A stretch of DNA of 64,000 nt from Sphagnum compactum (Eukaryota), in contig OZ234493.1 of NCBI GenBank assembly GCA_965153455.1, forward strand, positions 28,014,213 through 28,078,212. The letters are read 5' to 3'. Position 1 is the first letter of the stretch. Each line of letters starts with the position of its first letter. The position numbers were made by a program, and so were the translations under genes. Below are positions 1 to 64,000 of this stretch, piece by piece. Under the pieces are notes generated by a model that was not told where the DNA came from, made no database searches, and was given only the letters and a program-made list of their open reading frames with translations.

Positions 1-665
1 GTGCACTTTCAAGATCAGGTCACACATCATAACCCTCCTACTGCGGTGTGTAACATACAAGCTGCCCTCACAACAGGGATTGTACTGTGGTGCCCTAGCT
101 CAAATATTATGTCATATGATTCCATTAAAAAAACATACTGGAAAGAAGTTCTCATGTTTCTAAGAGGAGGTGATGGAGACTCTCATCTCCAAAGTTCAAC
201 CTTAAACCTACTCACTGATTATGCAACATCAAGGCACTCCTATCGATCAACCACTCAAACTTAATGCAACAAAGATTGACTACAAAAAAATTTAATTGTT
301 CATGATGCAGAGCCTTCACACCTCCTATGTCAGCCCTCACACCCACAATTTCATGACTCAGTTATCGATCATTGCTGAACAGAACCATTCAGATGAATCA
401 GGGGATATGTTACCCTTGAAAAGTCCAGTTTTCCTATTTAGAGTCTGCAGAATCTGAGAATAATATATATAATATGAGGATGGTTCACGGCCAAAAAATA
501 AGGGTGTCTGGATGACACATAAACCGCACTTACAAGAAAGGACAACCCATGGTGCCATTACAAACGAGAGCATCTTAGGGCCATGCTGGCACTATGGGCA
601 GTGGTGTAACAGTAGGTAGCAGAAGCTCACCAAGGTGATTTGGTGAATGTGAACAGCAGTCGCTT

Positions 666-958
666 CCAGTGTCTTTTTCTCCCAATTTTGTGATGTAAAT
701 GAGGTGATGATCATCCATAAGCTGACCTAGCCAAATTTGGCCATTAACAACATGTGAAAGGAAAAAAATTCAACACCCTTGAACCATGTTTTTTACTACC
801 TACTTGAACCATGTATAGAAATGTGGAGATTTTTTTATAAGAAAATTGATTTTTTTTCAATTTTCACCAAAAAATTCAATATATTTTTGAATTTGCAACA
901 AAAGAAATTCCAAATTTTCACTATAGTGCAAAATTTCACACCATAAACAAAAGGCTGG
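666..958. repeat. Probable short dispersed repeat / MITE-like element
   Basis: AT-rich non-coding block bounded by weak inverted ends (CCAGTGTCTTTTT ... AAAAGGCTGG). The internal GATCATCCATAAG..TAGCCAAATTTGGC motif resembles an abundant moss repeat as I recall it. No TSD found. Confidence 0.3.
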
Positions 959-1608
959 CTGCCTCTGACTTATCACGGTTTAGCAGAGTGTGTATGATAT
1001 TTGCTGAGGTGGATCCCAGGTGGAGGAACCCCCTGTTCTAGGACTTCCAGGGACCACCGTCTAGAAAAGAACAAATCAAGATTTATTTTTCTTTTTGTCA
1101 ATTTGCTTGCAAGCTGGCCTGGACCTTTAGCCGCTAGACACTCTCACAACTTACAAGGTTTCACACTTAATGCTGTCATAATAGATTCATTATGTGACTC
1201 ACATCACTTCACCAATGTAAGATTACACGAGATGTTAAATATTACATATAGTAAAGGAACAATGGTATCGACAATGAAGCCGCCCCTGAATCCGCTCGAA
1301 TCGTCATTTGTCTCGTCATTCAGTTGGATGGATGAAATCCGTCTATTCATAGCAACAAGAGTCGCAGCAGCAGGAATAGCAACAGCAGGAGCGATGACGG
1401 CGGCTGTGAATGAAGCCTCCCTTGAAGCCGGACGGACAATAGTTAAAAAAAAGGTAGTCTTGGTACATAGTTATGGGCCTCAAAATAATGACAAAGTCAA
1501 AAAACTGACAGTTCTTCCACGAAAACCATGAGCTCGGCAAGGTTGTTGAAATGAAAGGAACCGACGGTTCTTTCGTTCCTGTTGGGTTCTCAAGAACCGA
1601 AACCGAAA

Positions 1609-1788
1609 GGTTAAAAAACTGGAGTGGGAAATGCGAAGGATCGAGCCGAAGGGGGATCAATGGGTTGAAGACCCGAAATGGAAAATGCGAAGGACCGTGC
1701 GAGGGGGACTTGATGGGTTAAAGAACCGGAGTGGGAAATGCCAAGGACCGGGGGAGGGGGGGGGGGGGGGGGTCGACGGGGTTGAACC
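1609..1788. repeat. Degenerate ~54-bp tandem repeat (about 3 copies) with G5-A-G17 tract
   Basis: Units GGTT(A/G)AA(G/A)A..C(C/T)G(G/A)A(G/A)TGG(G/A)AAATGC(G/C)AAGGA(C/T)CG start at ~1609, 1663 and 1716. Poly-G run at 1750-1772. Confidence 0.75.
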
Positions 1789-3581
1789 AAACATTGTTGA
1801 AATAACACACCTGTGCATTATGCACGGGGCACACACTAGTCTCATAATAAGCTTTAGAGCACACTTTTGAGCTTGTGTTTTTGTGCCTTGTGTGTTTTTG
1901 TGTTGAACTGTGTTGCATGACTTTTCATTTTTTTCAAAAAAGATTATTTAATTTGTTCTGCATGTTTCCTCTATCACAAGTCGAATTCAGTGCCAAACCA
2001 CACTGCACAATTTTTCATTTTCTGGAAAAGAAAGTTATTTAATTGTTATGCAAGTTTCCTCTCTCCCAAGCCAAATTCAACCGCTTGAGAGAAAGCATCA
2101 ACCTGGAACATATATTCCAATGTTGAAATATTTCTGTTTATTTGACATATGCAGAGGGTCAAACCCACCAAACCCTAGAACAGAATCTGGTGCCTCTGTG
2201 TAGGGCTGAGAACTATGGATCACTTTTTTGTACCAAACCGTAATGAGAAGGAGGGGGTTTTGCATAGATTATTTATTATATGACCCCTGCCACTTCACCC
2301 ATTTTCCTCCTGTAACTAGCTGCTGGTTGTGTGGTGGCCACAGATTGTGCTACCACCTAGGTGAACCAAATGAGATTTCCAATTTGGGACGTAGGGTAAA
2401 CAGGCCGGTGACTGAACATTTAGTTGTGAGTTAGCTCTGAATCATACTGGGTGCCTCCTTTGGTTATGCTTTCTGAAGATAAAGTGTAGAGGAGTAGAGG
2501 GCACACCCAATGCCCTTTGAATAGCTTAAATCGAGTCAAAATAGAGGAAATTAGGTCCCGACTGATAAAAAATGATAAATTAAAAAGCTTCAAACACATA
2601 AGAGCTCAAGAGAGTTTACTTATAAGCAAAGCATATATGAAATTTTAAATCAATCTAGCAAAGCATATATGAAATTCTTTTTCAAATTATTTTGTTGGTC
2701 CATGTGATATGTGGTTATAGGTTTCAAGTGGCATCTTGATTGGAAAATTCCATGACAATTTAGGGGCAAGGTTGGATGACAACAAGGCACACATGGTACT
2801 ACCAAGAGCTGGGGGGTTTACATAAAAGGGAAGAACCAACCAATCACAAAATGGTAAGTTTTAACATGGGTTGCACCTTTATGGGAGGAAGACAAGCGTG
2901 CAATGGCATACTGGACCCAAGTGTTGATTTTGCATTATAATTTTTAGCTTTTTTACTACCTCTTTGGCAATTGCAAGGTGGTGTAAAGACATATGGTGTT
3001 GGATTTTGGTTTGATGTTTTTTGTGTAGTTACTTGAGTTCACCCTCTATTAGTCCATAGACTTCAACAATGCGGAATGTGTTTGGTGCTTTGAATTCATG
3101 TCGAAATGTTTGACAATGATTTGGGCAATCTCAAATGGTGCCGATCAAGGTGTCAAATATTGTCATCCACCAAACCATTGAGGTTTTGGAAATTTTGTCA
3201 TAACTCACCTGTGATCTTCATTTCAAATCCAATGTTTGAATTATTTCTTTGATGTGTCAACTCTTAGATTTTTGAGTTTTTCACCATATGGGTGGTGCGA
3301 ATGTTAAAAAGCCTCAAGGATGCTCTAAATGCTTAGGGGTTAAGGACTCAAATACTAGTAATTATTGACACATTCAAACCAATTAAAAAGTTATTAGCTC
3401 ATCTATAATAAATGTCTCCAAAACTCGGATCTACACAAGCTGTTTTAAAAGGAAATTTTGTTAATGAGGAAAAAAGGCTTCCTAATTCTAATTCATGCCT
3501 CAAAATCTTCGATTTTTCAATTGCCCGCTGCACTTGAAATTAGTATAAATAATATTTCAATAAATTGTTGTCACATGGTTC

Positions 3582-3665
3582 GGGGTGGTGGCGCAGTTGG
3601 CTAGCGCGTAGGTCTCATAGCTAAGAGAAATCCTGAGGTCGAGAGTTCGAGCCTCTCTCACCCCA
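3582..3665 (+). tRNA. tRNA-Met(CAT), elongator type, with 10-nt intron (3620-3629)
   Basis: GGGGTGGTGGCGCAGTTGGCTAGCGCGTAGGTCTCATA[gctaagagaa]ATCCTGAGGTCGAGAGTTCGAGCCTCTCTCACCCCA. Acceptor stem GGGGTGG/TCACCCC, anticodon CAT at 3616-3618, intron one base 3' of the anticodon, A and B boxes, upstream TATAAAT at ~3544, T4 terminator at 3669-3672. Matches the canonical plant nuclear tRNA-Met(e). Confidence 0.97.
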
Positions 3666-3688
3666 CTCTTTTGCCGAATACAACAAAA

Positions 3689-3710
3689 ACACACACACAC
3701 ACACACACAC
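3689..3710. repeat. (AC)11 microsatellite
   Basis: Read directly from the sequence. Confidence 0.95.
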
Positions 3711-3796
3711 ATTCTCTTCTTACCTGCTCTTCTTGTGTCCTTCCTTCCTTCCCCAGATCCCATGTGAGAGGCACTGAGTACATGTGTTTTGTGTAC

Positions 3797-3960
3797 CTTC
3801 CAAGCGCATCATAAGATCCTGCCAGGTTGGTGGACACATCAAGAGTGTCAAGATGATGGCGCCCGCATGTTTCCTCCACAGGTTCATGGCCAAGGACTTT
3901 CTTCCGTCTCCAGAGATGACTGGAGTTTGCAGCACCAGCAGTATTGAAGAGTCTCTCTGC
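3797..3960 (-). pseudogene. Fragment of a kinesin-light-chain-related (KLCR/CMU-type) TPR gene
   Basis: Minus strand reads EETCGRHHLDTLDVSTNLAGSYDALGR followed by AG|GTACAC. This resembles the plant KLCR motif ECGPYHPDTLGVYSNLAGTYDA.GR. Upstream RDS..KLQSS..GRKS pieces are in shifted frames. No other exons found. Confidence 0.5.
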
Positions 3961-4862
3961 TCATCAGCCTGTGTACATAGTTTAGGGTTTAGGGTTTTAA
4001 CAATCTAAATCCTAAACCTATAGCAATTTTTCTCCATATCCATATGGTCTTTGTTGTGAATGCTTTTGAATTCCGAGGAAGCAGGAAGTTATGTTGAACT
4101 GTTAGCTTCTACTGTGGCATTGTGGAGATGATGGGATGATGACTGGGTTATGGTCATAGCAACGATGACTTGCCTTTTTTCAGCTTCTTCTTTGTCCTAT
4201 TGCAGTTTTTTGGGAGGCTGCTCCTATGATGATGGGTTTAATGAGTTTTTTGCAATGCGGACTGATGACAGCATCTTCTTCATGCTGTGTGCTTGATTAA
4301 TCTCCTGCACCACTCTCTCTCCCTCTCTCTATGCAACCTTTTAGTTCCCTCAGCCAGCTTTTGTACCCTATTGTTTCAATAATAAGCTTTTCAAGAATCA
4401 GCAGCATTTGATGTATGTGTCTTAGACCTTCTTCAATAGAGGTACTGCAAGTTTTTCTCATAGATTTTGAGTCTGACAATTGAGATCTCAAGAATATAAT
4501 AAAATCAAAGCCAACAACTGGATTTAGGGTTTGCCAATTTCTGAACCACATGAGCTTGGAGCCACCACAAACAAAGCTCCTGGAAACATCTCTTCTCTGA
4601 ACTGAGCAAATTTGGGTGCACAAGCAAGCATCAGCACAAAGTGTTGGAACCTTACAGAATCCATCATCTCATCTGCAATTTGCTGATGATGATGATCCAG
4701 CAACCCTCTCGTCATCAATCAGGGCACCACCAAAGTGCAGAAGAGAAGATGATGCAAAAATGTTGTAGAAACTGCAAAGCTCTGATCAACACACAAACAA
4801 AATGCAGATGGTTGCTCAGGTTTTTTTTTTTGAGTTCCCCAGTTTTGTACAGATTGGTAATA

Positions 4863-5197
4863 AACTTCTGCATCTTGAAGGAAGAATGTTTGAGCATCAT
4901 GAAGGAAATGAAGGATTCAACAGAATTGGCAGAGTTTTGAACCACAGAAAGATCCTTGTTTGAGTACTGAGATGCCACAGCAGATTCTTTGTTCTATCGT
5001 ACAGATCAAAAGGTTTAGGATTCGGGTTTAGGAAGCAAGCTTCTGCACCTTGAAGGAAGAACATTTGGGTATCATGCACGAAATGGAGGATTCAATAGAA
5101 TTGGCATAGTTTTGAACCACTGAGAGATCCTTGAGTACTGAGACGCACAGCAGATTCTTTGTTCTATCCTGCAGCTCTGCCGAAACAAAGGTTTAGG
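4863..5197. repeat. Tandem duplication of a ~175-bp unit upstream of the cystinosin gene
   Basis: CTTCTGCA.CTTGAAGGAAGAA...GGATTCAA.AGAATTGGCA.AGTTTTGAACCAC...CAGCAGATTCTTTGTTCTATC...AAAGGTTTAGG occurs at ~4863-5018 and ~5037-5197. Confidence 0.85.
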
Positions 5198-5715
5198 GTT
5201 GCGCAGTGGTCTTTGAGATGATGAGATTGCCACCAAACAGAAACAGATTCACTCAGCAATTCTAAGATATTAAAAGGAAAGATGAAATTCATCAGGAGAC
5301 GACCCCCCAACTGTTTGGGATTCGATAGCGAACCTGACTTCGAAAGTGCAGTCAAGGAGGAGGAGGGAAAAGAAGAAGAAGAAAGAAGAAGAAGAGAGAG
5401 AAAAGGGCTGAGGGAGGGAGGAGGGATGACGCATGAATGACGAATGCGCAGGAAGAAATGACGTGAAGGGGTCGGGGAATTCAATGAATGTGGACGAGGA
5501 GGGGAGGAAAGGGTGGTTACTGTTTTGTTGTCTTTTGTTGTTGCAAGGGAGGTCCGCAACCCTCTATCCTCGGAGCTCAACTCTCGGAGGGGATCAGCAG
5601 ATAGGTTTCTGTTGCTGTCTGGCTGGCTGGTAGGCACCTTTGCAGTCCAAGAGGACAGGGATTTGTGCAAGAGGAACTGAATCAGATTCAGAATCAGAAA
5701 TCCTACAAAGTAAAG

Positions 5716-8328
5716 ATGGGAGACGGACCAGGATGGCACACAGAGGCTTGGTACGTGGTGTATCAGATCCTGGGCTGGTTTGCATTCACAGTCTGGTCGA
5801 TCAGCTTCTATCCACAAGTGATTCTCAACTATCGCCGCAAAAGGTTTGGCTCCTGATCGGAATTCCTTCTCTCTTCTTTCTTCCTGTTGCACAACAATCC
5901 ATTCATCATTCTTTCTGAATTAGGGTCCACAGAGAGAGAGTTCCAGAGAGAGAGGTCCAGACAGATAGGTATGGGGGTGGTTGGATGTGCACTGGATCTG
6001 GGATTCTGAAACAGCGAGAGTGCGAGGTTTTGCATGCAGTGTGGTGGGCTTGAATTTCGACTTTGTGGTACTCAACTTCACCAAGCACACATCCTACTTG
6101 ATCTACAACGCTGCCCTCTACTTCAGTCCAGTTGTCCAGAAGCAGTACCACGAGAAGTATGGCTATGATGAGGTACCCGCAAATGGGACATGCATTTGGA
6201 AGGAAGGAAGGACTGACTGGCCCTTTTGTAGTTGCTGCTGAGAGTGAAGAGATGCAAGTCATCATCATCATGTTTTGCAACATTGCAGTTGATTTCAGTC
6301 AGGGAGACGAAGAATGGAGCAGCACCTGGAAGAAGAAGATGAAGAAGAGAGAATGCTGATAACTAGCTGTCTGTTTTGCAGCTTATACCAGTAGCACCGA
6401 GTGATGTTGCATTTTCTTCCCATGCCGTTCTTCTCACGACTGTCTTGCTTGTCCAACTCTTCCTGTTTGAGGTACATAAGCCCAGCTCCACTTTAATCCA
6501 ATCTGCCATGCACACGCATGAGATGAGATGAGAGGTTGAGAGCCTCTGATTTTTATCTTTGAAATCTGATGCATTTTCCACCCAAACAAAGTCCTTGTTT
6601 ATTTGAAAACAAAGCTGGAGGATTGAAGATGAATTCTGGTAGATTTGCAGACCACAAACATTGCCAGTCTCTGGTTACAAGCAATATGTTGTGGGAGTGA
6701 AGACAACTGACTATGAAGCTCATCTTTTCTGTTTTGTGCAAGGATATGTACTTGTGCTTTCTTTCTTTCTTGTGGCAACATGTCACAATTAGGTTTTTGG
6801 TTAAGGTCCTCCATCATCATGATGTCTGAGTTCTGCACTCTCTCCTTTTCATTATCAGTCTAGCCTCTTCTTATTTGATGTGTCCACCTGTCTTCAAAAG
6901 TGTTGATCGAGACATTTCGTGACATTTTGGTATGCAGAAAGGAGGCCAGCGGGTGTCGAGCACGTGCATAGGGATATCCGTTGTGGTTTGGGGATCTGCT
7001 TTTGTGCTCCTGCTTTTGGCTTTTCCAACTGGGAACTGGCTGTGGCTAGTTTCTGCATTCAAGTGGGTCCTCACCTTTCCAGAGATCCGACCCCTTGTTG
7101 ATTGATCATTTGCCCATCTGTGATTTGCTAGTCTACAGAGTTCTAGGAAGTGGAAGTATGTCAACTGATTTGACTGCACTTATCCGATTGGGTTTCCTTC
7201 AAATTGTTGTTGTGGATAATTCCTCTCCACAGTTTCATAGATTTATATGCATGTCTACTGATTTGCAGTTATGGTATGGGTGTGGGTGTGGGTGAGACAG
7301 CATCATACAACTCATCATGACATGCATAAAATATGCACCACAGGTTTTGCTCTCCTCTACTGCCGGACTTGATACTTGGAGTCATCTCTCCATATCTGTC
7401 TGTATGCCCACTGTGTGCCATACAGATTGTGATTCTTTGGTGATGCTTTTGTTTGGTGGTATTGATTGTCTCAAAAGGACTACTCAAAAGGAGTTTTGCT
7501 CCTATAGTCATTGAGGAAGAATGGTGGATTGCAGGCATACTTCAACTATAGGAGGAAGAGCACAGTTGGATGGAGCATCACAAACATAGTGCTTGACTTG
7601 TCAGGCGGCACTGCCAACTTGCTCCAGATGTTTGTGCAATCCATTGACCAGCGTAATTATGTCCCTTTTCCACCACTGCACTCTCTCCCTGACCTCCCTA
7701 GTTTTCTTCATTGTTTTCAAAGTCTCAGAAGTCCCCACCCTGATGAGAGTCTCAAATTTTTGGCTTGATGAAACTTGGCTGTTGATATGAATTTACACAG
7801 GAAAGTAGAGCTTCAGATGCTAATTTTGTGTATTTTTGTTTTGATGCAGACTCATTTGAGAATTTCTCTGGCAATGTGGGGAAAGTTGGCTTGTCACTGG
7901 TCAGTGCTGTCTATTCTTGACCTCTGTGTCAGCCTACTTCCATTAGGTCGATTTTGTATGTCTTCTTCAGAGATGTTTGTTCTGAACTTTGTGGGTCACC
8001 TTTTCTTCATGTGTTTCTTCACCTCACAGAAAAAAACTGGAGTTTTCTCAGTTCTCAAGGTGTGCTACAAACCAGGTATATGTGGGGTGGGAAGGAAGCC
8101 ACTGCTGCTAATGGGGGAACATGTCTTGGATGGGTACAGTTTACAATTGCATTTGATATTTTCTTCACGGTACAGCACTTCTACCTCTATGCAATCCCGT
8201 CGGTGGTGAGCCCAGAGGACTACCTTCAAGTAGGAGATTATTATGTTGTCCCAGCCTTGGACCCTGAGCTTGCCCTCAATGACCAGGAGGAGGAGGATGC
8301 CAGTGCTCAGAAGACACCTCCACCTTGA
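5716..8328 (+). CDS. Cystinosin homolog (PQ-loop lysosomal/vacuolar cystine transporter), ~291 aa, 8 exons: 5716-5843, 6040-6172, 6382-6471, 6938-7062, 7301-7343, 7535-7652, 7850-7899, 8140-8328
   Basis: All introns are GT-AG and the phases join into one ORF of 876 nt. Motifs: [78 protein letters not shown] (two PQ loops). Confidence 0.93.
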
Positions 8329-10110
8329 AGCTCTGTTCTGAACTGGAGAGCCAATGACTGGCTGGTTGGAACAGTAACAGTATTGAAGCCAATTTCATCA
8401 TCATTTGTTGAAAGCTGTCAATGACTGAAACTAGCTGTTGTTGATCAAACTGTCGCATCCTGCTAGTGAGGCAAGAATTGCAAGAATTGTTTTTAACATT
8501 GATTTCCTTGGTCTTCCTTATAATTCAAAATTACATGTACAATTTATCATCAACCAATCAGATCTGAAAAGCTAAGAGTGAATATTCTAATGAGTTAAGT
8601 GTTGGTAGGAGACTAAAAGGTTTGGTGATTGACATTCTTGCTTGTTGAAAGTTTAGTCATTAACAGGTTTGGTTCAAGACTATGGAGAAGCCAAGGTCAA
8701 TGGAGTCTCTCCATAGGTTTCTAGTTGCAGAAGCAATAATTTCTTAGCTAGATTTTCTGATATGTAAATTTTATTCCTCGAACTGTTGATCTAATCTTTC
8801 CGATAAATTTGGAGTTGTCAATTATCAGTTTTGTATGTTTTGCTCAAGGCTTTTTGTAGTTGCAAGGAGTTTTTGATTACAGCTCAAATGGGTGGGCATA
8901 ATTGAGTCTTCCCATTTCCTCTAAATGCATGATGGAAACTCACTCAGTATCTGATACTGCCAGGAGCTGGTTAAGCCTGTGGGAAGGTACTTGAAAACAT
9001 GAAACCTAGTCAGGAACACACATGGTGCTGTTGTTGGACACACAAACTTGTAAGAGACTCTAACTGTGGCTTGTTCATGTCTTTGTGAATAGTGTTAATG
9101 TTATTCTGATTTCCATTTCTGTTTCCTAGTTATCAGATTTCTCTTTTTCCCTCCTGCAGTTTGCTGTTATGGTCATAATGTTTGATTAGGAATTTCTCTA
9201 ATCTCATTATCAGGTCATCTAATGATATCTATTGAGGTGGGCTTATGAATTGTCAGTATGGAGAGAAGTTTTCATTTCTTGATGAGGCTATATTCATACA
9301 AGTATATGAGTATATGATGCTGGAGAAAGAACTTGATGCATTGTAAGCATGGGAAGAAAAGGTTGATTTCCAATTCATGAAATACATTTGCTATTTGGGT
9401 TGTCATCAGTTTACATCCTTGAGAAGATGGCATTTGACAGATGGGTGGATGCTTGATGGTGCTTTCTTTGTTTAGATTTGGCAGGAAGTTTGCAATCTGA
9501 AGCAACCCTTGTATGAACACATTTAATTCCTTCCTCTGGCCCATGCAACATATAATATGATTTAAATCTAGATGATGTAAAGCTATTAATCCTCTTTAAA
9601 TCTTCTCTCTTGAATGGTTTTATGAGATTCTTGGTATAATTGATACATTATATTAAGAATTGTTTCAATAAGTGAAGATTGAATTTCATGTTATAGAATT
9701 AATGGAAGTGAAACGATTCCCTGAAAAATTTATATGTGTTGATATTGTAAGAATCAAGGAAGAAATAAGAATATATCAATATTTTGACCTATGTCCGTTT
9801 GATTGTGGTTGGTAGTGCGAAGTGATACAGAGCCCAAGTATGTTTTGGATTTAGATAATCTAAAGCTATCTTGTAGTCCTTCCACTCCATGAAGCACACA
9901 TTGTCCATCCACAATGTTTAGAAGTGGCGCACTGGATTCTATGAGTAAAGTTTTTTCATGCAGGGAAAGTGCTTTCAACACTCTACCCACCACAGAGCAC
10001 CAAGTGGGTTTCATGAGATCACTGAAGTCTCCTGTATAGATGAACCACAACAGTTCCCAAGGTTCCTTGGTAACCTATATTTTAACCCCTCCTACTTCCC
10101 TCTTCCTCAG

Positions 10111-10263
10111 GGTGAACCCCTTTCGGGGGAGGGAGGCAACAGCCCCTTCAGTCATTAGAAAAATTAGAGAAGTACAAAGGCGGGAGGAAGCGCCACCTGA
10201 TGGTGGCGCTATCACTCCCAAAGATGTCCATATGAAACCATTCAGATCTAAAGGCGAGCTCAA
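10111..10263 (-). mobile_element. 5'-truncated LINE copy (153 bp: ORF2 C-terminus plus 3' UTR) with 14-bp TSD
   Basis: Minus strand encodes IELAFRSEWFHMDIFGSDSATIRWRFLPPLYFSNFSND* (stop at 10148-10150), homologous to the LINE end at 52766-53020. Flanked by the direct repeat TCCCTCTTCCTCAG at 10097-10110 and 10264-10277. Confidence 0.85.
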
Positions 10264-10744
10264 TCCCTCTTCCTCAGAGAACTACCTATGTAAGTGGGTA
10301 AGTACCATAGGTAAGGAATGCAAGTGGTTACTATGATTGTACATAAGTCACTTGGTGGTTACTAGATAGGCAGATGCATGTGGATGATTAGAACTAAGGT
10401 TGATTGGTTCTAGGATTTCCAGGTCTTGCCTCCAACTTTGTTTTGAACATGAGACAACCTAAATTGGGTCCAGGGAAATTTTACATATCTGACAGAACCT
10501 TGGGTCCAGTTCCAAACTCAATTCTTCACATTTCTAGACTTTTAGTTCTTGATTCTTTAATAAAAAATTCCTTCATGAGTTCATTCGAAATTGAATGTAG
10601 TTTTGCCTCCTTATGCATAGTCCAAAATTGAAGATTTTTAATTATCAACATTATACAATTAATAGAAAGTGCCCACCTATATCATTTCTGATGTTAATAC
10701 TTTACCAAGCTTTCCTTTGAATTGTGCAAGTGCAAGATCAAATG

Positions 10745-11340
10745 TCAAGAAAGCCTTACCTCATGCCTTGGAAAAGGCAATATCTTCACTTTGCTTTCAA
10801 AATCCATTTGTTCCTTATTAGTATATGGATGGCTATCTTTCAAGCACATATTGAAATTCAGCCTAGACGTGGAAAATGGAACAACTAAATAATGCGTAAT
10901 CATCAATGACAATGGGAGATACAAACTATTCTTTTTTGACAACCATAATCTTCAATGGTAGAGAAAGATGCAATTCTTTCATTTTAAAAACAATCAACTA
11001 AATTTAAAACTAATTTGAAGCATAATTAGTTGATCCCTCATTCTCATTTGAATATGTAAACAACAAGGATTCCGAGAAAGCTACTTAAAAAATGTACCTT
11101 AAACAAGAAATTAGACATCTAGTTTTTATGAATACAATACCAAGTTTTTTTGAGCCAATGTGTGTTGCAAAGGCATTGCACACATATGAACTTGGAGCTA
11201 TCATGTTTAACAAAAGCACAAAACATGTACCTTAAACCCCAAACATGTTGAGCAGTAGAAAGAAGTAAAATTAAGCCATGCTTGGGGTTTGTGTGTAACT
11301 TACACAATAGGTCTTGAAGGATTGGCAACCTCCTTCTATA
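10745..11340 (-). mobile_element. Possible degraded DNA-transposon (hAT-like N-terminal) relic
   Basis: Broken minus-strand frames (FCAFVKHDSSKFICVQCLC; HPYTNKEQMDFE) loosely resemble BED-finger/N-terminal hAT segments. Weak. Confidence 0.25.
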
Positions 11341-11659
11341 AATAGCTCGTTGACACTAGAAGACATTTTGTCCTTTGCAACTGAAAAATCTACGACTACA
11401 AGTCCTAAATGACTATATGTATGACTTTAGTTATAAACTATTACTTTGAATCTTATGTGTAAAAAAGTCATAGTCATATATAAGTGGGGCATGTGACTAG
11501 TAGATAATGAGGTGGTAACAAGATGAGGGATCTTAGTTTTCATCATGTTTATTTCATCTATATGGCATCCATGATTAATGACAAAGTGATGTGGATCTCC
11601 AATTGTCATTACAATGATTAAAAAATGACCACAAGTCATTTGTTATGAACATAAACAAC

Positions 11660-12020
11660 CCTACCCTCACCCCCACCTACCTATGTACCTACCTATTTAC
11701 CTACCCACCCACCCATCTATCAATCTACCTACTTGCTTACCCACCAAACCACCTACCTACCACCTACCTATCTACCTACCCACCTACCTACCTATTATCC
11801 ACTTACCTACCTATCTATTTACTTACCTACCCACCTACCTACCTACTTATTTACTATCCACTTACCTACCTACTTATTTACCTACCTACCCACCCATTTA
11901 TTTGCCTACCTACCTACCCTTCCACCCACCCACCTATTTGCTTACTTACCTACCCTCCCACCCACCCACCTACTTGCCTACCTACCTACCTACTACCTAT
12001 CCTCCCACCTTCCCACTCAC
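11660..12020. repeat. (ACCT/ACCC)n degenerate tetranucleotide tract, left part
   Basis: Read directly from the sequence. Explains the spurious PTY/L-rich ORFs in all three + frames. Confidence 0.9.
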
Positions 12021-12875
12021 CATTAGAAAAAAAAATTGTATTTTCGACTGGTCTTTGGGACTAAATTTTAGTTGTAAGCGACATTTTGCCACTAAAATTT
12101 CATTAGTCACCTAAAACAAGTCGCATGCAATGAATTAATCGCAAATGACAAAAGGTATTGGATGAAAGAAAAAGTCAACAAAGATAAATTCATCCTTTGA
12201 TTCCAATGTATACATATTGTCACATGCGATTAAGATGCAACTATTTTAGTCACAATTGTGGACAAATGATGTGCTGCCATGTGTCCCAATATTTGATTAT
12301 TTAAAATATAATCATTATTATTATTTTGAAAAAATTTAAAACGTTCAATTCAAATGCTTGGATGATCTTATATTATGACACGTGGCCCAATGAAAATATT
12401 CCACATGGCATTTAAAAATTAATTTAATAAAAAATATTAATATTAGGTGGGTAGGTACATAAGTACAAACCTACGTTACATACTTACCTACCTACTTAAA
12501 TAAAAAGGTAGGTGGGTATGTCAAACTAGATACCTACCTAGCTAGGTAAATAAGTAGGTTGGGGAGGTAAGTACTTTAAAATTGTGCATAATTTGTTTTT
12601 TTGTTTTGGGTTTAGTCTTTTGATTAGCTCATCCCATGTGCACAAATTTTTTAATGTGAAATTGGATGGCCACACCCCTTTGTTTATATAATGTTCAAAA
12701 TAGGAATGGAAAACAAACAATATGGGATAAGTTTTGAAGTTGCAACTTCTTCACAAACTAAGTTGTAACTTCAAAACTTTCTTCATGTTTTATTTTTTTA
12801 GTTTTTAAATTTTTAAACAATTCAAGTACATGCTTCATTAGATATTAAGATAATCATTTAATTAATAATGATTAC

Positions 12876-12881
<6 letters not shown>

Positions 12882-12924
<43 letters not shown>
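12882..12924. repeat. (AT)n microsatellite
   Basis: Read directly from the sequence. Confidence 0.95.
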
Positions 12925-12930
<6 letters not shown>

Positions 12931-13819
12931 AAACTATACATTAAAAATCAATATTCATTATCAATTACTTAAATAAGTAATAACTTTTTAATATTTAACA
13001 AATTAGTTATCCAATTATTCACAAGATATTAATACATAACTCATAGATAATTAAATAAATAAAATATTTTAAAAATATTACGTTTTAGAAACTGATCAAA
13101 TTATAAATAGAATAATTAACTTAATGACTATAATTAAAAAACTAACTATTTTAAATATTTATTTTAAAATTATAAATAATGTACTAACAATTGCTATTAG
13201 ATAGTAAATTTTTATACAAATTTTTTAAAAATAAATATTCAACTAATTACATTACTTATTATATATTTACATTGATTGTTCTAAAAATTATTATAGGTCA
13301 AGTAATTTTTTTCTCTTGGTAATTATTAACTATAAATACAATAATTTGCTAAATATAACATTGATTTTCATAATCACTGTAAAATTATTATAAAGTATTT
13401 ATCATAGATGATTACTCACAGAATTTTAAAATTAAAATTAAAAATATTGTATAACAATTTGTGAAATTAAAATCATTAACATAATTTATTTTAACTATAG
13501 TACAATTTTTCCAAATTTTCAATTCAGGTTTAAAGTTATAAATTACAGATTGCAAATAATTATGTTCAATTAGAAAATAACCGTGCACATACCAATTATT
13601 TCTTATATGAAGTAAATACAATGATTTTAATGTGATGTAACATTTATTACATTAATTAATTTCTTTTAATATAAGAATATAAATTATGTAATATACAAGT
13701 CTATGTTATAACAATAATTATTTAGTGTAACTTATAATTAATAAACATAATCATTTATAATTATTTATAAAAGTGATTTATTATGGAAAACACTAATAGA
13801 AAAAACACTTAAATCAATA

Positions 13820-14800
13820 ATTTTTTGAATCAGACATAAATTTAAGATTCCAAAATAATAATTCAGAATTCAAATATCAATTTTTAGAAAATAAATTTTT
13901 TAAGTTAAATAACAAATTTCAGAATTGAAATGTCAATTTTCAGTCTCAAATAATATTATTCAAAAGTAAAATGTCCATTTTAAGACTCAATTAAGAATTA
14001 TCTGAATTGAAATAATAATTTTGAGAATCCAAAAAAAAAATTTGGAATTCAAATTTCAATTTTCAAGTGATTTTTTTAAAAAAATTTTGGAAAATTCAAA
14101 TATCAAATTTCAAGTTCAAATAAAAATATTTATAATCAAAATGTCGATGTTAAAACTCAATTAAATTTTTGAATTGAAATACTAATTTTTAGCTTCAAAA
14201 ATAATAATTTAGAATTCAAATATCAATTTTTAGATCAAATAAGTTTTTTGAATTTAAATATCAAATTTCGGAATTGAAATGTGAATTTTCAGATTTAAAG
14301 AAAAATATTCAAAATTGAAATGTCCATTTTTAGACTCAATTAATAATTTTCAGAGTTGAAATATGAATTTTTAAAATCCAAAATAATAATTCAGAATTGA
14401 AATTCAGGTTCAAATCAAATGATTATTTAAAATTTAAATGAAAAATTTTTAGAGTTGAAATATTAATTTTCATATTCAAATAAAAATATCCAAAATTAAA
14501 ATGTCAACTTTTTTAATCAATTAATAAATTTCAGAATTGAAATACTTCAGATAAAGAAATCTAGAATTCAAATATGAATTTTTAGATCAAAGAAGCTTTT
14601 TGAATTGAAATAAAAAAATTCATATTCAAATATTTAAAATAAAAAATAAAATAGCAGTTTTCAGAATTGAAATATCAATTTTGAAAATTTTTTTATTTGA
14701 ATTCAAATAATTAAAAAATAATTGCAATTACTATTTTTAGAACTAAAATATTTAATTTTAGATTCAAATAATTTTCAGAATTCAGATAAGAATTTTCGAA
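13820..14800. repeat. AT-rich satellite-like array: ~20-bp subunits in ~170-180-bp units with ~350-bp higher-order period
   Basis: Recurrent GAATT(C/G)AAAT..CAATTTT. GAATTCAAATAT(C/G)AATTTTTAGA recurs at ~13866, 14212 and 14564. Confidence 0.7.
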
Positions 14801-15132
14801 GTTCAAGTATTAACTTTGAGATTCATTATATGAACAATATACATATATATATAATTTTAGTACATACATTAAAATACACCACTATGTCATTATATAATAT
14901 CTTTAGGATGCAATTAATGGGACATATGAACCTATTAATGGATAAAAATAAACGTAAAATTGATCTAACCAATAGGATGAAGTTTCCAATAGTTGCATCA
15001 TAGTTGTGAGAATGATCAAAATAGTTGAAATTTGTTTGTAGTTGCAAATATTTTCAAATCTAGTCACAAACAACTACAAGTCGCATGTAATCATAAATGG
15101 AATGGTCACATTTTGGCTGATTTTTACTAGTG

Positions 15133-15560
15133 CACCCACCTACCTACCTACCTCCCCACCTACTCACCTTCCTACATATTTACCTACCTTCCTATGCACC
15201 CAACCACCACCTACCTACTTACTATCCACCTATTCACCTTCCTCCCTAATGACCTACCCTCCTATGCACCAAACACCACCTACGTACTTATTACCCACTT
15301 ACCTCCCTACCCACCCACCTACCTACTTACCTACCCAACCACCCATCCACCCACCTACCTGCCTACCTACTTACCACTTACCTTCCAATCCACCCACCCA
15401 CTCACTTGCCTACCCACCCATAGTGCACACATGACCCACCTACTTACTTACCTACCTAACCACCCATCCACTTACTTACCTACTTAGTCACCCACCTACC
15501 TATTTTATCAACCTACCTACCTTTTATTTCCTATTTCCTATAACCTACCCTTTTCCTACC
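15133..15560. repeat. (ACCT/ACCC)n degenerate tetranucleotide tract, right part
   Basis: Read directly from the sequence; continues the 11660-12020 tract. Confidence 0.9.
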
Positions 15561-17099
15561 TATCATCTTACCACATGCTACCTATCTCATAATCTTGTAG
15601 TGATATGAAATAAACATGTGAAATAAAAAATTTGACCACATTTGGACACCTTTTGATGTTGTAATCCATTGGTAAGGACTTGGTTTATCATTACGAAGGT
15701 AAAGGGTTCAATTCCTAATACTTGCAACCTATGTGGATTCTTAAAGGGCTAGGGTAAGTAGGCTAGACTAAGGTAGTTACATTGGTAGGTTACATAGGTT
15801 ACATAAGTCAAATTAGGTAGGTTAAGCTACTACCTACCTACTTGCCTTTTTTCACCTACCTGCCTACTTATTAAAATATTTTTTAATAATCCAAAAAATG
15901 ATTTAAATCTAGGTATAAATTCGAGTAATCAAATGGTTTAGTGTTTACCAATCATATTTTAATCATTCATTATATGACACCTCGACATTATATATGGCTT
16001 GTCCTTTATGACTTGTTGTTAATGACTATAGGATGAAAAGTGCCATGTCAAACATTAAATGACTATTTGTTCTTTGCTACTCGTTCGTTACAACTAAAGG
16101 CTTTTAGTCATATAATGTCCTATATAATTACAAAATCAGTCATGCATGAAGTCATAGGTTTAAGAATTTTTTCTAACGTGAAAACCTTTCCATTTATATT
16201 AACATGTATTTCGTACAACAAAAATAAATAATGCATGGGCACTTTGTGAACTACTCTAAGTTGCAACCTATTGAAGAGGATTTAGATCTTGAAATTTATG
16301 TATGTGCATGAAGAATGGGTAGGATTCAAAACTATTGGCTAAATAGGAGAAGATGAAGAAAGGGGAAAAGAACCACTTGTTGTGGGTGGTGGTGCAACAA
16401 CAACAACAAAGCTTTTGTAGGAACTTGAACTCAAGAAAAATAAGGACCTCTAGTGAAAAAAAGTGCATTGGCCAAATATGTAAATAGTATTGTAGGAAGG
16501 AAGTTGGGTAAAGGACCTAAGATGTTATCGCTCATGTTTAGCATCTTGAGCAACTACAAGCTCACCAAAGCACAAGGCTTGTGAAGTTGTTCCCTTTCAA
16601 GATGATGGTACCCATCGATGTCACATTTGCTAGCATGGGAGAGATGGTACCCACCATGCCAACTTAGAAGTTGTTTCTACAAATTGGGCTTTAAAAGTTG
16701 AATGTGCACCTAATTATGTAAGCACCTAGCCAAACAACAATAAACAATGCACAAAATGTCTCATACCTATAATCCCCGAGCGAAAAGAAAAGAAGAGTGC
16801 ACAAGAGCAAAGATGAGAGAAACATAAAGTGAGAGAAGAGATGTTGGTGGACCTATGTGTGCATAGATTAAGGAATTGAGATAGAGACACATAGTGAGAG
16901 GGGAGACATTGGTGGGCTTGTGCATGGATTAGGGCATCGAGAGTCAAACATGAACAAACACATGATAAGAATGTTCATCTTGCGCATGTTTGAAGTTAAC
17001 CAATGAGAATGTGCCATGCAATGACAAAAGAAAATCCACCACTAAGTAAAATGACCCCTTCTTTTTTACAAAGTAAACATATTAGTTCGTTAAAAGTCA

Positions 17100-18853
17100 T
17101 TTGGACCTAATGGGAGAAAGCATGTGTTGAGAGTGGGCTACCACCTTATAAGCTAAAGACACCTATCAAAACAAGGTTTATAAGCAAAGTAATTATGCTT
17201 GAGGAATGTTTTAAGTTCAAAAAACTATCTTTCTATGTTATGGTAGGGCAGAGGATCATTGCAACAATAAGTTCCAAAGGCCAAAGCTTGGGTTGTTGCA
17301 AAGGTAGAGGCAATTAGCTCTTGCTTGAACCCTATTATGAATGCATGTGGGATGAATCAATCAAGAGGGCGTTGGTTCATCAAATTGCTATTATTAACAT
17401 TTCACTTAAAATGGAAATCAAAGCAGTGGTACTTGGTGATGGGTTTGAAATTCTTGATGAATTTGATTTAGAATTCTTCATCCTACACAAAAACATTTGA
17501 CAAAAAATCATTAAGGTGATCAAACTTTTCTTCTTGTTTTTGAAAGCATTTGATCCGCAAAATGTTCATAACATGTTTGTCATCACATTGGATCCTTATT
17601 TCAAATCTTTATAATTTGTGAAGAATTATGTGGCACATGGGGAAGTTTGTTTTGCTTTTGAACATGATGAAAAAATAATGATTTCGTTACTTATGACTTG
17701 TTTTAATCGACTTAATCCTATTTCCCAAGCATGTGCAATAATTGTCAATGTGCATGTTTTTCAGTTTGAAGAAGAAAATAACATGTTTGGTGTCGGAACA
17801 TCCACGAATAGTCCTCTCATGCTCTTGTTATTAGAAAGCTTTCTTTATTTGAGAGGTTATTTATCCTCCCATTTGTTTATGCAGATCCTCTTTCTTAGTG
17901 GTAGTCCCATGAAAATAAATTTCCAAATGTTGGCTTTTTGGCGAAACAAATCCTTGAGATTCTAATGTCCCAAATAGAGATTGAATGTGTTTTCAACCTT
18001 GTGACACTACCGCCTACAAGTGGAGAATTTAGACCAGATAATCATGGTAGTAAAAAATTGGCCCAATGATTCACAGTTGAAATTGCACACCTATTCTTGC
18101 TCTTCAAAATTATATGAGAATTGAATATTCTCTAGTAGAAGAGAATTGTGATTTGATTGAAGAAATTAGCTTTTTTGAACAACTACAAGTTGATGACAAT
18201 TAGGTAAATCACCCAACTAACCATGTTTATAGTTTTTTTTGTTTTTTCCTTTCTAGTCAATACTTTCAAATTCCAAATTGCTTTTGATTTTTTTTGGTAT
18301 CATTGGGATTGATTTCAATTGTTGTGATGTTGCAGGACTTATTGTTTATGTATAGATTGACTTATGGACCTCACACCTCAACAACAACACATGTTAAGTA
18401 AGTTGCACCAAGCTTTTGATATTATCTTGGGCTTTTAGATTTTGGGTGTTGCCAAGGTGGTTTTGAATGTTTGTTTTTTTGTAGGTAGCTTGTGCTGCAA
18501 CGGGCAAAGTTCGTATTTCAAGAACTAGGTTTCAATTCCTCCACAAGCTACTTGAATTTGTAGGGTGCTCATGTTTTTTTATTGCATTTATGAGTTATTG
18601 TGGAATTGCAAAAAAATTGTATACAACTCAAATTTGAAAATTGGCAATGCATATGCTCTATACATATTCTAATTTCTTAGCATTTAAAAACTTGGCTCAT
18701 TCATAATTAGCAAAGAGCGAAAAAAATGGTTGAACACACAACCGTCTTTATAACTAATATGTTGAATTAAAAAATACATATCCTTTTTTAAAAAAGAATA
18801 TCCTATGTTGATATCCGGACGTTTGTCCAAAAATGGATAACCGGACAACACTG
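17100..18853 (+). mobile_element. Degraded hAT transposon (transposase C-terminal half and right TIR)
   Basis: Broken frames KLKTPIKTRF.SKVIMLEECFKF and hAT dimerisation-like ADPLS*W*SHENKFPNVGFLAKQILEILMSQIEIECVF (~17880-18000). Ends ...GGATAACCGGACAACACTG (reverse complement CAGTGTTGTCC, hAT-type TIR). Left end not found. Confidence 0.75.
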
Positions 18854-19094
18854 CTATAGATCACGGATCCTCATTTCGTGCAAAACCCCGAACGGGAACC
18901 GCCGGTTTCAGCACGCCAGACAGAGAGTGCAAGATCGGTGTCAGGTATGAAGTTACAAAGTCAAAGGGAACGACTAAAATGTAGTTAAATGCAGGTCAAA
19001 CTGGAACGAGCTCTCAGAGGGTGTCGGTAAGCAGAAGTTGTTGCAATTGAAGGAGTTCATTGCAATTTTGTAGAGTTATTGCAGTTTTGTGGTA

Positions 19095-21328
19095 ATGGAA
19101 GACAAGGCGAGTTTGAAGAAGAAAAGCGCGTGGTCCAGTCATTTGACCAAGTTCAGCAAGAAAGGGGGAGGGGAAAGGGAAGTAGGGTGGCCCGATGTGG
19201 AGATACCAGAGGCGTTTGTGTGTCCGATCTCACAGTCGTTGATGGCGGAGCCAGTGATTGTGGCTTCGGGTTATACTTTCGAGCGTCAGTGTATTCAGCG
19301 ATGGTTTCAGGTAGGGAATCGTCACTGTTTCAAGTCTGGTGTGGTGCTGGAGCATGGTTCTCTCACCCCTAATGTCCAATTGCAATCTGCTATTCTCGGA
19401 TGGTGCGACAAGCATAAGGTGGCGAGGCCGCACCCTCCGTCCGCAGAACTTGCGTGGCAACTGGTGGAGGTCAGTGCGGCAAGAGCGGCGACGGCAGCGG
19501 CCGTGGTGCCATGGGACGACTCGGATCCTGCAAGGCCTGGTTTCTCTGGCGATGGTAGGCTTGATCCCTTTGATGATGATGCCGATGATAACGCTGACAG
19601 GTTCGGTGGCAGGTCCCGCAGCGAGCAGCGTAGTGGTGGTAGGAATGGCGGAATCCGGCCGGTAGAGCAAGACTATGACGAGTCATCTGCAGCAAGCTGG
19701 AGAACACGAAACCAGGATGCGCCACTGTGGAAGATGGGGGGGCAGAATACTTCTTCTCTGCCTTGCTCAACGTCCAGAGAATTTTCCTGCGAATTCAGTA
19801 AGAACAGCGACTTCGGTAGGTCCTCCAGGAAGGAATCTTCTCTTCGATCTTCAAGCTACAATCACCTTAACAGCGGGGAGTGGCCGGATTCTCCCATGCA
19901 GTCCCAGTATGTGCACTCTGCATCGGAACATATGCTTCGAAAAGAAACGGAAAATTCTGAGGCACGTCGGCACGGGATTGAACCACCATTGGCAACAACT
20001 GCTTCATCTTATAACATTAGTCAGGCTGGTGAGCCTGAGGCTCCAGAAGGGATTGAAGCAGAGTTGTTGTACAAGCTGTCTCACCAGAATGTTGTGGAAC
20101 AGGAGGAAGGTGCGGCTGAAATTTGGAGGCTCACAAGAAACCTTGATCCTGGTCTGGATTACAGGGCAACTCTTTGCACTCCAGATGTGCTGAAAGCACT
20201 GGTGTCACTCATGCAAAGCCGGTACCCTGAGATTCAGTCAAACGCCTTGGCTGCCGTCATGAATTTATCAATTCCAAACAATAACAAAATTCAAATCGCA
20301 AGTGCAGGGGCGATTCCGGTGCTTATCAAGCTCCTCAAGAGTCAGTCTGATCTTGCACAGGAACTTATCACAGGGGCGTTGTCTAACCTAGCCCTCAATG
20401 ATGACAACAAGATGGCAATAGGGGTTTTGGGGGCTGTACCACCTCTCCTCCATGTCCTGCGTGTTGGCTCACAAGGGGCTCGGCGGGATGCAGCCATGGC
20501 TCTGTACCAATTGTCATTCTCTCAAAACAATTGTGTTAAACTGATCAAAGCAGGTGCAGTAGGTATCTTATTGCACCTTATGCAAGTGGAGGCCTCAGAT
20601 CTAGTGAGCCATGCACTACTAATATTGTCCAACTTGGCTGTGATTCAAGAGGGACGGTCTGCCATTTTTGAGGGCAATGGCATCTCTGTCCTTATTAGCC
20701 TGATTGCTTATGATTCTTTGGTGGATCCAATTCATCAAGGTATGTAGCAACATGTTTTGTCCCCCAGGTGTCTCAGACCTTAACCCTGGCTTCTACACAG
20801 TGCATACTCCTGAGGATAGTCAACTTGTGTAGACCTTGAATATTTTTGTATCCTTGTAGGTAAATCAACGTGCAATATTATTGGGAGTGAAGCTTTGGTT
20901 AACATCTCGGCTTTGCTAAGTATGATGTTGCAAGTTTCCTATGACACAAATTACCTGCAGATACAACATTCTGGAACATTGCACCTTAGTATAGCAGTGG
21001 TGTGTGGTCTGGTGCAGATGGTGAGGACACTTCTAGCAGAGCACAAGACTGGGCATCTGTGCAAGAATATGCTGCAGCTGCACTTGTGAAGCTTTCAAAT
21101 CATAATTTTCGCTTCAGGGCACAGGCCCTTCAGGCAGGTGCTCTTGAGCCTTTGACCATACTGGCAGAGCAGGGAACACAATGTGCCCGGGATAAGGCTA
21201 TCTTGTTGCTTAACATCTTGCATACTGAGAACGAATTGAGTGGTGTAAGGAATACTCCCCTCTATGCACCGGCTTCACATGGTCACAAAGCAGCAGACAC
21301 CAGGAGATCTGGTTCAGCAGGATTCTGA
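19095..21328 (+). CDS. Plant U-box (PUB) / ARM-repeat E3 ubiquitin ligase, ~651 aa, 2 exons: 19095-20739, 21018-21328
   Basis: U-box IPEAFVCPISQSLMAEPVIVASGYTFERQCIQRWF...LTPNVQL, Ser-rich linker, ARM repeats (NLSIPNNNKIQIASAGAIPVLIKLL; LALNDDNKMAIGVLGAVPPLL). The phase-1 GT-AG intron joins in frame. No N-terminal UND domain (PUB38-40-like layout). Confidence 0.93.
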
Positions 21329-23169
21329 TGATTTCATCTTCATGAAGCCTTGAATTTGAAGCTGATGCTACAAAGTTTTAGGGTTGTCAACCTGTAACAT
21401 AGTCCCCTTAGATTGCAAAGCCTCCAGCTCCATCATAGCATGCTTGCCCACGCTTATTGGTAGGCTATACAGCTACTGCATTTGTCCATGGTAAATAGAT
21501 GACGTTGCAGTTGCTGGATTCTTTGCTGCTGACCTTTGTTCTCACTCTTACTTTGCCTGCACCTTGGTATCACACCTTTTTCTTGCAATTGAATGTGCAA
21601 GGTCCTAATGCTTCCCAACTGGTTATGATACACCTCACCTTATCATCTTTGCTTTGTTCTGAGTTGTCTTTTGTATGCAACCAAGCTGCAGAAGTGGACT
21701 ATAGGCTTGTGACAGTAAACAATAACCTTAACCAACCTGGGCATGAAGTCAATCCTTATGTCATATTAGGTTTTCAGCTGAGAAATAGGATTTTGGCAGC
21801 ATGGATACAGGTGAGGCTGGGAGCTAAAGAGCAAGTGGATCATGGTCTACTTGAAGCAGTGCAGATATTGTGTGGTGAATGTGGTTCAAAGATCAGGAGC
21901 ATTAGATGTTGTAGAGCTGGGATGCACTTCTGTACTTCTAAGGGTTGCAATTAGTTCAAGGTATCTGTCTGTTTTTGTAAGCTTTCTATTTCTCCTTGTC
22001 CAATGAGGATCTACTAGGCAATCAAGATATGTTGGAGAGGGCTCATATCTCTTAGAATCCAGGTTGGTTGGGTCCAAAGTGGTAAGAACTTCACACAGAA
22101 TACATGATTTTAATTGACAATTCTCTATACTCTCCAGCTTTAGTACTGGAGTTGAAGAAAAATATTTTATTCTTGTAAAGATTGTGCTATCAAGTCTTCT
22201 TTGTGATGCAGAGGAACACACCATTTGTTGGTGCAACAAGTCTTAGACAGAGAGTCTAATTCTTTTGAGCACTGCAATTGATCAGAGGTTGTTCAGGTCT
22301 TTCCATTGACGCTATTTCTGTCATTTCTCTTCAAAGCAAAAAAGGATGTATGTATGCAATTTCGTCTCAATCTATCTTTCTAAACTTGCTTGACTCTTAA
22401 TCCATTTGGTCAAACCTTGACATTTGATTATTCCCAGGTTTCAGGCCTACCACCATCAGCGCTTACAATACATTGTGCTGCAGCATGCATGGAGATGGTT
22501 GACTTACCTCTATAGGTTTCATAGCACAAATTTACCCAATTCAATTTGTTTTGATACCAACACATAGGTTGGCTTGATAACTGATGCAACAAACCAATAC
22601 CAAAAGTGCTTAATATCATACAGATATGACTCAAAGATTCCATCATTCAGGTCTGCAAATCAAGGGATATAATTTGCATAGAATTCCACAAGTAATTAGA
22701 CAAGTTAGGTTTTTAAGTAGATAGCAACATGGTTGCCTATAGCATCATGATGTGCCCAACATGTATATGCAGTATACCTCTTGTTATGGACCATGAATTG
22801 TGTTCATGGCCACAAGATGTCATCCTGCTTCCAGAAACGGGTGACCAATATCAGAAGAGCGAATATCAAGAGAGTATCTTGTAGTCAGTCATGACTTTGG
22901 AATATGCTAATTGGAGACTGAAGTCAATTTCCACAGAGAGAAGCTGTCTGATGCCTTGACAGAGTTACCAACAAGGACTATGTAACAATAGTTGGAAGAA
23001 TACACATTTTTTGCCTCAATTTGTGGATTTATGATATTGAAGAATTCCTTGTCACCCTCAAATTCAAAGCTTCAATGAGACAATCATGCTTTGAAGTTCT
23101 CTACAGGAATAAACCCAAAGATACTGTAGAAAATTTACCTCAGAAGTATATCTTCTATTCCATCTGATC

Positions 23170-26100
23170 TCAAAAAAAGTTCTTACGCAGCCATTCCAGA
23201 TCTTTCTGGAAAGGATTCAGACGTGCTGGTAGTTTCTCTTCTTTGCAAGTAATGCCACTGTCCTGCTTTGTAGATGCTGACAATGATCCATTCCCATGCA
23301 CCTAACAAATAAAAGAGAAACTTTGTCATTACAAGAAGAAAGTTTGTCAGATTTAGAACAGATGACATGCTACCAGCAAGAACTTCCATAGACTTTTTGA
23401 CACGTGCATCAGTTCCTATCCACCACATGATTTTGACATTCAAACACGACATTCCTTCAGGTAGTCATCATTTCAAATCTACCTAGAAAAACAGGGTCAG
23501 ATTTACCTTTCATCAACAACCCAGCTACATAGGGGTGATGCCAGGTAAATTGGTCAAATTGGTCAAATTGTTGGTGCTTGCCTGACTTTGTGAAATGCTT
23601 AACATTTGAAGAAGCTACAGGCTCCTAATCCCGCCCAAAGAGGAATTGCACCATCTATTACCATTTTCAAATACTCTACTGTTAAATAATGTCCAACTCC
23701 CAGCAGGATGGCAACAACAGTACACAACTGAAGGCCAGTCACTAACAAGTATGGTGAAGAGAAAAGAAGTTTCACCACTTTTGGGTCTGCTTGTCCAACA
23801 GACATTGTAAGAGAAAGTACAACAATTAGAAGGTTGCACCCTCAAGACATTGTCATCACTTGGAAACCCAAGCATTTGGCAGATATCAAAACTAAGGAAT
23901 TCAGTAGAAAGAGGGGAAAAATGCAGTAAATCAGCCAAGAAAAAACTGCATGACATTGTGCTACTCCCAAAATACATCCTAGTCAGCTATAATGACCAAA
24001 AGTTACTCCACAGGAACCAACTCAGAAACCAACTCTGCATGAAATGCTAAAAGCTGATGGTTAATAGTGAAGAGACTACTAGCAGCAATCGAAACAAAAT
24101 ACAAAAGTGAGGACCAGAAATTGTGCAGTCCTGGGAAATAGTGAGCACTCCATGAGGTGTATGTAACTTTCCCATACCTTCTAAGAATGACCCAACAAAC
24201 TTGTACTCAGTCAACTCCTTCACCAAAATGAATGAGCAACAACTCACATGCACTTAATGAGCAATATTTACTAACCTCTGTAATATTCTTAGAATATGTA
24301 AGTTGGACACATTACAATCTTAGTTTAGAAAACAAGGAAGAGAGGAGTGATGGCACATCCTACATAGCAAAAAATGAAACAGAAAGTCATCCTCCAAGAA
24401 AATTGCAACAAATTCAAGAAGATTGACTTTGAAATGGACAATAACAAAGTCCATCTGCCCATCTACAAGACATCACAGCAAAGTGGTAGGCTTCTAGCAA
24501 AAAATGCCACAAGGCTCCACTATTCAAGTGTGGTTGGTGTGGAGTTGGTGTATACAGAGGATATTTACACAATAAGACATGATCACCTCTATAGTTTAGC
24601 AGGGGCCGAATCTTCCGTTTCTTTGTTATCTCCTCTCACCTCCTCAGCAGCTGCACTGAGAGTGGCGCTGATCACAGGAATCTCATGTGCTGTTGGGGTC
24701 TTGTCTATACTTCTGGTGTTGTCTTGAGCAACTGTGTTGTTCCCATGCGCCTCCTCTCCATTGTGCTCATCCAGTGGTAGGATGGCTCCTATCCTCTCAT
24801 CCAGAGCAGTTGCAGTTTTTAGCCCTGCATTCAATGCACTGAGTGTGCCCGAGACTATCACATCAGGAAAGGCATCACCAGGAGAGCTCACTTCTTCTTT
24901 CTCTTCCTTTTGTCCTGTAGTAGTAGAGGCTTCACCTTCTTCAACTTCATCAGGGGTCCTGTCTTCTGTGAAAGATGAATCCCATGGTTGTGTTATGGAC
25001 AATGTTGTTGATTCCATGTCAGTCTCTAGCACAAGGTTTGCACCTGGTTGCCACTTAACTTCTCCCTCCTTCCCCTTGAGGATGTACTTGAACTCAATTG
25101 TTTTTCCACAAGGAACATCCTATGCACAAACGTAAACAGAACCACATGAATTCAATTGAGATATTGACCAGTAAAAGAAATGCACCATGTATGAAAAAGA
25201 TTGGTGTTTCTTCCAATCTCAGTAAGAATATCACAAGTGTGCGACTACGTAAGCCATTCTAGCTGTGCAACTTATCTCCTGAGGATCTTCAACTCTGCTA
25301 TGGCAGATCTAACCTGGAAAGCTGCATTGACATAGGTAGAGAAAACTACTAAATGGCAGCAATGGATTTGATAGACTCACCATTTCAACAGTCCAGACAT
25401 GATCTTTCGACCAGGCCAGGGGAATTGCTGCATCTGGATCCCAGTCACCAAATTGTGGATCTCCACCCACGACGTTGTATTGTTCTCCAAAGTGACATTC
25501 CCTATGCAGCTGAAATTTCACCTTTGTTGTAGGACCTGACACCCAAGCAAACATGCAAGTGCTTCAAAGGGCTATGCATACTGGAAACAGTTCATTTCAA
25601 GAATCAGAGGTTCAAAATCTTGATACTTCAAACCTCTTGTAGTAGCTTTGACCTCTTCGAATTTCTGTCTACTCATCCGATCCACATTTTTGTAATGTCT
25701 TCCATATTCTCAGTAACTAAGAAGATTAGTGAGCTGTGCATATATCGAATCCAGGCTGATAATCGAGTTACCTGTATCGGGAGATTCCTCGGCAACGGCT
25801 TCTGCAGCTATGGCATCTTCATCGGGAATATTGGCAGCTTCACTGGAGACTAAAAGCTCCTGCACAACTTCACCTTCCTACATCCAGCGCCAAAAAACGC
25901 ATAGTTGGGTTTTGTAGCAATCAAACGGGGGCAAGGAAGGAAAACCCATCCTAACTCCACCATGCTTACTTTCCTCATGAACGAGAATTTGTACCGTGCA
26001 ACCAAGTTGTAGCTGAATTCAAAGTTCCGACCGTGATGCGCACCTGAGAGGAAGCTTGTCTCCGGAAACGGAGAGATGGAGAGTTTGCACTCAGTCCGTG

Positions 26101-26307
26101 CCAACTACGCCCACTAGTGCTTCTTATGCAGACATCTCCTCTGCCGTCCTCGGCGCCGCTGCGGCCGCCTCCGCCTTCTCTCCAGTAACGAGCTTCCAAT
26201 GACTGCACCTTATTAAGGCAGACTCTGCTCTTCTGGTGTTCCACTCCAGAGGCTCGAGGACTACAAAAGAGTCCTCGCAGCCCTGCAGCTGCAACAAAAG
26301 CCTGCAT
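23170..26307 (-). CDS. CBM20 starch-binding domain protein with putative plastid transit peptide. Exons 26307-26044, 25877-25772, 25535-25381, 25119-24640, 23301-23170 (~378 aa). Without the last splice, exon 4 stops at 24589 (~351 aa)
   Basis: CBM20 KVKFQLHRECHFGEQYNVVGGDPQFGDWDPDAAIPLAWSKDHVWTVEM|DVPCGKTIEFKYILKGKEGEVKWQPGANLVL. GT-AG introns are in phase. Ala/Arg/Ser-rich N-terminus and acidic linker. The last exon is less certain than the first four. Confidence 0.82.
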
Positions 26308-28886
26308 TTCCCCTCTGCAAAAGCACAAAATCCTCTAAATCTTTTCTTCTTCTGAACCCAACTACTGTTCTGGCGACAACCCAGAATGAAGAGCTCCTCC
26401 GCAATTGCTTCCTGCTTCTACTCTTTTAAAGTAAAACTAGTATCCGGGCAATAACCCCGCTTCTGGACAACACACAACAACACCCTGCTGCCTGATAATT
26501 CTTCTACAAATTCTTGCAACATCTGCAATTCCACAATCTCATTGTTTTGCGGATAATTTCACAGTTTCAATATCCAAATGCAAACTTAGCTAATGGCGAT
26601 CCTTCTGTTTCTGTGGTCAATGCCCTTTGGAAATTCTGTTGAACGGGAGTGATCTAATGAGTTCAGGAATCATCGAACACGCGGTGGTCACGTGTCAGGC
26701 CGGAGGATGAAATATTCGTGAGGAATAGACGTCACTCTTTTACGGCTCATTTTCTTATTGGATCCGCAACCCAACAGTTTCACTGTAGTGATAAAAATCT
26801 TGATCAGCTACTGCTCTGTTTTCTTTTTCCTTCTGACAAGTGTTGCCTCTTCAAAAAAAAGATTAGTCTTGGAATCTTGAAATCATAGCGCTCCTCCTCA
26901 GTCCTAATACTCAGCTTTTAATCGTGACCTTTTACATAGCTTCAAATATATTTCTGAGCACATTTTGGGTTTCGGTGCTGAAAGTCCTATCCTATGATGT
27001 ATGTGTATATGGTTTTTGATATACACATTAGGTAGCTGTAAGAGTACATATAAAAAATATATACACTGCAAGTTTAAGTGTATAACTTTGGGTGTGCGCA
27101 TTTGTTTCGTCATGTGTAAAATAAGATAAGTGTAAATATCAAATCACAAAAAAATACACCTATACGATTTTACACATGATGTAAAATTGAATAAAATTGT
27201 CTAACATAATGTATAAAAAGAAACACAAAAACATACGTAATATTACATTTCTTTTTCTCTTGATAACAACCATGAAAGTGGAGTTTGTTCAACCAAAATA
27301 AAAAGGAAAAGAAATAGAAAGGGGTTTGAATGATAGGCACAAGAAAAGAAAAGGAAGGATGTTGGGAAGAGAAAAGATAGCGTCTTAAGTACGCACAAAT
27401 TAAGTATTACAAAAAAAAATTCATTGTGGTCTTGTGATGTCTTCCCTCCTTGTTCTTTTTTGTATAAATATTGTTTATAAGTGTAGTTGGTGGTGGTGTT
27501 GTCAACTTGTTTCAAATGAGTTTTCTATTCCTTAGTCTTCACTTTTTTGTTATGTTGCATTTTGCTTTTTTTATTGTTTTCAATTCATTTCATTTTAGTC
27601 TTGCAAAACTTGGTTTAAGATGAGTTCCCTTATGTTCTTTTTAATTTACAATTTTTTCACGTTGAAGTGGTGAGATTGTGATTATCTTGTAACTCCTAGT
27701 ATTGTTGCAAGCTTCATCAACAACTTATTTCAAACGAACTACCCTTTTTTTAAAAAGTTGTTGTGGTTGTGCTTTGTTTTTAAAAATCATACCATCAATG
27801 GAACATGTGAAGTGCAATACCTTCATTTTTCTACAAACCATAATCTCCAAGGATAATAAATATGCAATATCTTCATGCATTATGATTTACACTTACATTA
27901 TGAAATTATTTTCCACAACATCATGGAAGTGTCAATTTAAAAGCTTTGGCTTGTAAGTGTAAATGATTTACACAATCTCACTTTGTAAATTCATCCTTTC
28001 AAAATATAGAGTTTTCAATTGATCCTTGTCCAAGTAAATCAAAATATGTTTAAATGCATAAGTTTGAAAAATAATAATCCCTTAATCTCATTTGAAGCCA
28101 CCAAGTTTCCTAGTAAATACAATAAGAAATGAGGATGGGCAAAAGGAAATGAAACACAAGATCAAATAAAAACATTTATGAGGTTCCATGTGAACCATGG
28201 GTCAAAAAGTGGGGTCTTAAATGATGTGCATAAGTGGTTGCAAACTAGGGTGACTCATTTTCAATGGATACAACATTCTAAATATCCATATTTTAACACT
28301 AAAATGGAACAACCCCAATGTTAGTTGTGAATTATGCAATGATTAATGAATTTTAAAAGTCCATATGAAGAAAAACCCAACTAAACAATTTTTCAATACA
28401 TGTTAAGAGAAAATTAATTGAAATCCACCCAAAATGATGATGATGATAAGATTTTTTTAAAATATGGCCATTTTAGCCATTTAGAAGTCCATAATTTTTT
28501 TTTATAAATGTATTTTTTGCATCCAACATATGTTTGTCAAATAATTAATTCAAATTCAAATTTCCATGTTGAAAAATAAAATATTCCAAGGCCATCTAAA
28601 GCCAAGATAGCCTAAGTAACCAAGGTTCCAAGTGTGAGGACTTGAATTCCTCACCTCCATTTTGAGAAGTCAAGTCCTTACCATTTTACTACCATTTCAA
28701 AAGATGAATATTTTGTCAACATATTGTAATGAATTTCATTGATTTTTTTATGCACATATTGTAATATTAACCAATGAGCTTCAATTTTTTTACATTACTT
28801 ATTTAAAGAATAGGTGATGCCATGTACCTAGGTACCTACTAATAGGTACCATGTATGTACTTAGATAGCATGTAGGTACCTAGACC

Positions 28887-29026
28887 CACTAGTAGAAAAA
28901 CCCCATTGTTTGACTTGTCTTAGGCGACTAAAAGTGTCTTTTGTGATTATTTTTGATCAAAAATAGTCGTAAAAGACATTTTTAGTTACCTAAAACAAGT
29001 TGAAAAATGGGGTTTTTCGTCTAGTG
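28887..29026. mobile_element. 140-bp fully palindromic CACTA-type MITE with 3-bp TSD ACC
   Basis: CACTAGTAGAAAAACCCCATT...TTTTGA|TCAAAA...AATGGGGTTTTTCGTCTAGTG. The 70-bp arms differ at 12 positions. ACC at 28884-28886 and 29027-29029. Confidence 0.92.
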
Positions 29027-29555
29027 ACCTAATAGGCTACCTACATGCTACTAGTTTAATTTTAATTTTTAAAAATGATTAATAATCAATAATTATTGAT
29101 TATATAATATTAATTATTGATATTGGATACTTTAATATTAATGAATAATTATTTATCACTATTTAGTATTTATTTATTACCGATTAAGGATTATTTAATA
29201 TTATTCATTTATTATTGATTATTTACTATTACTTAGTAATCATTAAATATCGATTAATTATGTATCAAATTTAGGTACCTACACATGGCCAAAAATAACA
29301 TGTAGGTAACTTATTAAACCTTATGAATACCTATTAAGTGTAATATGCTTAACCGAACTTAACTATGAATTTAAGTTAGGTTTTAGGCCAAACAAAATTA
29401 TAGGTTAAGTAACCAAATTAGTACGGTTGATTTGATTAAATGTCAAATCAAAATAACCAATTTGACTAAGCCTTAGCCATTGAGTATGGTTGATTTGACT
29501 AGGCCTCGGTCATCTTGACAAACCTTTGTTCTTTTTTACTAGATGTTTGGTTTGT

Positions 29556-29649
29556 TATATGGACAAAAAGGTCTTTCTAGTCAATTGTTTCAATAAAAAA
29601 TAACTCGTGTTTTTCATGCCCTAAGTGTTTAGTCAAAATGGCCATCCCC
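29556..29649 (+). repeat. 94-bp direct repeat, copy 1 (left flank of solo LTR)
   Basis: Aligns without gaps to 30561-30654 with 6 mismatches. Confidence 0.92.
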
Positions 29650-29650
29650 T

Positions 29651-30560
29651 GCACTCCCAACTCCTTGAGGGACTCAAATGTGAATCCAAACAAAAAACAA
29701 TGGAAGAAGAAAGAGTTAGGGCACGCTCCCTGGCTCGCAGCACTTTGGAGGGGTAGAGGGGTGTGCTGGAGCTCCAGGATGGGACTAGGAAAAATGACAA
29801 GCATCAACTATTCACACAGACCTGCACAAAATCAACACAAAGTGGTTAGTGCATAGTTGGAGCACTTTTGGTGTTAGGACGAGTCACGAGCAACTCGGAC
29901 TCACAAGACTCACCATGGCCCGGACTTGGGGGAAGCCACCACCTTCCCCCTTATACTATACTATGTGCCTCTCCACGAAGCCCATATCCAAATGGCATTT
30001 TGTCCCGGGACTTCCAAATGGGAGTCCCGAAATTGCAAAAGTTGGGACTCTCACAACTTTGGGGCCTCATAACTTTGCAAGCAGACCTCCGATCGAGATA
30101 AGATTTGAAGCAAAGTTGTATCCCTTGTCGAGAGCTTTCCAATGGTATGTCTCACGCCACCTGCATACACCAAAGTCGAGTCGATTCCTGACTTTTAGTG
30201 GTCGGGAGTCAAATTGTCAATCTGACTTCCGACCCTTCTTTTGGCCATAACTTGTGATTTAAATGTCCAAATGGGGCATGCGAGCCCATTTTAAACATCT
30301 ACGTTCCAAGAGCTTTTCAATGATATAAAGAACTCTTCAAGCCATTGAGTTTTGACCCCTGAAATTGTCCTCTGAAGGTTTGGGAGTCCACTGGGACTCC
30401 ATCTCTCAAAGTGGGAGTTGCCTTGGGATCGTCAGGGTTCATTCCCTCACACTTTTTTACACTCCCGGGAGCATGTGATGTGACTCCTGGGTTTTCCTCT
30501 TGGCTTGCAACCTTGCAAACCCTTCGCCTTAGTCGCGAGCCCAAGGCTAGGGTTATGACA
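29651..30560 (-). mobile_element. Solo LTR (~910 bp), gypsy-related family
   Basis: Minus strand starts TGTCATAACCCTAGCCTT and shares GGGAGTCA..TTTGACTCCCGACCACTAAAAGTC and TATAAGGGGGAAGGTGGTGGCTTCCCCCAAGTCCGGGCC blocks with the LTRs at 53021 and 59150. It ends ...GGAGTTGGGAGTGC without the terminal GTCA. No PBS, PPT or internal domain adjacent. Confidence 0.88.
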
Positions 30561-30654
30561 TATGTGGACAAAAAGGTCTTTCTAGTCAATTGTTTCAGTC
30601 AAAAATAACTTGTGTTTTCCATGCCCTAAGTGTTTGGTCAAAATGGCCATCCCC
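30561..30654 (+). repeat. 94-bp direct repeat, copy 2 (right flank of solo LTR)
   Basis: Aligns to 29556-29649. Confidence 0.92.
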
Positions 30655-32849
30655 CTTACTCAATGTGAACATTTTAATCAAGTTGGACCTTCTAAAAGAT
30701 CACATTTTCTTATAATGTGAATTGTAGTTACAAAATTTTATCATGTTTCTAACATCGAGTTGGAAAAGGATTAAAGGAAAATTAAAACTACATGATGAGT
30801 ATAAACACAATGTAATGAGCCAATCACACCAAGGTTGAAGTCCATGGAAAAATTCGAGGTTTATGACAGTCAATACATGGTTTGTGAGTATTGGGTTAAC
30901 TTGGAAAAATGAGCTTCAAATTTTCTCCCTATGCACATAAACTCCAATCAATTTATTTTGAACAACAAGAATTTTTTGTTGCATGTGCAACCTATATCCT
31001 ATGCAGATTTAAGTTGTCATAGGTTTTGTTAGATCTTCCTTAAATCATAGGCTCCCCAACTACGTCACTTGATGTTTATCACTCAAATAGCTTGTCTTTC
31101 ACATTCATTGTGTTCGGCCAATCATTTCTCATTCAAGTAGCTTATGTTTTGCATTCATTGTGTCCTACAAGTTGTTTTACATTCTTTGAGTCCTATAAGT
31201 TATTTTATTTTCTCTTTTTTTCATGAATTGAAATGCTAGCAATGTTCCATCAAAGAAGCTTGCAATTATTTTTTCAAAAACCTTTAGCTCATAGCAAATC
31301 AACCCAAAGCCATTACATTGTGCTAAACACTTCAGGTATGCTTATTTTCTTCCTTTGTTTAGTCATTTTGCATCTTTCTTTTACAATAGAAGTTAGGATT
31401 TGACATGAATTTTAGCTCTAGAGTTCTTCTTATTACATCTTATGTTTAAGAAATGTTAGGTCTACAATGGAATTATGCAACTTTTTTTTTCTAAAACCTT
31501 GAGCTTGTAGCATTAACATAAATCATTATATATATTTTATTTCATGAGCATGTGGATGTGAGTAGGAGAAATATTTTGTAAAATATTCTTCCAAATATTC
31601 CTTAACACATTCACAGGATGTGGATGGACTTCTTTGACATGTCCCAAGATGTTGTCATGTTAAAGGAATATTCAAATACTCTTTTATAAGGACGAAAATT
31701 TTAACATGACAACCATGTCATAGTGTACATGTGAATTGTTCAAATTATTTGCATAATCTGAGAATTTTTTTAATTTTAAAGTGTGTTTGAATGACAAAGG
31801 AACAACACAATAAAAAAAGTTTTAAAATTCAAACATTTATGCTTCAACGAAGTTGTAATTAGCACATACTTCAATATGTAATAAAAATAAATATTAATGA
31901 TGTATAATGGTCATTTCAAAAGATGGACACATATCATCACATGCAAGATCTTGTTTTAAAAAGAATGTGACATGAATAAAGTAAGAAAATCTAGTGGTTA
32001 AAAATTGTTAAATGATAAAATATGTTACAACCCCAAATTCCTGAAAATCCATGTCATGCATATTACATTGTTGCAAGATTATTTACACTAACAACAAGAT
32101 TTTTTTATTTAATGGGTTTAGGAAACCTTATAGTGGAGGTGACTTATGACAACCAAAATACCATTAAAAAATAGGTGTCGTATTTACTGTAGGAGATCTC
32201 ATAAACAAATCAAAATGTTATGTGAACTACTTCAAACTGATATTGTCCAAACATTGGTTGTCCACAACAAATGCATCAGGTTCTCACATATAATAAAATC
32301 TACCATAATGTTTTAGCAAAAAAAATGAGATATATATTATTTCAACATATTGACTTTCCAAGAACCAATTTTTTTAAGTGATAAATTTCTTGGAGCAATG
32401 ATAAGGGAACTTATTTTAGCTAATATAACTTCATTAATTGTGAAACGCAAGTGTGCAAGAAAATAATAATATTTCTTCTTAATGAACATCTTGCAATTGT
32501 AATGAAAAAAGATCTTCTAATTGATTTGACTTCAATAAATTTTAAATGGTTATGGGAAGAAAAAATGTTTTAAAGGAGTGTTTTTCTTGTAATAATTTAT
32601 CATGTGAAGTTTTACAAGCTACCCACTCAGAATATTTTTCCTCTTTTACTATGAACATCCAAAGAGGAAAGCAAAACCACTTGCTTCATTTCATCTACAA
32701 ACACATCTAGATGGAGCCCAACACATTTATATTGAACTCCCCTAGACTTGGAGTTGTACCCGACTATTGATCAGAAAGAATTGGCAAGGGTTGATGCATA
32801 GTTCAAACTAAAAGTGGGGTACTACACATTAAGAATTGGCTTGTAGGAG

Positions 32850-34590
32850 TTTAAGATTTATGTGACGTGCAATAATTCAAATGTTCATACCAAAGTTCTT
32901 GAAAAGCTTGTGACAACTTCCTAGAAACAATCCATGGCCAATGCAACTAATTAATCAAAATTATAGAACACATTTTCAAAGGTAGTGTGACTACCTTTTG
33001 GGTATCCAAAATAGTATTCCTCCATCCTTAGTTGATATAATGACACGCTTATTGTGGCATGTAGTGGATGAACTAAAATTTGTGGGCTAACAAGTGGATG
33101 TATTTAATGAAATGAATGATGAAGGTTTTGAAAGGCAATGTTTGTTCAATGGCATGACTTGAAGGTTCAATGGTTAAAGACAATGTGTTGGAGGAAACTT
33201 TGGGACTTGTGACCAAATATTTTCATGAATTTGGACATGTATCCAAAATAATTTGGGACATAAATGAAGGAGTATTTGGAGAGATATTGGAAGGCATTCC
33301 TACAAAAGTTGTGCTTAATCCCATTTTATAAAATCTTGCACATAAATATGTGTTAATTAATATGAAAATTATGGGTCCATGCATATGGTGAGTTCTTTTC
33401 AACACCATTATTTGCATCTTAATTTAGTTTTTTGCAGCTCAACCCTGCAAGATTTAAAGTCAATGTGTTGATAAGGTAGAACCCAAAACCCAAGAAATGT
33501 TTCTTGTTCCATAAATTGTCTATGGGTTGAAATTATCATCAACTTGGATTTTGATTTACTTAGTTGCAAATGTAATTAAGTTTTAGCATTTTTTATTTTT
33601 CCAACTCAATTTTCAAATAATTCCAACACTTGATGTGCGATCTATCTTTACTAAAACCTTAGTTGTTTTTATATGTGCATTATCATGTTCCAATTTGTGT
33701 TGCCATGCATATTTTTTAGTGTATGCAAGCCTTTACCTTCATGGGTGGTATGGGTAGATGAATTTCTACCCATTTCATCCTAAATTATCTTGTGATTGTT
33801 GTAGGAAATACAATGATGAAAAGGTGTGCATTAAGGATGGGTGAATTAAATTTGAACGGGCTTGGCTATTAAACCCTTCCACATGTGACAAACCAATAGT
33901 ATCTCCACAAGACTAGCAAAAGATTGTTTAGATGACCAAGTGGTAAAGGGAAACCATTCAAACCCATCTTGTTGGTACACCAATTGATTCCGATTTGGTC
34001 CACCTTTGAGTTCCCCCTAATTCATAGCATTGCCATACAAAAAAATGAATGCATATGGTAACCACTTCTAAGTTGAAGATGAAAGCAACATATGTTGGTT
34101 ACATATGATTTTGACTTGGCATCTATTTTCCAAAAATGAAAGGGAGTGAGGACATTGTGCTTGGAATGATCCAATATGTTGGAATATTGAAGCAAAATTT
34201 GAAATTGGATTATGGTCCCATGTTTTCACCCATTATATTGTTTCATTGTAGTTGGGTGAAAAATGGGATTGACAATGAAGGCAACTACACATACAAACGA
34301 GATGATGCAAGTTTTTTATTTGAAAATCTTTGACATATATTGTATGAATTCAATGAACCTTTTGTTTTCCCTTCACAAGTTCAACATGTGTTTTTTTTGA
34401 ATGAGCCCAAGATGCCACTGTGGAAGGTTGTATTTCATTAAAATCCTAGAAGTCACAAAGTTGCAACAAACACATTTGATGATTGCATTGACACACATGA
34501 TCTTGTGTATGGACTAGAACCTCCACTAGAATTTCTAGATAAGAAAAGTAATAGTACATTGGTAGGTGCAATAAAATTGAATAAGGAGAG
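32850..34590 (+). pseudogene. Degraded CACTA (En/Spm) transposase, DUF4218/DUF4216-like regions
   Basis: Broken frames LLWHVVDEL..CG...KWMY...MKVLKG.V.SMA*LEGSMVK..VLEETLG, and YVGILKQNLKLDYG...IILFHCSWVK...EPFVFPSQVQHVFF...WKVV. Confidence 0.8.
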
Positions 34591-35879
34591 AAGGCTATTG
34601 GCTGCACAAGTTTTGCATGGTAGCTTGGGAATTGATGATGTGGTATGATGTAAATTATGAACTTTGGAAACAATGTAATCTTCCTCTATTCTAGTCCATG
34701 ACATTGAATCTATCAATTCATATTACAATACAAGTTAGTTTGACTTGATGTAGATTTTTAAACTATTTTTTTGGTTCATAATTTTATTATGATAGATTTA
34801 GTATTTAATCATTTTTGTATTCAAACATCTTTTTAGTAGTATTATTTTAAATAGATTTAGATAGATTTAAGATTTTCAATATTATTTATTTAAATAGATT
34901 TCAGTATTTAGACTTTTTTTGTAGTATTAATTTCAATATTTAAGAAGACATCTATTCTCCATCATATTTTTTCCATGGATAAATTTGTTGATGGTAGATT
35001 TTCAATTTTTTTAGAACATGAGTTCTTTGGTCATAACCATGTCACAATTTAGGGGTTAATATCATGTTTTAAAAATCATGGGCCATTTAGTTGTCTTCAT
35101 ATTAATGGAAATCGGGCATTTGATGGTAATGTTTAGATTAGAATAGTACTCAAGACAATGGCTAGACCCATTGCATTCATTTGAAATATTAATTTTTTTC
35201 CATGGACTTAATAGCAAAAAAGACCCATAGAAAATAACAAGAAAGACCCATGGACAAATATATTAAATTGGTAATATTTCATTTGATATTTTTGGTAATG
35301 CCACGTGTGGTGTATGTTGCTTTATACAATTGGCAAAATATATTTTCAATAGTTGCATAAAATACGAATGTAGTTGCACAAAGAACTAAGTTATCATCCA
35401 TCAAATGGTGTAAGCAATGTTGGATGAAATATCTCCAATTTTCATTTTCATTTTCAATGACAAGTTTAGTAGTTGTAACATGTAGTCTCAAAAATGACTA
35501 GGAGGTGGATGCACCCATACTTAAGTCGCATATTTCAATTGATATTTTTAATAATGCCACATGGGATGCAACTATCTATACTTGCAACTACATGGACACA
35601 TGGGACTAACACAGACATAGTCGCAAATGGAATTGGTTTGGATAGTAGTCGCTTAATAGTTGCAAAAACTTGGTCGCAATGGACAAGATTTTTTCTATTG
35701 TATGTACATTTCAGCAATGGTTGTATGTTATAAATCATGGATTTAATACAATCTCACTTCAACATATAGGTTTTGATGGGTCAATATGCATGCATTTTGT
35801 CTATTTAATGAAATTTTATTTAAGTCTTGTAGTGAACGTGTAATTGAGGGTTGTTCAACTGAACATTTGGTATATATTT

Positions 35880-36210
35880 TAAAACCCTAGAAATAATACT
35901 TTCTAAACCAAAGAAAAGTAAACTAGAAATGTAAACCCTAGGTAAATGCAACCCTAAAATTATTCTATAAACCTTAATCCTATTCCAAAAACCCTAACCC
36001 TAATAATTGATTGTGACCTATGACCATTAACTCCACATAGTTGCAAACCTAACCCTAACCTTAATTTGAAACCTTAACATCAATAAAAACCCTAACCCTA
36101 GTAATTGACTTTGACCATTGATTGTTGATTCTACATAATTGCAACCCTAACCCTAATTATTGATTTTGACCATTGATCATTGATTCAAAACAATTGCAAC
36201 CCTAACCTTA
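35880..36210. repeat. Degenerate telomere-like (ACCCTA[A]) motifs embedded in short tandem units
   Basis: Repeated AACCCTAACCCTAAT.ATTGA.TTTGACC..TGA..TTGCAACCCTAA units. Confidence 0.65.
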
Positions 36211-36569
36211 ATTGTTGACTTTTGAGCTTTGACAATTGCCTTGTCAAACTGAAACACATGTCAAAATTTGTTTAGTTCAAAAAGGTGAAATGTGTCATTT
36301 ATTCATTAAATTATCATTGAATAATTATTAATGAATGTTTTATGGGTGCAAAATATTTTACATTGGTGATGGGCTAAACATGTGGTCAATTCTCATTAGT
36401 TCATAAGACATTATATCTATATATATATATTCGGATGATTTAATTCTTATTAATTAGTTTAATTACAGTTGGCACCTTCTCCTTTGATAAATGCTTGCCA
36501 TGTGCAGCCACAACATTCGATTAAAATATTATTTCAATAATTTTAAACCAATGATGATTTACTTTGTTT

Positions 36570-36813
36570 GGTTAGTCATGACTATAATCACACTCATCAA
36601 TGCAATTGCAACTACAATCACACAAATTTACGATTAACTATATTACGATCGTGAATAGTAGTTAGGACTACAACCATGGCTAGCAAGTACATGGTAAAAG
36701 TGATGAGTTTAAATTGATTAAGGAGTCGTGCAGTTGCAAATAATTTCTAACAACACATACAACTGGAAATGTAGTCATATATGTAGTCATCAAACCAAAG
36801 ATTTGATGTAGTG
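36570..36813. mobile_element. Probable CACTA right terminus
   Basis: Ends ...ATTTGATGTAGTG (reverse complement CACTACATCAAAT) after clustered GACTA/TAGTC/GCAACT motifs. Partner end not identified. Confidence 0.4.
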
Positions 36814-37953
36814 CATTCAAGGTCCAATCAAGTCATCCAAAGTATGATTAACCCACTCTAGTTGAGGCCTTGGTCCAGTAAGACACTAGGATTGAGTGGT
36901 GAGGTTCTTACTAGAGTACAGAAAAATTAGTTGTGGCAAAAACCACCCCTTTTTTTGGCAGTGGTTTTAGTCAGGTATAAAGTTCCTACTCTTCATTTTT
37001 TGCAGCCGCAATATTTGCAGCTGGCCTCAGATATTGGTCTTCTTGACTGCAAATCTGAAATCAGACATTGCTTTTGACAAAACAAACCTTACTGCACCTA
37101 ATCAGATAATCTTCAGGGAGACTAACTGTCTATTGTGGGGGAAAGCTTGCTTGATAGAGACTGGGATTGTACATGGAACAAACTGCAATTACAGTTCATT
37201 GGAAAGGAATGCACTTTGTGCCCATCTTTTCCTATCTATCGCATTGATGTGGGCATATTGAATCTGGTTTGAAAATGCAAATTCCAGCCTTCCATATATG
37301 TGATGTGACCAACATTTTGAGGATTGATAAGAAGTGAGTGATTTTGGCAACTCTTCATGAATCCAACATGAATAAATTCATTGCACCGCACAATACATTG
37401 AAATCATGCTGATGATGTATTCCTACCAGAGCTTATTTAAGTGCTAATTCTTAACCACCAATCGGGACAAATATGCAATTTCACCTCTTGTGCCTGCATC
37501 ACAAGTGGAGGTGTCAATACATTGCAATGTTCATGGAGATTTTGTTGAACAGGCCTAAGGACCGAGGAATTCTAGGATGAGGAAACAACAGCATGGGACT
37601 AACCAAGGCCATGAGCACATGGGAATAAATTATATTGCCATTCAAACAGCATGTTTGACAATATTAACTCATAGGTTCAAGTTCACAGGCTTAAAATATG
37701 CCAATCATCTAGTTCAGGTGGTACCAAAACTAATGCATGCCTCGCTCCAATCCCAAATCGTGTTTTAGGAATGGTTCAGGTTATAACAAAACTTCAGATG
37801 AGGACCTGCACATCCAGCCAGAAAAATCTGTGTACCTCTTTCAAACTCCTCAAAACTTTTGAACTCCAATGTGAGTCTATGGAACATTTGCTATGTTCAT
37901 TTAAGCTTTCAAAGGTGTGAGAGAGGAGGAAAAAATAGAGTTTTGAAAAGACT

Positions 37954-39520
37954 TTAGTCTTGAAGATGGCCAAATTCCTCCTTCCAATGCTTCCCTGCCT
38001 CTTCAGGGGTATGAAACTCCCAAATGTGCTGCTGTGCTTGCTCCCGTTCTTGAAGTATTTCCTGCAACAAAGATACCCTTGCGTGATATCAAACTCCAGC
38101 ATAAAACCGGACATTATTTGGAACGAGTCATCCCCAAGTACAAAAACAGGATGCCAAACATAGTCCATGACTCAAAAACCTTCCACTAACAAGATATCAA
38201 GAAGCCATTGTATCCATGAAATTGTGCATAAATCTTCACAACAACCTGAAGGTAACATGACAATGACTGCAGTCATAACCTTATGAGAGTCACTCACAAA
38301 GTGTCAGACCATCCCCTTCACCAAAGTCTCTCACACTTCAGGGCAATAAAAAGCTACATAACAAATGAAACAAAGCAACAGTCAAAATAGTGGTCTGAAG
38401 AAGTCCTGTATATTACCTGGATCTGGAATTGAGGCTTAGTCTTAAGAGAGATGCAACCAAAGAGCTCTGTCCATTTGTGGCGACAATTATCAAAGGTTCC
38501 TTCGCGATAGTATTCTCTCATCTGGTACACAGGAGCTGCCAAAAAACCCATTAACAATGTCTTAGTTGCTCTTTGAAGCTATTTGTGAGATCTCAGCTAA
38601 GTGGATTGCAGGCTTACTTGAACAGAGATTCTCTTGCAAAGAGCACGGCTGAGGCTGCAAAGGTAAAAGCATGTCTCTATATTGTGCAACCACTTAGAAG
38701 TGCCCATGGCCAGTATGGGAGACAGTGATGCAATTGATGTTTGAAACCAATAGAACACCTAAGAAAACATTCTATCATCAGATCTGAGGTGACTGTCCTC
38801 TAATTTCCATACACAACAATTGTTGAACAATGAGTGTGGCTGGAAAGCCTAAACCTGTGAAACTCTACCTCAAAGGATCAGCGGTGTACCCTCTCAGCCA
38901 GGGAGAATTATGTTAGTATTCTTCCTGCATGAATCACTTGCACTACCAACTTATGGCCAGAACAAATCGGCACGAGTGTCCTATTTCAAGGTTACTCCCC
39001 TAGAATGCAGATATCTCTCTTGCACTCAGCAAGGAGCGCGAAAATACTCTGACAGAGTCGAATGGAGTCGGAGATTGGGAGTCTGCGGAAAGAGAATCGG
39101 TTGATTTCCACAGGTAAACGGCAAAAGATCTATGCAAAGCGTTGACAAGAAAAATAAATCTGAGCATTCCTCGACACAGCGGGGATCGTACGAGAAACCA
39201 ATTTGTCGCTCAACATGTTTCGAAAGAAGAGACAGAGAGATCTATCTCGCTAGAAACAGCAATTTACAACCAAGTTATGAGAAAAAGCAACAAGAATTTT
39301 CCACTTTGTCACGTCCCTTCCGTGGACACAAAGATGTGGACGAAAAGTTCGAGGAACTTCTCTGGATGTCAAAAGCAGACAAAACGAAAGTGGGGGGCGC
39401 CTTACAGTAGCAAAACCAGAGAGCGTCCACCTTAGGGATGCAGGAAATGGAGGCAGGCCGTTGCCGCTGCTGCTGGTGTCCTCGCACTCCCTCCTCCGTG
39501 ATCGCCATATCTTGGCTCAT
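37954..39520 (-). CDS. DUF3128 / Emi1-like small Cys-containing protein, ~113 aa, exons 39520-39406, 38535-38417, 38061-37954
   Basis: Spliced product: MSQDMAITEE...ISCIPKVDALWFCYSPVYQMREYYREGTFDNCRHKWTELFGCISLKTKPQFQIQEILQEREQAQQHIWEFHTPEEAGKHWKEEFGHLQD*. GT-AG introns in phase. Family motif DALWFCYSP..Q...YYR.G..D.C..KW....C..LK. Confidence 0.88.
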
Positions 39521-40444
39521 CACACCAAGCCGACAAAAAAACCTTTCACGAACTTACACAATAGCATGCAGCAGGCAAACTCCGCGGCCGCATGAAAACA
39601 GCCAGCAATAGGATGCAAGGATTAGGACGCAACGGAAGCGTCGAGTGGTCGTCAAAGCCTCCGTGCGTTGATGGCACGCACCACCGATTCTCTCTTCTGC
39701 CTCCCACTGAACCCTACTGTAACCTTCTTACCCATCAGGCATTTCTTCGTTATAGCTTCTCGCACATTTGCGCAGGAGACTATGCTTTCAAATCTCCAGT
39801 GGGCAGAAGTAATGTGGCAGTACGATCTTTAGAAAATTGCAGCAACCCTCTTAACCTTTCCGCTAGCTTCAGTTGCTGCTCTCAGATCCCTAATTGTTGT
39901 ATCACTGATCTAGTCTCTCCTGTTTTGGAATTTCTTTCAGATTGTTTTCCCGTCTGCTTGTTTGATTTGCTTGGGTAAGAGGTTTTTGCATCTTTTGAAT
40001 TGTGAGTTCTTTGAACGGTCCTGTACCAACGGCTCCTAGCAGTGTCTCTGGTTTCCACAACTTTCCCAGGATTTGAGTCTGCGGGGTGGTCAGAGGCTCT
40101 TTGTTCAGACTTTAATTGAAGATTGTCATGGACCATTCCTTCATGGTTCCTTTAGCGGTTTTGATTCATTCCTTTTTTCAATGCAGTTGTGGTCTTTAGT
40201 TTTCCCTAGAATAATTGTGTTTTCTGTCTATTTCTTGACCTGATTTATGGTTTCTGTTCAGGAAATGCCTGTCATAATTTGGTACATCATCTTATGTTTC
40301 TCCATGTTTCTTCACCCCATTTATCCGTCTTCGTTATACATTTGACTCAGCTTGGACTTGTGTTTGTGGAAGGGTAATGGAGATCAAAAGAATAGATGTG
40401 AAAAGACTTCTCCAAATTGAGTTGCTTATGTAGTCCAGTTGTTG

Positions 40445-40890
40445 ATGGATATCCAGGGTTTGTAGAATAAACTTGCCTTGTTGAAGGAACTGCTACCTCT
40501 GCAGGCAGCAGTGAACAAGGAGGAAGCTTTGATTTTACAATTTGCTTCGAGCTTGCCCAGAATCCTGCCTGTGGTGAGATTTGGTAACATCTATATTGCT
40601 GGCCCTGCTGCCTCTACCAGTGTACTCAGATGCGAAGTCTTTATCAAGACTGTCGGCAGTGTAGAAGAGAGAGTTATACAAATTATATAGGAGGGGTAAG
40701 GTTGGTTGTGTTGATCCTCACACGAAAGCTGTGCCAGGTCCAAGCAGGTCCATGGCATCCACCTGAACAATATCCTGCAACCTTCCAGCACTCAGGGCAT
40801 CCATACCATGGATTCAATTTCATGTCTAGCACCACAGGACCTGCTGCAACTGCACACTTTGGCTTCATCGCTCTCTCTTCTGGGATTTGT
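40445..40890 (+). pseudogene. Pseudogene of an RMA1/RNF5/RNF185-type C3HC4 RING E3 ligase
   Basis: Collinear pieces in shifting frames: GGSFDFTICFELAQNP / PVV / HLYCWPCCLYQ / QDC / GSVEERVI / LYRRGKVGCVDPHTKAVPGP / GPAATAHFG..ALSSG. First Cys lost, last CxxC partly deleted, several frameshifts and stops, C-terminal TM absent. Confidence 0.8.
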
Positions 40891-42509
40891 GCTCAGACTA
40901 GATCTGTGATAAACCTCAACCAGATGTGGACTCCTTTGTGTGCTACAAGTACCAAGTGAACAAAGAAATTCCTTTGTCAGAAGCAGTTGTCTCACACTAG
41001 TCAATACAATGTGGAACTCCAAGAAAAGGTGGGGTGTAATGGGTAAAACCCAGTTCTCAATTTGCTGTTCTGTGGGCTGTTCAAGAGTTAGATTGTAGGA
41101 TGAGCAAAGTACAGTCCATCTAATTGCAACTCTTGCATCTCCAATGATATGATTTGAACTTGCCACAGCAAAGGATCTCCTGAGGACTAATGCTCTCATT
41201 TAATCTTGTGCCAACTGAACCAAGCTGATACAAGCAAAGCTCGGGGATTTTCTGGCATACTTGCAAAGATTCCAGAAGATTTGTAGAGCTTGCAGGGTGC
41301 TTGCTGGGAGCTTGCATATTCAATACTAGTAGGCAGAGGAAGTGGTTACTTTCTCACAGTAGGTGCCATTATATTCCAACAATCTACCTTCTAGTCATGG
41401 ACTTGAATTAAGATTTTCCAACTATTTTGTCTTCCAAAACAAAGATTCTTTGCACCCTGAGCCCTGATGCTTTGCATCAAAGCCTGAATTGCAATGCACT
41501 CCCAAACAGGAGTGCCTTACATGCATTTGGAAGCTTCTTGTTGCCACATTCAAGTTTTGGGTTACCCAAAAATGTTGGATTGAACATTAAACCATTCAAT
41601 TGCAATAAAAAGTCAGACCTAGGTCTAAAAGGAAATGCAAAACCCTGAAAGTCTGCAGTTTGACCTAACAGTATTGAGAGATCCCAATAACAGAAAGGAT
41701 TGCTGTAATTTGTCTTACACCTATCATGTGTTGCTTGAGCATCTATCAAGAGAGTAAAACACAAAGACATCAAAAGGAAACTTGCTTTGGTGAGCATTGT
41801 TACAGTTGACTGACTGTCAGGATGGCAAGCGCAGAAACACAAGATTCACAAACAAAACACAAAGAAATTGGAGTACACAAGCATTTGGAATGTGCTTTTC
41901 TTGTGGTGAAGTTCATTATCCCCATCAGATGGAATGACACATTGTAGATCCACACATGAGATGGTCTTGGTATTCTCAAAACCTTCCTCCTCACAACACT
42001 TGTATCTATCAAAAGTCACTCCAGGGTTCCATGGATCCTCTGGGGAATGGCTCTGCTATATCCACTCACATGGTTATGGTTGGCAGCAACCATACTCCCT
42101 CTATTGCTCTTTGAAAATAATATCCATGTGATTGCTTAGAGAACTCAACAAAAACATATAAAAGTGACCAAACAAATGGTGCGAATTCCAGCCAAACCAA
42201 AACCAAACCTGACAAGAAAGAGTCTAGTCATAACTTCGTGGAGTCGTGAGTATCACAAAGTATCAGACCATCAGCTTCATCATGAATGGCAGAGACTAGC
42301 TGCCATCACCCCCAACTGCCTTCATCAGCTCCTAACAAGTAGCGTAGATAAGAGTGTAATAGATAAGAAAACAACAGCAAAGAGCACATGCCACACAAGT
42401 TCAGAAGCTCTCACAAACTTGTAAGCACCTCTACACAAAGAGCAACTTGAGGTTTCCCATTGTCTGAGGAGAATGAGACCAAGACTCTGACTAGCCACAA
42501 AAGGGTTGA

Positions 42510-43246
42510 TCAGGCTTTCATGTCCACAGGCTGGACGGCAGCTGCATTTGGTTGTTGCTGGTTTTGCTGGTAGTTAAGGGGCCTCCGGAAGAGCATGATA
42601 TGAGGCTCAGGTCGATGGATTGCGTAGTGCACCCATCCCCTGGACTGCTGCACTCCTATAGCTCGCCATTCTGCCTGCTCTACACCAGAGCCCATCTTGT
42701 CCCTTTTTTAGGGTTCCCTAATATCTCTTATGAGTTCTTTTGAAATGCAGTTACGATTCGACTGATCATCAAGTCCTCTTGACATGATTTCTTATGAACC
42801 CGAGCAACAGGACAAGGAACAACAATACTGGGACGGACAATAGAAACCCACCTCAGACAGCAGACGGTTCTTTGGTAGCAGCTTTGCTATGTCGGGAGGC
42901 AGTACCACATGCCTGTATCAACACCCAGCAAAGCATCACCGGACGTCATCAGGCAACAGATCTCAACCAATGCAACTTCGTCTACTGGGATGATCTAGAC
43001 CTATGTACCGCATCTAGTACACTGAAAAACCAGTATGCAATAAGAAAGCAGATCAGATTCAGGACTCACTATCATGACATAAAACCTTACAACAACCGCA
43101 ACGCAAAAAAAAACATCTGAGGGATGGATAACCCATCTCAGATTCGCACTTAAACAGGAATGCGAAGCAAAACCGGATTGAAATATGACGCACCTATACT
43201 CATACGTGTCATCGAAATACTTCTCGGAGTACTGAATCTGTGGCAT
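42510..43246 (-). CDS. CKS1: Cyclin-dependent kinases regulatory subunit, 92 aa, exons 43246-43194, 42912-42852, 42674-42510
   Basis: [75 protein letters not shown]..., with the Gln-rich tail typical of plant CKS. GT-AG introns in phase. Confidence 0.96.
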
Positions 43247-46200
43247 CTCGCTTGATCTCTCTCTCACACACAATGCAAAACGCTTGCTTTACTCAACGGG
43301 GCGCGATTATGACAAACAACGAGGTGTGATGGCTAACAACAAATAGTGCAGAAGCGGCTTCCGAATGGGGTAAGCGCTGTATAATGGAACTGATCCACAA
43401 TAGTGCGGTTTCAGAAAAGACGTACTTTAATTATGAGTCTTGGCATGATCCTCACCTGCCAATTCTCGTCTCATTCATTAACAAGGCCATGATGTCTATG
43501 CCTTTAAGAGATCCTTGACAGTCCAATCGTCAGACCGTGCATACGACAGTCTAGATTATTGGGTATTGCCAGAAGATATGACGGCCCTGACAGGCAGGCT
43601 GTGGGGCATGTCTCTTTCATTACGTTTTCCGAGGAACCACGCACATCAGGAGAAGTGTGCCGGTGAAAGATCTAGCTAGCTGGACTTAAGCATTACTGCA
43701 AATCAGTTTTCTTCGATACCTTAGCAACAACCACCTTATGATCTTTGGCAAGAAACGATTGTAAGATTATGAACGAGATGTGCTAAGCATCGACAGCATA
43801 TATGTACAAGCATTAACACCAAATCCAAGCCAAGCATGAAAGCAAAAGTCTCCTTGCACGTGATGTGATTTTGGAGAAGAAAGCAAATAAAAATCAGTGG
43901 GCTTTGTGGCATGAAATCCTACGAAACTGACCATTTCAGACTCCACAAATGCTCACAACTAGTTCCTTACTGACGTTTCCAAGCCAGACACAGAAGCACA
44001 ACATGTCTAATCTTGGAACTCCCTTCCATGGAGACACAACCTTTATGAGGGTAATCTAAATCGATAACCAATAGGAATAGATTTTGAGACTCTCTTGTCT
44101 ACCATTTTCACCAAGCAAGTATGCTCACTATCAGACTTGAATTGATAACCCATAAAAACAAATTTGAAGTTTGTCGTGTTTTACCATTTTCATCAAGTAA
44201 GCTTAAGGAAGCAAAGCTCAAAAAGGAGACAGAATCTTTTTGTTCTGTTTTATCTTTGCCATTTTCCTTTTTAGACACTCCCATCTTGCAATGCCAGGCT
44301 TACCCTGGCCTGGTTGGACTTGCGATAATTTTCTAATATTTGAAACTATATATATTTGCTGTGCTCTCTGCCCCAAGGCGTGATAAAACTCAATGATCAC
44401 ACTTTGAAGGAAACCAATCTGTGTCAATTTCCAGCCAAACCACCAGAAACAAAGACACAAAAGAATGCATGCAAGCTTAAGCTTCTTGTGAGTATCAAAG
44501 CTTCGTCTTCCTCACTGATTTCATCAGCTCCTGATAGTGGGTGTAGATAAGTGTATAAAAAATTTCACAAAAACCTCATCCTGAGTTTCTGTTCCATTTC
44601 CAGAATTCAATAGGAAGAAGACTCAGTCCTGATGTTGGCTAGGACTACAAAAAAACCAATACTATCTTCATTCCACCTGCAACAAGCTTTAAGGGTAGTG
44701 GCTTCATTTCATTTTAGCAAGTACAAACACAAGAACAGAATATGGTTTTTTCCTATGGCAGTAGGCCTTGGCTTATGACACGCGTGAGGTAAACTATGTG
44801 GTTTCATCCCTTTCAACGGAAAATATATGTGGTATACACAATAGTTTGACATTCATGTAAGATGTGCCAGGAAAAAACTATATTCTGTTATAGTGAAACA
44901 AGTGAGCATCCATGGCTATGAGCCAACATAGAAGGCTGCACTTACTTCCATGGAAGCAGTGAACTGCACATCCACTTTTGTGTTCTTTTTAATAGGAAGG
45001 CTTGGAAGGCACCATGATTCAGTTCTTCTACTCACCAGTTTTGTAGTTGAGCAGCAATCTTTTGTTGAATCATTTTGTTTAAACAGTCTCAAGAGGAGGA
45101 GGGAGGTTGACAGCAGACATACAGACTTTGAGTACAAGGACCTTGGCCAATATTGAGGTGGAGATCAACATTGAAGTGAATGGCCAACCTAGATTTATTC
45201 AACAATGTCAAGCCATGTCCCAAAGAAAACTTCAAACCTGAATCTCAGGTTGTGTGAACCAAACCCCCTAGAGTAGATACTGATTGGCCTGAAATTCTGG
45301 GTACAATTTTCTTCAAGTTCAGTTCCTGAAATGTCTCATGGTTCTCATGCCACCACAGTATGCTATGATGAAACTTGGATCAAGATTGTCATCATGCATG
45401 GAGCCAAGAAGTTGCAGCAAGAACTGCATATAATTTCAAACAGGACAGAAGACCCTGTGCTTAGATTTTAGGTGTGATTATTGGCCTGCTGCTACAATTC
45501 CAACATTGGCAAGCTTGAGCTGCTCTGTTTTCATTCAGGTGCCAGATCCAAACATCAGAATGCTTCAACTTGTTTGTATCATTTAGCTGAGTTGCCCTCT
45601 GAAAATGCAAGTATGCTGCCTGCAATTATTCAGCATTTATGTGTACTGAGTACATTGTACAGTTGGGGTTCATTCACACTGAATCATAGCAGGCTTCCAA
45701 TGGATGGTGCGCTGGTGGCTGTTGATTCACTCTGGTCCCTGACCTTTCTTGCTACATTGGTTTCCATTCAGTGTCCATTTGATTCAATAAGCCATGCCAG
45801 TCCTGGATACTATAAAGGCAGGTGCTCCAAAAGGCTCAGGATAAATGTATTATTAGCCAGAAGATGATGGTTGAATGGTCACTGCAAGGAGGAAGGAGGA
45901 ACTCATTCACAATATTGTATTTTATCTTAAGGTTACACTATGCAGGACCTGAACCCACAGCCACAGAAATTGCATTCCACTTGACTAATATTAATTGGCC
46001 AAAAACCCTTGTAAAAAGTTCGATGTTATGAATTCATGAGGATGTTGACTGATGGTGAATTGTCCAGTTTTGTTTAGGAACACCTTAGGAGCTCTTAGTA
46101 GTGTAGAGGTATGTACATGTGCAGAAGCAACCCTAAACCCATTTACATTCTTGGCCACAATGCCCATGTGTATTCTATGTGGACATGTTTAGAAAGTTAC

Positions 46201-47379
46201 TAATGTTTCAGACTTAGAAGTTGGATTCAAAATGTAAATTTTTATCTGATTACGGAATGTGATCCATGTGCAAATTTGAATATTAATGTTAGGTGTTATT
46301 TCATTAAACATACATGTACAATATTATAATTGTTTTGTATTTGAATTGCAAGTGGTTGAGGTGGTTAACACATTGTCAACAGAGGTACATGTGCCCTTTT
46401 AAGAGTCCCTTCCTATTTCCAAGTTATACCTTAATATTTGAATCTTGATGGCACCTCAAGGTGATGGATTAGTCCCATTAATGTCCCATTAGTCCCATAA
46501 AAAGTTACATTTGAATTATAACGTTGACATTGATGTCAAATTGTAGGACCATGCATTGTAGGCAATTGTGTTATGTACATGTCTAGGTTGCTGATGTGAT
46601 CACCAAAGAGACAACTCAACTACATACAACCACTCAACTAGTGCATCAAAGCCCAACCTACCAAGTGAGCCCCAATGACACAAAATAGGTACATAGGTTA
46701 TACATTTTATACACCCATGTGAATATGAAGTAACTTATACATGTACATTTGTTTCAACATGGCCTTTATAATCAATTTGTTGAGGAGAACAAACATCCAC
46801 ATGTGTGGTAAATTGTAATTTGTTTTGATATTCACATTTATGGAAATGAAGATGCAACACTTGGGACTCAAGCACATTAGGACTTACATTTGGAAGTTAT
46901 CGAGCTTGTAGTGAAAGAGGTATATATGGTGAAGGTCAAACAATATAAAATAGAGATGTGTAGTTCATTCAATGTTTTCATGTTTACTTCACTACAACCC
47001 ACATTTGCAATTACTTGGTAATGTTGGTGCAATTGTGTATGTGCACATGTTTTTAATGACAAAGTCATATATTTTCCCATGTCGTTTGGGATAATGTTGG
47101 TAGCAGGCCAAGAAGGGGAAAAAACCAAATAAAGCAAACCTTCCAAATTTTCAATCTCGAGGACTACCACCATTATTGCAGCCAAGCACAATAGGAAACC
47201 AATTCTACCAATTCAATTATGCAGTAGGTGAGTCCTTGATACCCATAACTGGTCATGGCTTTACTTGTAATTATACAAACTTTTCTTTTGGTAAGCTTGT
47301 TGGTGTTATCATGACCAATATGAATGCACATGTTTATTATTATTCATGGTTGCACTTTTATTTTACAATTTGCCAAAGG

Positions 47380-47620
47380 TGAAGCGATGTGGTTAATGAA
47401 GGGGCATAACATTGTAGCCAATGTTGTAGTTGTTGGTGTTGCGGGGACAAATTTGTTTCATGGGGCAAATATTCAAGATGGTGTGTACAAGGTAGAAGTT
47501 TGTGGGGTAGTGTTACTAGACACCCCTTTACCTTTCCCTAATCACAATGATGAACCTATGGAACTACTTTTGAAGCATGTCAAAAGCTCAATTTGCATTG
47601 TGGGAAGGTGTACATATGCG
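47380..47620 (+). pseudogene. CACTA TnpA/Tnp1-like (ORF2) remnant
   Basis: IVANVVVVGVAGTNLFHGANIQDGVYKVEVCGVVLLDTPLPFP resembles the VA.G....HG......YKV.V..V....LP.P domain of En/Spm accessory proteins. Followed by ~1 kb dense in GCAACT/AGTTGC subterminal motifs (47950-49040). Confidence 0.55.
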
Positions 47621-49149
47621 GAAAGTTTAATAGATAGTTATATGTAGAAGTTACCACTGTTGACAGCAAATGTGATGTCACAAACAATTGTGAACTTTTT
47701 GTATCATGTCATTGTATGATGTGATTTTTTGAACTCGTAATTTAAATCCCAATGTTGTATTTTCCCATTGAAGTATTGGAGGAATTACTAGTTTGTTGTA
47801 ACTTATGTCCCTAATTGAGCGATGTTGTTGGCAACTCGAATTGCACAATTATATTATTGTTGTCTTATTTGTGACTAAAATTCTAACCTTTAATGTTGAA
47901 AGTTTGTACTTGGGTTTAATGGTTGGCTTAAGGTTTGTTGTAGTTGCATAGAAAATCAATCAATTGCAACTATCCTAGTTGCATGTTGTGCTAATGTGCA
48001 AGTCACCTGGTTCCATGCTAGTGTTTATTGCAACTACTAAGTCAATTGAACATGTTTAACGACTATTGTAATTGCATCTAAATGCACCTCGCAACTACCA
48101 GTGCAATTACCATAACAATAATTAATGGCACATGTGACTTACTATTCAATTATAGGAGTTGCAACACAACTTACTTTTCATTTGTGTCAACAATTTAATC
48201 ACACATGTGAGTAAATATGCAATTGTTCTAGTCAACAATGTGATTACAAATGCAACTAATGTTGTTGCAAATACAATTTCACTTGTATGTATGTGGATGC
48301 CATGTCTCCAATATAGTTGCACATGTGGATTTGAATGCAATTACATTAGTTGCAAACACAACACAATTCTTACCAATGTGGGTTCTACACGTCATCATGT
48401 AGTCATACATGTGACTCTGTATGAAACTCATATAATCACAAACACAATTACAAAATTCTACCACATAGGCTATCAGGTGAACATTAGTGGTTGCACATGT
48501 GATAATTTTTGCAACTACCATAGTCACACAAAAAATTCCACAAATCGACCTAGAATCACATGTGTCAGTAGGTGGTTGGTGGGCATTGCCAATTGTCAAA
48601 GCTTGTAAACTATATATGCTAAATTTTCCAATAAATTTCATAAATAAGATATTGCCACATGTCAAAATATTTGCATGACATAAAATAAAATTTAGTTAAC
48701 CCAATAATTTATAAATTGCCACGTGGTTGTATCATAATTGTCCAAGCATCAACATGTGGCACCATATGGTTAAGTGTAACCTAGTCGCAAATGCAAATGC
48801 AGTTGTTCATGCCACATCCACCTAGTTGCAAAGGTAGTTGCATAGTCTTGCAACTATAGGTGCCATATCAATGGATGAAAAATCCTTTCTAGTTGTAAGC
48901 AATATGTGATTATAGTTATGATTACTATCCACTTGGACATTTTTTGCAACTACAAGTCTTTTGCCACTTGTCCAAGGCGACTGGAGGGTTAACAATCGCA
49001 TGTGTTTGTAATTAAAAAGTTGTCGTTTGTGACTAAAATTCGTCATTTATTTCCTTTTAATATTATTTAGAACGGTCCATAACATTTGGTTGCAATAATC
49101 TAGCAACAGGGGTATAACCTATTTGCTGCAACGTCCAATGATTATGTGT

Positions 49150-49710
49150 GAGCATTCAGGTAGTCTTCATTGTATTATGCCTTCTTACAAGGAGGTGCAT
49201 TTGGGACTAGTCCAAACAATTATGAATTGTGCTTGTGTAGGGTTAGTTAGTTAGGGGACCCAGTCAAAATTGTTGCTATAGTTGCCAAGTACACTGATCC
49301 AAATGCTTGGCCAAAATCAAGGAATGGAAATAAGATTCATTGTCTTAACACTTTCAAGTTATCCATTCTGTAAGAAAACAATTGGGAAGTGGGATGAACT
49401 CTTGAAGCCACACTATCAACTCCCTCAAACATTTTTCCTCCATGACATTGGATGGATTTACCGCCTTCTTTTAGGACCACCAGAATTTTATAAACAATAT
49501 GAGGTAACAATTAATGATTACCTAGCTTACAATTGCATGGATTTTTCTTCCATGATGGCCTTCGTCCTTGGGCAAGTGGGTGCCTTATAAGTATATTACA
49601 TTTTGCAATATACCATGTATTCTAGGATTAGAAGACCATTCATCCACTATCCATCTTGGAGTTGGAATGAAGTTCATAGATTATTAAATCGTGCCAAAAT
49701 CCTAGAAGTA
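49150..49710 (+). pseudogene. Degraded SWIM zinc-finger transposon-related ORF (MULE-like)
   Basis: KQYEVTINDYLAYNCMDFSSMM..LG...YYILQ..M....FIHYPSWSWNEVHRLL matches the Y.V.I...P.C.C.DF...CKH SWIM layout with decayed ligands. Confidence 0.45.
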
Positions 49711-50009
49711 AATTAGATTATAGAGTCATTAGATTGTTTTTAAATAGGACTATTATGGGTTCTGTTCTTTAGGAATTTATTCTACTGCAAGAATGATAAT
49801 ATTCTTCAACATGATGTGTGTAGTGCATTATTCACTAATTTCTCAAGCATTTTCCCATTCCATCATTATGTGGACTTCCTCCCCTTGACTTATTATGTGA
49901 CTTGATTTAACTTACACAAGTTATTTTTTCACCCTTTTCCTTCGAGTTTTGCTTTTGACACCTTTTTTTGCAGATGAAATTGGACACGAAAATTATGCGA
50001 GTCCAAAAA

Positions 50010-50350
50010 TTTCCATTTGTCATAATTGTTTTGGAATTACTTTCATCCATACATTCAACTAGTTGGAAGTTTCATCCAAATAATTCGTCTACTTCCAATT
50101 ATCATCCAAAAGTTCATTCATGCTCCATGTTTATCCAAATATTTCATCCTTTTTGTAACTTTCATCCATGTAGATGTGGTTTTCATTTGGCATAACTATT
50201 TTGGAATTAGTTCCATCCATACATTTCAACCTATCAAAATTTTCATCCAAATTATTTGTCAACTTATAATTATCATCCAAAAAGATCATTGATGTTCAAT
50301 TTCATCCAAATTTTTCATCCATTTTGTGACTTTCATCCATGTACATGTGA
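50010..50350. repeat. ~170-bp tandem duplication rich in TTCATCC
   Basis: CATTTG.CATAA.T.TTTTGGAATTA.TT.CATCCATACATT at ~50014 and ~50184. Both units end ACTTTCATCCATGTA.ATGTG. Confidence 0.8.
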
Positions 50351-51849
50351 AAAATTATTTTCCACGTCATTCCTATGTGACATAGGGATATTCTAAGAAT
50401 ATTATGTCCACATCATCAAAATATTCCAAAAATATCCATTCTTGTTCACAACTTCATGCTCACGTGCTCGCTTCATAACATCGTTGCCAAGTTATGAAAG
50501 TTGCCGAATCAACCATCATGGCAACTAAAGAGATAGTAGTTGGTAATATGCATGCAGAACATGGTCAAAAACTTGTGGATGTAAGCAAGGAATTATCAAT
50601 GGATGAAAGAACCAATGGAAGTGAGAAAGAAGGTGAGGAAAATCAAGAACCATTAATAGATACCAATTTTGGACTATTAGGAGATCTCAAAAGTGAACAA
50701 CTTCACTATAAGAAAAGAAAGGTAGTGGTTGAGGATGATGAAAACTTGAATGGCAATTTCAAAGAGCCTCCTTCAGAGAGAAAAAAATCTAGTTCCCTAG
50801 AGCGGAAAGGTAGTAAAGAGAAGTATGAAAATTATAAGACATCTAGATTGCCTAGCAATAAGAAGGCAAGTCGAGCACCAAAAGTTCCTATGTAGGATAG
50901 AGTATCATCTGCAAAGACAGCTAGACAAGTTGCACATGCACATAAGAGTAGTGGCCGACTAGTCAAGAGTCGAAAGTGAATTTTATTTTTGGAGATGTAC
51001 AATTTTCTCTTGAGATGTCCAAAACCATAGGCTATGCCACATGGATAAAACCTAAGTAACTAGGTTCAGCCTAAAATTAGATACCTACTCCTAAGATCTT
51101 TATGTCTAGGAACTTACAACCTAAGCTCCTAGGCCTAAGTCTAGGAGCCTATAACTAGCGACTAAATGAAGAAGCCTAAAGTAGGTTAGGGCAACCTAAG
51201 CTATGACCTTTACTAAATTTAACTGTACACCACCTAAATTAAACCTACACCTAGATGACTTAAGTAGGGAAATCCTATTTCACTTTGAATTTGGCCTTTA
51301 AGGTTGAACCTTTTCAATTGGGTAATCCAAAGTGGCTTTCCTTTTTAAAATATTTTCTATGTCGTGGATGCGTATGGTGCATCTATTGATATTGTTTATC
51401 ATTTGGAAATTGATGACAAACAATATGGGACAAACTTTTGGGAGGGAGAAACATTTTCATGTCCACACAACACTAAAGCCTTTTAGTTCACACAACGTCA
51501 TTCTTAAATAACTATGTAAAATAGACTTTTTAGTAATCCTTTATGCCTCTTCAATGAATTGTCACCATCGGCAACTAGAAACAACAATGTAAAGTCGGAG
51601 TGTTCAATTCCAACAATTCTTCTTGTTAACAAATCTTGTTGTTTACCTCGCAAAACCTTCGAGTCTGAAAGCAAATGCAACTACAAGGTGGGGAATTCCA
51701 TGGTAGTGCTCCTAACACCAGTGAATATTTCATCAATTAAGTCAACTAAATTTGTAGTGTGGTGGATTGATTTGAGATTTCAATGGTCCCCATAATATCA
51801 ATTGGTTGTAAAACCACATCTTTGTTTTGCTTTTTGAAAACAAAACCAT

Positions 51850-52136
51850 CTCGTGATCATGATGGTTTGTAATTGGTCGGTGCACCCCATGTTATGTACC
51901 CACATCTTGAATAATTACACCATCAGGAACATTTGGATGCAGAACTTTGAACATTTTCATGATATGTTTACAGATAATCCCTTGTTGTGTGTGAGGATAG
52001 TTGCATTGTGGCCACTCTGAATTTAAAGCATGTATAGTCCACATTTTGGGTCTATGGTTCATGGATGCAACGAACGCAATGTCCTCATTGTCTACACAAA
52101 TTAAAACTTGCAATCATGTATACCTCGAGCTCGAAG
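51850..52136 (-). pseudogene. MULE/MuDR transposase SWIM-domain remnant, interrupted by an LTR
   Basis: IAFVASMNHRPKMWTIHALNSEWPQCNYPHTQQGIICKHIMKMFKVLHP (C-x-[C>Y]...CKH). Confidence 0.65.
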
Positions 52137-52765
52137 TGTCGCAACCCTAGCCTTGGCTCGCGACCAAGGCAAGGGGGTCGCAAGTGTGCGGGCCTATAAG
52201 TAGACCTGGGGGTCATATCACATGCTCCCGGGAGTGCAAAGAGTGTGAGGGAGTGAACCCTCACACTCCCAAGTGAACTCCCATGTTGGGAGTTGGTGAT
52301 AGTGGAGTCCCAAAAGGACTCCCGAAACTTCAGAGAGCATTTTGAGGGGTCAAAACTCAATGGCTTGTTGCATTCTTTACATCAATGAAAAGCTCTTGAA
52401 GTGTAGATGTCTAAAATGGGCTCGCATTGCTCATTTGAACATCTGAAACACGAGTTATGGCCAAAAGAAGGCCCGGGAGTCGAACTCCCGGGAGTCGACC
52501 AGTTTTGACTCCCGACCACTAAAAGTCAAGAATCGACCCGAAATACTTGGCTACAGAAAACATGCAACATACCGTTGAAAAGGTCTCGACGAGACCTACA
52601 ATTTTGCTTCAGACGGCGAGTCGATCGGAGGTTTGCTCCGATAGTTACGAAGCTTCAAAGTCGCGGGAGTCCCGAAAATGCGCGATTTCGGGACTCCCAC
52701 GCGGGAGTCCCGGGAGTCCCGGGACAAAATGGCCATTTGGATGCCACCCTTGCGACGAGTCACAG
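52137..52765 (+). mobile_element. 5' portion of an LTR, interrupted by the LINE insertion
   Basis: Starts TGTCGCAACCCTAGCCTT and is collinear with the solo LTR at 30560. It stops at GCCATTTGGATG...GAGTCACAG, where related LTRs continue AG.ATA.TATAAGGGGG. Confidence 0.85.
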
Positions 52766-53020
52766 GGTGAACCCCTTGCGGGGAGGGAGGCATCAGCCCC
52801 TTCAGTCATTAGAGAAATTAAGAAAGTACAAAGGGGGGAGCAAGTGCCACGAGATCGCAGCCTCGCCCTCCCCAAAGATCTGGCCGTGAAGCCACTTGGA
52901 CTTAAAGGCCTGCTCAATGTCTAACTGCTTAACCTAGCTCCTAATCTGCCTAGAAGATCTAATGGCCTTCCAGGTGGCCATGCCCACCTCGGCCGTGGCT
53001 TCCCAGGACTGGAGCAGGAC
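52766..53020 (-). mobile_element. 3' end of L1-type LINE (ORF2 C-terminus plus short structured 3' UTR)
   Basis: VLLQSWEATAEVGMATWKAIRSSRQIRS*VKQLDIEQAFKSKWLHGQIFGEGEAAISWHLLPPLYFLNFSND* (stop at 52802-52804). Same strand as the LINE body at 59970-64000 and homologous to 10111-10263. Confidence 0.85.
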
Positions 53021-53840
53021 TGTCGCAACCCCACTTTGTCCAAGTGTGGGGGTGAAGCCCAACACTTGGAAAAGTTGGAGGTTTGGAGTCCTCCGGGACT
53101 CCCGAATGTTTAGAGCTCGACAGCAAGGGGCAAAACACCTCGCATTGGAGTGTTCTTGGTGTCATTGAAAAGGTCTTGAAACGTAGATATCGAAAATGGC
53201 CTCGCATTGGCCATTTCGACATCTGCAGCCCAAGTTATGGGCAAAAGAAGGGCCGGGAGTCAAACTGGCAATTTGACTCCTGACCACTAAAAGTCAGGAA
53301 TCGACCCTTTGCCGACGTCGCCTCAAGGAGTGCGACATGGCGTTGAAAAGATCTCGACAAGGGCTACAACTTTGGTTCAGACCTCGTTGCGATCGGACTT
53401 CGGAAACGGGAGTTATGACCGTTCAAAGTCCCGGGAGTCCCGCCGGGACAATTTCGGGACTCCATTTCGGGAGTCCCAACAAAATGTGCCATTTGGATGT
53501 AGCCTCCGTGGTGAGCCGCAGAGATAACTATAAGGGGGAAGGTGATGTCTTCCCCCAAGTCCGGGCCGTGGTGAGTCAAGTAGTCCGAAGTGCCCGTGGC
53601 TTGTCCCAACACCCAAGGGTGTTCCCGAATGTGAACTAACCCATTTGTGGTTGGTTTTGGATGCAGATTTGTGCTTGATCTACTAGTCCATCTTCCTAGT
53701 CTAATCCCGGGGCTTCCAACTCGACCCTCTACCCCTTTCTAGAGTTGGAAGTCGGGAGCGTGCCCTTGGGTCCCCACTTTCCGCAACTTCACATTGGTGA
53801 ACCCTCAAGTGGGTTCACCCCGGGACCAAGGAGCGCGTCA
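53021..53840 (+). repeat. 5' LTR (820 bp)
   Basis: TGTCGCAACC...GGAGCGCGTCA. About 20 substitutions relative to the 3' LTR by manual alignment, no indels. Confidence 0.96.
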
Positions 53841-53842
53841 CG

Positions 53843-53854
53843 TGGTATCAGAGC
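53843..53854 (+). other. Primer binding site complementary to tRNA-iMet 3' end
   Basis: TGGTATCAGAGC, 2 nt after the 5' LTR. Confidence 0.95.
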
Positions 53855-53883
53855 TCAAGGTGAAGCTCAACGACATTTTTGGG

Positions 53884-56800
53884 ATGGCACCCAAGAAGAA
53901 CCGGAAGCTAGCCCCAGAGCCTAGGTCCGAGGAGCCCGTCGATGACCTAGTAACCCCGCCCGAATCGATTGGGGAGGAACCAAACTTCCGGGAGGACCAA
54001 GATGAGCCCGAGGTTGAACCCGAGAGTGAGGAGGAACAACGGAGCTCGGTCCTATTCACCCCGGAGCAACTTGAAGTCCTCCTCAAGATGAATAGGCCCG
54101 ACTTTGGTGAGTTGGTGGCGGCCCTCAAAACGGGGGCCTCCAAAGGTGAAAGGTTTCAACCGGCCAAGCCCGGGAATTTCGATGGTGCCCGAGACCGTAA
54201 GGTGGTGGATGCTTGGCTTGCGGAAATGGATGATTATATCCATGCGACCAAGGTTGGACGGAATTCCGCCGTGGAGCTTGCCTAATCCTACTTGAAAGGC
54301 TATGCCGCCACATGGTGGCGGACGGTGAGACAAGAGGAGGGCAAGAACCATGGCTATATGTGGGAGTTTTTCAAGGATCGCATTGAGGCGGAGTTCATTC
54401 CGAGAAACTCTGATTACATTTCTAGGTGCAAACTCCGCGACCTTGTGAATGCCACCAATGAAAATTTGAGGCAATATGTGAGGGCCTATTCCGAACTCAT
54501 GTTGGAGATCCGGCACATGCACGAGTTGGATCGTGTGTGCCAATTCGTGATGGGACTTCCGACTTGGGCCAAGCGAAAGCTTGAGGAGAGTTGGCCCGCC
54601 TCCTTATCCGAGGCCATCACAAAAGTGGAGAATTTCTCGGATGTGGGGCGGAGCAACAAATCCGGGTTCAAGAAGGACAATAAGTTCTTTCACAAAAAGC
54701 CGAGGCATGAGGGGGAATGGAACCGGGGGCAAGGTAGCCCAACCAAGGATAAGCCAAAACAATTCCAAGGCTCGGGGTTCAAGCCAAAAGGTAGCTTGGT
54801 GAAAAAAGGGGCTCCTTTCAAAGGGAGCCAAACCAAGGGAGACTTTGGAGCAAAGCCCAAGGGTGCATGTTTCAATTGCAACGAGGTGGGGCATTACTCC
54901 AAAGATTGTCCCAAATCCAAAACGGGGGTTGGGAGCTCTAAGGTACTTGCTCTCAATGCCACTTTAGCCCAACCGGAATGCAATCGACTTATATTCTTGA
55001 AAGGGAAGATTGCTAAACGAGAAATCTTATGTCTTTTGGACACAGGGGCCTCCCACAACTTCATAACTCGGGAGAGCGCCGAAAGGATGGAGCTCCACTT
55101 GGAGGAGCTCAAGGCACCCATTGAGGTGCATTTCGCGGATGGGGTTCCCCATCCAACTACACTACAAGCAAAGGGAGTGCCTCTCCAATTGGGAAATTGG
55201 AGAGGAAAGGTGGACTTGTTGGTTTCCACCTTGGGTGGAATGGATTGCGTTCTCGGAATGGAGTTCATCACCCAAAACAATGTGCTCATAGAAGGGCACA
55301 ATAGGTTGATTAGAATCCCATCTAAAAGTGGGATTGTACGAGTTAAGGCACATGAGTTGCCTTGTGTGGGTGGTTCCACCATCCACTTCATGTTAGGAAA
55401 AGCTTGGGAAAGAGAATGCGTGGGGGGTTTCGGCATGATGTGTGTCATGCGGGTGTTGGACGAATATGAGCCCAAGGAAGCCACCAAGTTGGTGACTTCC
55501 GCCAAGTGCATAAAGCAAGCCTTACAAGAGTTCCCGGATGTGATGCCCGAAGAGTTGCCCGAAGACTTGCCCCCGAGAAGACGAGTTGATCATGCGATTG
55601 AAGTGATACCGGGAGTGGAACCGCCCGCCAAGGCCCCATATAAAATGAGCCACGAGGAGTTGAAGGAACTCAAGGTTCAACTTGAGGAACTCCTCGCGAA
55701 AGGTTACATCAAACCAAGCAAGTCACCATATGGGGCACCCGTCCTTTTTGTTCACAAGAAGGATGGGACTTTGAGGATGTGTGTGGATTATAGAGCACTC
55801 AATAAGGCAACGGTGAAAAACCGTTATCCTTTACCTCGCATCGATGATCTATTTGACCGTCTCTCGGGAGCCAAGGTTTTTAGTAGAATTGATCTACGTT
55901 CGGGATATTACCAAATAAGGATCGAGGAAGGGGACGAAGAAAAGACCGCTTGTCGCACAAGGTATGGGTCATACGAGTTCTTGGTGATGCCCTTTGGGCT
56001 CACCAATGCACCCGCAACATTTTGCACCCTCATGAATGACATTTTCCGCGAATGGCTTGATGATTTTGTGGTCGTCTACATAGACGACATTTTGATTTAT
56101 AGTAGCTCCATGGAGGAGCATGCGGAGCACCTTCGCAAGGTGTTCCAAAGGCTAAGGGAAAACAAGTTGTATGCCAAGCTCGAGAAGTGCGAATTTGGGG
56201 TGACGGAAGTGGATTTCCTTGGGCATAGGATAACTCAAGATGGTTTGATGATGGATGATCACAAGGTCAAGGCGATTTTGGATTGGGAGCCGCCTAACTC
56301 GGTTCCCGCCTTGAGATCCTTTTTAGGATTGGCCTCCTATTATCGCAAGTTCATAAAGAACTTTGCGAGAATAGCGGCCCCTTTGACAAACCTCTTGAAG
56401 AAGTCCGCCGTCACTTATGATTGGGATGAAGCATGCGACGAAGCCTTTGGAACGTTGAAGGGCATTTTGGTGAAGGCGCCGGTGTTGAAGTTGCCCGACT
56501 TTGACAAGGAGTTTGAAATCCATTCCGACGCCTCCGACTTTGCAATTGGGGGTGTCATAGTGCAAGATGGAAGACCGGTGGCCTTTGAAAGCAAGAAGTT
56601 GAGTGAGACGGAGCGAAGGTGGCCAACTCACGAGAAGGAAATGTGGGCGGTCATACATTGTCTCAAGACTTGGGGCCATTACATAGGCTCCAAAGATGTG
56701 GTGGTGTGGACCGACAATGTGACCTTGAAGTACTTCGCAACTCAACCCAAGTTGTCATCAAAACAACAAAGGTGGCAAGACACATTGGCCTTGTTCAATG

Positions 56801-58365
56801 TGGACATCCGGCACAAGCCGGGAAAGGAGAACATAGTCCCCGATGCTTTTAGCCGGAAACACCAACTTAGAGTGGTGTATGTGGGAGAGTCGGAACTTCA
56901 AAACGAAGTTAGATTAGCAAACCGCCGGGATGCTTTTGCCAAGGAGGTAAGGCAAAGCATCCAAAATGGAGCCAAGTCCCACTTCCACATGAAAAATGGA
57001 TTGTTGTGGTACAAGCAAAACCGACTCTATGTGCCGGAGGGGAAAATTAGGGACACACTTTTGAAGGAATGTCACGATGGACCGCTTGCGGGCCATGGTG
57101 GTGCAAAGCGCACCACAACATTCCTAAAAAAGTCCTACTATTGGCCCAACTTGAAGGATGATGCGGAGGAGTACGTGAAGACTTGTTTAACTTGTCAACA
57201 AAACCGGACCCTCAACAAGAACCAAGCGGGTTTGTTGCAACCTTTGCCAATTCCCGAAGGGCCGTGGGAAAGTGTGTCAATGGACTTTATGGTAAGTTTG
57301 CCCCCTTCGAAAGGGTTCGATGCCATCATGGTTGTGGTGGATCGATTTAGCAAAATGGCACACTTCATTCCCACAAAGGATGAAGCCACGGCTCAAGAGA
57401 CGGGGAGGTTGTTCTTCTCCCACATTTTCAAGCATCACGGCCTTCCAAAGGACATAGTGTCGGATCGGGATCCAAAGTTCACGAGTAAGTTTTGGAGGGC
57501 TTTGTGGAAGCGAATGGGGTCGGAACTCAAAATGAGCACTTCATTCCGCCCTCAAACCGATGGACAAACCGAGAGGGTGAACTTGGTGATCCAACAATTC
57601 CTAAGGAATTATGTGGCGGCGGATCAACAAGATTGGGTGGATCATTTGGAGTTAGCCGAGTTTTGTTACAATAACTCGGTACATTCCGCAACGGGATCCA
57701 CCCCATTCCAAATGGTGACGGGCAAGTCACCAATTGTGCCCATGACTTGGGCCGCACAAGGACAACCTTCGATTGATGCAAGTGAGGAAGTGCCAATGGT
57801 CACACAACTTGATCAAGAAAGAAAGCGCTTGTGGGAGTTGGCAAAAGCCAACTTGGAAAAGGCGCACAAAAGGTACAAAGATTTTGCGGACAAGTCCCGA
57901 CGAGAGGTGAAGTTTCAAGAAGGAGACGAGGTGTGGTTGAATATAAAGAACTTCCGGTTGCCCGAAGGGTTAAGTCATAAGTTTATAGGCCCATATGCGG
58001 GTCCATTCAAAGTGTTGGAAAAGAAACTTTCCGACACTTATAAGTTAGAATTACCGGAAAATCTTAGAGTTCATCCCACATTTCATGTTTCCCTTTTGAA
58101 GCCGGTCTCCCGCGACGCCTCAAGGCCTAATAGAGAGCATCACTCAAGGCCTCCACCGAACTTGGTTCATAATGAACCCGAGTTTGAGGTAGAGGCCGTG
58201 CTCAAATCAAGGCAACTTAGAGGGCGAGAGCGGGAATATTTCGTTAAGTGGAAAGGCTACCATGCAATAGAGGCTTCTTGGGTGAATGAATCCGACATGG
58301 AACATGCCCAAGAAGCCATAGAAGAATTCCACACTAGACCGGCGAAGAAAAGACGTAGAACGTGA
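53884..58365 (+). pseudogene. gag-pol polyprotein, single frame with one premature stop (TAA 54283-54285)
   Basis: MAPKKNRK...[18 protein letters not shown] knuckle [14 protein letters not shown], protease [18 protein letters not shown], RNase H DASDFAIG, integrase H..H..C..C and SMDF/SDRD/QTERVN, chromodomain FEVEAVL...YFVKWKGY...SWV. Confidence 0.95.
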
Positions 58366-59137
58366 TGAGGACATCACCTTTCTTTTAGAGGGGGAGAATT
58401 TCATAAAATGTACCACATCAAGTTGCAAGTGAAATAAAAAGGGCTTTAAAACTTCCAAGAGATTGTATCATGAAAAATTTGTTAGGGCTTCGTCAAATAG
58501 GGTTGTGGCATGGACAAATAGAACTCTCTTGCGTAGGCCCAAATCAAAATCGGACTCCTACTATGGGGTTGAGGAAACTTGGCCCCAAAAGAGGAGGCAA
58601 GCAAGGTGAGCTTGCGGGGACATGCACATGCCTTAAGTGCATCCCAAAGGGTTGGTTGGTAGTGTGGCCAACGCGGGAAGTCATGACCCCGCTCGCATAC
58701 TTTAAGTGTAGTTTGGGACTTGGGTTTGGCAAACCTAAATATCCTTTCTCGTACCTTGATAAGCAAATCTTTTAGTGAAGACTTGGTTGTTGTGACCAAG
58801 GCGCGAGATAGGGAAAGGAGTCATGTCAAGTAGCTTAGGTCAAGAGTAGACTTGACTTAAGTCCTCATGAAGGGAAGGATGGAAAAAGGTTCCTCCCAAA
58901 TGAGGGCTTCGTCAATTAGGCTAGTTTAGTCTTTTGACGAAGCAAAGAAAGAGGGTTCCCTACAAGACCCTTTTGGACTTGTCAAGAAAGTGTTGGAAAC
59001 TTGGGGACGCCTAAGTTAGCTTGAGACAAGGTCCGAGCCGCAAGAGTCGGCAAATGGCCAAGGATCCAAAAGAAAGCAATTGCAATTGTATGAAGGAAAA
59101 TTCTAAGTGTCAATGAGGACATTGACCTCTTTCTTCT

Positions 59138-59149
59138 AGTGGGGGGGAG
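59138..59149 (+). other. Polypurine tract
   Basis: AGTGGGGGGGAG immediately before the TG of the 3' LTR. Confidence 0.9.
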
Positions 59150-59969
59150 TGTCGCAACCCCACTTTGTCCAAGTGTGGGGGTGAAGCCCAACACTTGGAA
59201 AAGTTGGAGGTTTGGAGTCCTCCGGGACTCCTGAATGTTCAGAGCTCGACAGCAAGGGGCAAAACACCTCGCATTGGAGTGTTCTTGGTGTCATTGAAAA
59301 GGTCTTGAAACGTAGATATCGAAAATGGCCTCGCATTGACCATTTGGACATCTGCAGCCCAAGTTATGGGCAAAAGAAGGGCCGGGAGTCAAACTGGCAG
59401 TTTGACTCCCGACCACTAAAAGTCGGGAATCGACCCTTTGCCGACGTCGCCTCAGCAAGTGCGACATGGCGTTGGAAAGATCTCGACGAGGGCTACAACT
59501 TTGGTTTAGACCTTGTTGCGATTAGACTTCGGAATCGGGAGTTATGACCGTTCAAAGTCCCGGGAGTCCCGCCGGGACAATTTCGGGACTCCATTTCGGG
59601 AGTCCCAACAAAATGTGCCATTTGGATGTAGCCTCCGTGGTGAGCCGCAGAGATAACTATAAGGGGGAAGGTGGTGGCTTCCCCCAAGTCCGGGCCGTGG
59701 TGAGTCAAGTAGTCCGAAGTGCCCGTGGCTTGTCCCAACACCCAAGGGTGTTCCCGAATGTGAACTAACCCATTTGCGGTTGGTTTTGGATGCAGATTTG
59801 TGCTTGATCTACTAGTCCATCTTCCTAGTCTAATCCCGGGGCTTCCAACTCGACCCTCTACCCCTTTCTAGAGTTGGAAGTCGGGAGCGTGCCCTTGGGT
59901 CCCCACTTTCCGCAACTTCACATTGGTGAACCCTCAAGTGGGTTCACCCCGGGACCAAGGAGCGCGTCA
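59150..59969 (+). repeat. 3' LTR (820 bp)
   Basis: TGTCGCAACC...GGAGCGCGTCA. Confidence 0.96.
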
Positions 59970-62900
59970 CTTGGAGTCCCACGTGCCCACCGGGAGCCCT
60001 CTGTTGAGGGTCAGCCAGATGAGGGCTCCCACTTTGCGTGGACGGGCGTTGTGCCAGATCCTAGCAATGATCTGAGTGGTCGTGGAGTTCCGGAGGCTCA
60101 GCCTTTGGATGAATTCGACAATTTCGGGGGGGCGGTGAGGTTTTCTTGCGTTTTGGTAGCCCTTCTTGGATGAGTAACCGAAGAAAGGAGCGTCTCCCAT
60201 GTTGCGCGGTTGCTGCCAGTGCTAGTCTCCCGGGTCCCATTGGAGGTCGGAGATAAATCCGGATCCAAGAATCCAGTAAAGGAGGGTTTCTTACCTGGGG
60301 GGGGGAGGTCCTTTGCCAGTCTGAGGGTTGTACGGTGGTTGTCCTGAGCGAGTACCCTGACAGGTTCGTACCCCTCCAAGGGGATGGTGATGGTGCAGGA
60401 TCCGGTGGTTGGGATGCGGCCCGTGTGGGAGGTTCTCCTGAATTCTGACACGTTGGCGGTGTTTTGGGTTGTCCCCACGACTTGGTAGACCCATTCCGGT
60501 GGGCCGATTTGCCCGGGTTCCTTCTTGCTAATCCATTCTCCTGCTGAGGGGACGTTGTTGGAGGTAGCCGGGTCCCATGGTATGCTCGCAATTATGAGGT
60601 CTCTATTCCGCCTGTTGCTTGGGTGGAAGTTGACCCCTAGGGCGGGGAGGCCTTTCCACTCCTTTTCCTCAAAGTCCCAAAAATCCCTGACTCTTGAGTA
60701 TCCGGCGTTCGCAAGGGAGTTCCCTTCGCTCTTGCCGCTGAGACCCAGGGGCTTGCCTTCTTGATTCACAATAAGAGGGTTCCCAAAGACCTGTTGTCTG
60801 AGGGTCTCAGCTGAGTTGGTTGGTTCTGATTTTCAGAGCCCCGGCCTCACACTCATCCAAGCGTGGAGGATGCTCTTCCACAGGGAGGTGGGAGGTCTTT
60901 TGAGTTTTGTGGCAGCAAACATCCAGTTGATGTCCTGCGTGGAGGGGCCCAGGCCGTGGACCGGGAGTCTTACTTGATTGGCCCTGTGTCTCAGAAGCTC
61001 TTTCCATGGCTCTCCACCTGGCTCTAGGCCCCTAATGAAGAGTTTTGCTAAGAGAGCTTCGGACTGGACCTTTGGGTCGATGATTCCCAGTCCTCCCTGG
61101 TCAGTGGGAAGGACCAAGGTTTCCCATTTGACTTTAGCCCTGGCGTTGGAAGCTTTCCCGCTCCAGATAAAATTCCTCACGATCCCTCAAATCTGGCTGC
61201 ACATGGCCGGGTTCGGGTTCCAGGGCGCCGCCATGTACCACATGGAGGCAAGAAGGACTTGATTCGCTACGAGTATTCTCCCTGCCAGGGAGAGTCGACA
61301 GGTGCTCCAACTGATTAGTTTGCCCTTGAAGGCCATGACCATTTTGCTAAAGTTGGCTTCGGGGGGGAGGTGGAATCCGACTTGGATTCCCAGGTACCTC
61401 ACCCCTTTGCCTTCCGGGACCCACTGGAGGCCCACTTCCTGGCCCCACTCCCAATCTTTTTCCCTTTTGCTGGCCCAGATCGCAGCTATTTTATTCCAAT
61501 TGACTTTCGCTCCGGAAGCTTTGTAGAATATATCTAGGACCCTCTGGGTTCTTTCCATATTTTCGCGCGTGCCTTGGAGGTAGAGCGCTGTGTCATCGGC
61601 GAAAGTTTGGTCCCTGATCTTCCTTCCTCCCGGGAGGGTCAGGCCTTCTACACCAAAGCGGGGGTCGTCCAACATATGCCCTAGGACGTCCGTCGCCAGG
61701 ATGAAGAGGTATGGTGAGAGGGGGCAACCTTGCCTCACCGATCTGGTGAGAGGGAAGGCGCTCCCCTCTACTCCATTTAGCTTGATGGTTGACGAGGCCG
61801 AGGTGTAGAGGGAGCTCACCCAACGGATCCATTTCGGGCAGAAGCCGAGCTTTGCCAGAGCTTCAAAGAGGAAGCTCCACTCGATTCTGTCAAAGGCCTT
61901 TTCGAAGTCTAGAAGCAAGAGAACTAAGTCCTGATTGCTTTCTTCAGCCCATTTTTGGGCTTCTTGTGCCAGAAAGGTGTTATCGAGAATGCTCCGACCC
62001 TCGACAAAACCCGTCTGGCTGGGTCTGATCACATTCGGGAGGAGGTCCTGTAGTCTCCTGGCCAATGTTTTGGCGAGGATTTTGTATAGACTCCCCAAAA
62101 GCGTGATCGGTCGCCAGTTTCCTATCTTGGCATGGTCTCCGGATTTGGGGATCAGCGTAATGAGACCTTTGTTGGTCCATCCTGATGTCTCCCCTCTTCT
62201 GAGCATTGCCGAGAGAGCCTGAAGCAGGGTCGGGGAGATCTCTTCTATTAGCTCCTGAAAAAATTCCGTCGGGATGCCATCGCATCCCGGCGCTTTTTCC
62301 TTCGGCATTGCCGCGATGGCCTCCTTGATTTCCTTCAGTGTGAGTTCCTTTATTAGCTCGTCATTTGCCACGTTGGAGACCCGGGTCGGGGTGCTATTCC
62401 AGCATACCTCCCGGGCTTCCGATGTGCCGGGCGCACTGGCCTCTGAGGTGTACAGGTGCGCGTAGAAAGACCGGACGTAGTGGGCCAAGTCCTCCTGTCC
62501 CGTGATGTCCCCCCCCTCAGTTTTGAGCTCTTTGAGAGGCGTACGCTTTCTCCCGATTCGGTGGAAGTCGAAGAAAAGTTTTGAACACGTGTCCCCATAC
62601 CTGAACCAGGAGGCCGAGTTGAGCTGGTGGTTCCTTGCGACCTTTTCTTGGAGTGTGTCGGCCAGGTGGCCTTGGGCCACTAAGAGGATTTCCCTAGCTG
62701 GCTCGTCTTCGGGGTCTCTCTGCAGTTGGACCTCCGCCAACCTGATTTTTTGTTGGAGGTTTCTGACTCTGGCCCCCTTCGCTTTCTTTTTTTCGCGCGC
62801 GATTTTGATGTTGCATTGGAGCACCCTGCCTGAGGCCGCCTCCAGCCAGGCTGGCCAGTCCGCGTCCTGACTGGGCGTGGGCTGTATACCTGTCCACGCA

Positions 62901-63766
62901 TCGAGGAGGGCTGACCTGCTCTCTTCCTCTTTCAGGAGGGCTGTGTCGAAGTAGATGGCAGGTACGGGCGGGGCGGAGGTGCATCCCCAGATGGTGAGCA
63001 CGAGGGGTGAGTGGTCGGAGATCCTCCGGATTGAGGGGGCGGCTTCTATTCTCCCCCCTCTTGCATCCAGCTCTTGAGAGACAAGGAACTTGTCAATTCT
63101 GGAGACGGCCGACCCCTGGCCCTTTCTCCCATTATCAAAAGTAAAATCCTTCTTGGACATCTTCCTGAAGCTATCAAGGATCCAAGCATCGGTGAGTCCG
63201 TACTGGAGAGTCATTTGATGCCAGGCAGCTGATTCTCTCCTGTGCATTCCCCTTTGTCCGGCCGTGCCTCTGGTTCCCATTTCTTCGAAGTGGTTGAAGT
63301 CCCCTCCAATTATGGTGTGGTCGGCTGTGAAGTTGGCCTCGCTAATCTTCCTCCACAAGGGGGCCCTGCTTCTGGACGTTTTTGAAGCGTAAGTGTTTAC
63401 GATAGTTAGCTCTGAGTTGTCCGGGAGGTGGAGGGTTACGCATTGGACCCTTCCCTCTATTAGAATTTTGTCCTCCTTGACTAGTGGGGCCGTCATTCTG
63501 TCCACCAGGATGGCGGTCCCTGCGCTGGTTCGCTGAGAAGATCCCATTGGGATTCCGGGGTTCCCGAATGACCTTCCTTGCCAGAAGTCAAGACCCCTTG
63601 TCGAGTTGGCCGTTCCCTGTTCGTCCAGGTGGTGCTCTTGTATGAGCAGAATCTGGGGCGGATTCTGGAGGGAGGCCAGCCAGGTCCTGATGAGCTTTTG
63701 CTTGTTTGAATCCTTCCCCAATCCCCTCACGTTGAGGGAGACAATTGTTATAGGTCGTTCAGACAT
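59970..63766 (-). pseudogene. LINE ORF2 (APE endonuclease, reverse transcriptase, C-terminal region), disrupted
   Basis: MSERPITIVSLNVRG, QEHH, GGDFN, SRIDKF, SDHSP (APE). NWRPITLL, LLLDFEKAFD, RQGCPLSP, FADD, RYLG (RT). In-frame stops at 61187-61189, 60833-60835 and 60222-60224, frameshift near 60285. Cut by the gypsy LTR after NRGLPVGTW. Confidence 0.93.
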
Positions 63767-63998
63767 GGTCTGAGTGCGTTTGGGCGGCCGATTGGCCGAT
63801 CGATCCCGTGTGGTCAAAACGAACGACCTCTTGGTCTCCTTGATCGGTGTCCTCTCCTGATTGTGAGGCCTGGAACAGGTCCGATGGGTTTGAGGGAACA
63901 AAGGTCGAGAGGTCGAGCTTTACATACCTCCTCTTTTTTCTAGTCGCTTGAGGGGATGCCAGCAGACTTGCAGACGTGCTTTTGCGCGTCTGGCGGTC
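63759..63998 (-). CDS. C-terminal 79 aa of probable LINE ORF1 (partial)
   Basis: Open frame from the window edge: DRQTRKSTSASLLASPQATRKKRRYVKLDL...HSDHV*. Its TGA overlaps the ORF2 start (ATGTCTGA). Confidence 0.6.
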   Translation of the reverse strand, partial: DRQTRKSTSASLLASPQATRKKRRYVKLDLSTFVPSNPSDLFQASQSGEDTDQGDQEVVRFDHTGSIGQSAAQTHSDHV

Positions 63999-64000
63999 TG

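Follow-up and report, generated by a model that had tools for sequence, protein, structure and literature searches.

We consider it probable that the window (the whole 64,000-nucleotide stretch of Sphagnum compactum DNA that was analysed) harbours two members of a tail-less, stringent-type family of L1-type LINEs with a conserved two-hairpin 3' end, one clade of which homes to a single site in the LTRs of chromoviruses. The two members, copies A and B, lie on the minus strand and both end ...GGGGTTCACC (at 52766 and 10111, respectively), with no poly(A) or simple repeat beyond the end of either. The features of the window to which the text refers are as follows.

59975..64000, minus strand: body of copy A, with the ORF2 frame and its domains; the 5' end lies past the window edge
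61190-63919, minus strand: ORF2 of copy A with APE endonuclease and RT, a 910-aa frame
52805..53016, minus strand: last part of copy A ORF2, ending ...LPPLYFLNFSND*, downstream of the LTR-element insertion
52766..52804, minus strand: 3' UTR of copy A, from the sequence, single folds, pair counts and the consensus fold
52804-52802, minus strand: stop codon TGA of copy A, read in the RNA sense
52800-52787, minus strand: hairpin 1 of copy A, comprising GGGGC (52800-52796), loop TGAT (52795-52792) and GCCTC (52791-52787)
52786-52784, minus strand: linker CCT of copy A
52783-52772, minus strand: hairpin 2 of copy A, comprising CCCC (52783-52780), loop GCAA (52779-52776) and GGGG (52775-52772)
52771-52766, minus strand: tail TTCACC of copy A
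52765-52763, minus strand: CTG following the tail of copy A, common to the LINE copies and the target LTR
10111..10263, minus strand: copy B, 5'-truncated, 153 nt, with its 3' UTR laid out as in copy A
10097..10110, no strand assigned: TSD of copy B on the LINE 3' side, tccctcttcctcag
10264..10277, no strand assigned: TSD of copy B on the LINE 5' side, tccctcttcctcag
53017..59974, plus strand: Ty3/gypsy chromovirus inside copy A, which it splits; an element separate from the LINE
53017-53845 and 59146-59974, plus strand: chromovirus LTRs, 97.3% identical
54286-58365, plus strand: chromovirus ORF of 1359 aa (gag-protease-RT-RNase H-integrase-chromodomain)
53521^53522 and 59650^59651: empty LINE target sites in the chromovirus LTRs
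52137..52765, plus strand: left part of the chromovirus-type LTR hit by copy A, the LINE being antisense; junction ...GAGTCACAG^
29718..30560, minus strand: third related LTR, with an empty site TATACTATACT^ATGTGCC between 29962 and 29963

The first-pass annotation had described two LINE copies, at 10111 and 52766, that share a tail-less end, together with a 14-bp TSD, and this is confirmed in the sequence, the 14-nt TSD of copy B being a perfect duplication. Copy B departs from the layout of copy A in loop 1 (TGTT), the linker (CCTC) and loop 2 (GAAA), and within the last 40 nt the differences between the copies are confined to these three elements; across ~157 nt the copies are 78.5% identical. 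The sharing of the LINE 3' end far exceeds chance. The trinucleotide CTG that follows the tail of copy A also adjoins the tail of copy B (10110-10108) and those of most other copies, and at 52763..52765 it is a candidate for either microhomology or the first bases of a TSD. Copy A is discontinuous: the LINE runs from 52766 to 53016 and resumes at 59975-64000, beyond the chromovirus, the primer-binding site of which is of the tRNA-Met type.

The coding region bears out the earlier claim that the element is L1-type, in that APE endonuclease, RT and zf-RVT domains were all found. The frame at 61190-63919 contains Exo_endo_phos (PF03372, 1.4e-07) and RVT_1 (PF00078, 2.2e-37), and human L1 ORF2p is the best match among solved relatives (6.2e-64, residues 52-895, covering endonuclease and RT), with R2 proteins far behind at 3.8e-24. 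On these domains and matches we assign the element to the L1-type LINEs. The ORF2 frame of copy A decays toward ~59975, breaking off where zf-RVT (PF13966) begins, and only the start of this domain is carried (0.007), because ~351 nt are absent exactly at the chromovirus insertion; the missing piece encodes, in intact copies elsewhere, the CCHC part of zf-RVT. In such intact copies the domain scores 29.3 bits (L024) and 27.5 bits (L054) against a cut-off of 27.5, and 21.0 bits in L047.

Further copies were collected by scanning metagenome contigs with one 22-nt degenerate pattern spanning the stop codon and hairpin 1, which returned at least 120 loci; among the matches listed, 115 carry the LINE end and five are unrelated. 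These matches together with the two window copies, after removal of identical downstream sequences, gave a non-redundant set of 93 loci, which is enriched for young copies since selection of the metagenome loci required an exact match over 22 nt adjoining the scored region. In nearly all listed loci, translation of the upstream sequence gives a C-terminus that is conserved up to the same TGA, and the upstream frame is often stop-free across 110 residues (among the matches listed); this TGA is therefore taken as the true ORF2 stop and, as it directly precedes hairpin 1, the 3' UTR is only ~40 nt long. A 3' UTR of ~40 nt starting at the ORF2 stop, as first proposed from the two window copies, is thus conserved across diverged subfamilies.

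Parts of the stretch were also present in public runs, namely DNA runs of four organisms and RNA libraries labelled as moss or plant metagenome. Contigs from the DNA runs of three organisms and from one RNA library were aligned to 52690-53016 at 80% likeness, and the LINE tail proved to be multi-copy in all three DNA runs and in the RNA run. Among the matches listed, sites within 52766-52810 that vary in at least 10% are 52793, 52801 and 52805, none of which lies within the stems of either hairpin: 52793 is in loop 1, where most read copies have UGUU, 52801 is the last A of TGAA and is U in about half of the read copies, and the change at 52805 is synonymous; rarer variants may be present as well. 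The match of LINE-type contigs starts at 52763/52764, ahead of which their loose ends are unlike one another; flanking-repeat contigs carry on beyond 52765 in a different sequence that they share, and this is the target site in its empty form. No additional copies were recovered with an nhmmer tail profile in the window and all the collected loci. A looser pattern consisting of hairpin 2 and the tail matched 11 viral_contigs and at least 120 genome_contigs, with LINE context in none of those listed, and these are unrelated chance matches. Rfam (E up to 10, 52650-53016) returned nothing but sub-threshold chance matches. A scan for bacterial-type promoters and terminators gave no matches, bacterial models being uninformative for such DNA.

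A 3' poly(A) tail is typical of the L1 clade, while not strictly defining it. In this family, none of the 89 loci, among the matches listed, with at least 25 nt beyond hairpin 2 contains an A-run of ≥7 there, and TSDs abut TTCAC(C), so that the absence of poly(A) noted at first in two copies extends to the collected family. Copies with both junctions in the locus and flanking TSDs number at least 11 and are 41-448 nt long; 5' truncation among them is thus extreme, down to 41 nt. In the eleven listed copies the TSDs, 13-17 nt long, adjoin TTCAC(C) immediately, with CT as the first bases in eight and TC in three. When the exact 3' ends and TSDs are mapped in this way, these copies stop at TTCAC(C) and not in a longer UTR or poly(A). 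Most copies among the matches listed end in TTCAC(C/T)CT(G/C/A), and since CT(G) belongs to the TSD wherever this is readable, the end of the LINE is fixed only to within 0-3 nt. The presence of CTG in the TSD suggests microhomology priming; the CT(G) pattern would also fit a preference of the nick site. Short runs of (TC)4-6 follow the end at four loci of one subfamily, and a C-run at one locus (among the matches listed); these variable runs look like slippage as reverse transcription begins. Ten-nucleotide 'TSD' matches in L003, L031, L080, L006 and L057 were discarded as internal repeats or chance.

The first-pass annotation had also proposed that the end is structured, as a three-way junction closed by a TGAA/TTCA stem and capped by GNRA loops. 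The part of this proposal that stands is the pair of hairpins. Both form at minimum energy in single-sequence folds of the 45-nt end, and the RNAalifold consensus for the ends of 90 copies among the matches listed contains hairpin 1 (five pairs) and hairpin 2 (three pairs). The closing stem appears in neither. The two window copies do have complementary TGAA and TTCA and a GNRA loop 2 each; across the family, however, the closing stem is paired in 80.8% of cells with no compensated pairs, its A-U pair (19-56) being unpaired in 45 of 86 sequences and its U-A pair in 16 of 86 (among the matches listed), and the stop codon TGA makes up its 5' half. Nor are the caps conserved, in that loop 2 is GNRA in 49 of the 87 parsed copies among the matches listed, GCAT or GTAT in 16 and something else in the remainder; addition of five copies with a GNRA loop and a broken outer pair brings the count to 54/92 (again among the matches listed). 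The three-way junction is unsupported because its closing stem is, and with GNRA caps we regard it as very improbable.

A different reading is that the 40-nt end is kept as a linear sequence, either as a protein-binding or DNA motif or through recent descent, the hairpins having no RNA role. Agreeing with this, the 45-nt end folds with no better energy than shuffled sequences (z = -0.56 and -0.55), covariation is confined to one pair, and slid control structures are not clearly beaten (covariation score 0.070 for a structure slid by +3 columns versus 0.053 for the model). Hairpin 1 is invariant among the matches listed but its invariance is uninformative, because the search pattern had fixed its stems. 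In hairpin 2, 95.9% of cells are paired in 86 distinct sequences among the matches listed. One of its pairs is C-G in 67, U-A in 11 and U-G in five of the sequences among the matches listed; cells with a double change number 11 compared with 2.8 after shuffling, and the covariation score of 0.053 compares with 0.037, both values lying above those of all 500 shuffles. By contrast, the number of pairs changed on both sides is one, against a shuffled mean of 1.1 (reached by 470 of 500 shuffles), and in the tree the 11 U-A copies are confined to a few branches at the base of one clade; the switch may thus represent one or two events only. Against a purely linear motif, loop 2 is free to vary (22 different strings of 3-8 nt in the 87 parsed copies among the matches listed), yet four pairs are possible in hairpin 2 in 85 of the 87, a count that does not depend on the alignment; the switch from C-G to U-A has U-G intermediates; and the stems are conserved above the third codon positions of the same sequences. 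We consider the linear reading unlikely, and hold with moderate confidence that hairpin 2 is paired in the RNA.

Column identities, computed on 73 copies among the matches listed, give the same picture of conservation by region. The mean is 0.86 and 0.87 for the two halves of the hairpin-2 stem, 0.91 for the linker and 0.84 for TTCA, compared with 0.58 for loop 2, 0.56 for CTG and 0.29 for the flank; the coding sequence averages 0.715 overall, with 0.78 at codon positions 1-2 and 0.59 at position 3. The part of the UTR outside the search pattern averages 0.79, or 0.84 without loop 2. Stem conservation is thus close to that of codon positions 1-2, and loop 2 is about as variable as third positions. 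The earlier statement that stems are kept while loops vary holds for these identities in hairpin 2 (0.86-0.87 versus 0.58); as regards covariation it comes down to one pair. Taken as a pattern of sequence conservation, these values are read by us as selection probably acting on the two-hairpin end.

The family contains a second regularity, in its choice of target. Among the matches listed, 40 of the 93 distinct loci, including copy A, join one coordinate of a chromovirus-type LTR, always in one orientation, with the LINE antisense to the LTR. In the LINE sense the target reads ...CCCCCTTATAGTATACT^CTG..., and in the LTR sense ...GCCGCAG^AGATAACTATAAGGGGG..., which places the nick ~8 nt upstream of a TATA-like box (LTR sense). 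An empty version of the site is carried by three LTRs in the window, and reads contain it at high depth. The LTRs are well conserved on the nick's far side, and the first ~18 nt after CTG are highly variable. The other subfamilies, including that of copy B, have unrelated flanks with only CT(G) in common. This target-site specificity for LTRs was absent from the first-pass annotation.

It might be argued that these LTR-linked copies are one old insertion, amplified as a passenger of the LTR retrotransposon, since the 40 listed loci share junction and orientation and 30 of the copies fall into one LINE clade. In a tree of the last 205 coding nt (76 rows among the matches listed, 17 truncated or short-upstream rows having been excluded), this clade has support of 100/99, and LTR-site copies make up the 30 among its 33 rows. 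Seven other LTR-site rows, however, belong to other subfamilies, dispersed over the remaining 43 rows, and well-supported branches require at least seven changes of label between LTR site and other. Within the LTR-site clade, moreover, identity averages 86.1% across the LINE parts against 69.3% across 230 nt of adjoining LTR; the LINE value is the higher one in 363 of 378 pairs, the two values are uncorrelated (r = 0.11), and LINE copies that are 95-97% identical occupy LTRs that are 60-75% identical. Three truncated copies at the LTR site differ in length (L008 ~440 nt, L056 ~90 nt and L084 193 nt), and each has its own TSD of 13-17 nt starting from the same CTG. Passenger amplification with the LTR element is accordingly rejected by the TSDs, the tree and the LINE and flank identities, and we give it hardly any credence. 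Because three truncated copies have their own TSDs, the tree needs repeated label changes and the LINE parts do not diverge together with their flanks, the sequences indicate that the LTR-site copies arose by independent insertion.

How the site is chosen is a separate matter, for which endonuclease specificity and pairing with a co-transcribed flank are both possible. The latter would have read-through transcripts of master copies at the LTR site pair with homologous LTRs and so guide priming. RNA-library contigs do continue from the LINE end into LTR-like flank (the loose ends at 52763), CTG is common to tail and target, and in other LINEs, according to Kojima (2015; PMC4494074), specific integration can be reinforced when element and target are co-transcribed. 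However, the RNA contigs may include DNA, and contigs cannot show transcript ends; and such pairing would be poor, because the first ~18 nt of flank after CTG are highly variable among LTR copies. On account of this variability we weakly prefer recognition by protein, and guidance by read-through RNA seems to us doubtful, though a shade less so than a purely linear role for the 40-nt end.

Our current working hypothesis is that the ORF2 protein recognizes the hairpin region of its own RNA, by analogy with 'stringent' LINEs. Reverse transcription would then begin within the last few bases of an RNA whose UUCAC(C/U) tail leads in most cases into CU(G), and the primer would be the nicked target strand ...CAG-3', pairing with the terminal CUG. 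The clade that includes copy A inserts at the fixed position in chromovirus LTRs, and the insertions of the other clades are scattered. The fully specified case, a land-plant L1-type LINE that homes antisense to a point ~8 nt from the TATA-like box in chromovirus LTRs, does so without poly(A) and primes by the CUG of its UTR, is one towards which we lean slightly.

Plant L1s are usually regarded as poly(A)-dependent 'relaxed' elements. Stringent LINEs are known elsewhere, among them eel UnaL2 and zebrafish ZfL2 (L2 clade), the silkworm elements SART1 and R1, and also R2; in these the element's own RT recognizes a short 3' stem-loop independently of poly(A), and reverse transcription has a precise start, sometimes with microhomology to the target. 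Several of these elements are target-specific. They belong to other clades and have other structures, and recognition is experimental there, inferred from sequence here. The present family resembles stringent elements in that its 3' end is conserved far above the body, in loci chosen by an adjacent exact match. Among flowering-plant L1 families, 224 of 233 end in poly(A) and nine of 233 lack a 3' repeat (Ohshima, 2012; PMC3472496). The closest parallel in that study is the monocot '1a' L1 lineage (LINE1-1_ZM), which has a conserved 3' hairpin in common with SINEs of maize and sorghum, ZmSINE2/3 among them, with the last ~45 nt far above the body in conservation and compensatory changes in the hairpin; specific 3'-end recognition was proposed for it (Ohshima, 2012; PMC3472496), and stringent recognition was argued to be ancestral in green plants, from one monocot lineage and one alga (PMC3472496). 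Like monocot 1a, the family described here is a plant L1-clade LINE with a 3' end conserved above the body. The loop UCU and 3' flank CGAG of monocot 1a (as stated in PMC3472496) are absent from it, its own loops being UGUU/UGCU and mostly GNRA or GYAU and its 3' flank UUCACC. It further departs from monocot 1a in its two hairpins, its UUCACC(CUG) end, its bryophyte-type host and its target-specific clade. As to the SINEs that might share the tail, which the first-pass annotation had suggested seeking, none was found among the 115 matches listed, all of which have either LINE-coding sequence upstream or a TSD-flanked truncated LINE; this check is weak because the search pattern included the stop-codon context.

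The known target-specific LINEs are mainly animal, as with R1, R2 and the Tx1 group. In two accounts, the Tx1 group is described as animal and as consisting of target-specific L1-clade LINEs, with Tx1L inserting into Tx1D (PMC4494074, PMC3747384). The present family resembles Tx1L of Xenopus in being an APE-type L1-related LINE with a specific site within another transposon, and it shares the specific target of the Tx1 group, at one LTR coordinate in 40 of the 93 loci among the matches listed. It differs from Tx1L in that the target is the LTR of a Ty3/gypsy element, and in that its zf-RVT and closest named relatives are those of plants. A protein search found many relatives, with identity up to 94%; Xenopus Tx1 ORF2 is among the 120 matches listed, with 28% identity, 88% coverage and 274 bits, and is outscored by plant proteins with zf-RVT. 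A Cryptomeria protein reaches 362 bits (41% identity, 42% of the query).

Neither stringent plant L1s nor target-specific LINEs are new as kinds. Within the literature searched, which was available in part and excluded Repbase reports and subscription journals, no description of a site-specific land-plant LINE or of this family was found, and the same holds for the available parts of a 2025 review of plant transposon localization and of the Sphagnum genome paper; such silence is weak evidence of absence. Should the family be undescribed, land plants would have in it their first target-specific LINE, and we attach greater weight to the site-specific clade than to the tail-less end. A LINE that homes to one spot in an abundant LTR offers an uncomplicated way to study site choice by APE-type elements and, if the proposal is true, a natural 'safe-harbour' retrotransposon, with an endonuclease or RNA code open to dissection; target-specific LINEs are also potential templates for targeted insertion tools. 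As a large, recently active, tail-less L1-type family, it offers an early-diverging land-plant case for Ohshima's argument of ancestral stringency. Insertion at the LTR site also accounts for a recurring nested-repeat pattern that would confuse repeat annotation. Finally, the host is probably peat-moss-like, since a 90% protein cluster, the representative of which is 68% identical to the window ORF2, contains a protein named from Sphagnum magellanicum.

The LINE copy whose 3' end lies at 52766, on the minus strand, is split by a Ty3/gypsy element.
53017-59974, plus strand, chromovirus within the LINE copy; junction flanks inspected at 52990-53016 and 59975-60010.
The LTR pair of this chromovirus is 97.3% identical and the element keeps an intact 1359-aa frame. 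No matching target site duplication (TSD) was found between the two flanks, and approximately 351 nt, corresponding to the CCHC part of zf-RVT, are missing from the host LINE exactly at the insertion. Taken together, the lack of a matching TSD and the loss of LINE sequence at the junction suggest a deletion, for example by recombination between two neighbouring elements.

The LTR family in which the LINE has its target site (52690-52765) reached, in two of the DNA runs, a summed contig depth 10-40 times that of the LINE tail, a comparison drawn from contigs, the depth of which is not equivalent to copy number. The target LTR family therefore ranks as a highly abundant repeat, and most of its LINE sites are empty. 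Both LTRs of the chromovirus carry such an empty site, and a TATA-like box lies close to it.
53529-53536 and 59658-59665, TATA-like CTATAAGG in the chromovirus LTRs, at a distance of 8 nt from the unoccupied LINE target.
For a full-length LINE inserted at the LTR site, a near-palindromic element of the TATAGTATA type would lie immediately upstream of the LINE 5' end, which could be relevant to LINE transcription.

Among the metagenome loci carrying the same LINE end, L035 holds a truncated LINE copy of approximately 450 nt with the same LTR segment, of approximately 175 nt, on both sides.
LTR coordinates ~340-518, L035 flanking segment; span -598 to +552 relative to the 22-nt search motif, LINE oriented sense.
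A normal TSD does not account for this arrangement; a switch of template to a LINE transcript with read-through could have produced it. Length variation was also seen approximately 15 nt after the second hairpin of the LINE 3' UTR, where four loci of one subfamily (L012, L044, L067 and L073) end in TTC(TC)n with a varying number of units (4-6), and five others (L010, L011, L068, L114 and L115) have C-runs of variable length ahead of the final T(G). Both kinds of variation look like slippage at the start of reverse transcription.

Other repeats in the window include a spaced repeat of 55-98 nt, present in three copies (35987-36211), the core of which consists of plant telomere-like CCCTAA(A) motifs, and two CCTA/CCCA-rich microsatellite-like blocks (11652-12009 and 15139-15519), spaced by approximately 3.2 kb, with a 69-nt register and 27 overlapping copies.
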